Shown here piece after piece: positions 1 through 64,000 of a stretch of 64,000 bases of DNA; the stretch's first letter is position 1; each line of letters opens with the position of its first letter. The position numbers and the translations under genes were made by a program. The notes beneath the pieces are model-generated. The model saw only the letters and a list, made by a program, of their open reading frames with translations. It was not told the origin of the DNA and did not search any database. Source of the DNA: Rhizobium sp. Q54 (GTDB lineage Bacteria; Pseudomonadota; Alphaproteobacteria; SMXS01); NCBI GenBank assembly GCA_945907245.1, contig CAMDTB010000003.1, forward strand, positions 1,457-65,456, given 5' to 3'.

Positions 1-803
1 CCGTCGGTGACATAGACCCGGCCGCTGCGCACCGCCTGGAGACAGGACCAGCCCGGCTTGGCAGTCAGCAGGTGCATCTCATCGAGCACGCGGGGCATGT
101 CGAAGCCGCAGGGCAATATGGAGATGACGTCCGGATCGGCGGCACGCAGCTGGTCCCAGGTCATCCACGGCGAATGCTTGCCCGCCTCGCCGAACAGGTT
201 CGTGCCGCCGGCCATCTCGACCAGCTCGGGCATCCAGTTGCCTGCCGCCATCAGCGGATCGATCCATTCGATGCACGCGACCGTGGGCTTCGGCAGCCCG
301 GCGCAGCGCTCGGTCACCTGCCGCATCCGCGCCTTCAACGCGCCGATCAGCGCCGTGCCGTCCTCCACGCAGCCCAGCGCTATCGCCACCCGTTCGATGT
401 CGGTCCAGACGTCGGCCAGCGCATCGGGACGCAGCGAGACGATATCCACGTGCCGGCCGGTCCAGTTGCACAGGGCCGCCTCCACGTCGGCCAGGCTGGC
501 GGCGCAGACCTCGCACTGATCCTGGGTGACGATCACGTCCGGGTCGATCTCGCGCAGCAGGTCCACATCCACACGGTAGACGGACAGGCCGTCCTTGAGC
601 AGCATCTTGACTTGGGTGTCGATCTCCAGCGACGTGCCGTGCACGTTCAGCTTGGGTTCGGTCAGCCGGGGCAGCGGACCGATCGACGGCGGGTAGTCGC
701 ATTCGTGCGAGCGGCCCAGCAGCCAGGCGCGCTTGCCCAGCGCGCAGACGATCTCGGTGGCGCTGGCGATCAGCGATACGACGCGCTTCGGTTCACCCGG
801 CAC
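1..803 (-). CDS. Cobalamin/siderophore-type binding-protein-fold protein (PBP type 2, BtuF/FhuD-like); C-terminus runs off the window
   Basis: This minus-strand frame is open to position 1, so it is missing from the ORF track. Hand translation gives (M)PGEPKRVVSLIASATEIVCALGKRAWLLGRSHECDYPP...DPDVIVTQDQCEVCAASL...ACIEWIDPLMAAGNWMPELVEMAGG. AAGGAG (complement of 811-816) lies 7 nt from GTG (complement of 801-803). The ATG at 807-809 is only 1 nt from the SD. No signal peptide seen. Confidence 0.6.
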   Translation of the reverse strand, partial: MPGEPKRVVSLIASATEIVCALGKRAWLLGRSHECDYPPSIGPLPRLTEPKLNVHGTSLEIDTQVKMLLKDGLSVYRVDVDLLREIDPDVIVTQDQCEVCAASLADVEAALCNWTGRHVDIVSLRPDALADVWTDIERVAIALGCVEDGTALIGALKARMRQVTERCAGLPKPTVACIEWIDPLMAAGNWMPELVEMAGGTNLFGEAGKHSPWMTWDQLRAADPDVISILPCGFDMPRVLDEMHLLTAKPGWSCLQAVRSGRVYVTD

Positions 804-849
804 CAGCATACTCCTTGCTATGGGGTTCACGTCACCCCAGATAGACGTA

Positions 850-1137
850 ATGGCTTCTCCGCAAGATACTCCTCCCCAGGGTTTCACCGTCAAGAAGGTC
901 GTGCTCCTGGGCACCGGCTGGATTTTGGTGGTCGCGGGACCGGTTGTCGGCCTGCTGCCGGGTCCCGGCGGTCTGCCGATCACCGCGGCGGGCCTGGTGC
1001 TGATCCTGAGCCAGTCCTATACCGCGAAACGGGTCTTCATCCGCTGGCAGCAGCGCCATCCGAGGGTTCTCGGTCCGCTGCGACGCTTCATCAGCCGCAA
1101 GAAGAACGGCAGAGCGAACAAGCCGGCCGGCACATAG
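850..1137 (+). CDS. Small membrane protein with PGPGW-type motif
   Basis: Inner ATG of ORF 733..1137. The product MASPQDTPPQGFTVKKVVLLGTGWILVVAGPVVGLLPGPGGLPITAAGLVLILSQ has two hydrophobic helices around a PGPGG motif and a basic tail. The upstream part of the ORF overlaps the neighbouring gene. Confidence 0.5.
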   Translation: MASPQDTPPQGFTVKKVVLLGTGWILVVAGPVVGLLPGPGGLPITAAGLVLILSQSYTAKRVFIRWQQRHPRVLGPLRRFISRKKNGRANKPAGT

Positions 1138-1204
1138 CGCACCGCAGTTTCGCAAGCTTGCATTGGTAGTCGGACACCCTATCTTGCAGCAAATCTGACC
1201 TGAG

Positions 1205-1690
1205 ATGGAGCAAGCCATGGCCATGGAAATCAATACCGGCATTCCCGAAAAGCAGCGCAAGGCCATCGCCGAGGGCCTGTCGCATGTGATGGCCGACACC
1301 TACACGCTCTATCTCAAGACCCACAACTACCACTGGAACGTGACCGGCCCCATGTTCCAGACCCTGCATCTGATGTTCGAGACCCAGTACACCGAACTGG
1401 CGCTGGCGGTCGATCTGGTGGCCGAGCGCATCCGCGCGCTGGGCGTCTATGCGCCGGGCACCTACAAGTCGCTGGCCAAGCTGAGCGCCATCAAGGAAGA
1501 GGAAGAGGTCCCGAAGGCCGAGGACATGATCCGCAACCTGGTCAACGCCCACGAGACACTGGTGCGCACCGCGCGCTCGGTGTTCCCGCTCGCCGACAAG
1601 GCCCATGACGAGCCGACCGCCGACCTGCTGACCCAGCGTATGCAGGTTTCCGAGAAGAACGCCTGGATGCTGCGCAGCCTCCTCGCCTGA
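1205..1690 (+). CDS. dps: Dps family DNA starvation/stationary-phase protection protein (ferritin-like)
   Basis: [30 protein letters not shown]...[21 protein letters not shown] is the classic Dps signature. The likely true start is ATG 1217, 6 nt after GGAG. Confidence 0.9.
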
Positions 1691-1800
1691 TCACCCGGCG
1701 CACGGCGGGATTGCATACAATTCTTCATCCACTGGATTGACACGATCCGGTGGCGCAGGGACAGTGGGCGTCGTACCGCCTCCATGTTCGACGGGAACCC

Positions 1801-1995
1801 ATGCCCCCTGAAATCTCCGAGGACGACGCCCTGACAGCAATCGACGTCATGTCCCGGCTGCTCGGCCTGCCGATCCTTCCAGAACATCGCGCCGGCGTGG
1901 CGCTCAATCTGGCCCGGCTGATGGTGCAGGCCCGGCTGGTCCAGTCGGTCGCCCTGCCGGAGGAAACCGAACCGGCATCCGTCTTCACGCCATGA
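1801..1995 (+). CDS. AtzG-like small subunit (DUF4089)
   Basis: The 64-aa product MPPEISEDDALTAIDVMSRLLGLPILPEHRAGVALNLARL... has its stop overlapping the ATG of the downstream AtzE-like amidase (ATGA at 1992-1995). This is the usual AtzG-AtzE layout. Confidence 0.6.
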   Translation: MPPEISEDDALTAIDVMSRLLGLPILPEHRAGVALNLARLMVQARLVQSVALPEETEPASVFTP

Positions 1996-3186
1996 CAGAT
2001 TCCGTCCGGCTCGACGCCGCCGCCATCGCCACAGCCGTCCGCAGCCGCCGCACGAGCGCCGAGATCGTGGTGAGCGCGGCGCTGGAGGCGATCGAACGGC
2101 GCAACCCAGCGCTGAACTGCTTCACCGCCGTCCTCCGCGACCGGGCGCTCGAAGCCGCCGTCTCGGTCGATGACCGGTTGAGCGCCGGCGGCGATCCCGG
2201 ACCGCTCGCCGGCGTACCGTTCGGCGTGAAGAACCTGTTCGACGTGCGCGGACTGCCGACCCTGGCGGGCTCCAAAATCAACCGGGACCTGGCGCCGGCG
2301 CGCGCCGATGCCGTATTGGTCCGGCGGCTGGAGGCGGCCGGCGCGGTGCTCGTCGGCACCCAGCACATGGACGAATATGCCTATGGCTTCACCACCGAGA
2401 ACAGCCACTATGGCCCGGGCCGCAACCCGCATGACCTCGCGCGCGTGGCCGGTGGCTCATCCGGCGGTTCCGCGGCGGCGGTGGCGGCGGGACTGGTGCC
2501 GCTCAGCCTCGCCTCGGACACCAACGGCTCGATCCGCGTGCCATCGTCATTCTGCGGCATCTTCGGGCTGAAGCCCACCTACGGACGGTTACCGCGCACC
2601 GCCAGCTTCCAGTTCGTCCACGACCTGGATCATCTGGGCCCCTTCGCCCGCACGGTGACCGACCTGGCGCTGTGCTACGATGCGTTGCAGGGACACGATC
2701 CGGGCGATCCCATGTGCGCGCGCCGCCCCATCGAGCTTGTCCTGCCCCGCCTGGACGAACCCCTCGACGGCCTGCGGGTCTCGGTGCTCGACGGCTGGTT
2801 CAGGGACACGGCAGGCGCGCAGGCGCTGGACGCGGTCGCGACAGTCGCGCGGGCGCTGCAGGCCGGCCCGGACACCACCCTCGCCAACGCGGCCCAAGCC
2901 CGCGCCGCCGCGTTCTGCATCACCGCCGCCTCGGGCGCCGACCTGCACATGGAAAACCTGAAGAAGCGCCAGGCCGACTTCGACCCGGCCCAATATCGGC
3001 GTCTATACCCAGCCCATCAGCTTCATCGGCCTTCCCGTCGTGGGCGTTCCGGTGCATGGAAGCGAGGCCCTGCCGATCGGCGTACAGATCATCGCGCCGC
3101 CCTGGCAGGAACAACTGGCGCTACGCGTCGCCGCCCATCTGGAGCGGATCGGCGTCGTCGGCGCACCGATCGCGGAGGCCCTATGA
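1992..3186 (+). pseudogene. AtzE-like amidase-signature (GatA-family) amidohydrolase, disrupted by an internal deletion plus frameshift near 2985-2992
   Basis: The N-terminal 332 codons are clean: GVPFGVKNLF, GGSSGGSAAAVAAG, SDTNGSIRVPSSFCGIFGLKPTYGR. After ...RQADFDPA the frame turns to Arg/Pro-rich junk. The expected C-terminus NIGVYTQPISFIGLPVVGVPVHGSEALPIGVQIIAPPWQEQLALRVAAHLERIGVVGAPIAEAL* is in the +1 frame, with its stop at 3184-3186. Total is about 390 aa against about 450-470 for the family, so roughly 60-70 codons are missing. Confidence 0.7.
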
Positions 3187-3584
3187 CCTTGACCGCCACG
3201 CTGGCCGTGAACGACCCCGAGGTCGTCGCCGAGGTGACCGCCATGTTCAGGCGCTATGAACAGGCGCTGATGGACAACGACACGGATGCGCTCACGGGCA
3301 TGTTCTGGAAGTCGCCGGATACGCTGCGCTACGGCGTCGGCGAGATCCTCTACGGCTACGACGCCATCGCCAGCTTCCGTGCCAACCGCCAGGGCGGCGC
3401 GCCCAAGCGAAGCCTGGGCAAGACCTGCATCACCACCTTCGGCCGCGACTACGGCATCGCCAATACCGAGTTCCAGCGCGTCAATACGGACCGGCTCGGC
3501 CGGCAGAGCCAGACCTGGGTAAGGTTTCCGGAAGGCTGGCGCATTGTCGCGGCGCACGTCTCGCTGCAGGGCGACGCCAGCTAG
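3183..3584 (+). CDS. AtzH-like NTF2/SnoaL-fold protein (DUF3225)
   Basis: MTLTATLAVNDPEVVAEVTAMFRRYEQALMDNDTDALTGMFWKSPDTLRYGVGEILYGYDAIASFR.... Its ATG overlaps the stop of the amidase C-terminal frame (ATGA). The ORF track merges it into the 530-aa ORF 1992..3584. Confidence 0.65.
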   Translation: MTLTATLAVNDPEVVAEVTAMFRRYEQALMDNDTDALTGMFWKSPDTLRYGVGEILYGYDAIASFRANRQGGAPKRSLGKTCITTFGRDYGIANTEFQRVNTDRLGRQSQTWVRFPEGWRIVAAHVSLQGDAS

Positions 3585-4264
3585 TACTTGAACCGCCAGG
3601 ACGTCTCGCCGGCGATGCGCAGGTGCTCGCGCATGGCGTCGGCGGCCTCGTCGGGGTCGCCGGCGACGATCGCCTCGACCACGCGGGCGTGTTCCTCGAA
3701 CGAGGCGCTGAGCCGCCCGTCCGCCGCGAGGCGGGACATGCGGTAGGGCGCCAGGCGCTGGCGCAGCGTCACCACCAGCGCCACCAGTTCCTCGTTGAGC
3801 GCGCCGGCCCAGATCAACTCGTGCAGGTCGCCGTTCACGGCCTCGAAGCCCGGCCGATCGTCGACCGGCACCACCTCGAGCACCCGCAGATGCGCCTGCA
3901 TCAGGCGCTTCTTGTCCTTGATAGGCATGCGCTGGGCGGCGAGACGCGCACAGGCGGCCTCCAGTTCGACCAGTGTCTCGAACAGGGCGGCGATCCGCTC
4001 GCCAGGCATGGCCGCGACGACGACGCCGCGATTGGGCCGACGCTGCACCAGCCCGACGATCTCGAGCTGCCGCAGCGCCTCGCGGACGGGCGTGCGCGAA
4101 ACGCCGTAGCGTTCGGCGAGCCCAGCCTCCTCCAGCCGAACGCCCGGCAGCAGGCGGCGCTCGACGATCTCGGCGGTAAGCCGCTGGATCAGGTCGGACA
4201 CGGTCGAGCCACGCACGGCCTGCACGCTCTCGTCGCGTCCGCCAGCCGTCCGACTCTTGCTCAT
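3581..4264 (-). CDS. GntR family transcriptional regulator (FadR/FCD subfamily)
   Basis: A winged-HTH block (LPGVRLEEAGLAERYGVSRTPVREALRQLEIVGLVQRRPNRGVVV) is followed by a helical FCD-type domain. The start was chosen at MSKSRT. An alternative ATG lies at 4289-4291. Confidence 0.85.
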   Translation of the reverse strand: MSKSRTAGGRDESVQAVRGSTVSDLIQRLTAEIVERRLLPGVRLEEAGLAERYGVSRTPVREALRQLEIVGLVQRRPNRGVVVAAMPGERIAALFETLVELEAACARLAAQRMPIKDKKRLMQAHLRVLEVVPVDDRPGFEAVNGDLHELIWAGALNEELVALVVTLRQRLAPYRMSRLAADGRLSASFEEHARVVEAIVAGDPDEAADAMREHLRIAGETSWRFKY

Positions 4265-4285
4265 GTTTGCATTAACCCGTTGACT

Positions 4286-4295
4286 GGTCATGACC
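4286..4295. promoter_or_regulatory. Perfect 10-bp palindrome GGTCATGACC, candidate GntR-type operator
   Basis: Lies 22 nt upstream of the chosen GntR start, in the divergent regulatory region. It has the GT-N-AC core typical of FadR-like GntR operators. Confidence 0.35.
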
Positions 4296-4590
4296 TGGAT
4301 GCACAGCCCGCCTCCCCTTGCCAATTGTATCGGTAAGCCAGCACGGTGGGTAGTGCCTGTGAACGCCACGTGATCAATGGCTCAGGTCGCTGAATGCCTA
4401 TTTTTAAGACAATATTCGCATACGCCCAAAAATATGGCATTCTTGCCGCGTTTATTACCAATGCCTCGCCTAACCTCGTGGTTTTCTTAAGCTTCATGCC
4501 AGCATTGCGTTTCCCGCAACGCAACAAACCTCCAATCAAATAGCGCGCTTGGCGCCTTCATCCATCACCAACCCGACTCCGGGGCGACAC

Positions 4591-4606
4591 TGGCACACCT
4601 GTTGCA
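4591..4606 (+). promoter_or_regulatory. Sigma54 (RpoN) -24/-12 promoter
   Basis: TGGCACacctgTTGCA matches the TGGCAC-N5-TTGCW consensus with exact GG/GC spacing. It sits about 100 bp upstream of the outer-membrane protein gene in a lower-GC intergenic region. Confidence 0.6.
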
Positions 4607-4708
4607 TATACACTTTTGCATGCAACTTTGTGTCCTGTTTTGCATGCGAAATGGACGACATGGCGATCGGCGCAGTGCCGGACGCCCAGCAGCGCAGGAG
4701 ATGACCCA

Positions 4709-5581
4709 ATGAACAAGTGGCTGGCGGGATTCATGGTGGCTCTGGCGATGGTGACGGGCTCGACCGCTGCGCGGGCGGACGGCCTGGATATCCATGGCTT
4801 CCTCGACGTGTCGGTGAAGAACGCCTACATCACCCCGCGCGGCCTGCTGGTGGTCAATGACGGCGTCACCATCCAGGTGCTGAACGGCCTCGTCCTCGGA
4901 CTTCACAACGCGCCGGAGGAGACGCTCAGCGGCGTGTCCATGGTGTTCGGCACCTGGAGCGATATCGCCACCGCCCAGAAGGATCCCACCGTCGGCGCAT
5001 TCAACGAGTTCGACTGGTTCGTCGGCCTCAACTTCCAGCTCGCCAAACGCTGGACGCTGGGCGCGCAGTATGTCGAATTCATCAGCCCGCCCAACAACTT
5101 CAAGACCGAGCGCAACCTCGAGTTCTCGCTCAATTACGACGATGCCGTCAAAGACCGCTCCTGGTCGATCCAGCCCTATGTGAAATTCTTCTGGGCCATC
5201 TCAGGCGATTCCACAGTCGTCACCGGCAAGCGCGGCGACACCTTCGATGTCGAGATCGGCATGAAGCCCAACATCGGCTTCAACATGTTCGGCGCCGCCG
5301 CCAACCTCAGCGCACCGACCTGGATCACGGTCGGCCCCAAGTCCTACTGGGGCGGCACCGAGAACGTCGGCGTGTTCAGCACCGGCCTGAGCCTGAAGCT
5401 GCCGCTGACCTTCATCCCGCAGCGTCTGGGCAACTGGTACTCGGCCATTGGCGTCCAGTACTACGCCTTCCTCAACGACCAGCTGCGCGTCGCGCAGACC
5501 CTGATCGGCACCGCCGACCCGCTGGGAGACGGCCACAAGGATTACGTGGTCGGCTCGTTCAGCATCGGCATGGGGTTCTGA
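4709..5581 (+). CDS. Outer-membrane beta-barrel protein (porin-like, unknown specificity)
   Basis: Signal peptide MNKWLAGFMVALAMVTGSTAARA, alternating amphipathic strands and a terminal ...SFSIGMGF ending in Phe. GGAG lies upstream of the ATG. Confidence 0.6.
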   Translation: MNKWLAGFMVALAMVTGSTAARADGLDIHGFLDVSVKNAYITPRGLLVVNDGVTIQVLNGLVLGLHNAPEETLSGVSMVFGTWSDIATAQKDPTVGAFNEFDWFVGLNFQLAKRWTLGAQYVEFISPPNNFKTERNLEFSLNYDDAVKDRSWSIQPYVKFFWAISGDSTVVTGKRGDTFDVEIGMKPNIGFNMFGAAANLSAPTWITVGPKSYWGGTENVGVFSTGLSLKLPLTFIPQRLGNWYSAIGVQYYAFLNDQLRVAQTLIGTADPLGDGHKDYVVGSFSIGMGF

Positions 5582-5670
5582 CCATGCGGCGCGAAAATTG
5601 CACAGACCCTTCTGATGAGACAGCGGCGCCGGCCGCCGCTTCCCACAGCCCCCGGACAGGAGGACCCACC

Positions 5671-6333
5671 ATGTTGAGTATCGACGCCGAACCCTATGAC
5701 TTCGAGTTCGACCCTGAGGCCACCGCCCTGGTGATCATCGACATGCAGCGCGACTTCCTGGAGCCGGGCGGCTTCGGCGAGGCGCTCGGCAACGACGTGT
5801 CGCTGCTGCGCCGGACCATCGAGCCGACCAGGGCACTGCTGGCGGCGTTTCGCGCCGCCGGCATGATGGTGATCCACACCCGCGAGGGCCACGAACCCGA
5901 GCTCAGCGACCTGACGCCGGCCAAGAAGCGCCGCGGCCGGTTCCCCGTGACCATCGGCGACGCCGGCCCGATGGGCCGCATCCTGGTCCGCGGCGAGACG
6001 GGCCACGACATCATTCCCGAACTCTATCCCATCGACGGCGAGCCGGTGATCGACAAGCCCGGCAAGGGCGCGTTCCACGCCACCGGCTTGGAGGAAATCC
6101 TGCGCAACTGGGGCATGGAGAAGCTCATCGTCTGCGGCGTCACCACCGAGGTGTGCGTGCATACGACGGTCCGCGAAGCCAACGACCGCGGCTTCGACTG
6201 CCTGGTCGTCGAGGACTGCTGCGGCTCGTACTTTCCGGAATTCCAGGAAATGGGGCTGCGCATGATCAAGGCGCAGGGCGGCATCTTCGGCTGGGTCGCC
6301 AGTTCGCCCGCCGTCATCGCCGCCATCGCCTGA
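5671..6333 (+). CDS. Cysteine hydrolase of the isochorismatase superfamily (biuret hydrolase/RutB-like amidohydrolase)
   Basis: Asp-Lys-Cys triad context: LVIIDMQRDF, IDKPGKGAF, LIVCGVTTEVCVHTTVREA. AGGAGGA lies before ATG 5671. Confidence 0.8.
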   Translation: MLSIDAEPYDFEFDPEATALVIIDMQRDFLEPGGFGEALGNDVSLLRRTIEPTRALLAAFRAAGMMVIHTREGHEPELSDLTPAKKRRGRFPVTIGDAGPMGRILVRGETGHDIIPELYPIDGEPVIDKPGKGAFHATGLEEILRNWGMEKLIVCGVTTEVCVHTTVREANDRGFDCLVVEDCCGSYFPEFQEMGLRMIKAQGGIFGWVASSPAVIAAIA

Positions 6334-6381
6334 CCCGTTTCACGCACGCCTGACCCGTTTCGAGCAACAAGGAGAGGGAAC

Positions 6382-7938
6382 ATGTCTACGACGACCATGG
6401 GTGCCGGCTACAAGCCGAAATGGTGGGTATCGGGCGACTGGAACGGCTTCTTCGGGCTGTTCACCAACGTGGTGCTCAACGTCATCGTCCTGACCGGCCT
6501 GTGCCTGGGCGTGGTCAAGCTGCCCGAGGACATCGTCTTCGGGCGCATCCTGCCGGCGCTGGGCATCGCGTTGCCGATCGGCAACCTGTTCTACGCCTGG
6601 CTGGCCTACCGGCTGGCGCAGAAGAGCGGCCGTTCCGACGTCACCGCCCTGCCCTATGGCCCCAGCGTCCCGCACATGTTCATCGTCGTGTTCCTGATCA
6701 TGCTGCCGGTCTACCTGAAGACCGGTGATCCCATCCTCGCCTGGGAAGCGGGTCTGGCCTGGGCATTCGTCATCGGCGTCATCGTCCTGCTGGGCGCCTT
6801 CGTCGGGCCCGCGGTGCGCAAATGGACGCCGCGCGCCGCCATGCTGGGGACGCTCGCAGGCATCTCCATCGCCTTCATCTCCATGCGGCCTGCCTTCCAG
6901 ACCTGGGAGACGCCCTGGCTCGGCTTCCTGACCCTGGCGATCATCCTGGGCTGCTGGACCGCCAACGTGAAGCTGCCACTCAACTCGCCGGCCGGCCTCG
7001 TCGCCGTGGTGCTCGGCACCCTGCTGGCCTGGGCGGCGACCATCTCGGGCGTGCAGCAGATCATGGAGCCCTCGGCCGTCGGGGCCTCGCTGGCACAGTT
7101 CAGCGTCCACCCGCCGATCCCGTCGAGCGCCTTCCTGACCGGTCTGTCCGACATCGGCCCGTTGCTGGTCACCGCCGTGCCGCTCGGCATCTACAATTTC
7201 ACCGAGGCCATGAACAATGTGGAAAGCGCCTCGGCCGCGGGCGATGACTAAGACCTGCGCAAGGTGCTGGTCGCCGACGGCCTCGGCGCCATGGTCGGCG
7301 CCGCGCTGGGCAGTCCGTTCCCGCCCGCGGTCTATATCGGCCATCCGGGCTGGAAGGCGGTCGGCGGCCGGATCGGCTATTCGCTGGCCACCGGCGTGGT
7401 CATCGCGCTGGTCTGCTTCCTGGGATTGACCGCGCTGCTGCTGGCGGTGGTGCCGCTGGTGGTGATCGTGCCGATCCTGCTCTATATCGGCCTCGTCATT
7501 GGCGCCCAGTCGTTCCAGGCGGTGCCGTCGGCGCACGCGCCGGCGGTGGTGCTCGCTATTCTGCCCAACATCGCCGCCTGGGCGCAGAACCAGATCGACG
7601 GTGCGCTCAACGCAGCCGGAACCACGGCGGCGGCGGTCGGCATGGACAAGCTGGCGGCATCGGGCGTGATCTATCACGGCATGGAGCTGCTGGGCGGCGG
7701 CGCGGTGCTTGCGGGCATGGTGCTGGGCGCGATCGCCGCGTTCATCATCGACCGCAAGTTCATCCATGCGGCCTCCTACTCGATGGCGGGAGCCGTCCTC
7801 GCCTATTTCGGCTTCATCAACGGCACCGCGCTGGGCTTCGGCAACTCGGCGCCGGTCGCCCTCGGCTACGTGATGATGGGACTGGTCTGTCTCGCCTTCC
7901 ACTACATGCCCAAGGGAGAGGAAATCCCTCTCGAATAG
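6382..7938 (+). pseudogene. NCS2/AzgA-like nucleobase-type permease interrupted by one in-frame TAA (7249-7251)
   Basis: ORFs 6382..7251 and 7264..7938 are in the same frame and read ...NNVESASAAGDD*DLRKVLVADGLGAMVGAALGSPFPPAVYIGHPGW.... That is one continuous, conserved polytopic transporter of about 518 codons. Confidence 0.75.
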
Positions 7939-7954
7939 TCCAAGGGGGCGGAGT

Positions 7955-7995
7955 GCCCGGGCCGCGTCCTTCTCCCGCGCGGCCCGGGCATTCTT
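7955..7995 (+). terminator. Rho-independent-type terminator after the permease
   Basis: A 12-bp perfect GC stem, GCCCGGGCCGCG (7955-7966) paired with CGCGGCCCGGGC (7978-7989), is followed by ATTCTT. Confidence 0.55.
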
Positions 7996-8117
7996 ATATC
8001 CGCGGGACCTCGCGGATCTCGCCGCAAGGCTGCCCTGAGACACGCCGGGTTTCCAGAAACGCCCGAACTCCTATATAGGAGACGGCCCAACTGGAAACCG
8101 CGACGCCGAATCGGTTC

Positions 8118-8882
8118 ATGAACACCCATACGGTCAGGACAGCGCTGGTCACCGGCGCCGGCGCCCGCATCGGGCGCGCCATCGCCCTCGGCCTTGCCGG
8201 GAGAGGCTGGGCGGTGGCCGTGCATTATCACCATTCGGACGAGGCGGCCAAGGCGACGGTGGCCGACATCGAGCGCCTCGGCGGCCGGGCGGCCGCGGTG
8301 CCGGCGGACCTGGCCGACGAGGTACAGGTGGAATCGCTGGTGACCCGCGCCGCAGCCATGCTCGGACCGGTCACCTGTGTGGTCAACAACGCCTCGGTGT
8401 TCGAGCGCGACGATGCCCTTACCGCCACCCGCGAAAGCTGGGACATGCACATGGACGTGAACCTGCGCGCGCCGCTGGTGCTGGCCCAGCAGCTCGCCGT
8501 CCAGCTTCCCGACGGCGAGACCGGCAACGTCATCAACCTGATCGACCAGCGGGTGCTGCGGTTGACGCCGCTGTTCACCTCCTACACGGTCAGCAAGGCC
8601 GCGCTGTGGACCCTGACCCAGACCCTGGCGCAGGCGCTCGCGCCGCGCATCCGGGTGAACGCCATCGCGCCTGGCCCCACGCTGCCCAACATCCGGCAGG
8701 CGCCGGGCGACTTCCGGGCGCAGGTGGACGCGCTGCCGCTGCAACGCGGACCGGCGCTCGAGGAATTCGTCGCCGCCATTGCCTTCATCCTCGAAGCCGG
8801 CTCGGTCACCGGCCAGATGATCGCGCTGGACGGCGGACAGCATCTGGCCTGGCAGACGCCGGACGTGATGGGGGTGGAATGA
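8118..8882 (+). CDS. Short-chain dehydrogenase/reductase, pteridine-reductase-like (FolM/PTR1 type)
   Basis: TGAGARIGRAIA Rossmann motif, NNAS, YTVSKAAL catalytic Tyr-x3-Lys. Translationally coupled to folB. Confidence 0.75.
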   Translation: MNTHTVRTALVTGAGARIGRAIALGLAGRGWAVAVHYHHSDEAAKATVADIERLGGRAAAVPADLADEVQVESLVTRAAAMLGPVTCVVNNASVFERDDALTATRESWDMHMDVNLRAPLVLAQQLAVQLPDGETGNVINLIDQRVLRLTPLFTSYTVSKAALWTLTQTLAQALAPRIRVNAIAPGPTLPNIRQAPGDFRAQVDALPLQRGPALEEFVAAIAFILEAGSVTGQMIALDGGQHLAWQTPDVMGVE

Positions 8883-9289
8883 GCCAGCCCGACAGCACGG
8901 TCGTACGCTTTCGCATCGCCGACGCCGATCGGCGAATCCGCCACGTCTTCGTACGCGATCTGATGCTCGATGGCCATATCGGCATCCACGCCCATGAACA
9001 GGGCGTGCCGCAGCGGCTGCGGATCAACCTGGACCTGTCGGTGATCGACCGGCACCCCTTGCCGGCCGACCACATCGAGCATGTGGTCTGCTACCAGCAG
9101 GTGGTCGACACCACCACCGCGATCGTTGCCCGCGGACATGTGAACCTGGTGGAGACCCTCGCCGAGGAGATTGCCCAGGACATCCTGGCAACACCCGAAG
9201 TGGTTGCGGTTCGCGTCCGGGTGGAGAAGCTGGACGCGTTTGCGAACGTCGCTAGCGTGGGCGTTGAGATCGAGCGGACAAGTGCCTGA
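8879..9289 (+). CDS. folB: Dihydroneopterin aldolase
   Basis: IFVRDLMLDGHIGIHAHEQGVPQRLRINLDL...VVAVRVRVEKL.... Its ATG overlaps the SDR stop (ATGA at 8879-8882). It is hidden inside ORF 8606..9289. Confidence 0.8.
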   Translation: MSQPDSTVVRFRIADADRRIRHVFVRDLMLDGHIGIHAHEQGVPQRLRINLDLSVIDRHPLPADHIEHVVCYQQVVDTTTAIVARGHVNLVETLAEEIAQDILATPEVVAVRVRVEKLDAFANVASVGVEIERTSA

Positions 9290-9659
9290 AAAATGTCACA
9301 ATTCGCCCAATTCCGCGCTGCAGCGGTCACATCTTCGAAAGTTGTACACATCGGGCCAACCGGGGACTTGACTCTCGAAGGATTACAGCGTCATGAACGT
9401 TCGATGACGCTCCCGACAACAAGAACCACTTATAATCAATAGCTTGTTGAATTTGCCCAAAAAGTGGGCAACCCGATGAGACTCCAAGGGTTCTGCGGCC
9501 CACACGCTCGCCGCAAGACCTTTTACACAGAGTTATCCACAGATTCCGTGGATATAACCTGTGCCCTTCAAGCGGGTATTCCGGCACCCGATCAGACGTG
9601 TTGGAATGGTTTCCCAATCCGTCCTAGAGTCCAGATGCTTAACCACGTTGCCTGCACCT

Positions 9660-11588
9660 ATGACCTTAATTGCCGACGAAGAAAAAGACACAGCCGACGG
9701 GAATCCGGCGGCCGAATCGACCGCCGCCCCGGTCGCGGTTTCGGCGCCTGTCGGCCGTGCGCTGATCCGGGCGAAGGCGCGCAAGCTGTCGAGCGGTCCC
9801 GGCGTCTACCGCATGCTCGACCAGCATGGTGACGTCATGTATGTAGGCAAGGCGCGCAACCTTAAGGCGCGTGTCGGTCAGTACGCCGGCGGCAAGGCGC
9901 ACACCAACCGGACGACGCGGATGATTGGGCGCGTCCACGACCTGATCGTCGTCACCACCGAGACCGAAAGCCAGGCGCTGTTGCTGGAAGCCCAGCTGAT
10001 CAAGCGCTACATGCCGCCCTACAACGTGCTGCTGCGCGACGACAAGAGTTTCCCCTACATCCTGATCCGCACCGACCACCAATGGCCGCAGATCAAGAAG
10101 CACCGGGGCGCCCAGAACATCAAGGGGCACTATTTCGGCCCCTTCGCCTCGGCCGGCGCCGTCAACTCCACCCTCAACACACTGCAGCGGGCGTTCCTGC
10201 TGCGCTCGTGTTCGGACGGCGTGTTCAACGCGCGCACGCGCCCGTGTCTGCTGTTCCAGATCAAGCGCTGCTCCGCGCCATGCGTGGAGCGCGTCACCCA
10301 GGAAGAATATGCCGGGCTGCTCGACGACGCGCGCACCTTCCTCGGCGGCAAGAGCCAGCGGGTGCAGCGCGACCTGTCCGAGCAGATGATGGTCGCCAGC
10401 GAGGCCATGGAATTCGAGCGCGCCGCGGCGATCCGCGACCGCATCAAGGCGCTGACCAGCATCCAGGGCCGCCAGGGCGTCACCGCGGGCGACGTGGAGG
10501 ACGCCGACGTCATCGCCGTCCATCAGGAAGGCGCGCAGAGCTGCGTGCAGGTGTTCTTCCTCAGGGCAGGGCAGAACTGGGGCAACCGCGCCTATTTCCC
10601 AAAGCACGATTCCTCGCAGGGGCTCGAGGAGGTGCTGGAAGCGTTCATCGGCCAGTTCTACGACAGCCGCCCGGCGCCGCAGACCATCCTGATCAGCCAC
10701 GATTTCACCGAGCGCCCGCTGATGGAGGAGGCGCTGTCGCTGAAATCGCCGCGCAAGGTCGCGCTGCTGGTCCCCAAGCGCGGCGACAAGGCGAAGATGG
10801 TCGACCTGGCCCTGCGCAACGCCCGGGACGCGCTCGCCCTGCGCATGGCTGAAAGCGCCTCGCAGCAGCTCGTGCTGTCCGAGCTGGCCAGCATCTTCGA
10901 CCTGGAAGGACCGCCCCGGCGCATCGAGGCCTATGACAACAGCCACATCTCGGGCACCAATGCCATCGGCGCCATGATCGTCGCCGGGCCCGACGGCTTC
11001 CTCAAGAACAGCTATCGCAAGTTCAACATCAAGAACACCGAGCTCGTCCCCGGCGACGACTACGGCATGATGCGCGAGGTGCTGACCCGCCGCTTCGCCC
11101 GGCTGGTGAAGGAGGATCCCGAGCGCAGCCGCGGCCAGTGGCCGGACCTCGTGCTGATCGACGGCGGCGCGGGCCAGCTCACCGCCGCCGAGGCCGTGCT
11201 GGCCGAACTGGGCATCGAGGATCTCGCCATCGTCGCCATCGCCAAGGGGCCCGACAGGAACGCCGGCCGCGAGCGGTTCTTCATGCCGGGGCGCGCGCCG
11301 TTCACCCTCGATCCGCGCAGCGCCGTCATGTACTACCTGCAGCGGGTGCGCGACGAGGTGCACCGCTTCGCCATCGGCACCCACCGGCAGAAGCGCGCGG
11401 GGTCGATGACCAAATCCCAGCTCGACGAGATCCCCGGGATCGGCCCGGGCCGCAAGAAGGCGCTGCTCGCCCATTTCGGTTCGGCGAGGGCGGTGGCCGG
11501 CGCGGCGCTGGAGGATCTCGAGTCCGCCGACGGCATCAACAAGGCTGTCGCCCGCAAGATCTACGATTATTTCCACGCAGATGGCTGA
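9660..11588 (+). CDS. uvrC: Excinuclease ABC subunit C
   Basis: GIY-YIG N-domain (PGVYRMLDQHGDVMYVGKARNLKARV), UvrBC domain, RNase H-like endonuclease domain and C-terminal (HhH)2 (IPGIGPGRKKALLAHFGS). The start was chosen at MTLIADE. ATG 9606 is also possible. Confidence 0.95.
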   Translation: MTLIADEEKDTADGNPAAESTAAPVAVSAPVGRALIRAKARKLSSGPGVYRMLDQHGDVMYVGKARNLKARVGQYAGGKAHTNRTTRMIGRVHDLIVVTTETESQALLLEAQLIKRYMPPYNVLLRDDKSFPYILIRTDHQWPQIKKHRGAQNIKGHYFGPFASAGAVNSTLNTLQRAFLLRSCSDGVFNARTRPCLLFQIKRCSAPCVERVTQEEYAGLLDDARTFLGGKSQRVQRDLSEQMMVASEAMEFERAAAIRDRIKALTSIQGRQGVTAGDVEDADVIAVHQEGAQSCVQVFFLRAGQNWGNRAYFPKHDSSQGLEEVLEAFIGQFYDSRPAPQTILISHDFTERPLMEEALSLKSPRKVALLVPKRGDKAKMVDLALRNARDALALRMAESASQQLVLSELASIFDLEGPPRRIEAYDNSHISGTNAIGAMIVAGPDGFLKNSYRKFNIKNTELVPGDDYGMMREVLTRRFARLVKEDPERSRGQWPDLVLIDGGAGQLTAAEAVLAELGIEDLAIVAIAKGPDRNAGRERFFMPGRAPFTLDPRSAVMYYLQRVRDEVHRFAIGTHRQKRAGSMTKSQLDEIPGIGPGRKKALLAHFGSARAVAGAALEDLESADGINKAVARKIYDYFHADG

Positions 11589-11627
11589 CGCGGCGTTATA
11601 GTCGCGCCAATTCGCGAACGGAACGGC

Positions 11628-12191
11628 ATGATCTCGTCCATACCAAACCTCCTGACGCTCTCGCGCATCCTGGTCATCCCGGCGCTGATCGGTACCTTCT
11701 GGCTCGACGAGCCGCTGAAGCAGTGGCTGGCGCTGGGCCTGTTCGTCGCGGCCGGCATCACCGACTTCTTCGATGGCTACGTGGCGCGGGCGCTGGGCGT
11801 ACAGTCCAAGCTGGGCCAGTTCCTGGATCCGGTCGCCGACAAGCTGCTGGTCGCATCGGCGCTGTTCATGCTGGCGGCCAAGGGCCCGCTCACCGGCGTG
11901 CACCTGATACCGGGCGTGGTAATCCTGTGCCGCGAGATGCTGGTGTCGGGGCTGCGCGAGGTGCTGGCCGAGATCAAGGTCGGCCTGCCGGTCAGCCGCC
12001 TCGCCAAGTGGAAGACCACTGTTCAGATCGTCGCCATCGCCTTCCTGCTGGCGGGCGACGCGGCGCGCGGGCTTTACGCGGTCGAGATCGGCACCTTCGG
12101 CCTGTGGATCGCCGCCATGCTGACGCTTTACACCGGCTATGATTACCTGCGTGCCGCCCTGCGCCACCTGACGGGCCCGCGCAAGCCATGA
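11628..12191 (+). CDS. pgsA: CDP-diacylglycerol--glycerol-3-phosphate 3-phosphatidyltransferase
   Basis: CDP-alcohol phosphatidyltransferase motif DFFDGYVARALGVQSKLGQFLDPVADK; multiple transmembrane helices. Confidence 0.9.
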   Translation: MISSIPNLLTLSRILVIPALIGTFWLDEPLKQWLALGLFVAAGITDFFDGYVARALGVQSKLGQFLDPVADKLLVASALFMLAAKGPLTGVHLIPGVVILCREMLVSGLREVLAEIKVGLPVSRLAKWKTTVQIVAIAFLLAGDAARGLYAVEIGTFGLWIAAMLTLYTGYDYLRAALRHLTGPRKP

Positions 12192-12439
12192 AGGTGCTGT
12201 ATTTCGCCTGGCTGCGCGAACGGGTCGGCACCGGCGAGGAAGACGTCGCCCCGCCCGCCGGCGTGACCACGGTCGCCGCGCTGATCGACTGGCTGTCTGC
12301 CAGGAGCGCGGGCCATGCACATGCGTTCGAGCAGCGCGACGTGATCCGCGCCGCCGTCAACCAGGACTTCGCCGATCCCGATTCGCCAGTCACTCCCGGG
12401 GACGAGGTCGCCTTCTTCCCGCCGGTGACGGGAGGCTGA
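12188..12439 (+). CDS. moaD: Molybdopterin synthase sulfur-carrier subunit
   Basis: 83 aa with a ubiquitin-like fold, ending in ...FFPPVTGG. Precedes moaE. Confidence 0.85.
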   Translation: MKVLYFAWLRERVGTGEEDVAPPAGVTTVAALIDWLSARSAGHAHAFEQRDVIRAAVNQDFADPDSPVTPGDEVAFFPPVTGG

Positions 12440-12440
12440 G

Positions 12441-12890
12441 ATGATCCGGGTCCAGTCCGATGATTTCGACATCGGCGCCGAGATCGCCGCCCTGACCGCC
12501 GGCAAGACCCATATCGGCGGCGTCGTCAGCTTCACCGGGCTGGTGCGCGACTTCGCCGGCGACGCGGCGGTCAGCACCATGACGCTGGAGCACTATCCCG
12601 GCATGACCGAGCGCATGCTGGCCGACATCGAGGCCGAGGCGCACCAACGCTGGCCGCTCGACGCCAGCCTGATCGTCCATCGTTATGGGCCGCTGAAGCC
12701 GGGGGACAACATCGTGCTGGTGATCACCGCCAGCGCCCACCGGCAGGCCGCGTTCGAGGCCGCCGAGTTCCTGGTCGACTGGCTGAAGACGAAAGCGCCG
12801 TTCTGGAAACGCGAAGCCGGTCCCGGCGGCGATCGCTGGGTCGAGGCCAAGGCAGTCGACGACACGGCGGCGGCACGCTGGCACAAATGA
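12441..12890 (+). CDS. moaE: Molybdopterin synthase catalytic subunit
   Basis: GGVVSFTGLVRD...LEHYPGMTE...IVLVITASAHRQAAFEAAEFLVDWLKTKAPFWKRE. Confidence 0.9.
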   Translation: MIRVQSDDFDIGAEIAALTAGKTHIGGVVSFTGLVRDFAGDAAVSTMTLEHYPGMTERMLADIEAEAHQRWPLDASLIVHRYGPLKPGDNIVLVITASAHRQAAFEAAEFLVDWLKTKAPFWKREAGPGGDRWVEAKAVDDTAAARWHK

Positions 12891-13324
12891 TCCCGCAGCA
12901 CATCGCCTTCTATGGCCTGCTCAACCCCGGACACGGGCCGTTCGAGAAGTTCCGGCTGGGCGAGGCACTGGAACTGGTCGGGCCGTGCCGAATTCCCGGC
13001 AGGCTGCATGACCTGGGCGCCTATCCCGCCTTGAAGCGCCGGCCGGGCGTCGCCGAAGGCCGAATCTACCGCATCCGTGATCCCAAGGTGCTGAAGCGGC
13101 TCGACGGCTTCGAGGCCTACTGGCCGCGCCGGCCGAAGCAGTCGGAATATCTTCGCCGTCCGGTGCTGCTCACCGAACCCGCGGTGTGGACCTGGGTCTA
13201 TGTCTATAACCGGCGGCCGCCAGCGGGGAGCCTGGTTCCCGAAGGTCCCTGGACTCCAAGAGGGCTTTCAGGCGACGTGGAATCACGTCGCCGTATAAAA
13301 GCCGCGGCGAAAGAACGCCGCTAG
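12887..13324 (+). CDS. Gamma-glutamylcyclotransferase (AIG2/GGACT-like) family protein
   Basis: FYGLL...GRLHDLGAYPAL...EGRIYRI...LDGFE pattern. Overlaps the moaE stop by 4 nt. Confidence 0.65.
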   Translation: MIPQHIAFYGLLNPGHGPFEKFRLGEALELVGPCRIPGRLHDLGAYPALKRRPGVAEGRIYRIRDPKVLKRLDGFEAYWPRRPKQSEYLRRPVLLTEPAVWTWVYVYNRRPPAGSLVPEGPWTPRGLSGDVESRRRIKAAAKERR

Positions 13325-13334
13325 GCGGATGCCC

Positions 13335-14213
13335 TCAGCGGTTTCCGCGCACGAGTTGTTCGTAGTCGCTTCGCAGCGTCTTCGTGATCTCGCCGACCGT
13401 GAAATTGTAGGGGCCGATCTCGCCAACCGCCGTCACCTCGGCCGCGGTGCCGGTCAGGAAGCACTGCTCGAAGCCTTCCATTTCTTCCGGCTGGATCGCC
13501 CGCTCGACGATCTCGATGCCGCGCTTCTTCGCCAGGCCGACGACCGTGCGCCGGGTGATGCCATCGAGGAAGCAGTCGGGCGTCGGCGTGTGGATCTTGC
13601 CGTCCTGGACGAAGAACACGTTGGCGCCCGTCGCCTCCGCCACCTGGTTGCGGTAGTCGAGCATCAGCGCGTCGTTGTAGCCCTTGCGCTCGGCGGCGTG
13701 CTTGGACAGCGTGCAGATCATGTAGAGGCCGGCCGCCTTGGCCGCCGTCGGCGCGCAGTTCGGGGCGGGACGGTGCCATTCGGCGACGTCGAGCCGGATG
13801 CCCTTGTCGCGCAGCTGCGGGTCGAAATAGGACGGCCATTCCCAGCCGGCGATGGCGACGTGGGTTTTGGTCGCCTGCGCCGCGACACCCATCTGCTCCG
13901 GGCCGCGCCAGGCGACCGGACGGCAATAACCATCGGGCAGGTTATTGGCCTTCATCACCGCGTCGCACGCCGCGTTGATCTCGTCCTCGGCATAGGGAAT
14001 TTCGAAGTCGAGAATCCGCGCCGAGTTGAACAGGCGGGCGGTGTGTTCCTTTAGCTTGAAGATTTCGCCGTTATAGGCACGCTGTCCCTCGAACACGACG
14101 CTGGCATAATGCAGGCCATGGGAAAGCACGTGAATCTGCGCTTCCCGCCAGGGCACGAGCTTGCCATTGAACCAGATGAAGCCGTCGCGATCGTTGAACG
14201 GAATGAGAGACAT
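13335..14213 (-). CDS. ilvE: Branched-chain-amino-acid aminotransferase
   Basis: Fold-type IV PLP enzyme: HYASVVFEGQRAY, AAKAAGLYMICTLSK, GANVFFVQDGKIHTP, FLTGTAAEVT. Confidence 0.93.
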   Translation of the reverse strand: MSLIPFNDRDGFIWFNGKLVPWREAQIHVLSHGLHYASVVFEGQRAYNGEIFKLKEHTARLFNSARILDFEIPYAEDEINAACDAVMKANNLPDGYCRPVAWRGPEQMGVAAQATKTHVAIAGWEWPSYFDPQLRDKGIRLDVAEWHRPAPNCAPTAAKAAGLYMICTLSKHAAERKGYNDALMLDYRNQVAEATGANVFFVQDGKIHTPTPDCFLDGITRRTVVGLAKKRGIEIVERAIQPEEMEGFEQCFLTGTAAEVTAVGEIGPYNFTVGEITKTLRSDYEQLVRGNR

Positions 14214-14304
14214 GGCGGGGTAATCCTTAGCGGAAGTCTGTTGCGCGGAACAATCTGACTCTTGGAGGTTGCACTGAGTAACATTCCGCCTAAACTAAGT
14301 CAAC

Positions 14305-14817
14305 ATGACTGACATAAATAAGCAGCATCCGGGCGACGATGAAATTCGGCAGGCGATCGAGCTTCTGTTCTTCGCCTATCGAGACTTCGTCGCCGATCCG
14401 GACAAGGTGCTGGCCGACTATGAAAGTCCAAACGGCTCGCTCGGCCGTGCTCATCACAGGGTGATCCATTTCGTGGGCCGGAATCCCGGCATGACGGTCG
14501 CGGAGTTGCTGTCGATCCTGCAGATCACCAAGCAGAGTCTGGCGCGAGTACTGCGCCAGCTCATCGACGAAGGCTTCATCGAGCAGGAACGCGGACCCGA
14601 GGACGCGCGCCAGCGGCTGCTCTATCTCACCGCCAAGGGCGAGGCTTTCGAGACCGCCCTGTCCAACCCGCAGCGCGCCCGGTTCAGGCGGCTGTTCGAG
14701 AAGGCCGGCCCCGAGGCGTCCCGGTCGTTCCTGGCGCTGCTGTTCGACCTGATCAACGAGGACGAGCGCGACCGGGTGCTGTCGCTGATCGGCAGGAAGC
14801 AGCACGCCGCCTCCTGA
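14305..14817 (+). CDS. MarR family transcriptional regulator
   Basis: Winged HTH: GMTVAELLSILQITKQSLARVLRQLIDEGFIEQERGPEDARQRLLYLTAKG. Confidence 0.85.
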   Translation: MTDINKQHPGDDEIRQAIELLFFAYRDFVADPDKVLADYESPNGSLGRAHHRVIHFVGRNPGMTVAELLSILQITKQSLARVLRQLIDEGFIEQERGPEDARQRLLYLTAKGEAFETALSNPQRARFRRLFEKAGPEASRSFLALLFDLINEDERDRVLSLIGRKQHAAS

Positions 14818-14850
14818 CCATGCCACGATTCATAGCCGCGGCTTTCGGAC

Positions 14851-14872
14851 GCCAAGGCGAGTCCGCCTTGGC
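14851..14872. terminator. 9-bp perfect hairpin between convergent genes (possible bidirectional terminator)
   Basis: GCCAAGGCG-agtc-CGCCTTGGC. No clear U tract on either strand. Confidence 0.3.
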
Positions 14873-14882
14873 TGAAAGCGCT

Positions 14883-15653
14883 CTAGAGTTTCGCGAGCTG
14901 GCCCCCATCGACGGGCAGCGCGTGGCCGGTGATCATGGCGGCGGCGTCGGACAGCAGGAACACGGCCGCATTCGCGACCTCCTCGGCCGTCGCCATCCGG
15001 CCGATCGGGTTGATCTCGTTGACCTGCTTGACGATCTCCGGCCCCATGGCCTTCAGCGGCGCCAGCAATTCGGTATCGGTCGCACCCGGTGAGACCACGT
15101 TTACCCGGATGCCATCGCGAATGTAGGAGATCGCGGCCTGGCGGCTGAGGCCGATGACGCCGTGCTTGGTGGCTGTGTAGGCCGCGCCCGACAGGTGGCT
15201 GGCCCGGTGCCCCAGGGTCGACGCCGTGTTGACGATTGCCGCGCCGCCCGGCTTCTTCGCGCCGGACTGCAGCATGGCGCCGATCTGGTATTTCATGCAG
15301 CGGTAGATGCCGGTGAGGTTGACCGCGACGACCTGGTCCCAGTTCTCGTCGGTATATTCATGGAGCTGCTCGCGGGCGCCGCCCATCCCCGCATTGTTGA
15401 ACGCGCCATCGAGGCCGCCATAGGTGCGAACGGCGGTCTTGACCAGGTTCCGGATGTCATCGTTCGACGCCATGTCGGCCTGGACGAAGATGCCGTCGCC
15501 GCCCTTGTCGCGCAGCCGCTGGATAACGGCCTCGCCCCGTTCTGCGCGCCGGCCGGCCGCGACGACTTTGGCGCCGCGCGCGGCCAGCAGATAGCATGCG
15601 GCCTCGCCGATGCCCGACGTGGCGCCGGTGACGATCACCACTTTCCCGTCCAT
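14883..15653 (-). CDS. SDR family oxidoreductase
   Basis: TGATSGIGEA, NNAG, YTATKHGVIGL and PGATDT motifs. Confidence 0.85.
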   Translation of the reverse strand: MDGKVVIVTGATSGIGEAACYLLAARGAKVVAAGRRAERGEAVIQRLRDKGGDGIFVQADMASNDDIRNLVKTAVRTYGGLDGAFNNAGMGGAREQLHEYTDENWDQVVAVNLTGIYRCMKYQIGAMLQSGAKKPGGAAIVNTASTLGHRASHLSGAAYTATKHGVIGLSRQAAISYIRDGIRVNVVSPGATDTELLAPLKAMGPEIVKQVNEINPIGRMATAEEVANAAVFLLSDAAAMITGHALPVDGGQLAKL

Positions 15654-15736
15654 GGAAGTCTCCCAGGAATATGTGAAGGCACCTTAGCCGGTCGGGCGCG
15701 GACGGCGCAAACCCCTGGCCGACCGGCAGAGGACTG

Positions 15737-16570
15737 TTACGCCGACAGTTCCTTCGACCGCCTGGCCGCCGCCTCGACGGCATGGCGCAGCAGCGGGGCG
15801 AGGCCGTTCTCGCCCATCAATACGTTGAGCGCCGCCTCGGTGGTGCCGTTGGGGCTGGTGACGTTGCGCCGGAGCGTGGCCGTCGATTCGTCATCGGACG
15901 CCTCGACCAGGGCCCCCGCGCCGGCTACCGTCCGGCGCGCCAGCATGTCGGCCAGCTCCGCCGGCAGGCCCGCGGCCTGGCCCGCCGCCGCCATGCACTC
16001 GATCAGGTAGAAGACATAGGCCGGACCGCTGCCCGACAGGGCGGTCACCGCATCCATCAATTTTTCATTATCGATCCACGCGACCGCGCCGACCGCATCG
16101 AGCAACGCCGTGCAGAGTGATCGTTGTGCCTCGCTGACATTGGTGCTTGCGACGCAGACGCTGACGCCCTTGCCGATGGCGGCCGGCGTATTCGGCATGG
16201 CGCGGACGACGGCCGCGTCGGCGCCCAGCGCCTGGGCGAAATAGTCCAGGGTCTTGCCGGCGGCGATCGAGAGAAACAGCGCCTTGGGATATTGGGCGAC
16301 GTCCGGCAGCACGGCCGCCATTACCTGGGGCTTCACCGCCAGCACGACAACGGCGGGTTCGCGCCGCACCTTGTCCATGGAGGGAACCACCGTGACATCG
16401 GCGTTTCCGGTCTTGATCTCCCGGGCGGCATCCGCATCCGGCTCGACCACGACGACGGCGGTGCCGTGCAGTCCACGGCCGAGCCATCCGGCGAGCAGCG
16501 CGGAACCCATTCGCCCACCGCCAACCAGCACCAGCGGCCGGCTGACGCCAATTGCGCCGAAATCCGTCAC
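15737..16570 (-). CDS. proC: Pyrroline-5-carboxylate reductase
   Basis: GGGRMGSALLAGW, VLAVKPQ, VRAMPNTPA, SGSGPAYVFYLIE, VTSPNGTTEAAL. Confidence 0.92.
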   Translation of the reverse strand: MTDFGAIGVSRPLVLVGGGRMGSALLAGWLGRGLHGTAVVVVEPDADAAREIKTGNADVTVVPSMDKVRREPAVVVLAVKPQVMAAVLPDVAQYPKALFLSIAAGKTLDYFAQALGADAAVVRAMPNTPAAIGKGVSVCVASTNVSEAQRSLCTALLDAVGAVAWIDNEKLMDAVTALSGSGPAYVFYLIECMAAAGQAAGLPAELADMLARRTVAGAGALVEASDDESTATLRRNVTSPNGTTEAALNVLMGENGLAPLLRHAVEAAARRSKELSA

Positions 16571-16581
16571 GACACTCCTAG

Positions 16582-17100
16582 TCAGGCCGTGCCGACGGTC
16601 TCGAACAACGCGGCTTCCATGGCCTCGGCGGGTGTCTTACCACCCCAGAGCACGAACTGGAAAGCCGGGAAAAAGCGTTCGCACTCGGTGATGGCGATCT
16701 CGATGAGATTTTCGCATTCCAGCGCGGTCGCGGTCTGACCTTCGCACATCAGCACGCCGTGCCGGTACATCAGCAGGCCCTCGTCCTCGACCAGGTCGAA
16801 ATGTCCAAGCCACATCTGGGCGTTGATCTTGGCCAGCAGCTCATGGAGGGGAGCCTTGCTGCCTTTCGGCACTCGGCCCTCGAACGCGCAGACCACCTGC
16901 AGGCCGCCGAAGTCGCTCGCGGAATGCGGGCCGTTCCAGGCGAAGTGCAGGTTGTACTCAGCCCAGTTGCCGGCCACGAAAACTGTCAACTCCTGCTTGT
17001 TCTGGCGGTCATAGGGCCATTCGTTCGCGGAGACGATCTGTTCGATCAAGTCGAGGGGGTCGCCGGAGAGGACTTCGTGGTCGGAGCTTACAGACGTCAT
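16582..17100 (-). CDS. YbjN domain-containing protein
   Basis: Inner ATG (MTSVSSDHEV...) preceded by GGAGGA. A conserved acidic protein of about 170 aa, commonly next to proC in Alphaproteobacteria. Confidence 0.65.
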   Translation of the reverse strand: MTSVSSDHEVLSGDPLDLIEQIVSANEWPYDRQNKQELTVFVAGNWAEYNLHFAWNGPHSASDFGGLQVVCAFEGRVPKGSKAPLHELLAKINAQMWLGHFDLVEDEGLLMYRHGVLMCEGQTATALECENLIEIAITECERFFPAFQFVLWGGKTPAEAMEAALFETVGTA

Positions 17101-17239
17101 AGCTCGGATCCTCCAATTAGGGTGCGGCATTGCGATGCAGCACAAAATCTAGCCTGCCATTGTTATCGGGCGGGTTCAAGTGCCTAGATGTTGTGGAAAC
17201 AACGCTGACGCGATTATGACACTGGCGTGTCGTAGCGGG

Positions 17240-17506
17240 TTACCCGCGGCCGGATTCCAGCGCGGTGAGCCGTTCGGCGAGCCGGGCGTTCTCGGCGGCC
17301 AGCGCCTCATTCTCCTGCCGGGCCTTCGCGGCCATCTCCTTCACGACCTCGAATTCGTCGCGGGTAACCACGTCGAGATCGGCGATGGCGCGCTCCAGGC
17401 GCTGGCGCACCATGGTCTCCACTTCCTCGCGGAGCGACTGGAAAACCCCAGCCGCGCCGGTGGCGAGCTTGCCCAGATCGTTGAGAATGCGGTTTTCCGT
17501 CTGCAT
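17240..17506 (-). CDS. ubiK: UbiK/BMFP family accessory-factor protein (coiled coil)
   Basis: MQTENRILNDLGKLATGAAGVFQSLREEVETMVRQRLERAIADLDVVTRDEFEVVKEMAAKAR.... ATG 17504-17506 lies 6 nt after GGAG. Confidence 0.75.
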   Translation of the reverse strand: MQTENRILNDLGKLATGAAGVFQSLREEVETMVRQRLERAIADLDVVTRDEFEVVKEMAAKARQENEALAAENARLAERLTALESGRG

Positions 17507-17649
17507 GGCGATCTCCACGGTGATGTACCGGCAATATGGCGATGCCCGGCCGGTTTTCCAAGGCGCGCTTTATCCGCGAACGGCATGGCGAAACCGGTTC
17601 ATGGAGACGGCCCGTTAACGTCCCGTTCACCTGCGGACCGATATACCAC

Positions 17650-17736
17650 GTTGATCAGGCCGGCTTTCCCCTCCCTTGCCGGTCTGATGCCTCCCTAAAC
17701 TTGGGCCACTAGCGATTGCTAGTGGCCTCTTTTTTT
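17650..17736 (+). ncRNA. Candidate trans-acting small RNA with anti-SD-like CCUCCC motifs and an intrinsic terminator (5' end approximate)
   Basis: - Hairpin 1: CAGGCCGGC (17656-64) pairs with GCCGGUCUG (17678-86), with the loop UUUCCCCUCCCUU.
- Single-stranded GCCUCCC at 17690-96.
- Terminator: GGCCACUAGC-gauu-GCUAGUGGCC (17704-27) plus UCUUUUUUU.
- No plus-strand CDS lies upstream that this terminator could serve. Confidence 0.4.
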
Positions 17737-17846
17737 GCTCTTGCCGGCTCGGGAAGAGGGTGCCGCAATGGGCGCAAAGCGGGTAAGGCGCCGTATCAGG
17801 CCCAAGACGCTTGACAGTTTCCACTCCGCCAAGGCTTTCTGAGGCC

Positions 17847-18683
17847 ATGATGCCAGCCGCCATCAGTTTCCCCGCCTTCGACCCGATCGCACTCGACCTG
17901 GGGTTCTTCCAGATCCGGTGGTATGCCCTCGCCTATATCAGCGGTCTGCTGCTGGGCTGGTGGTACATCCTCCGGATGATCGCCGACAAATGGTGGCCCA
18001 ACGGCCCGCCGTTGAGCCGCAAGCAGGCCGAGGACCTGGTGTTCTACTGCATGCTGGGCGTGGTGTTGGGCGGCCGGCTTGGCTATGTGCTGTTCTACAA
18101 ATTCGCCGACTACGCCGCGCATCCGCTGCAGATCCTGAAGGTCTGGGAGGGCGGCATGTCGTTCCATGGGGGATTGCTGGGCGTCACCGCGGTGATCGTC
18201 ATCTATGCCCTTCGCACGAAGCGTTCCATGTTCAGCATCGGCGACCTGATCGGCTGCGCCGTGCCCATCGGCCTCGGCCTCGGCCGGATCGCGAACTTCG
18301 TGAACGCCGAGCTGTATGGCCGGGTCACGGGATCGGACTGGGGCATGATCTTCCCCGGTTCCGACGGCTTGCCGCGCCATCCCAGCCAGCTCTACGAGGC
18401 GGCGCTGGAAGGTCTGGTGCTGTTCATCGTGCTGCGCCTGCTGTTCACCCGCACCGGCCTGCGCTTCAGGCCGGGCGCGCTGTGCGGCAGCTTCTGGATC
18501 GGCTACGGGCTGTCGCGCATCGTCGTCGAATTCTTCCGCGAGCCGGACGATTTCCTGGGTTTCCTCTGGATGGGCGCCTCCATGGGCCAGCTGCTGTCGA
18601 TCCCCATGGTGCTGTTCGGCGCCTGGCTGCTCGCGCGGGCGTTGAGGCGACCGGCCGTGACTCATCATGCCCAACCGGCTTAG
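17847..18683 (+). CDS. lgt: Prolipoprotein diacylglyceryl transferase
   Basis: IRWYALAYISG, GGRLGYVLFY, WEGGMSFHGGLLG, GRIANFVNAELYGR, HPSQLYEAALEG. Confidence 0.93.
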   Translation: MMPAAISFPAFDPIALDLGFFQIRWYALAYISGLLLGWWYILRMIADKWWPNGPPLSRKQAEDLVFYCMLGVVLGGRLGYVLFYKFADYAAHPLQILKVWEGGMSFHGGLLGVTAVIVIYALRTKRSMFSIGDLIGCAVPIGLGLGRIANFVNAELYGRVTGSDWGMIFPGSDGLPRHPSQLYEAALEGLVLFIVLRLLFTRTGLRFRPGALCGSFWIGYGLSRIVVEFFREPDDFLGFLWMGASMGQLLSIPMVLFGAWLLARALRRPAVTHHAQPA

Positions 18684-19737
18684 CGCCATGCTGGTCGAGC
18701 GGATTCGCGAGACCGGGCCGCTGACCGTCGCGGACTACATGCAGGCCGCGCTGACCGATCCGGTCCACGGCTATTACGTCACCCGCGACCCGTTCGGCGC
18801 CGCCGGCGACTTCATCACCGCGCCGGAGATCAGCCAGATCTTCGGCGAGTTGATCGGGCTGTGGATCGCCGACTGCTGGGACGCCATGGGCCGCCCGCGC
18901 CGGCTGAAGATCGTCGAGCTGGGACCGGGCCGTGGCACCCTGATGGCCGACGTGCTGCGCACCCTGAGGGTGGCGCCCGCCATGCTGCCCGACCCCTGGC
19001 TGATCGAGACCAGCCCCATGCTGCGCGCGGCGCAGCGCGCGCGCATCGAGGCGCAATGGGCCGACAGCCTGGAAGACGTGCCGCCGGGCCCCATGGTGCT
19101 GATCGCCAACGAGTTCCTCGATGCCCTGCCGATCCGCCAGTTCAGCCGCACCGAGGATGGCTGGCACGAGCGGCTGGTCGCCGCCACGGCCGACGGCTCG
19201 GGGCTGGAATGGACCCTGGGCGGCACGCTGTCGCGACAGGACGCGGGCCTTCCCGTCGCGCTGGACTCCGCCGAGGCCGGCGACATCGCCGAAACCAGCC
19301 CGGCCGCGATGGCATTGGTGCATGGTGTCGCGGCACGGCTGGTCCGAGACAGCGGCGCGGCCCTATTCATCGACTACGGCACCACCACCAGCCGCCCCGG
19401 CGACAGCCTGCAGGCGGTGCGCGGCCACCAGTACCGGGACCCGCTCGACACGCCGGGCGAGACCGACCTGACGGCCCATGTGGATTTCGCCGCGCTGGCC
19501 GAGGAGGCAGTCGGTGCAGGCGCCGTGGTCCACGGCCCGACACCTCAGTCATTGTTCCTGGAGTCGCTTGGCATCTTTACGCGCGCCCAGGTGTTGAAGC
19601 GCGGCGCCACGCCGGCCCAGTCGCGCGACATCGACCTGGCGGTGCACCGGCTCACCGCGCCCGACCAGATGGGCAGCCTGTTCAAGGCCATGGCGCTGAC
19701 CGACCCATCCATGCCGCCGCCGGCGGGCTTCCCATGA
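18667..19737 (+). CDS. Class I SAM-dependent methyltransferase (DUF185/MidA/NDUFAF7-like)
   Basis: YYVTRDPFGAAGDFITAPEISQIFGELIGLW...IVELGPGRGTLMADVL...ANEFLDALP. Confidence 0.75.
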   Translation: MPNRLSAMLVERIRETGPLTVADYMQAALTDPVHGYYVTRDPFGAAGDFITAPEISQIFGELIGLWIADCWDAMGRPRRLKIVELGPGRGTLMADVLRTLRVAPAMLPDPWLIETSPMLRAAQRARIEAQWADSLEDVPPGPMVLIANEFLDALPIRQFSRTEDGWHERLVAATADGSGLEWTLGGTLSRQDAGLPVALDSAEAGDIAETSPAAMALVHGVAARLVRDSGAALFIDYGTTTSRPGDSLQAVRGHQYRDPLDTPGETDLTAHVDFAALAEEAVGAGAVVHGPTPQSLFLESLGIFTRAQVLKRGATPAQSRDIDLAVHRLTAPDQMGSLFKAMALTDPSMPPPAGFP

Positions 19738-20513
19738 TGATCCGCGCGACCGCCCTGACCGTGCCGCATGTGGTCCACGGCTTCTTCACCCGCCAGGGCG
19801 GCGTATCGACCGGCGTCTATGCCTCGCTCAACTGCGGCCCGGGCTCCGACGACGCGCCGCAGCACGTGGCCGAGAACCGCCGGCTCGCCATGGAGTTGCT
19901 GGGCATGCCCGAATCCATGCTGTGCACGGTGCACCAGGTGCATGGCGACGACGTGGTGTTCGTCACCAAGCCCTGGGCGGCCGGAAACCGCCCGAAGGCC
20001 GACGCCATGGTGACCCGCGCGCCCGGCGTCGCACTGGGCGTGCTGGCGGCCGACTGCGCGCCGGTGCTGTTCGCCGACCCCATCGCCCGCGTCGTCGGTG
20101 CCTGCCATTCGGGCTGGCAGGGCGCGTTCAAGGGCGTGGTGCAGGCGACGGTGCAGGCCATGGTCCGGCTAGGTTCGCGCCCCGCGTCGATCCGCGCCGC
20201 CATCGGTCCGTGCATCGCCCAGCCTTCCTACGAGGTCGGCCCCGAGTTCCGCGCCCGCTTCATCCTGAAGGACGATACCTTCCATCGATTTTTCATGCCG
20301 TCGTCCAGGCCCGGCCACTTCCTGTTCGATCTGCCTGGCTTCGTCGAAACCCGGTTGCGGGAGGCGGAAGTCGGCGTGATCGAACGGCTGGACCGGGACA
20401 CCTATGCCGAGGCCGACACGTTTTTCAGCTTCCGCCGGACCACCCATCGCGGCGAGCCGGACTATGGCCGTCAACTCTCCGCGATTGCCCTTGTAGGGCG
20501 CGGACCGGCCTGA
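19734..20513 (+). CDS. pgeF: Peptidoglycan editing factor PgeF (YfiH/polyphenol oxidase-like, DUF152)
   Basis: HGFFTRQGGVS...QVHGDDVV...ADAMVT...LGVLAADCAPVLF...ACHSGWQG...FFSFRR. Start overlaps the upstream stop. Hidden in the tail of ORF 18861..20513. Confidence 0.85.
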   Translation: MMIRATALTVPHVVHGFFTRQGGVSTGVYASLNCGPGSDDAPQHVAENRRLAMELLGMPESMLCTVHQVHGDDVVFVTKPWAAGNRPKADAMVTRAPGVALGVLAADCAPVLFADPIARVVGACHSGWQGAFKGVVQATVQAMVRLGSRPASIRAAIGPCIAQPSYEVGPEFRARFILKDDTFHRFFMPSSRPGHFLFDLPGFVETRLREAEVGVIERLDRDTYAEADTFFSFRRTTHRGEPDYGRQLSAIALVGRGPA

Positions 20514-20579
20514 TAGTGAATTCTCGAAGACGCCGCCAGCTGCGTCGACCACAAGAATCATGTCCTGGAGTGAGCGCCA

Positions 20580-21512
20580 ATGAAGATCGTGGCCGGGAAC
20601 AGCAATCCGACACTCTGCAAGGAGATTGCCGGGTACCTGAGCATCGCCCCCACCAAGGCCGACATCAAGCGCTTCGCCGACCAGGAGGTCTGGGTCGAGA
20701 TCCACGAGAACGTGCGCGGCCAGGACGTCTTCGTCATCCAGAGCACGTCCTATCCGGCCAATGACAATCTGATGGAGCTGCTGGTCTGCATCGACGCGCT
20801 GCACCGGGCGTCGGCACGGCGAATTACCGCGGTGCTGCCCTATTTCGGCTATGCGCGTCAGGACCGGAAGCCGGGCCCGCGCACGCCGATCTCGGCCAAG
20901 CTGGTCGCCAACCTGATCACCGTCGCCGGCGCCAACCGGGTGCTGACGATCGATCTGCATGCCGGCCAGATCCAGGGCTTCTTCGACATTCCAACCGACA
21001 ATCTCTATGCCGAGCCGGTGCTGCTGCGCGATATCCAGGAGCAGTATGACGGCGAGAACCTGATGTTCGTGTCGCCCGACGTCGGCGGCGTGCTGCGCGC
21101 CCGCCGGCTTGCCTCCCGTCTCGGCGCCGACCTGGCCATCGTCGACAAGCGGCGCGAGAAGGCCGGCGTTTCCGAGGTGATGAACATCATCGGCGACGTG
21201 GAAGGCCGCGACTGCATCCTGGTCGACGACATCGTCGATTCGGCCGGCACCCTGTGCAACGCCGCCAAGGCGCTGAAGGAGCACGGCGCCAAGTCGGTCT
21301 CGGCCTATGTGTCCCACGGGGTGCTGTCGGGCAAGGCGGTCGAGCGGGTCGCCAATTCGACGCTGAAGCAGCTGGTGATCACGGACTCCATCGCCCCCAC
21401 CGAGGCGGTGCTCGGGTGCCCGAACATCCGCATCGTCACCATCGCGCCGCTGATCGCCGAGGCGATGCGCCGCATCAACGACGAAAGCTCGGTCTCCAGT
21501 TTGTTTGATTGA
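20580..21512 (+). CDS. prs: Ribose-phosphate pyrophosphokinase
   Basis: [55 protein letters not shown]. Confidence 0.95.
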
Positions 21513-21620
21513 GTGCTTTGTTCGATTGAGTTTGGCCGGGTTTTCCGTTAGAACCCCGCGATCTTGCGGACCCGCACCCCTGGAGGCGGGACGCTTGTGG
21601 ATTAATTGACGGAGAGTCAA

Positions 21621-22232
21621 ATGTCGGAAATCGGCACTCTGGTGGCGCAACCACGCGAGCGGGTGGGTAAGGGGTCCTCCCGTGCGGCGCGCCGCGCAGG
21701 CCTCGTCCCGGCCGTGATCTACGGTCTGGGCAAACCCCCTGTATCCATTACCCTGCCCTTCAACATCGTCAGCAACGAGCTGAAGAAGGGCCGGCTGGCG
21801 GGCCATCTCATCAATCTCGAGGTCGACGGCAAGGTCGAGCGGGTCATTCCGCGCGACATCCAGGTCGACGTGGTGATGGATTTCCCGATCCATATCGATT
21901 TCCTTCGCCTGTCGAAGGATTCCAAGATCGAAGTCGATGTGCCGGTGCACTTCCTGAACGAGGAAGCCTCGCCGGGCCTGAAGCGCGGTGGCGTATTGAA
22001 CATCGTGCATCACGAGATTCCGCTGATCTGTTCGGCTGAATCGATTCCGGAGACGATCGAGATCGACCTTACCGGTCTGGATATCGGCGACGCCATCCAC
22101 ATCGACGACATCAAGCTGCCGGAAGGCACAAGCCTGGCGACTACCGAGCGTGATTTCACCGTCGCCACCATTGCGGTGCCGTCGGCTGGCGTCGAAGACG
22201 CGGAAGTCGTTGCGGAGGGCGAGGGAGAATAA
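21621..22232 (+). CDS. rplY: 50S ribosomal protein L25/general stress protein Ctc
   Basis: [20 protein letters not shown]...RVIPRDIQVDVVMDFPIHIDFLRL, with an acidic C-terminal tail. ATG 21621 follows GGAGAG. Confidence 0.9.
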   Translation: MSEIGTLVAQPRERVGKGSSRAARRAGLVPAVIYGLGKPPVSITLPFNIVSNELKKGRLAGHLINLEVDGKVERVIPRDIQVDVVMDFPIHIDFLRLSKDSKIEVDVPVHFLNEEASPGLKRGGVLNIVHHEIPLICSAESIPETIEIDLTGLDIGDAIHIDDIKLPEGTSLATTERDFTVATIAVPSAGVEDAEVVAEGEGE

Positions 22233-22263
22233 AGGAGCGCTCGCGCTCTTCCCTCGGGAAACC

Positions 22264-22850
22264 ATGCTGCTGCTCGTCGGCCTGGGCAATCCGGGCGACC
22301 AGTACTACGACAACCGGCACAATGTCGGCTTCATGGCGGTGGACGAGATCGTCCGCCGCCATCGCTTTCCCGCTTGGCGACGCAAGTTCAAGTCCGAGAT
22401 CAGCGAAGGCCTGCTGGGCATCGTCAAGGTGCTGGCGATGAAACCGCAGACCTTCATGAACCGCTCGGGCGAAGCCGTCGCGGAGGCGCTCAACTTCTAC
22501 AAGCTCGAGCCCAGGGACGTCGTCGTGCTGCATGACGAACTGGACCTGCCGCCCGGCAGGCTGCGCATGAAGGTGGGCGGCGGCCATGCTGGCCATAACG
22601 GTCTGCGCGACATCGAGCGGCACATCGGCGCCGATTTCCGCCGCGTACGAATCGGCATCGGCCATCCCGGCGACAAGAGCCGGGTGACCGGCTACGTGCT
22701 GTCCGACTTCGCCAAGACCGACGACGTCTGGCTCGATCCGCTGATCGAGGCCATCGCCGACGCCGCGCCACATCTGGCCACCGGCCAGGACGAGAAATTC
22801 ATGACCCGGGTCGCGCTGCTGACCCAGCAAGAGCAAAAGGACGCAACCTG

Positions 22851-22851
<1 letters not shown>
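22264..22851 (+). CDS. pth: Peptidyl-tRNA hydrolase
   Basis: [24 protein letters not shown]...FMNRSGEAV...[28 protein letters not shown]. Confidence 0.93.
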
Positions 22852-23948
<1,097 letters not shown>

Positions 23949-23953
23949 GAGCC

Positions 23954-24430
23954 ATGGCCGCCGAACCCGAGATCTTTTTCGAGGACTTCTTCGACGGCCA
24001 GGAGATTTCGTTCGGCAGCGTCACCGTCGACCGCGGCGAGATCCTCGATTTCGCCCGCCGCTACGACCCGCAATCTTTCCACGTCGACGAGGAGGCCGCC
24101 GCCCGGTCGATCTATGGCGGCATCATCGCCAGCGGCTGGCATACCGGCGCCATGATGATGCGCCTGCTGTGCGACGGCCTGTTCCTGCGCGCGGCGAGCA
24201 TGGGCTCTCCCGGCCTGGACCAGCTGCGCTGGATCCGCCCGGCGCGGCCCGGCGACACGCTGACGCTGACCGGCAGGGTGCTGTCCGCCAAGGCCTCGCG
24301 CACCAAGCCGGACCGCGGTTCGGTTGACATCAGCTACAAGGTCCACAACCAGCATGGCGATCTGGCCATGACGTTCCAGGCCGTCACCATATTCGGCCGC
24401 AGGTTTCCAGGGGAGAAGAGCGATGGGTAA
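23954..24430 (+). CDS. MaoC family (R)-specific hydratase/dehydratase (hot-dog fold)
   Basis: FARRYDPQSFHVDEEAAARSIYGGIIASGWHT...PGDTLTLTGRVL. Confidence 0.8.
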   Translation: MAAEPEIFFEDFFDGQEISFGSVTVDRGEILDFARRYDPQSFHVDEEAAARSIYGGIIASGWHTGAMMMRLLCDGLFLRAASMGSPGLDQLRWIRPARPGDTLTLTGRVLSAKASRTKPDRGSVDISYKVHNQHGDLAMTFQAVTIFGRRFPGEKSDG

Positions 24431-25094
24431 AGACATCACGCTGAAGGCGATCGACGGCCACGAGTTCACCGCCTACCAGGCGCTGCCCGCGGGCGAGCGC
24501 AAGGGCGGCCTGATCCTGATCCAGGAGATCTTTGGCGTCACGGCGCATATCAAGGAACTGTGCGACCACTTCGCCGGACTGGGCTACGAGACCGTGGCGC
24601 CCGCCATCTTCGACCGCTACCAGAAGAACTTCACGACCGGCTACAGCCCGGAGGACATGCAGGCCGCCGTGAAAATGGCCGGCACATCCGGCATCGAGAC
24701 GCCCATGCTGGACATCCAGGCCACGGCCGACGACCTGAAGACCCGAGGTCCCGTCGCCATCACCGGCTTCTGTTATGGCGGCTCTCTGACCTGGGTCGCC
24801 GCCGCGCGGGTGGAAGGCCTGGCCTGCGCCGTCGGCTTCTACGGACGGTTGATCCCGGAGCATCTCGACCTGCAGCCGCTGTGCCCGGTGATGCTGCATT
24901 TCGGCTCACGCGACAAGAGCATCCCGCTCGACGGCGTCCGCGCCACGGCCGAAGCGGATCCGGCGGTGAAGGTCCACATCTACCAGGCCGAGCACGGCTT
25001 CTGGTCCGACCGCCCCGCCAACCACGACGACGCCGCCATCGCTCTGTCGCAGGAGCGGACCCTGGCATTCCTCGATCAGCACATGCAGGACTGA
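24423..25094 (+). CDS. Dienelactone hydrolase family protein
   Basis: GLILIQEIFGVTAHIKELCD...ITGFCYGGSL...HFGSRDKSIP...AEHGF. Confidence 0.85.
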   Translation: MGKDITLKAIDGHEFTAYQALPAGERKGGLILIQEIFGVTAHIKELCDHFAGLGYETVAPAIFDRYQKNFTTGYSPEDMQAAVKMAGTSGIETPMLDIQATADDLKTRGPVAITGFCYGGSLTWVAAARVEGLACAVGFYGRLIPEHLDLQPLCPVMLHFGSRDKSIPLDGVRATAEADPAVKVHIYQAEHGFWSDRPANHDDAAIALSQERTLAFLDQHMQD

Positions 25095-25391
25095 ATACGC
25101 GGTACGGGCCGCGAATCCGGGAGTCCTTTGGCAAGTTGGGCCGGCTTGACGGAAAACCGTCGGCCGTGTTTACATTTTCTGCCGTCAGATCGAAGCCTTA
25201 GAAGGCAGGCTGCATAAGTTCCGAACGGTTACCTGGGTTGCTCGCGGCAGCGTGTCTGCCGTTCGTCGCAGCCTGCCGCGTCGGCCTTGGCTAGTCTGCC
25301 ACATCGGGGCTCTGGGCAAACCTGATGCGCGGAAGCTGGCATGGCCCGCTTCCTTCCTGAACTTCGATAAGATCAATCAAGGGCACAAAGC

Positions 25392-25958
25392 ATGAAAAGC
25401 AAGGTGACATTCGTCGTCGGCAGCGCTGCAATTGCATTGCTATTGCCTCTGTCTGCCAACGCTATCGACCACCATTATGCCAAGAAGCTGGAGCGCTCGG
25501 GCTGCACCCAGGCGAGCGAGCTGCAAGGCTGCGACATCAACAAGACCAAGGAAGAGAACGCCAGGGCGGGGTTTGGCACGGCGCCGGCATCGTCCGGCAA
25601 CCACGACTACAAGAGCAAGCTGGACCGTTCGGGCTGCACCCAGGCGAGCGAGCTACAGGGCTGCGACATCAACAAGACCAAGGCCGAGAATGCGAGGGCC
25701 GGGTTTGGCGCCGCGGAAGGGACCGGCGGCTCGGATGTCTCCCAGGAGGACGCGCAATACCACAGCGGCGGCCACGCCCCCGCGGCCGCCATCCAGGCCT
25801 GCAACAAGTTCGCCGACCAGGGTTACGACGGCACCATCGTAAGCCAGAACCCGATGAAGCCCGGCTGGTGGGAAGTGGTGCTGCGATTCGAAGAATACCG
25901 CTACGTCTGTAACGTGAGCAGCAGCGGTAAAGTCGAGTCCTTCGACAAGATCAACTAA
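25392..25958 (+). CDS. Secreted hypothetical protein with two 44-aa Cys-containing repeats
   Basis: Signal peptide MKSKVTFVVGSAAIALLLPLSANA. Two copies of KL(E/D)RSGCTQASELQGCDINKTK.ENARAGFG. The C-terminal compact domain reads ...GWWEVVLRFEEYRYVCNVSSSGKVESFDKIN. Confidence 0.6.
   Translation: MKSKVTFVVGSAAIALLLPLSANAIDHHYAKKLERSGCTQASELQGCDINKTKEENARAGFGTAPASSGNHDYKSKLDRSGCTQASELQGCDINKTKAENARAGFGAAEGTGGSDVSQEDAQYHSGGHAPAAAIQACNKFADQGYDGTIVSQNPMKPGWWEVVLRFEEYRYVCNVSSSGKVESFDKIN
25485..25709 (+). repeat. Intragenic tandem duplication (two 93-nt units, 132-nt period)
   Basis: Units 25485-25577 and 25617-25709 are roughly 90 % identical at the nucleotide level by eye. Confidence 0.8.
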
Positions 25959-26078
25959 TCGACGGCACGGGCCGCCAGCGGCCCGCGCCGCTACCCCGGA
26001 TGATCGCCGACGAAGCTTGACGTCAACTGGGCGGATAACGACGCAGGCACCAACGGCGGCAATGTCACCGGGTAATTT

Positions 26079-26608
26079 TCAGTGCCCCTCGAACGCGCAC
26101 AGCGCCTTGACCGGCACGCCCAGCGCTTCCAGTTTCTTCGCACCGCCCAGTTCCGGCAGGTCGATCACGAAGCTGCAGCCGACGACTGTCGCGCCGATCC
26201 GCTGCAGCAGCTTCACCGCCGCCTCGGCGGTGCCGCCGGTGGCGATGAGGTCGTCGACGATCAGCACGCGGTGGCCTTTCACTACGGCGTCCTGGTGGAT
26301 CTCCAGCGTGTCGAAGCCGTATTCCAGGGCATAGTCCTGGCCGAAGGTCTGCCACGGCAGCTTGCCCTTCTTGCGGATCGGTACGAAGCCCACCGAGAGT
26401 TGGTGGGCCACGGCCCCGCCGAGAATGAAGCCGCGCGCGTCGATGCCCGCCACCTTGTCGATGCCGTTGCCCGCGTAGGGCTGGACCATCTCGTCGACCG
26501 CCTTGCGGAAGCCCTGCGCGTCACCCAGCAGGGTGGTGATATCGCGAAACAGGATACCCGGCTTCGGATAGTCCGGAATGGTGCGAATGCGGTCCTTGAC
26601 CCAGTCCA

Positions 26609-26612
<4 letters not shown>
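26079..26612 (-). CDS. apt: Adenine phosphoribosyltransferase
   Basis: [18 protein letters not shown]...[16 protein letters not shown]...[16 protein letters not shown]. Start overlaps the mtnP stop. Confidence 0.93.
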
Positions 26613-27496
<884 letters not shown>

Positions 27497-27516
27497 GACG
27501 TCCCCCAGAATGCCTG

Positions 27517-28170
27517 TCAGCGCGGAATCTGCTTTTCGACCTGAACCCCGACCTTGTTGTCGGGAGTCTTGCTGAACAGCAGGACGAGGTCCACGTCCTT
27601 GCCGCAGCCGCTGACGGTCCATGTCTCATAGTCGCCGTCCGCGACCTTGGGCTCATAGCCTTCGGGTGCGCCCTTGGCGGTGTCGAGCAGGCCACGGGTC
27701 TCGCAATTCTCGATCTTCACCTTCTTGACGATCAGCGGCCTGAGGTCGATGACGAGTTGCAGGTCCTGACCAGTTTCGCCCGGCGCGGCCGGCGTGACCT
27801 GAAGGCCCTTGTCGGTGGCATTGAAGATGGCGTTGAACAGCGACTGGCGGCCGCAACGGGTGACCTGGAAGCGCCCCAGCCACCGGCCGGCCTTGGGGAT
27901 GGTTGCGCCGGCATCCATCTCGATGGGCACCATGATCTTAATGGCGTAATTGCCCATCGTGTAGTTGTCCTTGCACTCGCGGCCGACGGACTTGTCCTCG
28001 CTCACGGCGACGTACGCCCTGGCCTCGGCGTGCTTCTGGCTCTTGAGGAAACCCGCGAACGGCGTATCCGGCTTGATATCCTCGGCCTTGCTGATCGGCT
28101 GTGCGGCAGCCCCCATACCAAACGTCATCAGGACGCTCGCCACGATGGCGCAAAGCTTGAGGCGTGTCAC
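27517..28170 (-). CDS. Secreted hypothetical protein
   Basis: Signal peptide MTRLKLCAIVASVLMTFGMGAAA. No recognisable motif. Sits between petC and mtnP. Confidence 0.5.
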   Translation of the reverse strand: MTRLKLCAIVASVLMTFGMGAAAQPISKAEDIKPDTPFAGFLKSQKHAEARAYVAVSEDKSVGRECKDNYTMGNYAIKIMVPIEMDAGATIPKAGRWLGRFQVTRCGRQSLFNAIFNATDKGLQVTPAAPGETGQDLQLVIDLRPLIVKKVKIENCETRGLLDTAKGAPEGYEPKVADGDYETWTVSGCGKDVDLVLLFSKTPDNKVGVQVEKQIPR

Positions 28171-28198
28171 AGTCCGGCGTCTCCTTGCGGGCCCGGCT

Positions 28199-29008
28199 CT
28201 AATGGCCGAGCACCTGCTTAGAGATGCGTTTGTAGCTCCAGAAAAGCAACCCGGTGAGGATCAGCAGGAACACGACAACCACGAAACCCATGCTCTTGCG
28301 CTGCTCGAGCTTGGGCTCGGCGGCCCAGGCCAGGAACGTCGACACGTCATAGGCCATCTGCTCGACTGTAGCGGGGGGCTGGCCTTCCGTGTAGGTGATC
28401 AGGCCATCCATCAGCGGCGGCGGCATGGCGATGACGTGACCTGCCTTATAGGGATTGAAGTGGCCGCCATCCGGAATCTTGCCGCCCGGAACGTGCTTCA
28501 GCTCTTCGGCGGTAGGCTCGCGATAGCCGGTCAGGATCGAGTAAAGGTAGGACGCTCCGCCGGGCCGCGCCTTGACCATCAGCGACAGGTCCGGCGGAAT
28601 CGCGCCGTTGTTCGACGCCGCGGCGGCTTCCGGATTGGCGAAGGTCGACGGGATGTAGTCGAACGGCTGACCCGGGCGTTCCTTGACGTCGCCGGTTTCC
28701 ATGTCCGGCTCGCCCATCACCGTGAAGCTGGCGGCGATCGCCTTGATCTCGGGCTCGCTGAAGCCGATGCCCTCGAGCTGGCGGAACGACACGAAGTTGA
28801 GCGAATGGCACGAGTGGCAGGCTTCCCTGTAGATCTGGAAGCCGCGCTGCGCCGCCTGCCGGTCGTAATGTGCGCCGATGACCTTCTCGTGCGGCCAACC
28901 CTGCTTCGGGTGCACCGGCTTCTCGCCGTTCGTCGCGGCGAAGGCCATGGAGGAGACGGCGACGCCCGCGATCAGGGCGATGCCAGCGAGGATGTTCTTG
29001 TTGTTCAT
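28199..29008 (-). CDS. petC: Cytochrome c1 of the bc1 complex
   Basis: Signal peptide, heme site CHSCHS, PPDLSL and a C-terminal membrane anchor. Confidence 0.92.
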   Translation of the reverse strand: MNNKNILAGIALIAGVAVSSMAFAATNGEKPVHPKQGWPHEKVIGAHYDRQAAQRGFQIYREACHSCHSLNFVSFRQLEGIGFSEPEIKAIAASFTVMGEPDMETGDVKERPGQPFDYIPSTFANPEAAAASNNGAIPPDLSLMVKARPGGASYLYSILTGYREPTAEELKHVPGGKIPDGGHFNPYKAGHVIAMPPPLMDGLITYTEGQPPATVEQMAYDVSTFLAWAAEPKLEQRKSMGFVVVVFLLILTGLLFWSYKRISKQVLGH

Positions 29009-29024
29009 GATGCTTCCCCCTCGC

Positions 29025-30251
29025 TCAGGCGTGTTTGGCCAGCACGGCCTGGGAGATGCTCTCAGGCAGCGGTCGCGTTTTCTCCACCTTGCTCAGGATC
29101 GGAAGCAGGATCAGGAAGTGGAAGAAGTAGTAGGCGGTCGCGATGCGGCCGACAATCAGCCAGACGCCTTCCGCCGGCTTGGCGCCAACGACACCGAGCA
29201 CGATCACGTCGATCACCAGCAGCCAGTAGAACTGCTTGAAGATCGGCCGGAACGTGCCGGACCGGACCTTGCAACGGTCGAGCCACGGCAGGGCGAACAG
29301 GATCAGGATGGCCGCGAACATGGCGACGACGCCCAGCAGCTTGTCCGGGATCGAGCGCAGGATGGCGTAGAACGGCAGGTAGTACCACTCGGGCACGATG
29401 TGCGCCGGCGTCACCAGCGGGTCGGCCTGGATGTAGTTGTCCGGATGCCCCAGCGTATTGGGCGCGAAGAAAACCATCGCGAAGAACACCAGCAACAGCA
29501 GGGACACCATGAAGGCGTCCTTGGCAGTGTGGTACGGGTGGAAGTCGATCTGGTCCTGCGGCCCCTTCACGTCGATGCCCAGCGGGTTGTTGGAACCCGG
29601 GATGTGCAGCGCCCAGATGTGCAGGATGGCCACGCCGGCGATCACGAAAGGCAGCAGGAAATGCAGGCTGAAGAACCGGTTCAGGGTCGGATTGTCGACC
29701 GAGAAGCCGCCCCACAGCAGCGTCACCAAGTCCGTGCCGATAAACGGAATGGCGCTGAACAGGTTGGTGATCACGGTGGCGCCCCAGAAGCTCATCTGGC
29801 CCCACGGCAGCACGTAGCCCATGAACGCGGTCGCCATCATCAGCAGGTAGATGACCAGACCCAGCATCCACAGCAGCTCGCGCGGCGCCTTGTACGATCC
29901 GTAGTACAGGCCGCGGAAGATGTGGATATAGACGACGATGAAGAAGAACGACGCGCCGTTAGCGTGCACGTAGCGCAGTAGCCAGCCATAGTTCACGTCG
30001 CGCATGATGTGCTCGACCGACGCGAAGGCCATCGCCGTGTGCGGCGTGTAGTGCATGGCCAGGATGATGCCGGTGATGATCTGGACGCCAAGCATGAGGG
30101 CGGCGAGCGAGCCGAAGCTCCACCAGTAATTCAGGTTCTTGGGCGTCGGATAGGAGACCAGCGCGCCGTGCAGCACGCTGAACAGCGGCAGCTGCCGGTC
30201 GAACCACTTGACGAAGCCGTTCTTCGGCTCGAAGGGGCGAGTTGAGTGCAT
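29025..30251 (-). CDS. petB: Cytochrome b
   Basis: [45 protein letters not shown]. Confidence 0.95.
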
Positions 30252-30262
30252 TGCTTTCCCCC

Positions 30263-30805
30263 TTAGCCGATGCGGACGCGGGTATCGTTCAGGAACGTGT
30301 ATTCGGGCACCGGAAGATTGGTCGGCGCCGGTCCCTTGCGAATACGGCCCGACGTATCGTAGTCCGAACCGTGGCAGGGGCAGAACCAGCCACCGAATTC
30401 GCCCTGCTCACCGAGCGGAATGCAGCCCAGATGGGTGCAGACGCCGACCATGATCAGCCAGGCTTCGTGACCCGGCTTGGTGCGTTCCGCGTCGGTCTGG
30501 GGATCCTTCAGTTCCTTGATGTCCACAGCCTTGGCATTGGCGACCTCTTCCTCGGTCCGGTGACGGATGAACACCGGCTTGCCGCGCCACTTGACGCGGA
30601 TGCTCTGGCCGACCTGAACCTTGGAAATGTCGACCTCGACGGTCGACAGGGCCAGCACGTCAGCCGAAGGATTGAGATTGTCGACCAGCGGCCAGACCGC
30701 TGCGGCTGCGCCGACGGCGCCGAAGCCCCCGGCGGCGATGAACAGGAAATCCCTGCGCTTCACGCCTTCGCCGTGGTGCTCGCTCGTTGAATCAGTCGTG
30801 GACAT
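30263..30805 (-). CDS. petA: Ubiquinol-cytochrome c reductase Rieske iron-sulfur subunit
   Basis: Tat-like [13 protein letters not shown] and CPCHGSDYD Rieske boxes. Confidence 0.95.
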
Positions 30806-30983
30806 TCAGACCCACCCGTTCTGCTTCTTTTTGTGTATGTGGGGCATCCCCGCCCCTGATGTGGCAGCCGTGTTTTGGCACCATCAAAAGCAATTGTCCA
30901 GTCGGGATGCTTGCAAATCTGTGCCCTCGCGGACGCCGATGCGGCGCTTGACGCAGGTCGGCGATCCGCCCAACGTCGCCTTC

Positions 30984-31478
30984 ATGCGGATCGCCCTTTA
31001 CCAGCCTGATATCGCGCAGAATGTCGGCACGCTGCTGCGCCTCGGCGCCTGCCTCGGTGTGCCCGCCGACATCATCGAGCCGTGCGGGTTCCCCTTCGGC
31101 GAGAGAACCCTGCGGCGGTCGGGCATGGATTATCTGGATCACGCGGATTATACCGCTCATGCGAGTTGGGATGCGTTTCTGGCGGCCAGGTCCGGCCGCC
31201 TGGTGCTGCTGACGACGCGCGCGGATGTCGCCTACACCGGCTTCCGCTTCGCGCCCGGCGACGTGCTGCTGCTGGGCCGGGAGTCGGCGGGGGTGCCCGA
31301 CGACGTCCACGCGCGGGCCGATGCCCGGGTCGCCGTTCCGATGGTGCCGGGCTTGCGCTCGCTCAACGTTGCGGTGGCGGCGGCCATGGTATTGGGAGAG
31401 GCGCTGCGCCAGACTGGGGAATTTCCGGCTGGCCGCTTTCCGGCAGGCGGGTTACCGACATCAGGGGAGAACCGATGA
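30984..31478 (+). CDS. trmL: tRNA (cytidine/uridine-34 2'-O)-methyltransferase (SpoU/TrmL type)
   Basis: [22 protein letters not shown]...[11 protein letters not shown]...[22 protein letters not shown]. Confidence 0.85.
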
Positions 31479-32326
31479 CGTATGTTCCTGACGAGCACAA
31501 GGTGCGGGCCCGAATGTGGTTCCACAGCCTTCGCGACCGCATCTGCTCGACCTTCGAGATGATCGAGGACGAGCTGCGCGGTCCGCTGCGCGGCATGCGG
31601 GCCGGGCGCTTCGAGCGCACCGAATGGACCCGGCCGGGCGGCGGCGGCGGCGTGATGGCGGTGATGAAGGGCCGGGTGTTCGAGAAGGTCGGCGTCAACG
31701 TGTCGACTGTAGAGGGCGAGTTCTCGCCCGACTTCGCCAAGAACATGCAGGGCGCCGAGGAGGACCCGCGTTTTTGGGCCAGCGGCATCTCGCTGGTCGC
31801 GCACATGCGCTCACCGCTGGTGCCGGCGGTCCACATGAACACCCGCCACATCATCACCACACGGGGCTGGTTCGGCGGCGGCGCCGACCTGACCCCAATG
31901 GTTCCGGATGACGAGGACACCGACCAGTTCCACGACGCGCTGAAGCAGGCCTGCGACAAGCACGACCCGGCCTACTACCCGAAGTACAAGCAATGGTGCG
32001 ACGAGTACTTCTTCCTGAAGCATCGCAACGAGCCGCGCGGCGTCGGCGGCATCTTCTACGATTCGCTCGATACCGGCGACTGGGAGGCGGACTTCGCGTT
32101 CACCCAGGACGTCGGCCGCGCCTTCCTCGACGTCTATCCGAAGATCGTCCGCCGCCACATGAACGACGAATGGACCGAGGAGCAGCGCGAGCACCAGCTC
32201 GTCCGGCGCGGCCGCTACGTGGAGTTCAACCTGATCTACGACCGGGGCACGACCTTCGGGCTGAAGACCGGCGGCAATGTGGACGCCATCCTGATGTCGC
32301 TGCCACCCGAGGTGAAGTGGCCGTAA
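31475..32326 (+). CDS. hemF: Oxygen-dependent coproporphyrinogen III oxidase
   Basis: [71 protein letters not shown] overlaps the trmL stop. Confidence 0.93.
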
Positions 32327-32342
32327 TCTGGACCGCCTTGCC

Positions 32343-32807
32343 CTAGGGCGTCCTGATCGCCGCGATGTACCTGCGCCAGATGTCGTCCATGGCATAGCGC
32401 GGATTGGAATTCCATATCCGCGATACCAGCGCGTCCGCCTGCTCGGTCGTCCAGCCCAGATGCCTGATGGCGTATGAGGAAAAGAACGCCGTCACCCGGT
32501 AATTGGCGGCGCAGTGGATCAGCACCTTCCTGTCGCCGACCTGCTGCATGGCGGCACAGAAGGCGGCGAACTGCTCGGGCCGGGGATCGGTCCAGGCCAC
32601 CGGGATGTGATGGTAGATTAGGCCCAGGTCGGTCACGACGTGCTCTTCGTCGGCCAGCGCGAAGTTCTCCGCATCGCTCGGCGCCAGGTTGATGACGGCC
32701 TGGTAGCCCTCGTCGCGCGCCGCCTCCAGCTGCTCCCTCGTCGGCTGCCCGCCGGTGCCGATCCGGTCGCTGACCTGGATGAAATTGAAGATGCCTGCCG
32801 TGGCCAT
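32343..32807 (-). CDS. DUF442/PTP-fold protein (CX4R loop)
   Basis: Inner ATG MATAGIFNFIQVSDRIGTGGQPTREQLEAARDEGYQAVINL...VLIHCAANYRVTAF. Confidence 0.55.
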   Translation of the reverse strand: MATAGIFNFIQVSDRIGTGGQPTREQLEAARDEGYQAVINLAPSDAENFALADEEHVVTDLGLIYHHIPVAWTDPRPEQFAAFCAAMQQVGDRKVLIHCAANYRVTAFFSSYAIRHLGWTTEQADALVSRIWNSNPRYAMDDIWRRYIAAIRTP

Positions 32808-32833
32808 TGAACCCACCTTCCCCCGCCGAAATG

Positions 32834-34036
32834 CTAGTCGATGTCCTGTATCCGCGCCAACAGCTCGGCCCCGCTGGGCTCGAAGCCTTCCTCGACCCAT
32901 TGCCGCTCCAAGGTCCGAAGCAGCGCGCCGACCCTCTCGCCAGCCGGGATGCCTTGTCCGAGCAGATCGGCGCCCTTGAGCGGGAACCGGGGCGCGGACC
33001 ATCTTTCGGCCAGCGCGGCCAGATGCCGGCGGTCCTCGCCGTCCGCCGCCCAGGCGAGCAGCACCAGGTCGCGGAAGCGGTCCGGGCCAAGCCAGTAGAC
33101 CTGCGCCCGCGCCTCGTTGTCGGACAGGTCGGCCGGTACATCGGCCTCTCCGGCCGCCATGCACCGAAGCCGCACCTTCTCGCGGGTCGACAGCTTCCAG
33201 CGCCCGGCGAGTCCGGTGAGCACGTCGGCGCGGCGGCTGGTCAGGGAGGCGAGCCGCAGCAGCGCATCGCCCTCGCCCATATCGACCAGCCTCTCGAGGC
33301 AGCGCAGCGCGCCCGACTCGGGCAGCACCTGCCGAAGGACACCCGCCTCGGCCATGATCCGCAGCGTCGACACCGGCGAAGGAGCCTCAAGCAAGCGCAG
33401 CATTTCCGCCCGGACGCGCTCGACCGACAGCCGGTCCAGATCACCGTGCCGGTCGCGGCACGCGATCAGCCCCTGCGCGTTCATGGCGCCCTCGCCGTAC
33501 CAGGCGTGGAAGCGGAAGAACCGCAGAATGCGGAGCGCGTCTTCTTCGATGCGCCGGTAAGGGTCGCCGATGAACCGCACATGCCGCGCCTCGAGGTCAT
33601 CGACACCCTCGACCGGATCGTAGACGGTGCCGTCCGGATCGCAGTAGAGCGCGTTCATGGTGAAGTCGCGGCGCTGTGCATCCTCGGCCCAGTCGTCGGT
33701 GAACGCGACCAGCGCGCGGCGCCCGTCGGTCTCCACGTCGACCCGCAAGGTGGTGACCTCGAACGGCCGGCCGTGTGCCACCGCTGTGACCGTGCCGTGT
33801 TCGATCCCCGTCGGGATTGCCTTCAGGTTCGCGGCCTTGAGCAGCGCGACGACGGTCTCCGGCCGTTGGTCGGTGGCGATGTCGACGTCTCGGACGGCGC
33901 GGCCGGCGAGCGCGTCGCGCACGCAGCCGCCGACGAACCGGGCGGTGCCGCCCTGCGCGGCGAGCGCAGCCATGACCTCGGCCGCCCCGTCGGCGGTCAG
34001 CCAGGACTGGGTGATCACCGTGCCTGTCTTGCGCAT
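32834..34036 (-). CDS. cca: CCA tRNA nucleotidyltransferase (poly(A) polymerase family)
   Basis: RFVGGCVRDALAGR.VRDVDIAT...GIEHGTVT...RDFTMNALY. Confidence 0.88.
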   Translation of the reverse strand: MRKTGTVITQSWLTADGAAEVMAALAAQGGTARFVGGCVRDALAGRAVRDVDIATDQRPETVVALLKAANLKAIPTGIEHGTVTAVAHGRPFEVTTLRVDVETDGRRALVAFTDDWAEDAQRRDFTMNALYCDPDGTVYDPVEGVDDLEARHVRFIGDPYRRIEEDALRILRFFRFHAWYGEGAMNAQGLIACRDRHGDLDRLSVERVRAEMLRLLEAPSPVSTLRIMAEAGVLRQVLPESGALRCLERLVDMGEGDALLRLASLTSRRADVLTGLAGRWKLSTREKVRLRCMAAGEADVPADLSDNEARAQVYWLGPDRFRDLVLLAWAADGEDRRHLAALAERWSAPRFPLKGADLLGQGIPAGERVGALLRTLERQWVEEGFEPSGAELLARIQDID

Positions 34037-34665
34037 CAGCCCTTGAGCTTGTTGTACAGGTTCACCAGCATGCCAGCCGTCGCCCCCCAGATGTGATGGC
34101 CGTCATAAGGCATCACATAATAATGGCGCATGGCGCCCCGCCACTCCCGGCTTTCACGCTGATGGTTGGCCGGATCGAGGAAAAAGTCGAGCGGCACCTC
34201 GAAGACGAGCGCGACCTCGTCTGCCTGCAGGGTCAGGGTGAAGCCCGGCCGGACCAGCCCGACGATGGGGGTAATGGAAAAACCGGTCCCGGTTTCATAG
34301 GTGTCCAGCGCGCCGACCACATCGATGAATGACCGGTCGAGGCCGACCTCCTCCCAGGTCTCGCGCAGCGCCGTATCGACCGGTCCGGTGTCGGAGTCGT
34401 CGACCCGGCCGCCAGGGAACGCCACCTGGCCCGCATGGCTGCTCAGATGATCGGTGCGCTGGGTGAGCAGCACCGTCGCGCCGTGCGGGCGGTCGATGAC
34501 CGGCACCAGCACGGCGGCCTGGCGCAGCACCCGGTCCGGCGGCAGGCCCGCGCGGATATGGGGAGTCAGATCGTAATCGCTGGCCGGCGCATGGAGGACG
34601 GATGCGCTCCAGCCAGCCATGCCGGGAACATCGAGAAGCCGGCCGTGAAACAGCTCCCGCAGCAT
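34036..34665 (-). CDS. CoA pyrophosphatase (Nudix hydrolase, NudL type)
   Basis: Nudix box GQVAFPGGRVDDSDTGPVDTALRETWEEVGL. Inner ATG MLRELFHG. Confidence 0.8.
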   Translation of the reverse strand: MLRELFHGRLLDVPGMAGWSASVLHAPASDYDLTPHIRAGLPPDRVLRQAAVLVPVIDRPHGATVLLTQRTDHLSSHAGQVAFPGGRVDDSDTGPVDTALRETWEEVGLDRSFIDVVGALDTYETGTGFSITPIVGLVRPGFTLTLQADEVALVFEVPLDFFLDPANHQRESREWRGAMRHYYVMPYDGHHIWGATAGMLVNLYNKLKG

Positions 34666-34667
34666 GC

Positions 34668-35252
34668 TCAGGTGGGCGCGTCCAGGCTGCCGATGACGAA
34701 GAAGCGGCCGCGGCTGACGATGCCGAGCACGGTCCTGCCGTCCATCACCCGCTCCTCGCCGGCATCGACGAGTTGGTAGAACACCGGGCGGGCGATCAGC
34801 GCCCACAGATTCTTGCGTACCAGCACGTAGGGGGACGGCTCGGCGGTCTCCGGGTCGATCTCGACCCGGATCGGATTATCGGGTCCCGCGATCACCTCGT
34901 CGTCCACATTGGTGCGGAAGACGATGCCCTGGTCCGGGCCGGGTTCGTGAATGTCGGCCTCGACGGCGACGAACGGTGCGTCATCGACCTTGATGCCCAG
35001 TTTCTCGACCGGCGTGACCAGGAAATACTGGTCGTCGTCGCGGCGGATGACGGTGGAGAACAGCTTGACCATCCGCTTTCGGCCGATCGGCGAGCCCATG
35101 TAGTACCAGGTGCCGTCGCGGGCGATACGCATGTCGATGTCGCCGCAGAAGTCCGGGTTCCACTTGTCGACCGGCGGCAGCTTCTTGTCCTGAAGCCGTG
35201 CCATGATCTCCGCCAGGTTACGCATCGGTTCTCCGGTTTCCGCGTCGGTCAC
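34668..35252 (-). CDS. DUF1285 domain-containing protein
   Basis: KWNPDFCGDIDMRIARDGTWYYMGSPIGRKRMVKLFSTVIRRD... is the conserved pattern of this family. GTG start overlaps the GNAT stop. Confidence 0.7.
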   Translation of the reverse strand: MTDAETGEPMRNLAEIMARLQDKKLPPVDKWNPDFCGDIDMRIARDGTWYYMGSPIGRKRMVKLFSTVIRRDDDQYFLVTPVEKLGIKVDDAPFVAVEADIHEPGPDQGIVFRTNVDDEVIAGPDNPIRVEIDPETAEPSPYVLVRKNLWALIARPVFYQLVDAGEERVMDGRTVLGIVSRGRFFVIGSLDAPT

Positions 35253-35809
35253 GGCGCCGCCTCCCGGTGGCCGGCAATCTCGTCGGGCTCGGCGCCGGCG
35301 TCGGCCGGCTTCTCAATGAGGCCTTCCAGGCCGGCTGCCGCGCCGTCGACCAGTTCCCGGATCAGCACCCGGTTGGGATCGACCGGACCGGGCAGGCGCA
35401 GCCCCTCCGCGCCTTCGCGGTGGAAACCGACACGGCTGTAATAGGGTAGGTCGCCGACCAGGATGACGATCCTGTAGCCAAGCTGCCTGGCCCGCTGGAG
35501 GCCGACGCGCATCAGGCCCATGCCGATGCCGCGGCCGGCATAGGCCGGCTCGACAGCCAGCGGCCCCAGCAGGATCGCGGGCACCGGCTCGCCATCCGTC
35601 CGCAGCGGGCGCACCTGGATGGACCAGAATTGCAGGCTACCGCGCAGCGCCTTGTTGTCGAACGCGACGAAGCCCAGTTCCTGCACCGGTGCAACGCCCT
35701 CGCGCAGGCGATAGACGGTCTTCTTCTGCCGGTCGGGGCCGAACGATCTGTCGAGCAGGGCCTCGACGGCGGCCGGATCGGCCTCGCGGTAGGGTCGGAT
35801 ACTGATCAT
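35249..35809 (-). CDS. GNAT family N-acetyltransferase
   Basis: LGPLAVEPAYAGRGIGMGLMRVGLQRARQLGY is the acetyl-CoA binding motif A. Inner ATG MISIRPY. Confidence 0.8.
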   Translation of the reverse strand: MISIRPYREADPAAVEALLDRSFGPDRQKKTVYRLREGVAPVQELGFVAFDNKALRGSLQFWSIQVRPLRTDGEPVPAILLGPLAVEPAYAGRGIGMGLMRVGLQRARQLGYRIVILVGDLPYYSRVGFHREGAEGLRLPGPVDPNRVLIRELVDGAAAGLEGLIEKPADAGAEPDEIAGHREAAP

Positions 35810-35926
35810 GAGCCGGCAATATACAGGAAATCGGCGCAAGCCCAAGGAATCGACATCGGCGGGCAACAAAGAAAAGCGGCCCGCCCTTTCGGGCGGACCG
35901 CTCCAACCTTGGGGAGGTTTGAAGGC

Positions 35927-37345
35927 TTACCAGTCGACCTGGAACCGCGCGACGAAGCTGTCGACGCTGTTCTTGCCGTCCGGGAACGTGTCGCCCAGGT
36001 TGTCGAACGCCTTGTCCACGTCCGAATGGGCATAGTTGAGCTTGATCACCGTGTGCCGGTTCAGGAACCAGTTCACGCCGAACACGTAGGTCAGCTGCTC
36101 GCCGCCGCAGATACCGGAGGCCGCCGTGACGCAGGCGCCACCGCCGAAGGTATTGTTCAGGTCGACGAAGTCGACACGCGCCACCAGCGCGATAGCGCCC
36201 CAGCCGCCTTCGAACACCGGCTTGTTGACCTTCTTCGGACGGTCGAACGTGCCTTCGTCGTAGCCACGCTGCTCGCCGGTGATGAACCAGCCGATGCCGA
36301 AGTAGCCACCCTGGAAGGTTGCGCTTGTACCCGCCTGTCCAGTGATGTCCTTGACCTTCAACCAGCCCCATTCCGAGTTAGCCCAGAACGGACCCATGAT
36401 GCCGGCCAGTTCGACGCCGAAGAACAGATCGCTTCCGGCGTTCAGGTTGTTGGTGTCGACGTAGCGGATGCCCGAGATGTGGGCATGCGGGCGCTGCCGG
36501 TACCGGACAGAGCGGTTATTGAAGTTGTTGTCGTAGTCGCGATAGAGCACCGAGGCACCGACATGCAGGATGCCGTCATTGCCGATCTTGGGGAACGCCA
36601 CCGCTCGCGCGCTCAACGCGTAGCCTTCGTCGTTGAAGTCGGCGTCGGGCTCGTCGAGCTCGGAGCCGAAGCCGCCAACGTCGACTCGGAACCAGTCGCC
36701 CACATAGCCGGCCTGGATGCCGACGCGGCGATTGAAGTTGAAGGCATCCGTGAAGCCGCCACGCTCGACCAGGTCGATATGACGCGAACTGGTCAGCTCT
36801 TCCATCGAGTTGGTGGTCTTGGCATGACCGACCTGAACATAGAAGGGATCCCAGCCGGCATACTCAAGATAGGCATCGGTGATGTCCACCGTGTTCTCGG
36901 CGAAGTCGATCTCCATCTTGTACTTGAAGTCCTTCCACGCCTTGCCCTCGATGCCCAGGCGCAGCGCGCGGAACTCGGTACCATTGCGCTTCTGCTTGTC
37001 GGCGCTGTCGGAGACGTGCCCGAAATCGACGAGCATGCGGCCACGGACATGCATCTCGAACTTGCCGTCGCCGCTCTGGATGGTCGGGCTCGGGCCCCAC
37101 TTCCACTTCACATCGCCGCTTTCCATCTTCTTCTTGGTGTCGGCGGCGGCGAGAACGGCCTGCTCGCCCTTCATGTTCGCCTCTTCGACCTGACCCTTCA
37201 GGTCCTCGACGGTGGCGCTCAGCTGCTGGATCATGCGGAGCAGCTGCTCGTTCGACTGGGCCTGCGCGGTGCCGGCGAACATGGTGGCGCCAGCCGCCAC
37301 GAGTCCCGCCGCCAAAAGCCCCTTCGCGCTCTTCCGGGGTTGCAT
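35927..37345 (-). CDS. OprO/OprP-like phosphate-selective-type porin
   Basis: Signal peptide ...ATMFAGTAQA, an N-terminal coiled-coil segment, a long beta-barrel and a terminal ...FVARFQVDW. AGGGAGA lies before ATG 37343-37345. Confidence 0.75.
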   Translation of the reverse strand: MQPRKSAKGLLAAGLVAAGATMFAGTAQAQSNEQLLRMIQQLSATVEDLKGQVEEANMKGEQAVLAAADTKKKMESGDVKWKWGPSPTIQSGDGKFEMHVRGRMLVDFGHVSDSADKQKRNGTEFRALRLGIEGKAWKDFKYKMEIDFAENTVDITDAYLEYAGWDPFYVQVGHAKTTNSMEELTSSRHIDLVERGGFTDAFNFNRRVGIQAGYVGDWFRVDVGGFGSELDEPDADFNDEGYALSARAVAFPKIGNDGILHVGASVLYRDYDNNFNNRSVRYRQRPHAHISGIRYVDTNNLNAGSDLFFGVELAGIMGPFWANSEWGWLKVKDITGQAGTSATFQGGYFGIGWFITGEQRGYDEGTFDRPKKVNKPVFEGGWGAIALVARVDFVDLNNTFGGGACVTAASGICGGEQLTYVFGVNWFLNRHTVIKLNYAHSDVDKAFDNLGDTFPDGKNSVDSFVARFQVDW

Positions 37346-37586
37346 CGTTGGTGTTCTCCCTTCGAGGAATGTTGCGTGCGGATCGCGAGGCGAGGACTCC
37401 CCCAAGCATTGGCGTCCGCAGTCGTTAGCATTGCCTCTGTAACGGCCGGCCATTACCGCTGCGTGAACTTGATATGACGGTTTGGTGACAAGCAGCCCCG
37501 GTGTTGCCGCAGCGCAACACTACGTGTTTGCACACGCAGCATCGCCCGCGACATTCCGCAGATCGCGTCGATTCAAGGGAGAACGC

Positions 37587-39197
<1,611 letters not shown>

Positions 39198-39313
39198 GAT
39201 TTCAGTCTTTCTTGTCCCCGTGTGCCGGAGCCCTGCGGGCTACCTTGGCACGGGCGGCAGGTTACACCACCGCCCAGTCTTCGTTCACCCAGAAGGGTTG
39301 TTGGACCAGAAAT

Positions 39314-40744
39314 TTACCCCCGCCGCCAAGTGGTCCCCTTCGGGCCATCCTCAAGGATAACGCCCTGCGCGGCAAGGGTGACCCTAATTCGGTCGGCCTC
39401 GGCGAAGTCCTTGGCCTGACGCGCGGCAATGCGCTCGGAGATCAATTGTTCGATTTCGGCTTCAGTTAGAATGCTCACGGAGCCGACACTTGCAGCCATG
39501 CCCAAGCCTTGCAGCTGGACCACTACGTCGCGGCGCCGCTTCAGCCAGTCGTCCGGATCGCTGCCGAACAGGCCGAGCGCCTGGCCGCCGGCCAGCAGCA
39601 GCGCCTTGTACTTGCCGCGCGTCGGGTCGTTCTTGGCCTTGTTGGCGCGGGTGGCGAGCTCGTGCAGCGCGGCGAGCGCCAGCGGTGTGTTCAGGTCGTC
39701 GAGCAGCGGCTCGAGCACGCTCTCTGGCACATCGGCCTCGTCGGTCTCGATGTCCTCGAATGCCTTGAGGGTGCGGTACAGCCGGTCAAGGCTCTCGCGC
39801 GCCTGCTGCATGCCCGTCTTCGTCCAGTCGATGGGCTGGCGGTAATGGGTCGCCAGCATGGTGTAGCGCAGCACCTCGCCCGGCCAGTCGGCCAGCAGGT
39901 CGCGCACGGTGAAGAAGTTGCCCAGCGACTTGGACATCTTCTCGCCTTCGACCATCAGGAAGCCGTTGTGCATCCAGTAACGCGCGTGCGGCTCGCCCGA
40001 ATGGGCGCAGGCGCTCTGCGCCACCTCGTTCTCGTGATGCGGAAAGATCAGGTCGATACCGCCGCCATGAATGTCGAACACATCGCCGAGATGCACCTCG
40101 CTCATGGCCGAGCATTCGATATGCCAGCCCGGACGGCCGCGTCCCCACGGACTGTCCCAGCCCAGCAGATCCGGCGTCGACGGCTTCCAAAGCACGAAAT
40201 CGGCCGGGTCCTTCTTGTACGGCGCGACCTCGACGCGGGCGCCGGCGATCATCTCGTCCATGGACCGGCCCGACAGCTGGCCGTAGGTCGGGTCGCTGGA
40301 CACGGAGAACAGCACATGGCCGTCCGCCTCGTAGGCGTGGCCGCGTTCGATCAGCGTCCGGGTCATCGCGATCATCTGCTCGATGTGCTCGGTCGCCCGC
40401 GGCTCGATGGTCGGCCGCAGCGCGCCCAGCGCGTCCATGTCCTCGTGGTAGGCGGCGACGGTGCGCTCGGTGATGGTGCGGATGTCCTCGCCGGATTCCG
40501 CGGCGCGCGCGTTGATCTTGTCGTCGACGTCGGTGATGTTGCGGACATAGGTCACCGCGTCGGCGCCATAGAGGTCGCGCAGCACCCGGAACAGCACGTC
40601 GAACACCACGACGGGCCGCGCATTGCCGATATGGGCGAAGTCATAGACCGTCGGGCCGCAGACATAGAGCCGCACATTGCTCTCGTCGATCGGCTCGAAG
40701 CGCTGCTTTTCCCGCGTAAGGGAATTGTAGATCGTCAGGTCCAT
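39314..40744 (-). CDS. cysS: Cysteine--tRNA ligase
   Basis: [17 protein letters not shown] (HIGH), [16 protein letters not shown]. Confidence 0.95.
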
Positions 40745-40829
40745 GGTTTCCGCCGGTGTCGGGAGGTGGGGCTATAGCGCAAGGGGCCGGTGGCGGCAAG
40801 TAATGGGTGTTTCAAAACAAATATAACCT

Positions 40830-40898
40830 TGTCATCCCGGCGAAAGCCGGGACCCAGTCGGGCCGCTGATCTGGGTCCCGGCCTTCGCCGGGATGACA
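40830..40898. repeat. REP-like palindromic element, type A
   Basis: TGTCATCCCGGCGAAAGCCGGGACCCAG (40830-57) faces its near-perfect inverted copy (40871-98). Each arm is itself a CCCGGC-GAAA-GCCGGG hairpin. A second copy lies at 43975-44043. Confidence 0.8.
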
Positions 40899-40902
40899 AT
40901 AA

Positions 40903-42222
40903 TTATTGAGTGAGCAACCGCTCTCTTACCCGCTTCGGACCGATCAGCGGCAGCAGCAACTTCATTTCCGGGCCCTGCTCGCGGCCGGTCAGCGCAAGGC
41001 GCAGCGGGTGGAACAACTCGCGGCCCTTGCGGCCCGTGGCGGTCTTGATCGCGCCGGTCCACTCGCCCCAGGCGGATTCGTCCCATGGCAATGGCGGCAG
41101 CAACTCCGCACACTGCCGGAGAAAATCTCCGTCCTCGATCACTGGCTGCATGGGACCTTCGACCACCTTCAGCCAGTCGAGCGCATCCGAAACCCTGGTC
41201 AGGTTGGCACGAACCGCATCCCACAACGCCTCGCTGACGCCGGGCAGGCACGCGGCGACGTTGGAATAATGCAGCTGGTGAACGATACGGGCGTTCAGCA
41301 CCTCCAGCTCGTGCGGATCGAACCGCGCGGCCGACCGGCCGAATTTCCCGACGTCGAAGCTGTAGACCAGCGGCGCCAGGTCGGTGAACGGCTCGACGGG
41401 ATCGGACGTGCCGATCCGCCCCAGCAGGCTGTTGATCGCCATGGGCTCCAGCCCCTGCGCCCGCAGGTCGCGGATGGCGAGCGAGCCGGCGCGCTTCGAC
41501 AGGCCTTCGCCGCCCGCCCCCGTCAGCAGCGCGAAATGGGCGAACTGCGGCGGCGTGCCGCCCAGCGCCTCGAACAGCTCGATCTGCACGGCGGTGTTGG
41601 TGACGTGGTCCTCGCCCCGGAACACGTGGGTAACGTGGTGGTCCAGGTCGTCGACGCAGGACGGCAGGGTATAGAGCAGGCTGCCATCCTCGCGCACCAG
41701 CACCGGATCGGACAGGGTCGCGGTGTCGAACGTCACCTCGCCGCGCACGCCGTCCTGCCAGGTGACCGGCTGCTGGTTGAGCCGGAAGCGCCAGTGCGGC
41801 TTGCGGCCTTCCGACTCGAAAGCGTCCTTCTGTTCCTGGGTCAGCGCCAGCGCGCCGCGCTCGTAGACCGGCGGCTTGCCGCGCGACAGCAGCACCTTGC
41901 GGCGCAGTTCCAGCTCCCGCGGCGTGTCCCAGCAGGGATAGAGCCTCCCGGATGCCTTCAGCCGCGCGACGGCGACGTCATACGCCTCCTGCCGGTGCGA
42001 CTGGTGCGACGACGTGTTCCACTTCAGGCCCAGCCAGCGTAAATCCTCCTCGATGGCGTCGGCGAACGCTTCCGTCGACCGCTCCGGGTCGGTGTCGTCG
42101 AAGCGCAGCATGAAGATGCCACCCTGCTGGCGCGCATAAAGGAAGTTGACCAGCGCGGTCCGGACGTTGCCCACATGCAGGTAGCCGGTTGGACTGGGCG
42201 CGAAGCGCAGCCGCACGCTCAT
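40903..42222 (-). CDS. gltX: Glutamate--tRNA ligase
   Basis: RFAPSPTGYLHVGNVRTAL (HIGH-type), LSKR (KMSKS-type), 439 aa. Confidence 0.9.
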   Translation of the reverse strand: MSVRLRFAPSPTGYLHVGNVRTALVNFLYARQQGGIFMLRFDDTDPERSTEAFADAIEEDLRWLGLKWNTSSHQSHRQEAYDVAVARLKASGRLYPCWDTPRELELRRKVLLSRGKPPVYERGALALTQEQKDAFESEGRKPHWRFRLNQQPVTWQDGVRGEVTFDTATLSDPVLVREDGSLLYTLPSCVDDLDHHVTHVFRGEDHVTNTAVQIELFEALGGTPPQFAHFALLTGAGGEGLSKRAGSLAIRDLRAQGLEPMAINSLLGRIGTSDPVEPFTDLAPLVYSFDVGKFGRSAARFDPHELEVLNARIVHQLHYSNVAACLPGVSEALWDAVRANLTRVSDALDWLKVVEGPMQPVIEDGDFLRQCAELLPPLPWDESAWGEWTGAIKTATGRKGRELFHPLRLALTGREQGPEMKLLLPLIGPKRVRERLLTQ

Positions 42223-43913
42223 GCGTTGAATTCCCGCTTGCGGGTCGACGACGCGGCGTTGCGGAAGCCATTGGTGATCGGATAGCGCCGGTCGCGACCG
42301 AAATTGCGCCGGGTGATCTTTACGCCGGGCGGCGCCTGCCGGCGCTTGTACTCGGCGATGTAGAGCAGGTGCTCGATGCGCTTGACCACAGCCGGGTCAT
42401 GGCCGCGGACGACGATGTCCTCGAACGTCATCTCGTTCTCGATCAGGCACTCCAGGATGTCATCGAGCACGTCATAGGGCGGCAAATTGTCCTGGTCTGT
42501 CTGGTTCTCGCGCAGCTCGGCCGACGGCGGGCGGGTGATGATGTTCTCCGGAATCACCACCTGTCCCGGCCCCAGTGCGCCTTCCGGCACGTGGGCGTTG
42601 CGCCAGCGCGACAGCTCGAACACGGTGGTCTTGTAGACGTCTTTCAGCACCGAATAGCCGCCGCACATGTCGCCGTAGAGCGTGGCGTAGCCGACCGACA
42701 TCTCGGACTTGTTGCCCGTGGTGAGCACCATGTGGCCGAACTTGTTGGACAACGCCATCAGGGTAATGCCGCGGGCGCGGGCCTGCAGATTCTCCTCGGT
42801 GGTGTCGGGCTCACGACCCTCGAAGGCCGGCGCCAGCATGGACAGGAAACCGCTGACCGCCGGCTCGATCGGGATCACTTCATGCTTCGCACCAAGCGCC
42901 CGCGAGCAGGCCTCGGCGTCGCGCACGCTGTCCGAGCTGGTGTAGCGGTAGGGCATCATCACGCAGCGAACCCGGTCCGCGCCCAGCGCATCGACGGCGA
43001 CCGCTGCCGACAGGGCGCTGTCGATACCGCCCGACATGCCGAGGACGACGCCCGGAAACCGGTTCTTGTTCACGTAGTCGCGCAGGCCCAGCATCATGGC
43101 GTGGTAGATTTCCTCCAGGCCTTCCGGATAGCGGACCTTGTCGCCGTCCTCGCAGCGCCAGGTGGCGCCGTCACGCCGCCACCGCGTGATCACCAAAGAC
43201 TCGCGCCAGCCGGCCATGCGCACCGGCACCTTGTGGTCGGTGTTCATCACGAACGAGATGCCGTCGAACACGATCTCGTCCTGGCCGCCAATCTGGTTGA
43301 CGTAGATCAGCGGCAGGCCGCTCTCGCTGACCCGGCGGGCGGCGAGCTGGGTGCGGGTGTCGACCTTGCCCAGCTCGTAGGGCGAGCCGTTCGGCACCAC
43401 CAGGATTTCCGCGCCGGTCTCCTGCAGGCATTCGGTGACGTCCGCGAACCACATGTCCTCGCAGACCATGACGCCGAGGCGCACGCCGCGGAAATTGATC
43501 GGGCCGGGCAGCGGGCCGGGCTGGAAGATGCGCATCTCGTCGAACACGCCGTAATTCGGCAAATGGTGCTTGTAGCGCCGACCAGCGACCTTGCCGCCGT
43601 CGAGCAGGATGGCGGCGTTGAACGGCTTGCCGTCGCCCTCGCGCCAGCTCGCGCCGATCAGCATGGCCGGGCCGCCGTCGGCGGTGTCGGCCGCCAGTTC
43701 CTCGACCGCCGCCTCGACCGCCTCCTGGAAGGCCGGCTTCAGCATCAGGTCCTCGGGCGGATAGCCGTTCAGCACCAGCTCGGCATAGACGACGAGGTCC
43801 GCGCCCGACGCCGCCGCCTCCGCCCGCGCCGCGCGGATTTTCGCCACGTTGCCGCTGACGTCGCCCAAGGTGGGATTGAGCTGGGCGAGCGCGATGGTGA
43901 GACTGTCGGTCAT
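42219..43913 (-). CDS. nadE: Glutamine-dependent NAD+ synthetase
   Basis: N-terminal nitrilase-like domain (VCEDMWF) plus synthetase domain (LGMSGGIDSAL). Confidence 0.93.
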   Translation of the reverse strand: MTDSLTIALAQLNPTLGDVSGNVAKIRAARAEAAASGADLVVYAELVLNGYPPEDLMLKPAFQEAVEAAVEELAADTADGGPAMLIGASWREGDGKPFNAAILLDGGKVAGRRYKHHLPNYGVFDEMRIFQPGPLPGPINFRGVRLGVMVCEDMWFADVTECLQETGAEILVVPNGSPYELGKVDTRTQLAARRVSESGLPLIYVNQIGGQDEIVFDGISFVMNTDHKVPVRMAGWRESLVITRWRRDGATWRCEDGDKVRYPEGLEEIYHAMMLGLRDYVNKNRFPGVVLGMSGGIDSALSAAVAVDALGADRVRCVMMPYRYTSSDSVRDAEACSRALGAKHEVIPIEPAVSGFLSMLAPAFEGREPDTTEENLQARARGITLMALSNKFGHMVLTTGNKSEMSVGYATLYGDMCGGYSVLKDVYKTTVFELSRWRNAHVPEGALGPGQVVIPENIITRPPSAELRENQTDQDNLPPYDVLDDILECLIENEMTFEDIVVRGHDPAVVKRIEHLLYIAEYKRRQAPPGVKITRRNFGRDRRYPITNGFRNAASSTRKREFNA

Positions 43914-43974
43914 GGGACGTGAACCCGTCGGGGAAGTAGGCAGTTCCGCAAGACTTATCGGAGCAAAACACCCT

Positions 43975-44043
43975 TGTCATCCCGGCGAAAGCCGGGACCC
44001 AGTCGGTCGGCTGGTAACGGTCCCGGCTTTCGCCGGGATGACA
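43975..44043. repeat. REP-like palindromic element, type A (second copy)
   Basis: The left arm (43975-44002) is identical to that at 40830. The right arm is GGTCCCGGCTTTCGCCGGGATGACA (44019-43). Confidence 0.8.
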
Positions 44044-44054
44044 AGATCAGTTTA

Positions 44055-45431
44055 TTACGACGCCGCCGCCACGCGGGCGATGCCGCCGCGTTCCTTGCGG
44101 ATGCCTTCGGCGATGATGAAGGCAAGCTCCAGCGCCTGGCTGCCGTTGAGCCGCGGGTCGCAATGGGTATGGTAGCGGTCCTTCAGGCCCTCGGCGGTGA
44201 TCGCCTGGGCGCCGCCCATGCATTCGGTCACGTCCTGGCCGGTCATCTCGAAATGGACGCCGCCGGCATAGGTGCCCTCGGCCTGGTGGACGGCGAAGAA
44301 GCCGCGCACCTCGGCCAGCACCTTGTCGAAGGGACGGGTCTTGTAGCCCGACGTCGAGATGGTGTTGCCGTGCATCGGATCGCACGACCAGACGACCGTG
44401 CGGCCTTCCTGCTTCACCTTGCGCACCAGCGCCGGCAGCACGTCCTCGACCTTCTCGGCGCCCATGCGGGCGATGAGGGTCAGGCGGCCGGCCTCGTTCT
44501 GCGGGTTGAGTGCGTCGATCAGCCGGATCAGCTCGTCCGGGTTCATGGTCGGGCCGACCTTGCAGCCGATCGGGTTCCGGATGCCGCGCATGAATTCCAC
44601 GTGGGCATGGTCGAGCTGGCGGGTACGCTCGCCGATCCACAGCATGTGGGCCGAGGTGTCGTACCAGTCGCCGGTCGTCGAATCGACGCGGGTCATGGCC
44701 TGCTCGTAGCCCAGCAGCAGCGCCTCGTGCGAGGTGTAGAAGCTGGTGCCGCGCAGCACCGGCGCGGTCTCGGACGTGACGCCGCAGGCTTCCATGAAGG
44801 CGAGCGCCTCGGAGATGCGCGAGGCCATCTCCTGGTAGCGGCTGCCCGACGGCGAATCGGCGATGAAGCCCTGCATCCAGCCATGGACGCGGTGCAGGTC
44901 GGCATAGCCGCCCTGGGCGAAGGCGCGGATCAGGTTCAGCGTGGCCGCCGACTGCGAATAGGCGCGCACCAGGCGCTGCGGATCGGGCCGGCGCGCCTCG
45001 GGCGTGAAGTCCATGCCGTTGATGTTGTCGCCCTTGTAGCTTTCCAGGGTGACGCCATCGATGGTCTCGAGGTCGCTGGAGCGCGGCTTGGCGAACTGGC
45101 CGGCGATGCGGCCGACCTTGACCACCGGGCACGACGCGGCCCAGGTCAGCGCCACCGCCATCTGCAGCAGCACGCGGAAGGTGTCGCGGATGTTGTCCGG
45201 GTGGAACTCGGCGAAGCTCTCGGCGCAGTCGCCGCCCTGCAGCAGGAAAGCACGGCCTTCCGCCACGTCGGCGAGGTCCGACTTCAGGCTGCGCGCCTCG
45301 CCCGCGAACACCAGCGGCGGATAGGACTTCAGCGTCTTCTCCACCTCGGCGAGGGCCGCGGGATCGGGGTAGGCCGGGATATGCTTGGCCGGCAGCGCTC
45401 TCCAGCTGTCCGGCGACCACTTCTTGGTCAT
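44055..45431 (-). CDS. Class II 3-deoxy-7-phosphoheptulonate (DAHP) synthase
   Basis: 458 aa. WSPDSWR...[10 protein letters not shown]...[12 protein letters not shown]...WIGERTRQ...HGNT are class II hallmarks. Confidence 0.92.
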
Positions 45432-45516
45432 GGCGTCGCCTTGTCGTTTAAAGTCATTCGAGGGCGCTGATATACGCTCAGCGCCCGGTTTTGGCCAGTT
45501 TTTAGAATCGGCCCGC

Positions 45517-46911
45517 CTACTCCGCCGCCTGCTTCAACCGGGGCACCGGCGTCCGCATGGTGACGAATTCCTCGGCCGCCGTCGGGTGGATGGCCACCGT
45601 GGCGTCGAACTGGGCCTTGGTGGCGCCGCACTTGATGGCGATGCCGATGCCCTGGATGATCTCGCCGGCATCGTGGCCGACCATGTGCGCGCCGAGAACC
45701 CGGTCGGTCTTCGCGTCGACGATCAGCTTCATCAGGGTGCGCTCGCTGGAGCCTCCAAGCGTGTGCAGCATGGGGCGGAAATCGGCCTTGTAGACGTCGA
45801 TCTCGTCGTAGCGCTCGCGGGCTTCCTCCTCGGTCAGGCCGCAGGTGCCGACCGGCGGCTGGGTGAACACGGCGGTCGGGATGTCGCGGTAGTCCATCGT
45901 GGTCGGCCGGTTCGCGAACTGGGTGGCCGTGAACGCCATGGCCTCGGCGATGGCGACGGGCGTGAGCTGGAACCGGTGGGTGACGTCGCCCAGCGCGAAG
46001 ATGTTGGGCACCGAGGTCCGGAAGTCGTCGTCGATGACGATGGCGCCGATGTCGTCCATCGTCACGCCCACTTCGGCAAGGCCCATGCCGCCGGATTTCG
46101 GGTTGCGGCCGACGGCGTACATCACCGCGTCGGTCTCGATGGTCTCGCCGCTCTCCTGGGTCACCAGCAGGCTGCCGTCTTCCCGCTTGTCGATACGGGC
46201 GATCAGCGAGCAGTTCACCCTGATGTCGATGCCCTTCTTGCGCATTTCCGTAGCGACCGTGTCGCGGACATCCCGGTCGAAGCCGCGCAGGATCTGCTCG
46301 CCCCGGTAAAGCTGGATCACCTGCGAACCAAGGCCATTGAAGATGCAGGCGAATTCCACGGCGATATAGCCGGCGCCGGCGATCAGGATGCGCCTGGGCA
46401 GCGCCGGCAGATCGAACGCCTCGTTGGACGAGATGGCGTGCTCGGCGCCGGGAACGTCCGGCATGGCCGGCCAGCCGCCGGTCGCCACCAGGATCTTGTC
46501 GGCGGTGACGCGCCCGACCTCCTTGCCGTCCTTGGTCAGCGATATCGTGTGCGCGTCGACCAGCGCGGCGCGTGCCTCGTGCAGCACCACGTTGTTGTTC
46601 TTCAGGGTCTGGAGATAGAGGCCGTTGAGCCGGTCGATCTCCTTGTCCTTGTTGGCGATCAGCGTCGGCCAGTCGAACCGCGCGCCCTCCACGGTCCAGC
46701 CATAGCCGTGCGCCCACTCGAATTCCTCGGCGAAGCCCGACGCGTAGACCAGCAGCTTCTTCGGCACGCAGCCCCGGATGACGCAGGTGCCGCCGACCCG
46801 GCTGTCCTCGGCGATGCCGACCCGCGCGCCGTAGGACGTCGCCATGCGCGCCGCCCGCACGCCGCCCGAGCCCGCGCCAATGATGAACAGGTCGTAGTCG
46901 TAGTCAGCCAT
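45517..46911 (-). CDS. gor: Glutathione-disulfide reductase
   Basis: [24 protein letters not shown] redox-active disulfide, C-terminal HPTAAEE. Confidence 0.9.
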
Positions 46912-47245
46912 TCTTCTGGTCTCTTTTCACTTTGGCGATCAGATCGTCGATGACGGGCGTGAAGACTGGCAGGTCCTGTTCCACGATCGCCCACACCTCG
47001 GCTGATGTTACTGCGTCATACCGAAATTCAAGACGTTCGCCGATCTCGGTGAGCCTCACCCAAAAGGTTCTAGGCCGCAAGCGAGGGGAAACGCGTTTAC
47101 TCGCCTCGTACAAGATCACCAGATTTCGCTCGACGGCATCTTCTACCATCGAGAGATTCGTCCGATTGACGGATGCCGCGTAGGAGCCGATCCGGCCGAC
47201 GGCGGCCTTCATATCCAACAACGCTTGTGAGCTGGTTATCCGCAT
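46904..47245 (-). CDS. DUF86/HepT-like protein, apparently catalytically degenerate and without an MNT partner
   Basis: Inner ATG MRITSSQALLDMKAAVGRIGSY...AVERNLVILYEASKRV...EIGERLEFRYDAVTSAEVWAIVEQDLPVF. The RX4HXY position reads G....F.Y. Lower GC than the flanks. The stop lies inside the first codons of gor. Confidence 0.5.
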   Translation of the reverse strand: MRITSSQALLDMKAAVGRIGSYAASVNRTNLSMVEDAVERNLVILYEASKRVSPRLRPRTFWVRLTEIGERLEFRYDAVTSAEVWAIVEQDLPVFTPVIDDLIAKVKRDQKNG

Positions 47246-47323
47246 GACAGCTATCACCCTGTGTGAGGAGCGCAATATGGCTGCCTCCGTATATTTACTC
47301 AACCATTGCAACCCCCACTCAGT

Positions 47324-47349
47324 TGTCACCCCGGACTTGTTCCGGGGTC
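47324..47349. repeat. REP-like hairpin, type B
   Basis: TGTCACCCCGGACTTGTTCCGGGGTC, with a CCCCGGA/TCCGGGG stem. It is the exact reverse complement of 47682-47707. Confidence 0.75.
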
Positions 47350-47370
47350 CGTCTCTCCGCGTGACGGCGC

Positions 47371-47658
47371 CTATGGGGTAAGGATGATTTCCTCCCAATG
47401 AGGATTGCGCTCCTCGACGAGATTGTACTTCCACTGCCGCACGTACCTCTTGAGCTGCTTCTCGCGCGCGATCGCCATCCGCACGTCTTGGAACACCTCG
47501 TAATAGACAAGGCGGTCGATGCCGTACTTCCTGGTGTGGCCGGGGACGGCTTTGCTCTTGTGTTGCCAGACGCGGCGCAGCAGATCGGAAGTCACGCCAA
47601 CATACATCGCGCCCCGAGGACGGTTGGCGAGGATATAGACGTAGTACTGCCTGTCCAT
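47371..47658 (-). CDS. GIY-YIG nuclease family protein (small, stand-alone)
   Basis: MDRQYYVYILANRPRGAMYVGVTSDLLRRVWQHK...YYEVFQDVRMAIAREKQLK. The longer ORF-track start runs into the flanking repeat. Confidence 0.8.
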   Translation of the reverse strand: MDRQYYVYILANRPRGAMYVGVTSDLLRRVWQHKSKAVPGHTRKYGIDRLVYYEVFQDVRMAIAREKQLKRYVRQWKYNLVEERNPHWEEIILTP

Positions 47659-47681
47659 ACGACGCTGCCGATATCGAGACA

Positions 47682-47707
47682 GACCCCGGAACAAGTCCGG
47701 GGTGACA
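47682..47707. repeat. REP-like hairpin, type B (inverted copy)
   Basis: GACCCCGGAACAAGTCCGGGGTGACA, 24 nt upstream of the GIY-YIG start. Confidence 0.75.
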
Positions 47708-47749
47708 ATTTGAGAGATGGAGCGGCCTGAGAAAGCGGTCGCCTAAATC

Positions 47750-49576
47750 CTACTCAACCGTGACCGACTTGGCCAGATTCCGCGGCTGGTCCACGTCCGT
47801 CCCCTTGCTGACGGCGGCGTGATAGGCCAGCAGCTGCACCGGGATCGCCTGCAGGATCGGGGCGACGAACTCGTGCATGTCGGGCAGCACCAGCGTCCAG
47901 GCGGCGCCGTCGCCGGCCGACTTCTCGCCCGCCACGTCGGTGACCAGCAGGATACGGCCGCCGCGGGCGATGACCTCGTGCATGTTGGACACGGTCTTGG
48001 CAAACAGCCGGTCGCTGGGCGCCAGCACCACGACCGGCACGGCGGGATCGATCAGCGCGATGGGGCCGTGCTTCATCTCGCCCGCCGCATAGCCTTCGGC
48101 GTGGATGTAGGAGATTTCCTTCAGCTTCAGCGCCCCTTCGAGCGCGATCGGGTAGAGCGCGCCGCGGCCCAGATAGAGCACGTCGCGGGCCTTGGCGATG
48201 TCGGCGGCGATCTTCTCGATCCGGTCGTCGTGCTTGAGCACCTCGGTCGCGGCCGCCGGCACCTCGACCAGCGCATGGGTCAGCTCGGCCTCGGTGGCGG
48301 CGTCGATGGTGCCGCGCGCCCGCGCCGCGGCGACGGCAAGACACGCCAGCACCACCAGCTGGCAGGTGAACGCCTTGGTGCTGGCGACGCCGATCTCCGG
48401 CCCGGCATGCGTCGGCAGCACCACGTCCGATTCCCGGGCGATGGAGCTCTCCGGCACGTTGACGACGCTGAGGATGTGCTGGCCCTGCTCGCGGCAATAG
48501 CGCAGCGCGGCCAGGGTGTCGGCGGTCTCGCCCGACTGGGAGACGAAGATGGCGAGCCCGCCGGTCGGCAGCGCCGCCTCGCGGTAGCGGAACTCGGAGG
48601 CGACGTCGATCTCGACGCTGACCCGGGCGATCCGCTCGAACCAGTATTTGGCGACCATGCAGGCGTAGAACGCCGTGCCGCAGGCCACCATGGTGATCTT
48701 CGGCACCGCGGCGATGTCGAACGGCATGGCCGGCATCACCACTTCGCGGCTGAGCTGGTTGTAATAGGTGCCGAGCGTGTCGCCGATCACCGCCGGCTGC
48801 TCGTAGATCTCCTTCTGCATGAAGTGGCGGTAGTTGCCCTTCTCGATCAAACCGCCGACCAGCTTGGCCAGCTTGATCTCGCGCTGCACCACCGCGCCGG
48901 TCTCGTCGTGGATCACCGCGCTGGTGGGCGTCAGCTCGACCCAGTCGCCTTCCGCCAGGTAGCAGATGCGGTTGGACAGCGGCCCGATGGCGAGCGCATC
49001 CGAGCCCAGATACATCTCGCCGTCGCCATAGCCGACGACCAGCGGGCTGCCGCGCCGGGCGCCGATCAGCAGATCACCATGACCGGCGAACAGGATGCCG
49101 ATGGCGAAGGCGCCGTCGAGGCGCTTGAGCGCCGCGGCCGCCGCCTGCTGCGGCGTCGCGCCCCGGTCCAGCTCGGCGGTGACCAGATGGGCGATGACCT
49201 CGCTGTCGGTCTCGGTCACCATCACGTAGCCCTGCGCGGTCAGTTCCTCTCGCAGCTCGCGGAAGTTCTCGATGATGCCGTTATGCACCACCGCCACCTT
49301 TTCGGTGGCATGCGGATGGGCGTTGTTCTCGTTGGGCGCGCCGTGGGTCGCCCAGCGCGTGTGGGCGATGCCGACGGTCCCCGGCAGCGGACTGGACTCC
49401 AGCACTTTGCGCAGATTGCCCAGCTTGCCCTCGGCGCGGCGGCGGTCGATGGCGCCGCCGTCCGGCAGGGTGGCGACACCCGCCGAATCGTAGCCGCGGT
49501 ATTCCAGCCGCTGCAGCCCTTCGACCAGACGGGGCGTCACCGCCTCACGGCCGACGATACCGACGATGCCGCACAT
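47750..49576 (-). CDS. glmS: Glutamine--fructose-6-phosphate aminotransferase
   Basis: MCGIVGIVG N-terminal Cys nucleophile, two SIS domains, terminal ...NLAKSVTVE. Confidence 0.96.
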   Translation of the reverse strand: MCGIVGIVGREAVTPRLVEGLQRLEYRGYDSAGVATLPDGGAIDRRRAEGKLGNLRKVLESSPLPGTVGIAHTRWATHGAPNENNAHPHATEKVAVVHNGIIENFRELREELTAQGYVMVTETDSEVIAHLVTAELDRGATPQQAAAAALKRLDGAFAIGILFAGHGDLLIGARRGSPLVVGYGDGEMYLGSDALAIGPLSNRICYLAEGDWVELTPTSAVIHDETGAVVQREIKLAKLVGGLIEKGNYRHFMQKEIYEQPAVIGDTLGTYYNQLSREVVMPAMPFDIAAVPKITMVACGTAFYACMVAKYWFERIARVSVEIDVASEFRYREAALPTGGLAIFVSQSGETADTLAALRYCREQGQHILSVVNVPESSIARESDVVLPTHAGPEIGVASTKAFTCQLVVLACLAVAAARARGTIDAATEAELTHALVEVPAAATEVLKHDDRIEKIAADIAKARDVLYLGRGALYPIALEGALKLKEISYIHAEGYAAGEMKHGPIALIDPAVPVVVLAPSDRLFAKTVSNMHEVIARGGRILLVTDVAGEKSAGDGAAWTLVLPDMHEFVAPILQAIPVQLLAYHAAVSKGTDVDQPRNLAKSVTVE

Positions 49577-50923
49577 TCAGCCCTTGACCTTCTGCTTCGC
49601 GTTTCTGGCACGGAACTTGGCTGCGCCGCCCGGAATCGACTTCTGCGGCGCGCGGGTGACGGCGATGGCGTCCTCCGCCACGTCGCTGGTGATGACGCTC
49701 CCCGCGCCGACCAGCGCCCCGTCGCCGATCTTCACCGGCGCCACCAGCGCGGTGTTGGAGCCGATGAACGCGCCGGCGCCGATATCGGTGAAATGCTTGG
49801 CGAAGCCGTCATAGTTGCAGGTGATGGTGCCGGCGCCGATATTGGCCTCGGCGCCGACCCGCGCGTCGCCGATATAGGACAGATGGTTGGCCTTGGCGCC
49901 CCGCTCGATCACCGACTTCTTGATCTCGACGAAGTTGCCGATATGGGCGTCCTCGCCGATGTCGGCGCCAGGCCGCAGCCGGGCGAACGGTCCGATCCGC
50001 GCGCCCGAGGCCACGTGCGCGCCCTCGATATGGCAGAACGCCTCGATGCGCACGCCGTCCTCGATGGAGGCGCCGGGACCGAATACCACGCTGGGGCCGA
50101 TGGTGACGTCGCGGCCCAGGATGGTGTCGGCGCTGAAATACACCGTGTCCGGATCGGCCAGGGTCACGCCTTCGTCCATGAAGTGCCCGCGGCGGCGGTG
50201 CTGCCAGATCGCCTCGGCCTTCGCAAGTTCGGACCGGGAGTTGACGCCCATGACCTCCTCGGGCGACGCCTCGACCACGGCGGCTTCCAGCCCCCTGTCG
50301 CGGGCGATGGCGACCACGTCCGGCAGGTAATATTCCTTGTTGGCGTTGTCGTTACCGATGGCCCGGAGCAGGGCGAGCGCGTGCTTGCCGTCGAGCGCCA
50401 TCAGCCCCGCGTTGCACAGGCCGATGGCCCTTTCGCCAGCGTCCGCGTCCTTGAATTCCACGATCCGTTTCAGCTTGCCCTTCTCAACCACCAGCCTTCC
50501 ATAGGCGGCCGGATCGTCGGGTGTGAAGCCCAGCACCACCACGGCGGGATCGTCGTCGGCCCGGCGCCGGTCCAGCATCAGGCGGTAGGTGGCCGGCGTC
50601 ACCAGCGGCGTGTCGGCGAAGGCGACGATGACGTCGCCGTCGAAGCCGTCCAGCGCCTCGGCGGCGGCCAGCACCGCGTGGCCGGTGCCGAGCGGCGGGT
50701 CCTGCACGGCGACGATGGCCGGCGCGACCGCCTTGGCCACCGGGTCCATGTCCTTGCCGAGGACGACGATGGTGCGCTCCGGCGCCAGCTCGGCGGCGGC
50801 GGCCAGCACGTGATGCACCATGGCGCGGCCGGCGATGGGGTGCAGCACCTTGGGCAGGCTGGATTTCATCCGCGTTCCCTTGCCCGCGGCAAGGACGACG
50901 ACGGCTGTTTTCCTGGCTGTCAT
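49577..50923 (-). CDS. glmU: Bifunctional UDP-N-acetylglucosamine pyrophosphorylase/GlcN-1-P acetyltransferase
   Basis: LAAGKGTRMKS and left-handed beta-helix hexapeptide repeats. Confidence 0.95.
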   Translation of the reverse strand: MTARKTAVVVLAAGKGTRMKSSLPKVLHPIAGRAMVHHVLAAAAELAPERTIVVLGKDMDPVAKAVAPAIVAVQDPPLGTGHAVLAAAEALDGFDGDVIVAFADTPLVTPATYRLMLDRRRADDDPAVVVLGFTPDDPAAYGRLVVEKGKLKRIVEFKDADAGERAIGLCNAGLMALDGKHALALLRAIGNDNANKEYYLPDVVAIARDRGLEAAVVEASPEEVMGVNSRSELAKAEAIWQHRRRGHFMDEGVTLADPDTVYFSADTILGRDVTIGPSVVFGPGASIEDGVRIEAFCHIEGAHVASGARIGPFARLRPGADIGEDAHIGNFVEIKKSVIERGAKANHLSYIGDARVGAEANIGAGTITCNYDGFAKHFTDIGAGAFIGSNTALVAPVKIGDGALVGAGSVITSDVAEDAIAVTRAPQKSIPGGAAKFRARNAKQKVKG

Positions 50924-50953
50924 ATGAGGCGTTCTCTCTGGTCGTTTCGGGCC

Positions 50954-51217
50954 TTAGCGCCTCGTGAAATCAGCATAGTCGCCCATGCTTGTTAAGTCGG
51001 CCTCTGCTTCCTCGGTTGTTAGATAGATACCGCCGATCCGACGGTCCGAACACGACCAATAGTGAACGTCTTCCTCGTCGTCGTATATCAACTCGTCCGT
51101 GTAGCATTCAACGTAGCCATCCGGACGTTGCACAATAGCGATACACTGTCTTTCATCGTGGCTTCGAAGGACACAAGCCTCTCCGTCCCGGTTTGGCCTA
51201 GGCGGTCGGTCGGTCAT
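50954..51217 (-). CDS. Hypothetical small acidic protein
   Basis: 87 aa: MTDRPPRPNRDGEACVLRSHDERQCIAIVQRPDGYVECYTDELIYDDEEDVHYW.... Locally lower GC. No recognisable family. Confidence 0.4.
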   Translation of the reverse strand: MTDRPPRPNRDGEACVLRSHDERQCIAIVQRPDGYVECYTDELIYDDEEDVHYWSCSDRRIGGIYLTTEEAEADLTSMGDYADFTRR

Positions 51218-51325
51218 TGTGCGCCTTTGGTGGGCATGCAAACATCACTCAAGCGCTTTGCTTTCCAGCGGAAAACTGCCACAAAGGTCATGGATTTACC
51301 ACCGCAGGATGCAGACAGGCCCGCC

Positions 51326-52006
51326 ATGCGTCTTCCCGACACCGTGATATTCGATCTCGACGGCACCCTGGTCGATAGCGCCCCCGACCTGACCGGGGCG
51401 CTCAACCACACCATGCGCACCATCGGCCTGCCGGAGATCGGCGAGAGCGAGGTGCGCCACATGGTCGGCCACGGCGCCCGCGCGCTGATCCAGAAGGCGG
51501 TAACGGCGGCCGGCACCACCCTCGACGACGCCACGTTCGACGCCGCGTTCGTTACCTTCCTCGACTATTACGCCGACCACATCGCCGACGGCACCACGGC
51601 GTTTCCCAACGTGATCGAGACGCTGACCCTGCTCAGCGACAATGGCGTGAAGCTGGGCGTGTGCACCAACAAGCCGCAGCGCCTGACCGAGTTGCTGCTC
51701 GACAGCCTGGGCATGAGCCACTGGTTCGGCGCCATCCTGGGCGCCGACGCCGTGACCGAGAAGAAACCGCACGCCGGCCACCTGACCGCCGCCGTCGACC
51801 GCATGGGCGGCGACCTGCGGCGCACGGTGATGGTGGGCGACAGCCAGACCGACGTGGACACCGCCCGCAACGCCGGCACGCCGGTCGTCGCGGTCAGCTT
51901 CGGCTACTCGACGGTGCCGGCGGCGGATTTGCTGGCGGACGTGCTGATCGACGATTTCAGCGAGTTGCCCGAGGCTCTGGCGGCGCTGGTGGCCACGCGC
52001 ATCTAA
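51326..52006 (+). CDS. gph: Phosphoglycolate phosphatase (HAD superfamily)
   Basis: VIFDLDGTLVDS, GVCTNKP, MVGDSQTDVDTARNAG. Alternative ATG at 51290. Confidence 0.85.
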   Translation: MRLPDTVIFDLDGTLVDSAPDLTGALNHTMRTIGLPEIGESEVRHMVGHGARALIQKAVTAAGTTLDDATFDAAFVTFLDYYADHIADGTTAFPNVIETLTLLSDNGVKLGVCTNKPQRLTELLLDSLGMSHWFGAILGADAVTEKKPHAGHLTAAVDRMGGDLRRTVMVGDSQTDVDTARNAGTPVVAVSFGYSTVPAADLLADVLIDDFSELPEALAALVATRI

Positions 52007-52031
52007 CGCTAGGCCCTCCCCACCCTCCGAT

Positions 52032-52059
52032 TGTCACCCCGGACTTGTTCCGGGTGACA
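52032..52059. repeat. REP-like hairpin, type B (third copy), possible gph terminator
   Basis: TGTCACCCCGGACTTGTTCCGGGTGACA, a self-complementary variant 26 nt after the gph stop. Confidence 0.6.
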
Positions 52060-52134
52060 TGCAGGGGGGAGGCCCCCTCATCGGCTTGACACCCGCGACC
52101 GAGGACCGTATTACGGCGCGTCCTCGGCGACGAG

Positions 52135-52210
52135 GGGCGAATAGCTCAGTTGGTAGAGCGCCACGTTCACATCGTGGATGTCGGGGGTTCGAGTCCCTCT
52201 TCGCCCACCA
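52135..52210 (+). tRNA. tRNA-Val (anticodon CAC)
   Basis: Hand-folded cloverleaf:
- acceptor GGGCGAA/TTCGCCC
- D arm GCTC-AGTTGGTA-GAGC
- anticodon arm CCACG-TTCACAT-CGTGG
- T arm GGGGG-TTCGAGT-CCCTC
- encoded CCA end. Confidence 0.95.
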
Positions 52211-52344
52211 CGCTTCGCCCTTACGGGCTTCGCGTGGCGCAGCCACGGGAAACCGTTAGGCCGAAGCAGTGCCCGGCGTAGCTGTAAGCGAAGACGGGCC
52301 GCCCCTCAGGACTACCTCCGAAAACACCAGCTTCAGTCCGCCGT

Positions 52345-52581
52345 CTAAACCTGCACCAGCCTTGCGTGCCTGGCCTCGATCTCGCGGTTGCAGGCGTCAC
52401 AGGTCACCGGCCAGTCATGGGGCTCGGTGGCGAGCGGCGGCGGTTGCTGGCCGCAGAGGGTGACCGCGACGGGTACCTTGCGGTCGCCGACCTTGAGCCA
52501 CTCGCATTTGTGGACGATGCCATCGGCATCGGCCCAGACCTTGTGAGCGCGGTGGTCGTCTTGCCTGGCTGCTTGTGTCAT
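52345..52581 (-). CDS. Hypothetical small Cys/His-containing protein
   Basis: 78 aa. AGGGGAGAG SD lies before the ATG. The HKC...LCG...CDAC spacing suggests a small metal-binding fold. Confidence 0.45.
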   Translation of the reverse strand: MTQAARQDDHRAHKVWADADGIVHKCEWLKVGDRKVPVAVTLCGQQPPPLATEPHDWPVTCDACNREIEARHARLVQV

Positions 52582-52699
52582 GTCTCTCCCCTTTCATGAC
52601 GGCCTTCAACGTTAGACCCGTTTCGCGCCGCATGCCAGCCGGTCCCTCACCCCGGGAAATTCGCTACACTCGCGCCGGACCGGAAACGGGGAGGACCAG

Positions 52700-52870
52700 A
52701 TGACCTTCGAGCAGATGCGCGACGAGTGGGAGATCCAGAAGCTGTCGCACCGCTACGCCCAACTTGTCGACCGCGGCGACAGCAAGGCCTAGGCCGGCCT
52801 TTTCACTCCAGACGGCGTGCTGCGCGTCGGCGACGGCATGGAGGTCGGCCTCGACGTCATCGAAGGCATC
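52700..52870 (+). pseudogene. Remnant of a SnoaL/NTF2-like gene with an in-frame TAG (52790-52792) and a lost C-terminus
   Basis: GGGGAGGA SD plus ATG 52700, then MTFEQMRDEWEIQKLSHRYAQLVDRGDSKA*AGLFTPDGVLRVGDGMEVGLDVIEGIPG. This is the typical N-terminal helix pattern of the family, but it decays after about 60 codons. Confidence 0.4.
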
Positions 52871-52923
52871 CCGGGCGCCAGATCAGGCGCTATGCGCTGG
52901 GAGCCATATACTGAACCTACCCG

Positions 52924-54117
52924 TTACCCCCGCGGCTTCGGCCCCAGTTCCCACAGCGCGCGGCCGTAGTTTTCGGCGGCTTCTTCCCACACCAGCGACA
53001 CGTGGGTCACGCCCACATTGATGTCGCGCTGGAAGCGCTGGATCGGGTTGGCGAGGTACACCGACGTGGCGCCGGCCATCAGGGTCAGCTTGTAGGCGAC
53101 CTGGCCGATCAGGCGGGCCACATAGGCGGCGTCGCGGTGCGAGAGATAGGCGTCGAGCGCCGGGTTCGGCGCGCCGCCGGCCTCGGCCCACTTGTTCAGT
53201 TCGGCCATGCGGTGGCGCATGATCAGGGTGGCGGCGTGGATGTCGGTCAGGCACTCGGTCAGCTTCATCTGGTTGGCGACCCGCTCGACCTGCACCTCGC
53301 CGGTGAACAGCGCCTTCTTGCCGACCAGGGTCTTCTGCACGGCGGCAGCCATGCCCTCGGCCATGCCGATCAGCGCGGCGGGGATGCCCCAGATCGCCGG
53401 CCAGCCGAACGGCAGGCGGCCCATGGGAATGCCCAGCTCCTTCATGCCCGGGCTGTTGCCGGTGGCCAGGTCCATGATCGACACGCGGCGGTGCGCCGGC
53501 ACGAACACGTTATCCAGAACAATGTCCTTGGAGCCGGTGCCGCTGAGGCCCGAAACCAGCCAGTCGTCGATGAAGGTGATGTCCTTGCGCGGGATCAGCA
53601 TCCAGTCGAAGCAGGTCGGGCTGGGCTTCATGATGATGAACCAGTCGGCGAAGTCGCAGCCGGAGGAGAACTTCCAGCGGCCGGTGAGGCGGGCGCCGCC
53701 GTCGACCTCTTCCATCTTGCTGTTCATGGCGAAGGACGCGGTGGAGCACAGCTTGTCGTCGCCGCCGTCCCAGTATTCCAGCTGCGCCTCCATGGGGAAC
53801 AGGCTGGCCTGCCAGGTGTGGATGACGAACAAATTGGTCACCCAGCCGCTGGAGCCGCAGGCGCTGGAAATGGTGCGGATCACCTCGACGGCGGTGTCGG
53901 GCGCCAGCTCGTAGCCGCCGAAGCGCTTGGGCTGCAGGATCTTCGGGAAGCCGGCGGCGCGGAACTCGGCCACGGTCTCATCGGGCAGGCGGCGGTTCTT
54001 CTCGGCCTCGGCGGCGCGCTCGCGCAGCGCCGGCAGCATGGCCTCGGCGCGGGCGATCATGTCTTCCTTGGTCGGCGTGTTCGATTGCAGCTTGTTCGCG
54101 TCGACATTGATGTTCAT
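52924..54117 (-). CDS. Acyl-CoA-dehydrogenase-fold flavin-dependent monooxygenase (group D type)
   Basis: 397 aa, inner ATG MNINVD. N-terminal helical, middle beta (GGARLTGRWKFSSG) and C-terminal helical domains, as in HpaB-C2/DszC/HsaA-like oxygenases. Confidence 0.65.
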   Translation of the reverse strand: MNINVDANKLQSNTPTKEDMIARAEAMLPALRERAAEAEKNRRLPDETVAEFRAAGFPKILQPKRFGGYELAPDTAVEVIRTISSACGSSGWVTNLFVIHTWQASLFPMEAQLEYWDGGDDKLCSTASFAMNSKMEEVDGGARLTGRWKFSSGCDFADWFIIMKPSPTCFDWMLIPRKDITFIDDWLVSGLSGTGSKDIVLDNVFVPAHRRVSIMDLATGNSPGMKELGIPMGRLPFGWPAIWGIPAALIGMAEGMAAAVQKTLVGKKALFTGEVQVERVANQMKLTECLTDIHAATLIMRHRMAELNKWAEAGGAPNPALDAYLSHRDAAYVARLIGQVAYKLTLMAGATSVYLANPIQRFQRDINVGVTHVSLVWEEAAENYGRALWELGPKPRG

Positions 54118-54309
54118 GGCATCTTCTCCTGCGTATGAGCAGCCCGGTCGCACCGACCGCATTCATCATCCCCTAGACCGTCTAACCCGAGCATTGCGAC
54201 AAATCAATCATCACCGCCGAAATTAACCATCGGACGTGTCGGATTCCCTTTGCAACGGCGCGGCCGAGCGGGAATGATCGCGGCGAAACTCAGTCCTGGG
54301 GAGGAACCA

Positions 54310-54378
54310 ATGTCTCGGCTCGCACGGCGCGCAGCGCCTTCGGATTCGGCCTGTCGCCGCGCGCGGTGCGCGCCATGA
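54310..54378 (+). CDS. 22-codon upstream ORF translationally coupled to the ATP-grasp gene (speculative)
   Basis: GGGGAGGA-aacca-ATG, then MSRLARRAAPSDSACRRARCAP. Its TGA (54376-78) overlaps ATG 54375 of the ATP-grasp gene, which has no SD of its own. Confidence 0.25.
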   Translation: MSRLARRAAPSDSACRRARCAP

Positions 54379-55667
54379 AGGTCGGCTCGTTCTTCCCCGA
54401 CCGGCCGTTGCCGACGCTCTACGCCATGGCGGCGGACGACCTGCCGCTGCACTTCAACATGGACGAGCTGACCGACAAGCAGAAGGCCGACCATCACGAG
54501 CAGAACCAGCTGCTCGCCATGCTGCAGTCGGCGCTTTTGTCGATCAGCAAGCCGGCCGACTACGTGGCGCTGTTCGACGCATTCTCGCGGGCGCCGTGGG
54601 ACGGCTTCCTGCGCAACCAGCACGCCATGGCGGCCAAGGCCGGCGCCGAGATGGTGCCGCTCGACCATCTGCTCTACGCGCCGGTCGAGACCTATTACGA
54701 GACCATCGCGACCCAGCTGCCCGACGTCGAGCTGCTGACCCTGCTGATGATGAGCCGGTCGAACCTGGTGCTGCACAAGGACGACCGCGCGATCGAGCGC
54801 ATGCTGAAGCTGAACTCCAAGTTCCACTTCGCCGAGAACGCGCCGCTGTTCGGCATCCCGACGCCGGAAACGATCATCGCCCAGCAGCCGCTGAAGGGGA
54901 ACAACCGGGTCGAGGACTTTTTCGCCAAACACGAGAACCGGATCATCCTGAAGATGACCGGCCAGCCCGGCGCGCGCAGCGTCAAGGCGGTCTCCGACAC
55001 CACCGAGGCCGACGACTACCTGAAGGACTACCGGCCGACCGATCCGGTGCTGGTGCAGCAGCGGCTGCAGCTGGAGAACTACGAGGAGTGGACCGCCGAC
55101 CTGATGATCACCGAGGATTCGGTGACCCTCGACAACGTCCGGCGCATCCTGGTGACCGACGGGCTGTGGATCGGCAACTTCATCTATGCCGATCCGCCGA
55201 TTACCGACTCGCAGAAGGCCGAGCTGCTGAAGATCGGCGCCTATGCCCGGAAATTCGGCTTCGGCACCAAGACCGGCGATTGCCTGGGCATCGACTATTT
55301 CATCGGCAAGGACGGCGAGGTGCTGATCACCGAGATCAACCCGCGCTGGACCGCCGGCCTGTTCCCGACCCAGGTGCTGCGCCGGGTGAACAAGGCGCGC
55401 CGCGACGCGGTGCCGTATTTCGAACTGGTGCGGCTCGACGACTACGAGAAGTTCCAGGCGTTCTGCGCCCGCAACCTGCCCAACAATACCGACGGCCCGT
55501 TCGCGGTGATGCCGCTGGGCTTCTCGCCCTATGAGCGGGAGATCGACGGCGTGAAGCGGGTGTTCACCTGGATGGTGGTGATCGGCGACTTCCCCGCGTT
55601 CCGAAAGGCGGCTAAGGAAGTGCTCGGCGAGAGCGGCCTGCCCAACGGCGACCTGGTGCCGTTGTAA
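54375..55667 (+). CDS. Stand-alone ATP-grasp domain protein of unknown specificity
   Basis: A helical N-terminal half is followed by IILKMTGQPGARSVKAV...VLVQQRL...LGIDYFIGKDGEVLITEINPRWTAGLFP. GTG 54366 is an alternative start. Confidence 0.7.
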   Translation: MKVGSFFPDRPLPTLYAMAADDLPLHFNMDELTDKQKADHHEQNQLLAMLQSALLSISKPADYVALFDAFSRAPWDGFLRNQHAMAAKAGAEMVPLDHLLYAPVETYYETIATQLPDVELLTLLMMSRSNLVLHKDDRAIERMLKLNSKFHFAENAPLFGIPTPETIIAQQPLKGNNRVEDFFAKHENRIILKMTGQPGARSVKAVSDTTEADDYLKDYRPTDPVLVQQRLQLENYEEWTADLMITEDSVTLDNVRRILVTDGLWIGNFIYADPPITDSQKAELLKIGAYARKFGFGTKTGDCLGIDYFIGKDGEVLITEINPRWTAGLFPTQVLRRVNKARRDAVPYFELVRLDDYEKFQAFCARNLPNNTDGPFAVMPLGFSPYEREIDGVKRVFTWMVVIGDFPAFRKAAKEVLGESGLPNGDLVPL

Positions 55668-55668
55668 G

Positions 55669-58293
55669 CTAGGAAGCCGCTTTCGCCCGATTGCGGACCC
55701 GGAACCGCTCGACCTCCTCCAACGCCCTGTGGCTGTCGAAGGCGACGGCGACCAGCAGGTCGCCGGGACGGCCGTCCTCCATCATGGCGGTGATGGTGTC
55801 GCGCCCCTGCTCGTTGACAATGGCACGCTCGGGCACGACCGCCGCGCGCAGCCCCTCGGCGATCACATTGCCGACCTCGCCGGAACGGCGGCCGCGCAGT
55901 TCGGGAAAATCGGTGAAGTAGTAGCGGTCGAAATGACCGGCGGCGGCACAGCCCAGCGTCCGCAGCCAGTCGTCGCTGCGATTGCCCGGCGCGCTCAAGC
56001 ACAGCATCCGTGCGCCCTTCACTTCCTCGCCGGCCAGGGTCTCTGCCATGTCGCGCATGGCGACCTCGCCGTCGAGCCACTGCAGCAGGAAGCCGAACGG
56101 CAAACCCAGGATCCGGTTGTGCCGCCCGGGATTCTGCGCCGGATCCGACTGGAAGGTCGTCAGGGCCCGAATGATGGCGCCGGCTGGCATTCCCATCCCG
56201 CAGGCCATGCCCGTCGCGAACATGGCGTTGGTAACGATCGCGCGGGCGCGGCCGTCCAAGGCGGCCGGGATCGCCCCTACCGGCAACTCGAATACCGACG
56301 TATCGCCGTCCGCGACGCGGATGGCTCCGTCGTACAGCGTCACGGTACGGCCGCCATTCGCCCGGTGCGCGGCAATCTCCGGATGGCCCGGATCGCGGGC
56401 GACGAGGGCGATCCTGGCGCGCGTAATCTTGCCCATGGCCAGCACCAGCGGGTCCTCGGCATTGAGGATCAGCCATCTGCGGGCGCTGCGGGCCAGGACC
56501 GCCTTCACCGCTGCGAGCTGCTCGCGCGTCGCGATACCATCCATGCCCACATGGTTGTCGTGGACGTTCAACACAGCCGCAACGTCGACGCCTTCGAGAG
56601 TCATGCCATGCTTGAGCATGGCGCCGCGAGCGAACTCGAACACGCCGGCCTTCACCGCCGGATCGGCCAGCAGCCGCAAAGCCATGCCGCCGCCGGAGGA
56701 GTCGCCGGAGGCGAGCCGGTAGCCACCCGACCACACGCCCTGGCTGGTGCAAAGGCCGGTATGGAGGCCCGCCTCAGACGTGATCCGCGCCAGCATCTGG
56801 CAGGTCGTGGTCTTGCCCATGCTGCCGGTGACGCCGGCGGTCGGGATTCTGCTGGGCGCGCTCTGGGGAAACGACCGGCGAACGATGGGCGTCACTACAT
56901 CCTGGTCCGGATTGGCGATCCAGTGCGGCCTTAGGCCCGCCGGCGCGTTCAGTTCCAGCACCCATCCACCCACCTCGCGCCAGGAGCGGGAAATGTCGGT
57001 GGTGATGAAATCGACGCCCGCCACACCCATGCCAATCGCGACCGCCGCGCGCTCTGCCGCGGCGCGGTTGTCAGGGTGGACGATGCCGGTTACGTCCACG
57101 GCAGTGCCGCCCAGCGAGATGTTCGCCGCCAGCGTCAGCCAGACAGTGACGCCGTTGGCGGGCACCGAGTCCAGCGTCAGCGACTGGCGCGCAAGCTGAT
57201 CCAGCAATGGCGGCCCGACAGCCACCCGCTCCATCAGCATTTCGTATGGTCCGCCGCGGCGCGGATCAGCGTTGAGCCGGTCAACCAGCGCCGCGACCGT
57301 GCTCTCGCCGTCGCCGGTCACATGCGCGGCGAGTCGCTTGGCCGCGGCAATCATCCTGCCGTCGACGACCAACAGCCGGTGATCGTCGCCCTGCGCGTGG
57401 GCTTCGACCATGACCCGCCTGCCGTCAGCGGCGGCCCGGCGATAGGCCTGTCGGATATCGGTTTCGGACTTCAGGTTCACGGATACGCCGCGCCCCTTGC
57501 CGGAATCCACCGGCTTCACCACCACCGCGCCGCCGATGCGGGCCGCCACGGCGACCGCCTCATCCTCGCCGCGGACCAATTCGGAACGCAGCACCGGCAC
57601 ACCCTGATAGGACAGCCATCGGACCGTCGCGTCCTTGTCCCGCGAGAGGAGATGGCCGACGTGATCTGCGGGCTCAAGCACCGTCTCGAAGGCGAGCCTC
57701 CTGTGGACGCCCTCACCCAACTGCAAGCGGGGGCCCGGAAGCGGCAGCCGGTAGACCGGAATCCCCAGTCGACGCGCCGCCCGGGCGATGGCGATGCTGA
57801 GCATGTCGGGCGCGGTGCGGCGCGCAACACGGATGAACTCCGCGTGATGCCGGACGATCCGCTCCGCCCCATCCCGATCCGCGCCGCCGCGCAACCAGCG
57901 CGCCAGATGCAGCGCCGCATTCCACGCCGCAACCACGACGCTCTCGTCGTCTGCAGGCACCAGCACCGTCAGCTCGAGTCCGGCGCTGGAGTGCCGCACT
58001 ACCGCCTCGCCGGGCCACAGCAGATAGGGCTCCTGAAGATGGGCCGCGACGCTCGCGGCGAAGCCGATGGCACCGCCAGGACCGTCCCCGACTCCCTTGG
58101 CAGCGGCCTCGGCAAGGCCGAAGCCCGACGGCTGCGCCCTCAGGAAGTCGAGTGCGCCCCGGTCCAGCGCCAGCGCCTCCGTCATCACCGTGTCGTCACC
58201 GTCTACCTCGATGCGCAGACACAGCACCGTCCGGGACGCCATCAGGTTGGCTCCCTTGAGGAACCGGCTCCCCTTGATCCTGATCAGCGTCAC
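55669..58293 (-). CDS. Cyanophycin synthetase-like amide ligase (N domain + ATP-grasp + Mur-ligase domains)
   Basis: - ATP-grasp block: VVVKPVDSGKGRGVSVNL, HRLLVVDGRMIAAAKR, ANISLGGTAVDVT, VLELNAPAGLRPH.
- Mur-ligase block: GVTGSMGKTTTCQMLA, NVHDNHVG.
- Start is ambiguous. GTG at 58291-93 keeps the CphA-like N-terminus IRIKGSRFLKGAN. ATG at 58240-42 has the better SD (AAGGGAG, 8 nt).
- The 999-aa ORF-track version is an over-extension. Confidence 0.8.
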   Translation of the reverse strand: MTLIRIKGSRFLKGANLMASRTVLCLRIEVDGDDTVMTEALALDRGALDFLRAQPSGFGLAEAAAKGVGDGPGGAIGFAASVAAHLQEPYLLWPGEAVVRHSSAGLELTVLVPADDESVVVAAWNAALHLARWLRGGADRDGAERIVRHHAEFIRVARRTAPDMLSIAIARAARRLGIPVYRLPLPGPRLQLGEGVHRRLAFETVLEPADHVGHLLSRDKDATVRWLSYQGVPVLRSELVRGEDEAVAVAARIGGAVVVKPVDSGKGRGVSVNLKSETDIRQAYRRAAADGRRVMVEAHAQGDDHRLLVVDGRMIAAAKRLAAHVTGDGESTVAALVDRLNADPRRGGPYEMLMERVAVGPPLLDQLARQSLTLDSVPANGVTVWLTLAANISLGGTAVDVTGIVHPDNRAAAERAAVAIGMGVAGVDFITTDISRSWREVGGWVLELNAPAGLRPHWIANPDQDVVTPIVRRSFPQSAPSRIPTAGVTGSMGKTTTCQMLARITSEAGLHTGLCTSQGVWSGGYRLASGDSSGGGMALRLLADPAVKAGVFEFARGAMLKHGMTLEGVDVAAVLNVHDNHVGMDGIATREQLAAVKAVLARSARRWLILNAEDPLVLAMGKITRARIALVARDPGHPEIAAHRANGGRTVTLYDGAIRVADGDTSVFELPVGAIPAALDGRARAIVTNAMFATGMACGMGMPAGAIIRALTTFQSDPAQNPGRHNRILGLPFGFLLQWLDGEVAMRDMAETLAGEEVKGARMLCLSAPGNRSDDWLRTLGCAAAGHFDRYYFTDFPELRGRRSGEVGNVIAEGLRAAVVPERAIVNEQGRDTITAMMEDGRPGDLLVAVAFDSHRALEEVERFRVRNRAKAAS

Positions 58294-58440
58294 CTCCTCG
58301 TCCGACCGCCAGGCTCTGGACGGATCAGGGCAGTATCGGGACTGCGGGCCTGGCGCGCAATCACAGACGGCCGGTGGCGCGCCGGACGGAAAACTGCTAA
58401 CCGTCGGGGAACCTTCGAAAACTCCGAGGAAGGCCCCCTC

Positions 58441-59172
58441 GTGACCTATTGCCTGGGAATCCTGCTGACTTCCGGCCTTGTCATGGCCGCCGACTCGCGG
58501 TCGAACGCGGGCATCGATGATTTCACCAGCGTCTACAAGCTGGACCTGATCGACGTCCCCGGAAAGCGGGTCATCGTCATCCTGTCCGCCGGCAACCTGG
58601 CGACCACCCAGTCCGTCATAACCCAGTTGCGCGAGTACTCCGACCATGGCGGACCACGGGACCTGCATAAGGTCAAGACGATGTACGAGGCGGCCAAGGC
58701 TGTCGGCGACACGTTGCGCGAGGTGATCGCCCGCGACGGCTCCTACGTCGCGCCCTATGGCAGCGCCGCGGGCAGCTTCATCGTCGGCGGCCAGATCGCT
58801 GGAGAAGCGCCGCGGCTGTTCCAGATCTATACGGCGGGGAATTTCATCGAGGCATCGCCGCGGTCGCGCTACCTGCAGCTTGGCGAGACCAAATACGGCA
58901 AGCCGATCCTGGACCGGGCGCTGCGGTTCGACAGCCCGCTGGACCAGGCCGCCAAGCTGGCGCTGCTATCGTTCGACGCCGCCATGCGCAGCGACCTGTC
59001 GGTCGCCATGCCGATCGACATCCTGCGTTACGAGGCGGACAGCTTCTGCAGCACCAACCGGGCGTCGCTGGAGAAGGACGATCCGTACTGGAGCGCCCTG
59101 CGCACGGCCTATGGCGACGGGCTGGCGGCGCTGGTCGAACGCCTGCCGCCGCCGCCGGACTGGAGCGCCTGA
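58441..59172 (+). CDS. Anbu-type proteasome-like Ntn peptidase
   Basis: GAGGAAGG lies 7 nt before GTG 58441. The product (M)TYCLGILLTSGLVMAADSRSNAGIDDF...VIVILSAGNLATTQSV... is 243 aa, with Thr immediately after the initiator. It is hidden in the tail of ORF 57076..59172. Confidence 0.8.
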   Translation: MTYCLGILLTSGLVMAADSRSNAGIDDFTSVYKLDLIDVPGKRVIVILSAGNLATTQSVITQLREYSDHGGPRDLHKVKTMYEAAKAVGDTLREVIARDGSYVAPYGSAAGSFIVGGQIAGEAPRLFQIYTAGNFIEASPRSRYLQLGETKYGKPILDRALRFDSPLDQAAKLALLSFDAAMRSDLSVAMPIDILRYEADSFCSTNRASLEKDDPYWSALRTAYGDGLAALVERLPPPPDWSA

Positions 59173-59215
59173 CGCGGCGCTGGTAGTCTGGCACCCACCA
59201 GCAAGGGAGCCGCCC

Positions 59216-59659
59216 ATGACCGCCCGTCCCATCGTGGTTTCGCCTGCCGATTATGCCCGCCCGCTCGACGTGGTGGGCGAGCACATCACCGTGCTCGCTT
59301 CGCGGGCGGCTACCGAAGGCTATGAAATCTTCCTGCAGGAAGGCCCGGAAGGCAGCGGCCCGCCGCCGCACAGTCATGGCTGGGACGAATCCTTCTTCGT
59401 CATCGAAGGCACGGTGGAATTCGGACACGGCGACGAGCAGCTGAGCGCCGGACCCGGCACGCTGGTGCACCTGCCCGCCGGCACCACCCACTGGTTCCGT
59501 TTCGCCCCCGGCGGCGGCCGGATGCTGAGCATCAGCGGCAACGGCAGCAACGCCGCGCGCATGTTCACCGCGATGGACGCGGAAATTCCCTCCGGCGCGC
59601 CCGACATACCCAAGGTCGTCGCCGTCGCCCGCCGCCACGGGCTGACCATCGGCGAGTGA
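59216..59659 (+). CDS. Cupin domain-containing protein
   Basis: PPHSHGWDESFFVIEGTVEF...GTLVHLPAGTTHWF two-motif cupin. AGGGAG lies before the ATG, 43 bp after anbu. Confidence 0.75.
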   Translation: MTARPIVVSPADYARPLDVVGEHITVLASRAATEGYEIFLQEGPEGSGPPPHSHGWDESFFVIEGTVEFGHGDEQLSAGPGTLVHLPAGTTHWFRFAPGGGRMLSISGNGSNAARMFTAMDAEIPSGAPDIPKVVAVARRHGLTIGE

Positions 59660-59758
59660 CTGACCGCGTATTTTGCGTATTGCGGGAACTCAGGTAGCCC
59701 GATGCGCATTCCCTGTTCTGCGCCTTCGATATCAAGGCGGAATGAAAAGGGATCCCGC

Positions 59759-60211
59759 ATGGTTCAGAAAAGTTTGACGGCGATGGGCATGCTGCTGCTG
59801 GCATGCATGGCCACGACCGGTGCCGGCGCAGCGCAGCCTGCGGCGAAAGGCTATTCGCTGACGGTCGAGGTGACCGGGGCCAAGGAGACCACCGGAGTCG
59901 TCAGAGCCGCGTTGTTCAACGACCCGGCGGCGTTCCCGGACGGCAAATTCAGCCAGGACGCGGCGGTCCCGCTCAAAGGCAAGAATTCGGTGCGGCTGGT
60001 GTTCAGGAACCTGCCGGCCGGCACCTACGCGATCAGCCTCTATCACGATGCCGACAACAACGACAAATTCGGCAAGACGCTGGGCCTTCCCAAGGAAAGC
60101 TACGGCTTCTCGGTGGTCAAGGACGCGGTGTTGTCGAAGCCGGAATTCGACGACGCCAAGTTCGAGGTGAAAAAGAACACCTCGATCACCATCCCGCTGC
60201 TGGGGCCGTGA
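59759..60211 (+). CDS. DUF2141 domain-containing secreted protein
   Basis: Signal peptide MVQKSLTAMGMLLLACMATTGAGAA. GVVRAALFND...YAISLYHDADNNDKFGKTLGLPKESYGFS. Confidence 0.7.
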   Translation: MVQKSLTAMGMLLLACMATTGAGAAQPAAKGYSLTVEVTGAKETTGVVRAALFNDPAAFPDGKFSQDAAVPLKGKNSVRLVFRNLPAGTYAISLYHDADNNDKFGKTLGLPKESYGFSVVKDAVLSKPEFDDAKFEVKKNTSITIPLLGP

Positions 60212-60453
60212 ACCGGGATCAGCCCCCGAATTCCTTTCGACCTTCTTCGAGCAGAACGTACCGCTCCCGCGGCACGCCGGCACGCCGGCACGCGGTTTCT
60301 GCCCACGTTCTCCACCCGCATCCTTGCAAAACAATCACGGTTGCATGATCCTTCCCTTGGGGAGACTCGCGTGCATAGCCGGACGATTCCGTGCGGCGTG
60401 GCCGATCCCCGGCGGCGTGAGCGACCCGCTCCGCCCGGCAAACGGAGGGTGTC

Positions 60454-61854
60454 ATGGACGATCTGGTGAGAGGCGATTTCCGCGAGGACCGCTGCCCGGC
60501 CGAAAGCTATACCGAGGTTCTGGAGCGCGACCGCGTCCCGTCGCCGGACTACATGCGGCAGGGTCCGACGCCCGACATCGGCACCGCGCCGGTCGCCGCC
60601 TCGCGCTATTACGACCAAGGGTTCTTCCAGAAGGAAGTCGAGCACCTGTGGCCGCATGTGTGGCACTGGGCCTGCCGCGAGGAGGAGATCCCTCAGGTCG
60701 GCGACCATGTGGTCTACGAGTTCACCGGCAAGTCGTTCATCATCGTCCGCAGCGCCCCGGGCGAGATCAAGGCGCTGTACAATTCCTGCCTGCACCGGGG
60801 CCGCAAGCTGGCGGTGAACGGCGGCCACAAGCTGAGCTTCCGCTGCCCCTATCACGGACTGGTGTGGAAGGCCGACGGCACCTTCCAGGAGAATCCGTTC
60901 CCGTGGGATTTCCCGCAATGGGCCGGCGGGGCGCCGGACCTGCCCGAAGCGCGGGTCGGCACCTGGGGCGGCTTCGTGTTCATCAACATGGACCCGGACG
61001 CGCCGTCGCTGGAGGAGGTGCTGGGCCCGCTGCCGGCGCATTTCGAGCGCTATGACTTCGAGAACCGCTACATCGCCGCCCATGTGGTCAAGAAGGTGCG
61101 CGCCAACTGGAAGGCGACCGCCGAGGCGTTCATGGAAAGCCACCACGTCATCGGCACCCATCCGCAGGGCCTGGCCACCATCGGCGACGCCAACAGCCAG
61201 TACGACATCCTGAGCGAGTATGTGGACCGGCAGTTCTCGGCCACCGCCATCCAGAGCCCGCACCTGAAGACCCAGCTGAGCGAGCAGCAGATCCTCGATT
61301 CCTATTTCGGCGGCCGCGCCGTGATGGTGGGCGACCAGCCGGGGCGGATGACCCTGCCCGAGGGTATGACCGCCCGGGCCTTCGCCGCCGAGATCGCGCG
61401 CAAGACGCTGGCGGAGCAGACCGGGCAGGACTATTCCCACGCCGGCGACGCCGAAATGCTGGATTCCCTGCTCTACAATGTGTTCCCGCATATGAGCTTC
61501 TGGATCAGCATGTCGCGCAACATCGTCTATCGCTGGCGGCCCAACGGACTCGATCCCGAGACTTCGCTGATGGATATCATGATGCTGCGGCCGGTACCCA
61601 GGGACGGCGTGCGGCCCAAGCCGGCGCCGGTTCGCTACATGGACCTCGACGAGCCGATGACCGAAGCCGGCAAGGAACTGAGCGACATGCTGGCGCTGGT
61701 CTACGAACAGGACATGGTCAACCTGCCGCACGTCCAGACGGGCCTGCGCGCCAGCGGATCGGGCACGGTGGAGTTCAGCAACTACATGGAGTCGCGGCTG
61801 CGCTATCACCACCAGCTGATCGACCGTTTCATCGCCGAGGGCGAAGCGAAATGA
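60454..61854 (+). CDS. Rieske (2Fe-2S) aromatic-ring-hydroxylating oxygenase alpha subunit
   Basis: CLHRGRKL...CPYHGLVW Rieske box and a catalytic-domain His motif (ESHHVIGTHP). No beta subunit or reductase gene nearby. Confidence 0.85.
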   Translation: MDDLVRGDFREDRCPAESYTEVLERDRVPSPDYMRQGPTPDIGTAPVAASRYYDQGFFQKEVEHLWPHVWHWACREEEIPQVGDHVVYEFTGKSFIIVRSAPGEIKALYNSCLHRGRKLAVNGGHKLSFRCPYHGLVWKADGTFQENPFPWDFPQWAGGAPDLPEARVGTWGGFVFINMDPDAPSLEEVLGPLPAHFERYDFENRYIAAHVVKKVRANWKATAEAFMESHHVIGTHPQGLATIGDANSQYDILSEYVDRQFSATAIQSPHLKTQLSEQQILDSYFGGRAVMVGDQPGRMTLPEGMTARAFAAEIARKTLAEQTGQDYSHAGDAEMLDSLLYNVFPHMSFWISMSRNIVYRWRPNGLDPETSLMDIMMLRPVPRDGVRPKPAPVRYMDLDEPMTEAGKELSDMLALVYEQDMVNLPHVQTGLRASGSGTVEFSNYMESRLRYHHQLIDRFIAEGEAK

Positions 61855-62135
61855 TCGGAATCGTGGCGACGCTGAAGGTGCAGCCGGGCTTGGGCGCGGA
61901 CTTCGAGACACACATGACGGCCATGACCGACTCGGTCGAGCGCAACGAGGTGGGCAACGTGTTCTACCGGGCCCACCTTCTGGCGCCGGACACCTTCCTG
62001 GTGCTGGAGCTGTACCGGGACCGCGACGCCGTCGACGCCCACGGCAAGTCGGCGCATGTGGCCGAGGCGCTGCCCCGGGTCGGCGCGATGCTCGACGGCG
62101 ACGTCGAGGTCCAGATCCTCGAGCAGGTATGGTGA
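61851..62135 (+). CDS. Antibiotic-biosynthesis-monooxygenase (ABM/Dabb) domain protein
   Basis: 94 aa. Ferredoxin-like pattern IVATLKVQPG...FLVLELYRDRDAVDAHGKSAHV. Overlaps the oxygenase stop. Confidence 0.7.
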   Translation: MIGIVATLKVQPGLGADFETHMTAMTDSVERNEVGNVFYRAHLLAPDTFLVLELYRDRDAVDAHGKSAHVAEALPRVGAMLDGDVEVQILEQVW

Positions 62136-62139
62136 ACTC

Positions 62140-62412
62140 ATGATCGGCACCGTCGCGCGGATGCAGGTCCGCCCTGGCTATACCGAGCAGTTCGAGTTCG
62201 CCTCCCGGCAGATGGTCGAGGAGGCACGGGTTCGCGACGGCTGCGTGTTCTTCGGCCTGTTCCGGGCCGACACGCCGGGCCTCTACGTCTTCATGGGCCG
62301 CTGGACCGACAAGGCCATTGCCGACGCCTACAGCAGTCCGGGACGGTTCAACGTCCAGTTCCGCGCCTTCATGGACGGCGAGGCTGAATACGCCACCTGC
62401 CCGGAGATCTAG
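62140..62412 (+). CDS. Second ABM-like domain protein
   Basis: MIGTVARMQVRPGYTEQFEF...YVFMGRWTDKAIADAY. Inner ATG of ORF 62056..62412. Confidence 0.6.
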   Translation: MIGTVARMQVRPGYTEQFEFASRQMVEEARVRDGCVFFGLFRADTPGLYVFMGRWTDKAIADAYSSPGRFNVQFRAFMDGEAEYATCPEI

Positions 62413-62451
62413 TCTGCGCGGCCCACCGGTTCATCGGCAGGCCGCACCGAC

Positions 62452-62520
62452 TCATAATACGAAGGCCAGCACCGCGCCGACGACGACGACCAGGCCGACG
62501 ATGTAGATGATGTTGTTCAT
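62452..62520 (-). CDS. 22-aa hydrophobic mini-protein (speculative)
   Basis: AAGGAG lies 7 nt before the ATG. MNNIIYIVGLVVVVGAVLAFVL* forms a single transmembrane helix. Confidence 0.3.
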   Translation of the reverse strand: MNNIIYIVGLVVVVGAVLAFVL

Positions 62521-62680
62521 GTCACGTCTCCTTGTTGAAGCCGGTTAAACGCAGGTTCGCGGGGCATCGTTCCTTTTCGCGCGGCAATCGACCGTCAATA
62601 CCGGCAATAATTTTTCCGGACGCGCGCATCCTTTGGCCGCCCGCCGCGTTATCCGGCTACCGCCATTCGGCGCGGAGCGG

Positions 62681-63167
62681 GAGGACATCATCTTGGACTG
62701 GATCAGGGAGCATCTGATCGTCGCCGGCCTATTTCGTGCCCGACGACTTCACCCGGTCGGCGATCGTCGCGGCGATCGCGCGCGGTGTGCGGGTCCGGGT
62801 GATCGTCCCCGGCAAGCACATCGACGCCGTCGTTGTCGGCAAGGCCTCACGCGAAACCTGGGGCGAGTTGCTGCAGGCTGGCGCCGAGATCCACGTGTTC
62901 CAGCCGACCATGTTCCACTGCGAGATGCTGGTGGTGGACGGCCAGCTCGTCTCGGTCGGTTCGACCAACTTCGACAACCGCTCGTTCCGGCTCAACGACG
63001 AGGCCAACCTGAACGTCTATGACCAGGCCTTCGCGGAGAAGATGACCGGCATCTTCGAGGGCGACCTGGGGCGTTCCACGGAAATGACCTATGAGGAATG
63101 GCGGCAGCGCCCGTGGCACGAGAAGCTGATGGAGAAACTGGCCAGCCTGTTCTCGTCCCAGCTTTAG
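62681..63167 (+). pseudogene. C-terminal remnant of a phospholipase D/cardiolipin synthase family gene
   Basis: Only the second HKD module is present, and it reads HCEMLVVDGQLVSVGSTNFDNRSFRLNDE, with Lys replaced by Glu at 62922-24. An in-frame TGA at 62715-17 and an apparent frameshift near 62729 cut off the upstream part. The first HKD module is absent. Confidence 0.6.
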
Positions 63168-63607
63168 CCGGACACGCAGACGTCGGCGACGTAGCTGCGG
63201 GTCTTGTCCGGATCGGCGAACTTGGCGACGTCGTCGGCGATCCACTGGGCGGCTGCCGCGCGTTCCTTCTGCATCTCGGCGTATTCGGCCTCGTTGGCGA
63301 AGATCATCTCGGTGACAACGTCGAAGTCGATCGGCGCGCCCTTGCGGCCTTCCTCGGGAATGAAGTTGCGGCGGTATTCGGCGCGGGCCAGCGCCGGCAT
63401 GCGCTCGCGGGCGCCCGGCACATGCACCGTCTCGTAGTAGTGCTTGAACTGCTCGACCGTGGTGCCGGGCTTGCGCGCCAGCAAGATGATCAACTTCTTG
63501 GTCATGGCATACTCTCCCTTGTCGCAGCCGGCCGTGCCGGCGAAAGCGGGAGCACCCGCAAGGACGGCGGCCAGCGCCGTGGCCAGAAACAAACCCGTCG
63601 CGCGCAT
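63164..63607 (-). CDS. EthD domain-containing protein
   Basis: KLIILLARKPGTTVEQFKHYYETVHVPG...VTEMIFANEAEYAEM. Two plausible starts exist. ATG 63605-07 gives a signal-peptide-like MRATGLFLATALAAVLAGAPAFA. ATG 63503-05 (GGGAGAG SD) gives the about 113-aa domain only. Confidence 0.6.
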   Translation of the reverse strand: MRATGLFLATALAAVLAGAPAFAGTAGCDKGEYAMTKKLIILLARKPGTTVEQFKHYYETVHVPGARERMPALARAEYRRNFIPEEGRKGAPIDFDVVTEMIFANEAEYAEMQKERAAAAQWIADDVAKFADPDKTRSYVADVCVSG

Positions 63608-63777
63608 CCGCTGCTTCCCCGATATCTCCCCAGATCTCCGCAAATCTAGAACACGGCTTTCAAAACGTCGCCGAAAATAGGCGCGACCGTCAAACCTTCT
63701 GGCCAAACGGACCGGAAAGCGCGAGCCTTATCCGATTGGGCGGGATTTCGGGGGCGTTCCGTATAGGGAGAGCCTCG

Positions 63778-63990
63778 ATGACAACGATATTCCGGCGCGT
63801 CGCTGCCACGGCCGCGATCGCCATGGCCGCCATCTTCATGGTCTCCGGCGCCGCAGTCGCCGACTCCATGGGCCAGTCCGAGAATGCCGTCGACCGGCCC
63901 GGCGGCGACTATCACAGCTATCAGTCGGGCGGCCTGTCGCAATGCTCCACCTCCTGCGGCACCATCGCCCGGTGCAAGGCCTATACCTAA
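63778..63990 (+). CDS. PAN/Apple-like secreted protein; ends at a TAA that may be premature
   Basis: AGGGAGAG SD, signal peptide MTTIFRRVAATAAIAMAAIFMVSGAAVA, then DRPGGDYHSYQSGGLSQCSTSCGTIARCKAYT*. The window ends 10 nt later. Confidence 0.45.
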   Translation: MTTIFRRVAATAAIAMAAIFMVSGAAVADSMGQSENAVDRPGGDYHSYQSGGLSQCSTSCGTIARCKAYT

Positions 63991-64000
63991 GTGCCGTCGA

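Follow-up and report, generated by a model that had tools for sequence, protein, structure and literature searches.

Background

Anbu is an enzyme of the proteasome family for which no activity on any substrate has been reported (PMC5666114), and no Anbu had a known substrate or function as of a 2021 survey (PMC8665760). The canonical Anbu operon carries genes for a circularly permuted ATP-grasp protein (COG2308), an Alpha-E protein (COG2307), a transglutaminase (COG1305) and Anbu itself. Anbu operons in P. putida were reported to be strongly induced under nitrogen limitation (note added in PMC3235984); since cyanophycin stores nitrogen, a thematic link is conceivable. The cyanophycin synthetase CphA1 is inactive when His267 is replaced by Ala (PMC9262961) and requires Glu215 for recognising the (beta-Asp-Arg) primer (PMC9427784). 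About 80% of CphA1 enzymes have a primer-generating site, Cx19HxxEH, in the N domain, which is not obligatory (PMC9262961). A recognisable cyanophycinase is missing from many cphA1-bearing bacteria, and IaaA, an Ntn enzyme with a Thr nucleophile, acts in cyanophycin catabolism (PMC10206079). Nothing relevant was found in the literature linking Anbu with cyanophycin, or on a named third CphA type.

The locus described here lies in a 64-kb stretch of DNA (the whole stretch analysed is called the window) and combines an anbu gene with genes for a CphA1-related ligase and an ATP-grasp enzyme. A partnership of Anbu and CphA, if true, would bear on the function of Anbu as well as on the missing cyanophycinases.

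Organization of the locus

A leader ORF of 22 codons (54310-54378, forward strand) is followed by the gene for a stand-alone ATP-grasp ligase of 430 aa (54375-55667, forward strand), assigned on its predicted fold and without a Pfam family. The gene for the CphA1-related ligase, here termed 'K/NH-type', occupies positions 55669-58293 of the reverse strand and encodes 874 aa comprising an N, a G (ATP-grasp) and an M (Mur-ligase-like) domain. Its stop codon (55669-55671) is separated from that of the ATP-grasp gene (55665-55667) by 1 nt, and its start from that of the divergent anbu gene by a spacer of 147 bp (58294-58440). The anbu gene (58441-59172, forward strand) encodes an Anbu-1-type proteasome-like peptidase of 243 aa, belonging to an 'orphan' S20-V30-S48 subtype, and 43 bp downstream lies a gene (59216-59659, forward strand) for a Cupin_2 protein of 147 aa (Pfam Cupin_2, E 1.7e-11). 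The 1-nt gap, the divergent arrangement across 147 bp and the position of the cupin gene are all as given in the initial annotation. The region also holds a truncated PLD gene and an inserted DUF2141/Rieske block.

The 147-bp spacer is partially conserved in L119 and L090 and gave no alignment with the region 5' of the CphA-like gene of L007. The idea of one upstream region accompanying this gene in both of its arrangements was rejected, the L007 region aligning convincingly with neither the window nor L119. Scans of the sequence detected neither a consensus promoter nor a terminator or Rfam match in the spacer, and the Rfam, promoter and terminator scans gave nothing informative anywhere in the locus. 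The CphA-like gene was also considered as a mobile gene and rejected as such, with no notable flanking direct or inverted repeats and a GC3 of 0.85 lying within the window range of 0.82-0.94. A tRNA-Val gene is located 2 kb from the locus, but the intervening genes are syntenic in relatives.

The CphA-like ligase

Residues 80-864 of the CphA-like protein were aligned with CphA1 structures (7lgm, E 9e-133; 7lgn, 2e-131), and the protein carries the motif GSMGKTTT. It scored 577.5 bits against TIGR02068 (cut-off 850) and 580.5 bits against PRK14016 (cut-off 877). Pfam detected only ATP-grasp and Mur_ligase_M, leaving the N domain (PF18921) and Mur_ligase_C unrecognised. The "complete cyanophycin-synthetase architecture" and the CphA/TIGR02068-like profile match anticipated in the initial annotation were thus confirmed in the layout, which is that of a CphA-type three-domain ligase alignable to CphA1, but not at the level of the individual Pfam domains or of the TIGR02068 cut-off.

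The subfamily-specific substitutions are H267K, E215L, T491S, D585N, HN741/742DG and D771N; in the N domain HLQEP stands in place of HxxEH, which was present at this site in no aligned subfamily member. Of 38 subfamily sequences, 92% have Lys at position 267 (K266 in the window), where 89% of 76 canonical ones have His; position 215 (L215 in the window) is variable across the 38 and Glu in 88% of the 76. At position 585, 95% of the subfamily have Asn, immediately preceded by an Asp. R309 and the Asp-binding R458 of CphA1 are kept (R306 and R455 in the window), the M-domain P-loop Lys and His586 are invariant (K494 and H581), and both P-loop lysines are conserved. Since the ATP- and Mg-binding residues are kept in both ligase domains, the protein is probably an active two-site ligase. 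Since the residues recognising Asp-Arg and several of those in the catalytic sites are replaced throughout the subfamily, its product would probably be a cyanophycin-like polyamide not built of Asp-Arg. Based on these alignments the ligase is a member of a coherent subfamily, related to CphA1 and itself new, in which the active sites are remodelled, and it probably does not make ordinary cyanophycin. No recognisable S51 cyanophycinase was seen near any K/NH-type gene.

An ordinary cyanophycin synthetase, making Asp-Arg cyanophycin as a nitrogen store and having diverged neutrally, is an unlikely alternative. The full-length alignment with CphA1, the conservation of R309, R458, H586 and both P-loop lysines, and the name 'cyanophycin synthetase' given to some subfamily members in source databases are consistent with it, but the score remains below the equivalog cut-off, Lys predominates at the position where the Ala mutant is inactive (PMC9262961), and the primer-recognising E215 is unconserved (PMC9427784). 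The change of D585 to Asn, the altered M-domain motifs HN and GDRRD, and the lack of either a cyanophycinase or a dipeptidase gene nearby argue in the same direction.

The Anbu peptidase

The anbu gene has a GTG start, and its product begins (M)TYCLGI, with Thr directly after the initiator and no propeptide. Five solved Anbu chains were matched at E 7e-74 to 2e-60, including 5loy (7e-74), 5lox from P. aeruginosa (7e-68) and 5nyw (1.5e-65), the best proteasome beta subunit reaching only 8e-05 and no HslV chain appearing among the structure matches listed. These matches support the original assignment of the 243-aa protein to Anbu and not to HslV. Alignment to Pa-Anbu revealed that T1, D17, K32 and G50 are all present; the roles of T1, D17, K32/33 and the oxyanion Gly have been described (PMC5666114). 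The alignment to 5loy and 5lox reaches residue 239-240 of 243, and the C-terminal helical extension (H5) is present.

Based on the alignment to Pa-Anbu, the S1 pocket is S20-V30-S48-L52-T55, which departs from the Anbu-1 pattern T20-F30-T48-L52-S/T55 and does not match the basic Anbu-2 pocket either. An acidic residue able to bind a basic side chain is absent from it. S20, V30, L52 and T55 are common to all 120 of the nearest Anbu clusters and S48 to 112 of them, and the pocket is identical with or without an adjacent CphA-like gene.

The circularly permuted ATP-grasp, Alpha-E and transglutaminase proteins of the verified canonical Anbu operon of L056 were used as tblastn queries (E <= 0.01), and no COG2308, COG2307 or COG1305 partner was found in the 64-kb window or in L005-L009, in line with the absence from the window reported earlier. 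About 10 Anbu genes with 54-67% identity to that of the window were found in unrelated neighbourhoods (DUF1835, hexapeptide-transferase, AraC and LacI genes), and Anbu genes of 56% identity or less were located in the canonical operon. Judged from sequence and gene context, the window Anbu is an intact Thr-1 peptidase, and the large alphaproteobacterial subtype to which it belongs is new, with its own S1 pocket and a location outside the canonical operon wherever the context is readable. This speaks for an Anbu able to act independently of the ATP-grasp, Alpha-E and transglutaminase partners.

The ATP-grasp gene and its upstream region

The ATP-grasp homologues start with MKxGSFFP, which places the real start at the ATG at 54375 and gives a protein of 430 aa, not 431 or 433. 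Of the stand-alone ATP-grasp protein of 431 aa, preceded by a coupled uORF, that had been annotated initially, the family and the uORF stand and the size is corrected. The leader ORF has GGAGGA 5 nt upstream of its ATG, and its stop codon overlaps the ATP-grasp start as ATGA. L005, L006 and L007 each have a counterpart of 19-24 codons at the same place, again overlapping as ATGA, with an unconserved peptide; the more distant homologues in L001 and L003 lack a leader ORF and are served by a Shine-Dalgarno sequence of their own. Farther upstream, a promoter-like block (54250-54278, forward strand; TTGCAA, 17 nt, AATGAT) with the sequence ATTCCCTTTGCA...GGGAATGATCG is kept in the window, L005, L006 and L007. 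It was absent from the output of the consensus scan because only 8 of the 12 sigma-70 consensus positions match, and it may tentatively be regarded as a promoter.

The ATP-grasp protein gave no Pfam match and no PDB sequence match, and its sequence-level matches to the ATP-grasp superfamily were only marginal (E 2e-4). Its AlphaFold model (pLDDT 92.6) had as top Foldseek matches 7r8p (SAOUHSC_02373, E 4e-16), 8ynd (an ATP-grasp peptide ligase), 3wvq/3wvr and PurK. The 3wvq/3wvr entries are deposited as 'ATP grasp protein' and presumably represent PGM1. The family comprises about 80 clusters of ~430 aa, and D310, E323 and N325, which include the Mg-binding E-x-N motif, are invariant across 42 homologues.

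Gene neighbourhoods in relatives

Two arrangements of the locus were identified. In the window and in L119/L090 the order is ATP-grasp, CphA-like (reverse strand), Anbu and cupin, while in L007/L008 it is ATP-grasp, Anbu, CphA-like (reverse strand) and cupin. The CphA-like and Anbu genes are always on opposite strands, divergent in the window and L119 and convergent in L007. Their adjacency is thus not unique to the strain, although it recurs only in two further lineages, both related to Emcibacter. The closest named relative, Emcibacter sp. SYSU 3D8 (L006), has ATP-grasp, Anbu and cupin genes and no CphA-like gene. Cupin orthologues with 85-90% identity are located 3' of Anbu in L006 and L090 and 3' of the CphA-like gene in L007. 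In L115 an intact ATP-grasp gene (96% identical) is followed by an Anbu gene from which about residues 15-175 are deleted in frame, and in L005 (ATP-grasp 84% identical) a PLD gene lies directly 3' of the ATP-grasp gene, with neither Anbu nor a CphA-like gene. The ATP-grasp homologues at 65%, 50% and 40% identity likewise had neither neighbour.

Anbu was found within 2-10 kb of none of seven more distant K/NH members (P0084, L009, P0087, L117, L118, L010 and L011). In the L009 genome an Anbu gene (P0211, 75% identical) and a CphA-like gene (P0085, 53%) are more than 10 kb apart on a 1,307,260-bp contig taken as shared. Genes for alpha/beta-hydrolases near the P0084, L009, P0087 and L118 genes were considered as a conserved partner and rejected, as they belong to different families (Abhydrolase_3, Abhydrolase_6, Abhydrolase_1); none was present near the CphA-like gene in L010, L011 and L117. 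The 665-aa and 596-aa ATP-grasp proteins flanking the L117 gene proved to be CphA G-domain paralogues and not relatives of the 430-aa enzyme.

A scan of genome contigs with the subfamily alignment was used as a control, and almost all of the 80 loci listed were canonical CphA1, at no more than 42% identity. In two of these 80 (L056 and L057, Steroidobacteraceae), cphA1 lies ~2 kb from an entire canonical Anbu operon. This proximity was treated as coincidence, because other Steroidobacteraceae loci in the set lack the operon.

Relationship between the genes

Taken as a whole, the locus is probably a patchwork confined to one lineage, whose genes act independently and are transcribed separately, and not an Anbu-centred system. 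It probably lies where the chromosome of this Emcibacter-related alphaproteobacterium is prone to rearrangement. The ATP-grasp gene, with its own conserved upstream block and translationally coupled leader ORF, would encode an ATP-dependent amide or peptide ligase. The CphA-like ligase probably works in the manner of CphA1, extending a backbone at the G domain and adding a side chain at the M domain. The adjacency of its gene to Anbu would have passed down within a single small group of relatives, with several reshufflings or losses. Counting against a patchwork, all three Emcibacter-like lineages with the CphA-like gene keep Anbu directly adjacent despite the reordering, and the relatives without the ligase are mostly without an intact Anbu (one of three, L006, has it), the numbers being tiny and the lineages non-independent. 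This pattern would suit a functional link between the CphA-like ligase and Anbu, although overall such a link has weak support.

The initial annotation had gone further, in proposing that the ligases build a polymer or tag for Anbu, and the neighbourhood survey lends it no support, the pair being never co-directional, changing in orientation and often having its partners apart. With the CphA-like ligase, perhaps together with the ATP-grasp enzyme, building a polyamide or tag, and Anbu acting as an alternative cyanophycinase or a primer-generating peptidase, this explanation is considered less likely still than ordinary cyanophycin synthesis. It would account for the adjacency in three related lineages and two arrangements and for the lack or decay of Anbu in two of the three relatives without the ligase. 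The missing HxxEH primer site (PMC9262961) means that a peptidase in trans could help, a cyanophycinase yet to be found has been postulated for many cphA1 genomes (PMC10206079), and Anbu operons respond to nitrogen limitation (PMC3235984). Against these points stand the intact Anbu without a ligase in L006, the seven of seven more distant subfamily members without Anbu nearby, the distance in the L009 genome and the many Anbu genes of the same subtype which, where their context is readable, have no such ligase nearby. Neither is there a change in the S1 pocket specific to CphA-like loci, or an acidic residue in it for a basic side chain, and nothing gathered in the sequence survey ties Anbu to cyanophycin.

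Of lower probability again is an explanation in which the ATP-grasp ligase is the true functional partner of Anbu, the two forming a pared-down counterpart of the canonical ATP-grasp/Anbu pairing, with the CphA-like gene as an interloper. The ATP-grasp and Anbu genes are co-directional, 25-32 bp apart and operon-like in L006, L007 and L115, and the structures closest to the ATP-grasp enzyme include a peptide ligase. In the window and L119, however, a 2.6-kb gene on the opposite strand lies between them, L115 keeps its ATP-grasp gene beside the internally deleted Anbu, no Anbu accompanies the ATP-grasp gene of L005 or the homologues at lower identity, and other Anbu genes of the subtype have no such ligase nearby. 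Least probable of all is that the Emcibacter-like K/NH ligase makes a non-Asp-Arg polyamide for which the adjacent S20/V30-type Anbu is a dedicated depolymerase or primer-generating peptidase, which, if true, would give an Anbu a physiological substrate for the first time.

As the partnership is, on this evidence, probably no more than a local accident of gene order, the pair should not be called a system without experiments. The CphA-like subfamily and the Anbu subtype are more solid by-products of the analysis than the partnership of Anbu and CphA, and the divergent ligase may make a different polymer, which would be of relevance to biopolymer work.

Comparison with known systems

Compared with the canonical Anbu operon, the window Anbu is of the same family and has the same catalytic residues and C-terminal extension, but S1 position 30 holds Val in place of Phe or Tyr and position 20 Ser in place of Thr. 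The ATP-grasp protein of the window is an ordinary one of another family and not circularly permuted. Its fold matches those of ATP-grasp amide and peptide ligases (8ynd, 3wvq/3wvr and S. aureus SAOUHSC_02373) with TM-scores of 0.63-0.66 and Foldseek E values of about 1e-15, whereas the sequences are only 13-16% identical and the gene has no surrounding biosynthetic cluster. Were Anbu to process a polymer made by the CphA-like ligase, it would take the role of the S51 cyanophycinases CphB, CphE and CphI and of the Ntn hydrolase IaaA.

The CphA-like protein shares with CphA1 (7lg5, 7lgm, 7lgn, 7wac) the N-G-M layout, an end-to-end alignment, about 40% identity to typical CphA1, the ATP-binding residues of the ATP-grasp and Mur-ligase domains, R309 and R458. 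It differs in that HN is changed to DG, GDRRD to GNRSD and TGTNGKT to TGSxGKT, Cx19HxxEH is absent, and the gene has no cyanophycinase neighbour. CphA2 and the second cphA copies found by canonical cphA1 are likewise diverged CphA paralogues with altered active sites, the second copies in L062 and L067 having Gln at position 267. Unlike these second copies, which are paired with canonical cphA1, the CphA-like gene is single and stand-alone, and whereas the M domain of CphA2 is truncated and inactive (PMC10273328), that of the CphA-like protein is full-length with an intact P-loop.

Gene content of the locus

The ORF map and family searches bore out the gene descriptions of the initial annotation. 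The Anbu proteasome-like peptidase (243 aa, N-terminus (M)TYCLGI) is encoded at 58441-59172 on the forward strand and the CphA-like ligase, a relative of cyanophycin synthetase (874 aa), at 55669-58293 on the reverse strand. Based on homologues which begin MKxGSFFP, the start of the ATP-grasp ligase was placed at the ATG at 54375, giving a protein of 430 aa. The spacings also agreed: 1 nt between the convergent stop codons, a 147-bp divergent spacer, and 43 bp between the Anbu and cupin genes. The canonical Anbu partners had been described as lacking from the window, and tblastn of the 64 kb with the proteins of a Pfam-verified canonical operon (L056, a Steroidobacteraceae locus) found no circularly permuted ATP-grasp, Alpha-E or transglutaminase gene. 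A tRNA-Val gene (anticodon CAC) is located at 52135-52210, 2 kb upstream of the locus, flanked on one side by a HAD phosphatase gene and on the other by a conserved 78-aa ORF and an acyl-CoA-dehydrogenase-family gene.

The best-supported reading is that the locus holds three unrelated enzymes which are separately transcribed. The ATP-grasp gene would be driven by a conserved block of its own further upstream, via a coupled leader ORF, and the CphA-like gene would be expressed from the other strand; Anbu and cupin are co-directional and separated by 43 bp. The adjacency of the CphA-like and Anbu genes would have been inherited in a small group of relatives, within a variable region, and later reshuffled, with one or both genes lost in sister lineages.

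The ATP-grasp ligase and its leader

The 430-aa protein matched no Pfam family and no entry in a PDB sequence search. Its predicted structure (pLDDT 92.6) resembles ATP-grasp ligases (7r8p, 8ynd, 3wvq and PurK; Foldseek E about 4e-16), which is consistent with the assignment first proposed, and E323 and N325, its Mg-binding residues, do not vary across the family. The coupled uORF, with its GGAGGA Shine-Dalgarno sequence and ATGA stop/start overlap, was recovered at 54310-54378. In three relatives (L005, L006 and L007) the same position is taken by an ORF of 19-24 codons, again with a Shine-Dalgarno sequence of its own and an ATGA overlap; the encoded peptide is not conserved in sequence among the four. 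In the window (54250-54378) and these relatives the leader ORF is preceded by a conserved block consisting of ATTCCCTTTGCA, 17-19 nt, and GGGAATGATCG. Distant ATP-grasp homologues are without the leader ORF, and neither an Anbu nor a CphA-like gene was found beside homologues of 65%, 50% and 40% identity. One genome, judged by a longest JGI contig of 3,794,918 bp given for both clusters, appears to hold two paralogues (P0007 and P0069), 84% and 40% identical to the protein of the window; these bacteria would therefore have two or more lineages of the family.

Gene order in Emcibacter-like relatives

Of the relatives that bear a name, Emcibacter sp. SYSU 3D8 (L006) is nearest, its ATP-grasp protein being 89% and its Anbu 73% identical to those of the window. 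Among the relatives, the stretch bounded by a conserved, HsaA-like gene of the acyl-CoA-dehydrogenase family on one side and a PLD gene on the other was seen in five forms. The window shares with L119 and L090 the order ATP-grasp, CphA-like (reverse strand), Anbu, cupin; the latter two were counted as one lineage since their Anbu proteins are 98% identical. L007 and L008, from two independent samples, have ATP-grasp, Anbu, CphA-like (reverse strand), cupin. L006 carries ATP-grasp, Anbu and cupin without the CphA-like gene, and its ATP-grasp-Anbu gap is only 25 bp. In L115, a metagenome contig, an ATP-grasp gene (product 96% identical to that of the window) is followed by an Anbu gene (1266-1514) that has lost about residues 15-175 in frame; the deletion fuses residue ~14 to ~176, keeping the catalytic Thr and removing most of the fold. 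In L005, ATP-grasp is followed directly by PLD.

The CphA-like and Anbu genes were on opposite strands in every case seen; they diverge in the window form and, in L007, converge across a 9-bp gap. ATP-grasp identity groups the window with L115, L007 and L006 and leaves L119 outside; together with the spread of forms, this grouping requires several rearrangements or losses. The window itself shows further turnover, at 59702-63164. Of its PLD gene only a 3' remnant persists (protein residues 281-428; 62721-63164), and the rest is replaced by genes for a DUF2141 protein (59702-60211), the alpha subunit of a Rieske ring-hydroxylating oxygenase (60454-61854) and small monooxygenase-like proteins; two small ORFs lie at 61851-62412. 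Relatives carry PLD only at this place. No repeats, insertion sequence or compositional anomaly marked the window CphA-like gene as mobile.

Wider neighbourhoods of the Anbu and CphA-like genes

The CphA-like protein is a member of a coherent subfamily, represented by about 38-43 clusters among the best matches and here named K/NH-type after two signature residues. Seven contexts were read outside the Emcibacter-like group: P0084, P0085 (L009), P0087, P0090 (L117), P0097 (L118), L010 (Prosthecochloris) and L011 (Ramlibacter). No Anbu gene was found near any of the seven, mostly within 8-10 kb each side (2.4 kb on one side of L010), nor was an S51 cyanophycinase among their called or scanned neighbours. 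Abhydrolase_3 genes lie 29-64 bp downstream of the ligase gene in L009 (12638-13582) and P0087, and Abhydrolase_6 genes follow it in P0084 and L118 (11031-11732); these are different hydrolase families, and no such gene accompanies the ligase in L010, L011 or L117. In L117 (6214-12642) two CphA G-domain paralogues accompany the K/NH-type ligase, one (596 aa) overlapping its start and the other (665 aa), convergent, its end, so that three genes for CphA-related ATP-grasp proteins lie together.

A metagenome scan with the window Anbu gave 27 loci, in which relatives of at most 56% identity were in the canonical operon. Loci of relatives 54-67% identical had no canonical partner, CphA-like, ATP-grasp or cupin gene; their annotated flanks were DUF1835, hexapeptide-transferase, AraC and LacI genes. 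P0211 (Anbu, 75% identical) and P0085 lie more than 10 kb apart on a 1,307,260-bp ENA contig taken as shared, and on that basis the genome has both genes, though not adjacent. Among 80 canonical cphA1 loci listed, a complete canonical Anbu operon was found 2 kb from cphA1 in two Steroidobacteraceae loci; the remaining Steroidobacteraceae loci were without one nearby. In the two that have it, L056 (10001-18316) and L057, both from Steroidobacteraceae MAGs, cphA1 is followed by a gene for a 578-aa protein with Mur-ligase M and C domains only, and the Anbu operon lies about 2 kb from cphA1 on the opposite strand. Neither gene family as a whole shows the CphA-like/Anbu adjacency.

The initial annotation had proposed that a peptide polymer or tag built by the CphA-like and ATP-grasp ligases may be processed or degraded by the neighbouring Anbu. 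The adjacency did survive a change of gene order, and Anbu is degraded or absent in two of the three relatives without the CphA-like ligase; the theme of nitrogen limitation links the two (note added in PMC3235984), as does the unexplained lack of a cyanophycinase in many cphA1 genomes (PMC10206079). These counts are too small and too tied to shared ancestry to carry weight. Processing by Anbu is of low probability, and the neighbourhood is not established as a 'system'; separate transcription of unrelated enzymes is preferred.

Active sites of the CphA-like ligase

The proposed CphA-type identity held: residues 80-864 align with solved cyanophycin synthetases (e.g. 7lgm, E 9e-133). The protein scored 577 bits against the NCBIfam cyanophycin-synthetase equivalog, whose cut-off is 850, and in Pfam the CphA N domain and Mur_ligase_C were both unmatched. 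Its residues were mapped onto TeCphA1 and SuCphA1, and 38 subfamily were compared with 76 canonical sequences.

In the M domain, D585 is Asp in 93% of canonical sequences but Asn in 95% of the subfamily, with His586 retained; the D585A/H586A pair inactivates the M domain of CphA1. The HN at window residues 741-742 (His 95%, Asn 96% canonical), which we take to recall the DxAHNP motif of Mur ligases, is replaced by Asp (92%) and Gly (92%). The Asp of GDRRD (window 771) is 93% Asp in canonical sequences versus 84% Asn, and the P-loop TGTNGKT has Thr in 92% versus Ser in 97% of the subfamily (TGSxGKT). H267, for which acyl-phosphate stabilisation has been proposed (PMC9427784) and whose H267A mutant is inactive in CphA1 (PMC9262961), is His in 89% of canonical sequences versus Lys in 92% of the subfamily. 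E215, required for (beta-Asp-Arg) primer recognition (PMC9427784) and Glu in 88% of canonical sequences, is Leu in the window and unconserved in the subfamily. The N-domain primer-generating site Cx19HxxEH, found in about 80% of CphA1 (PMC9262961), reads HLQEP in the window.

Both P-loop lysines, R309, R458, E553, H581, N689 and R724 are invariant. Judged from these alignments, both ligase sites probably still bind ATP and are active, and the residues reading the Asp-Arg polymer, with several acidic M-site residues, have been exchanged. From these exchanges we infer a product which is probably other than ordinary cyanophycin. A literature search found no description of the K/NH-type subfamily, a variant related to CphA1 which appears undescribed in the searchable literature.

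Comparison with operon-linked Anbu

The 243-aa protein was confirmed as Anbu, matching five solved Anbu chains (E 7e-74 to 2e-60) versus E 8e-05 only for the best ordinary proteasome subunit. T1, D17, K32 and G50, whose roles are known from PMC5666114, are all present. S20, V30, L52 and T55 are common to all 120 nearest Anbu clusters (P0201-P0320, each at least 66% identical; sources given as Rhizomicrobium, Caulobacteraceae, Sphingomonadales and Emcibacter). The S1 pocket is unchanged whether a CphA-like neighbour is present or absent, and in every readable context this S20/V30 subtype is outside the canonical operon. It is a variant of a known family and appears undescribed in the searchable literature. 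In Anbu proteins linked to the operon, residue 20 is Thr and residue 30 is Phe or Tyr, where this subtype has Ser and Val, and operon-linked Anbu-1 has T48, where S48 is found in 112 of the 120 clusters.
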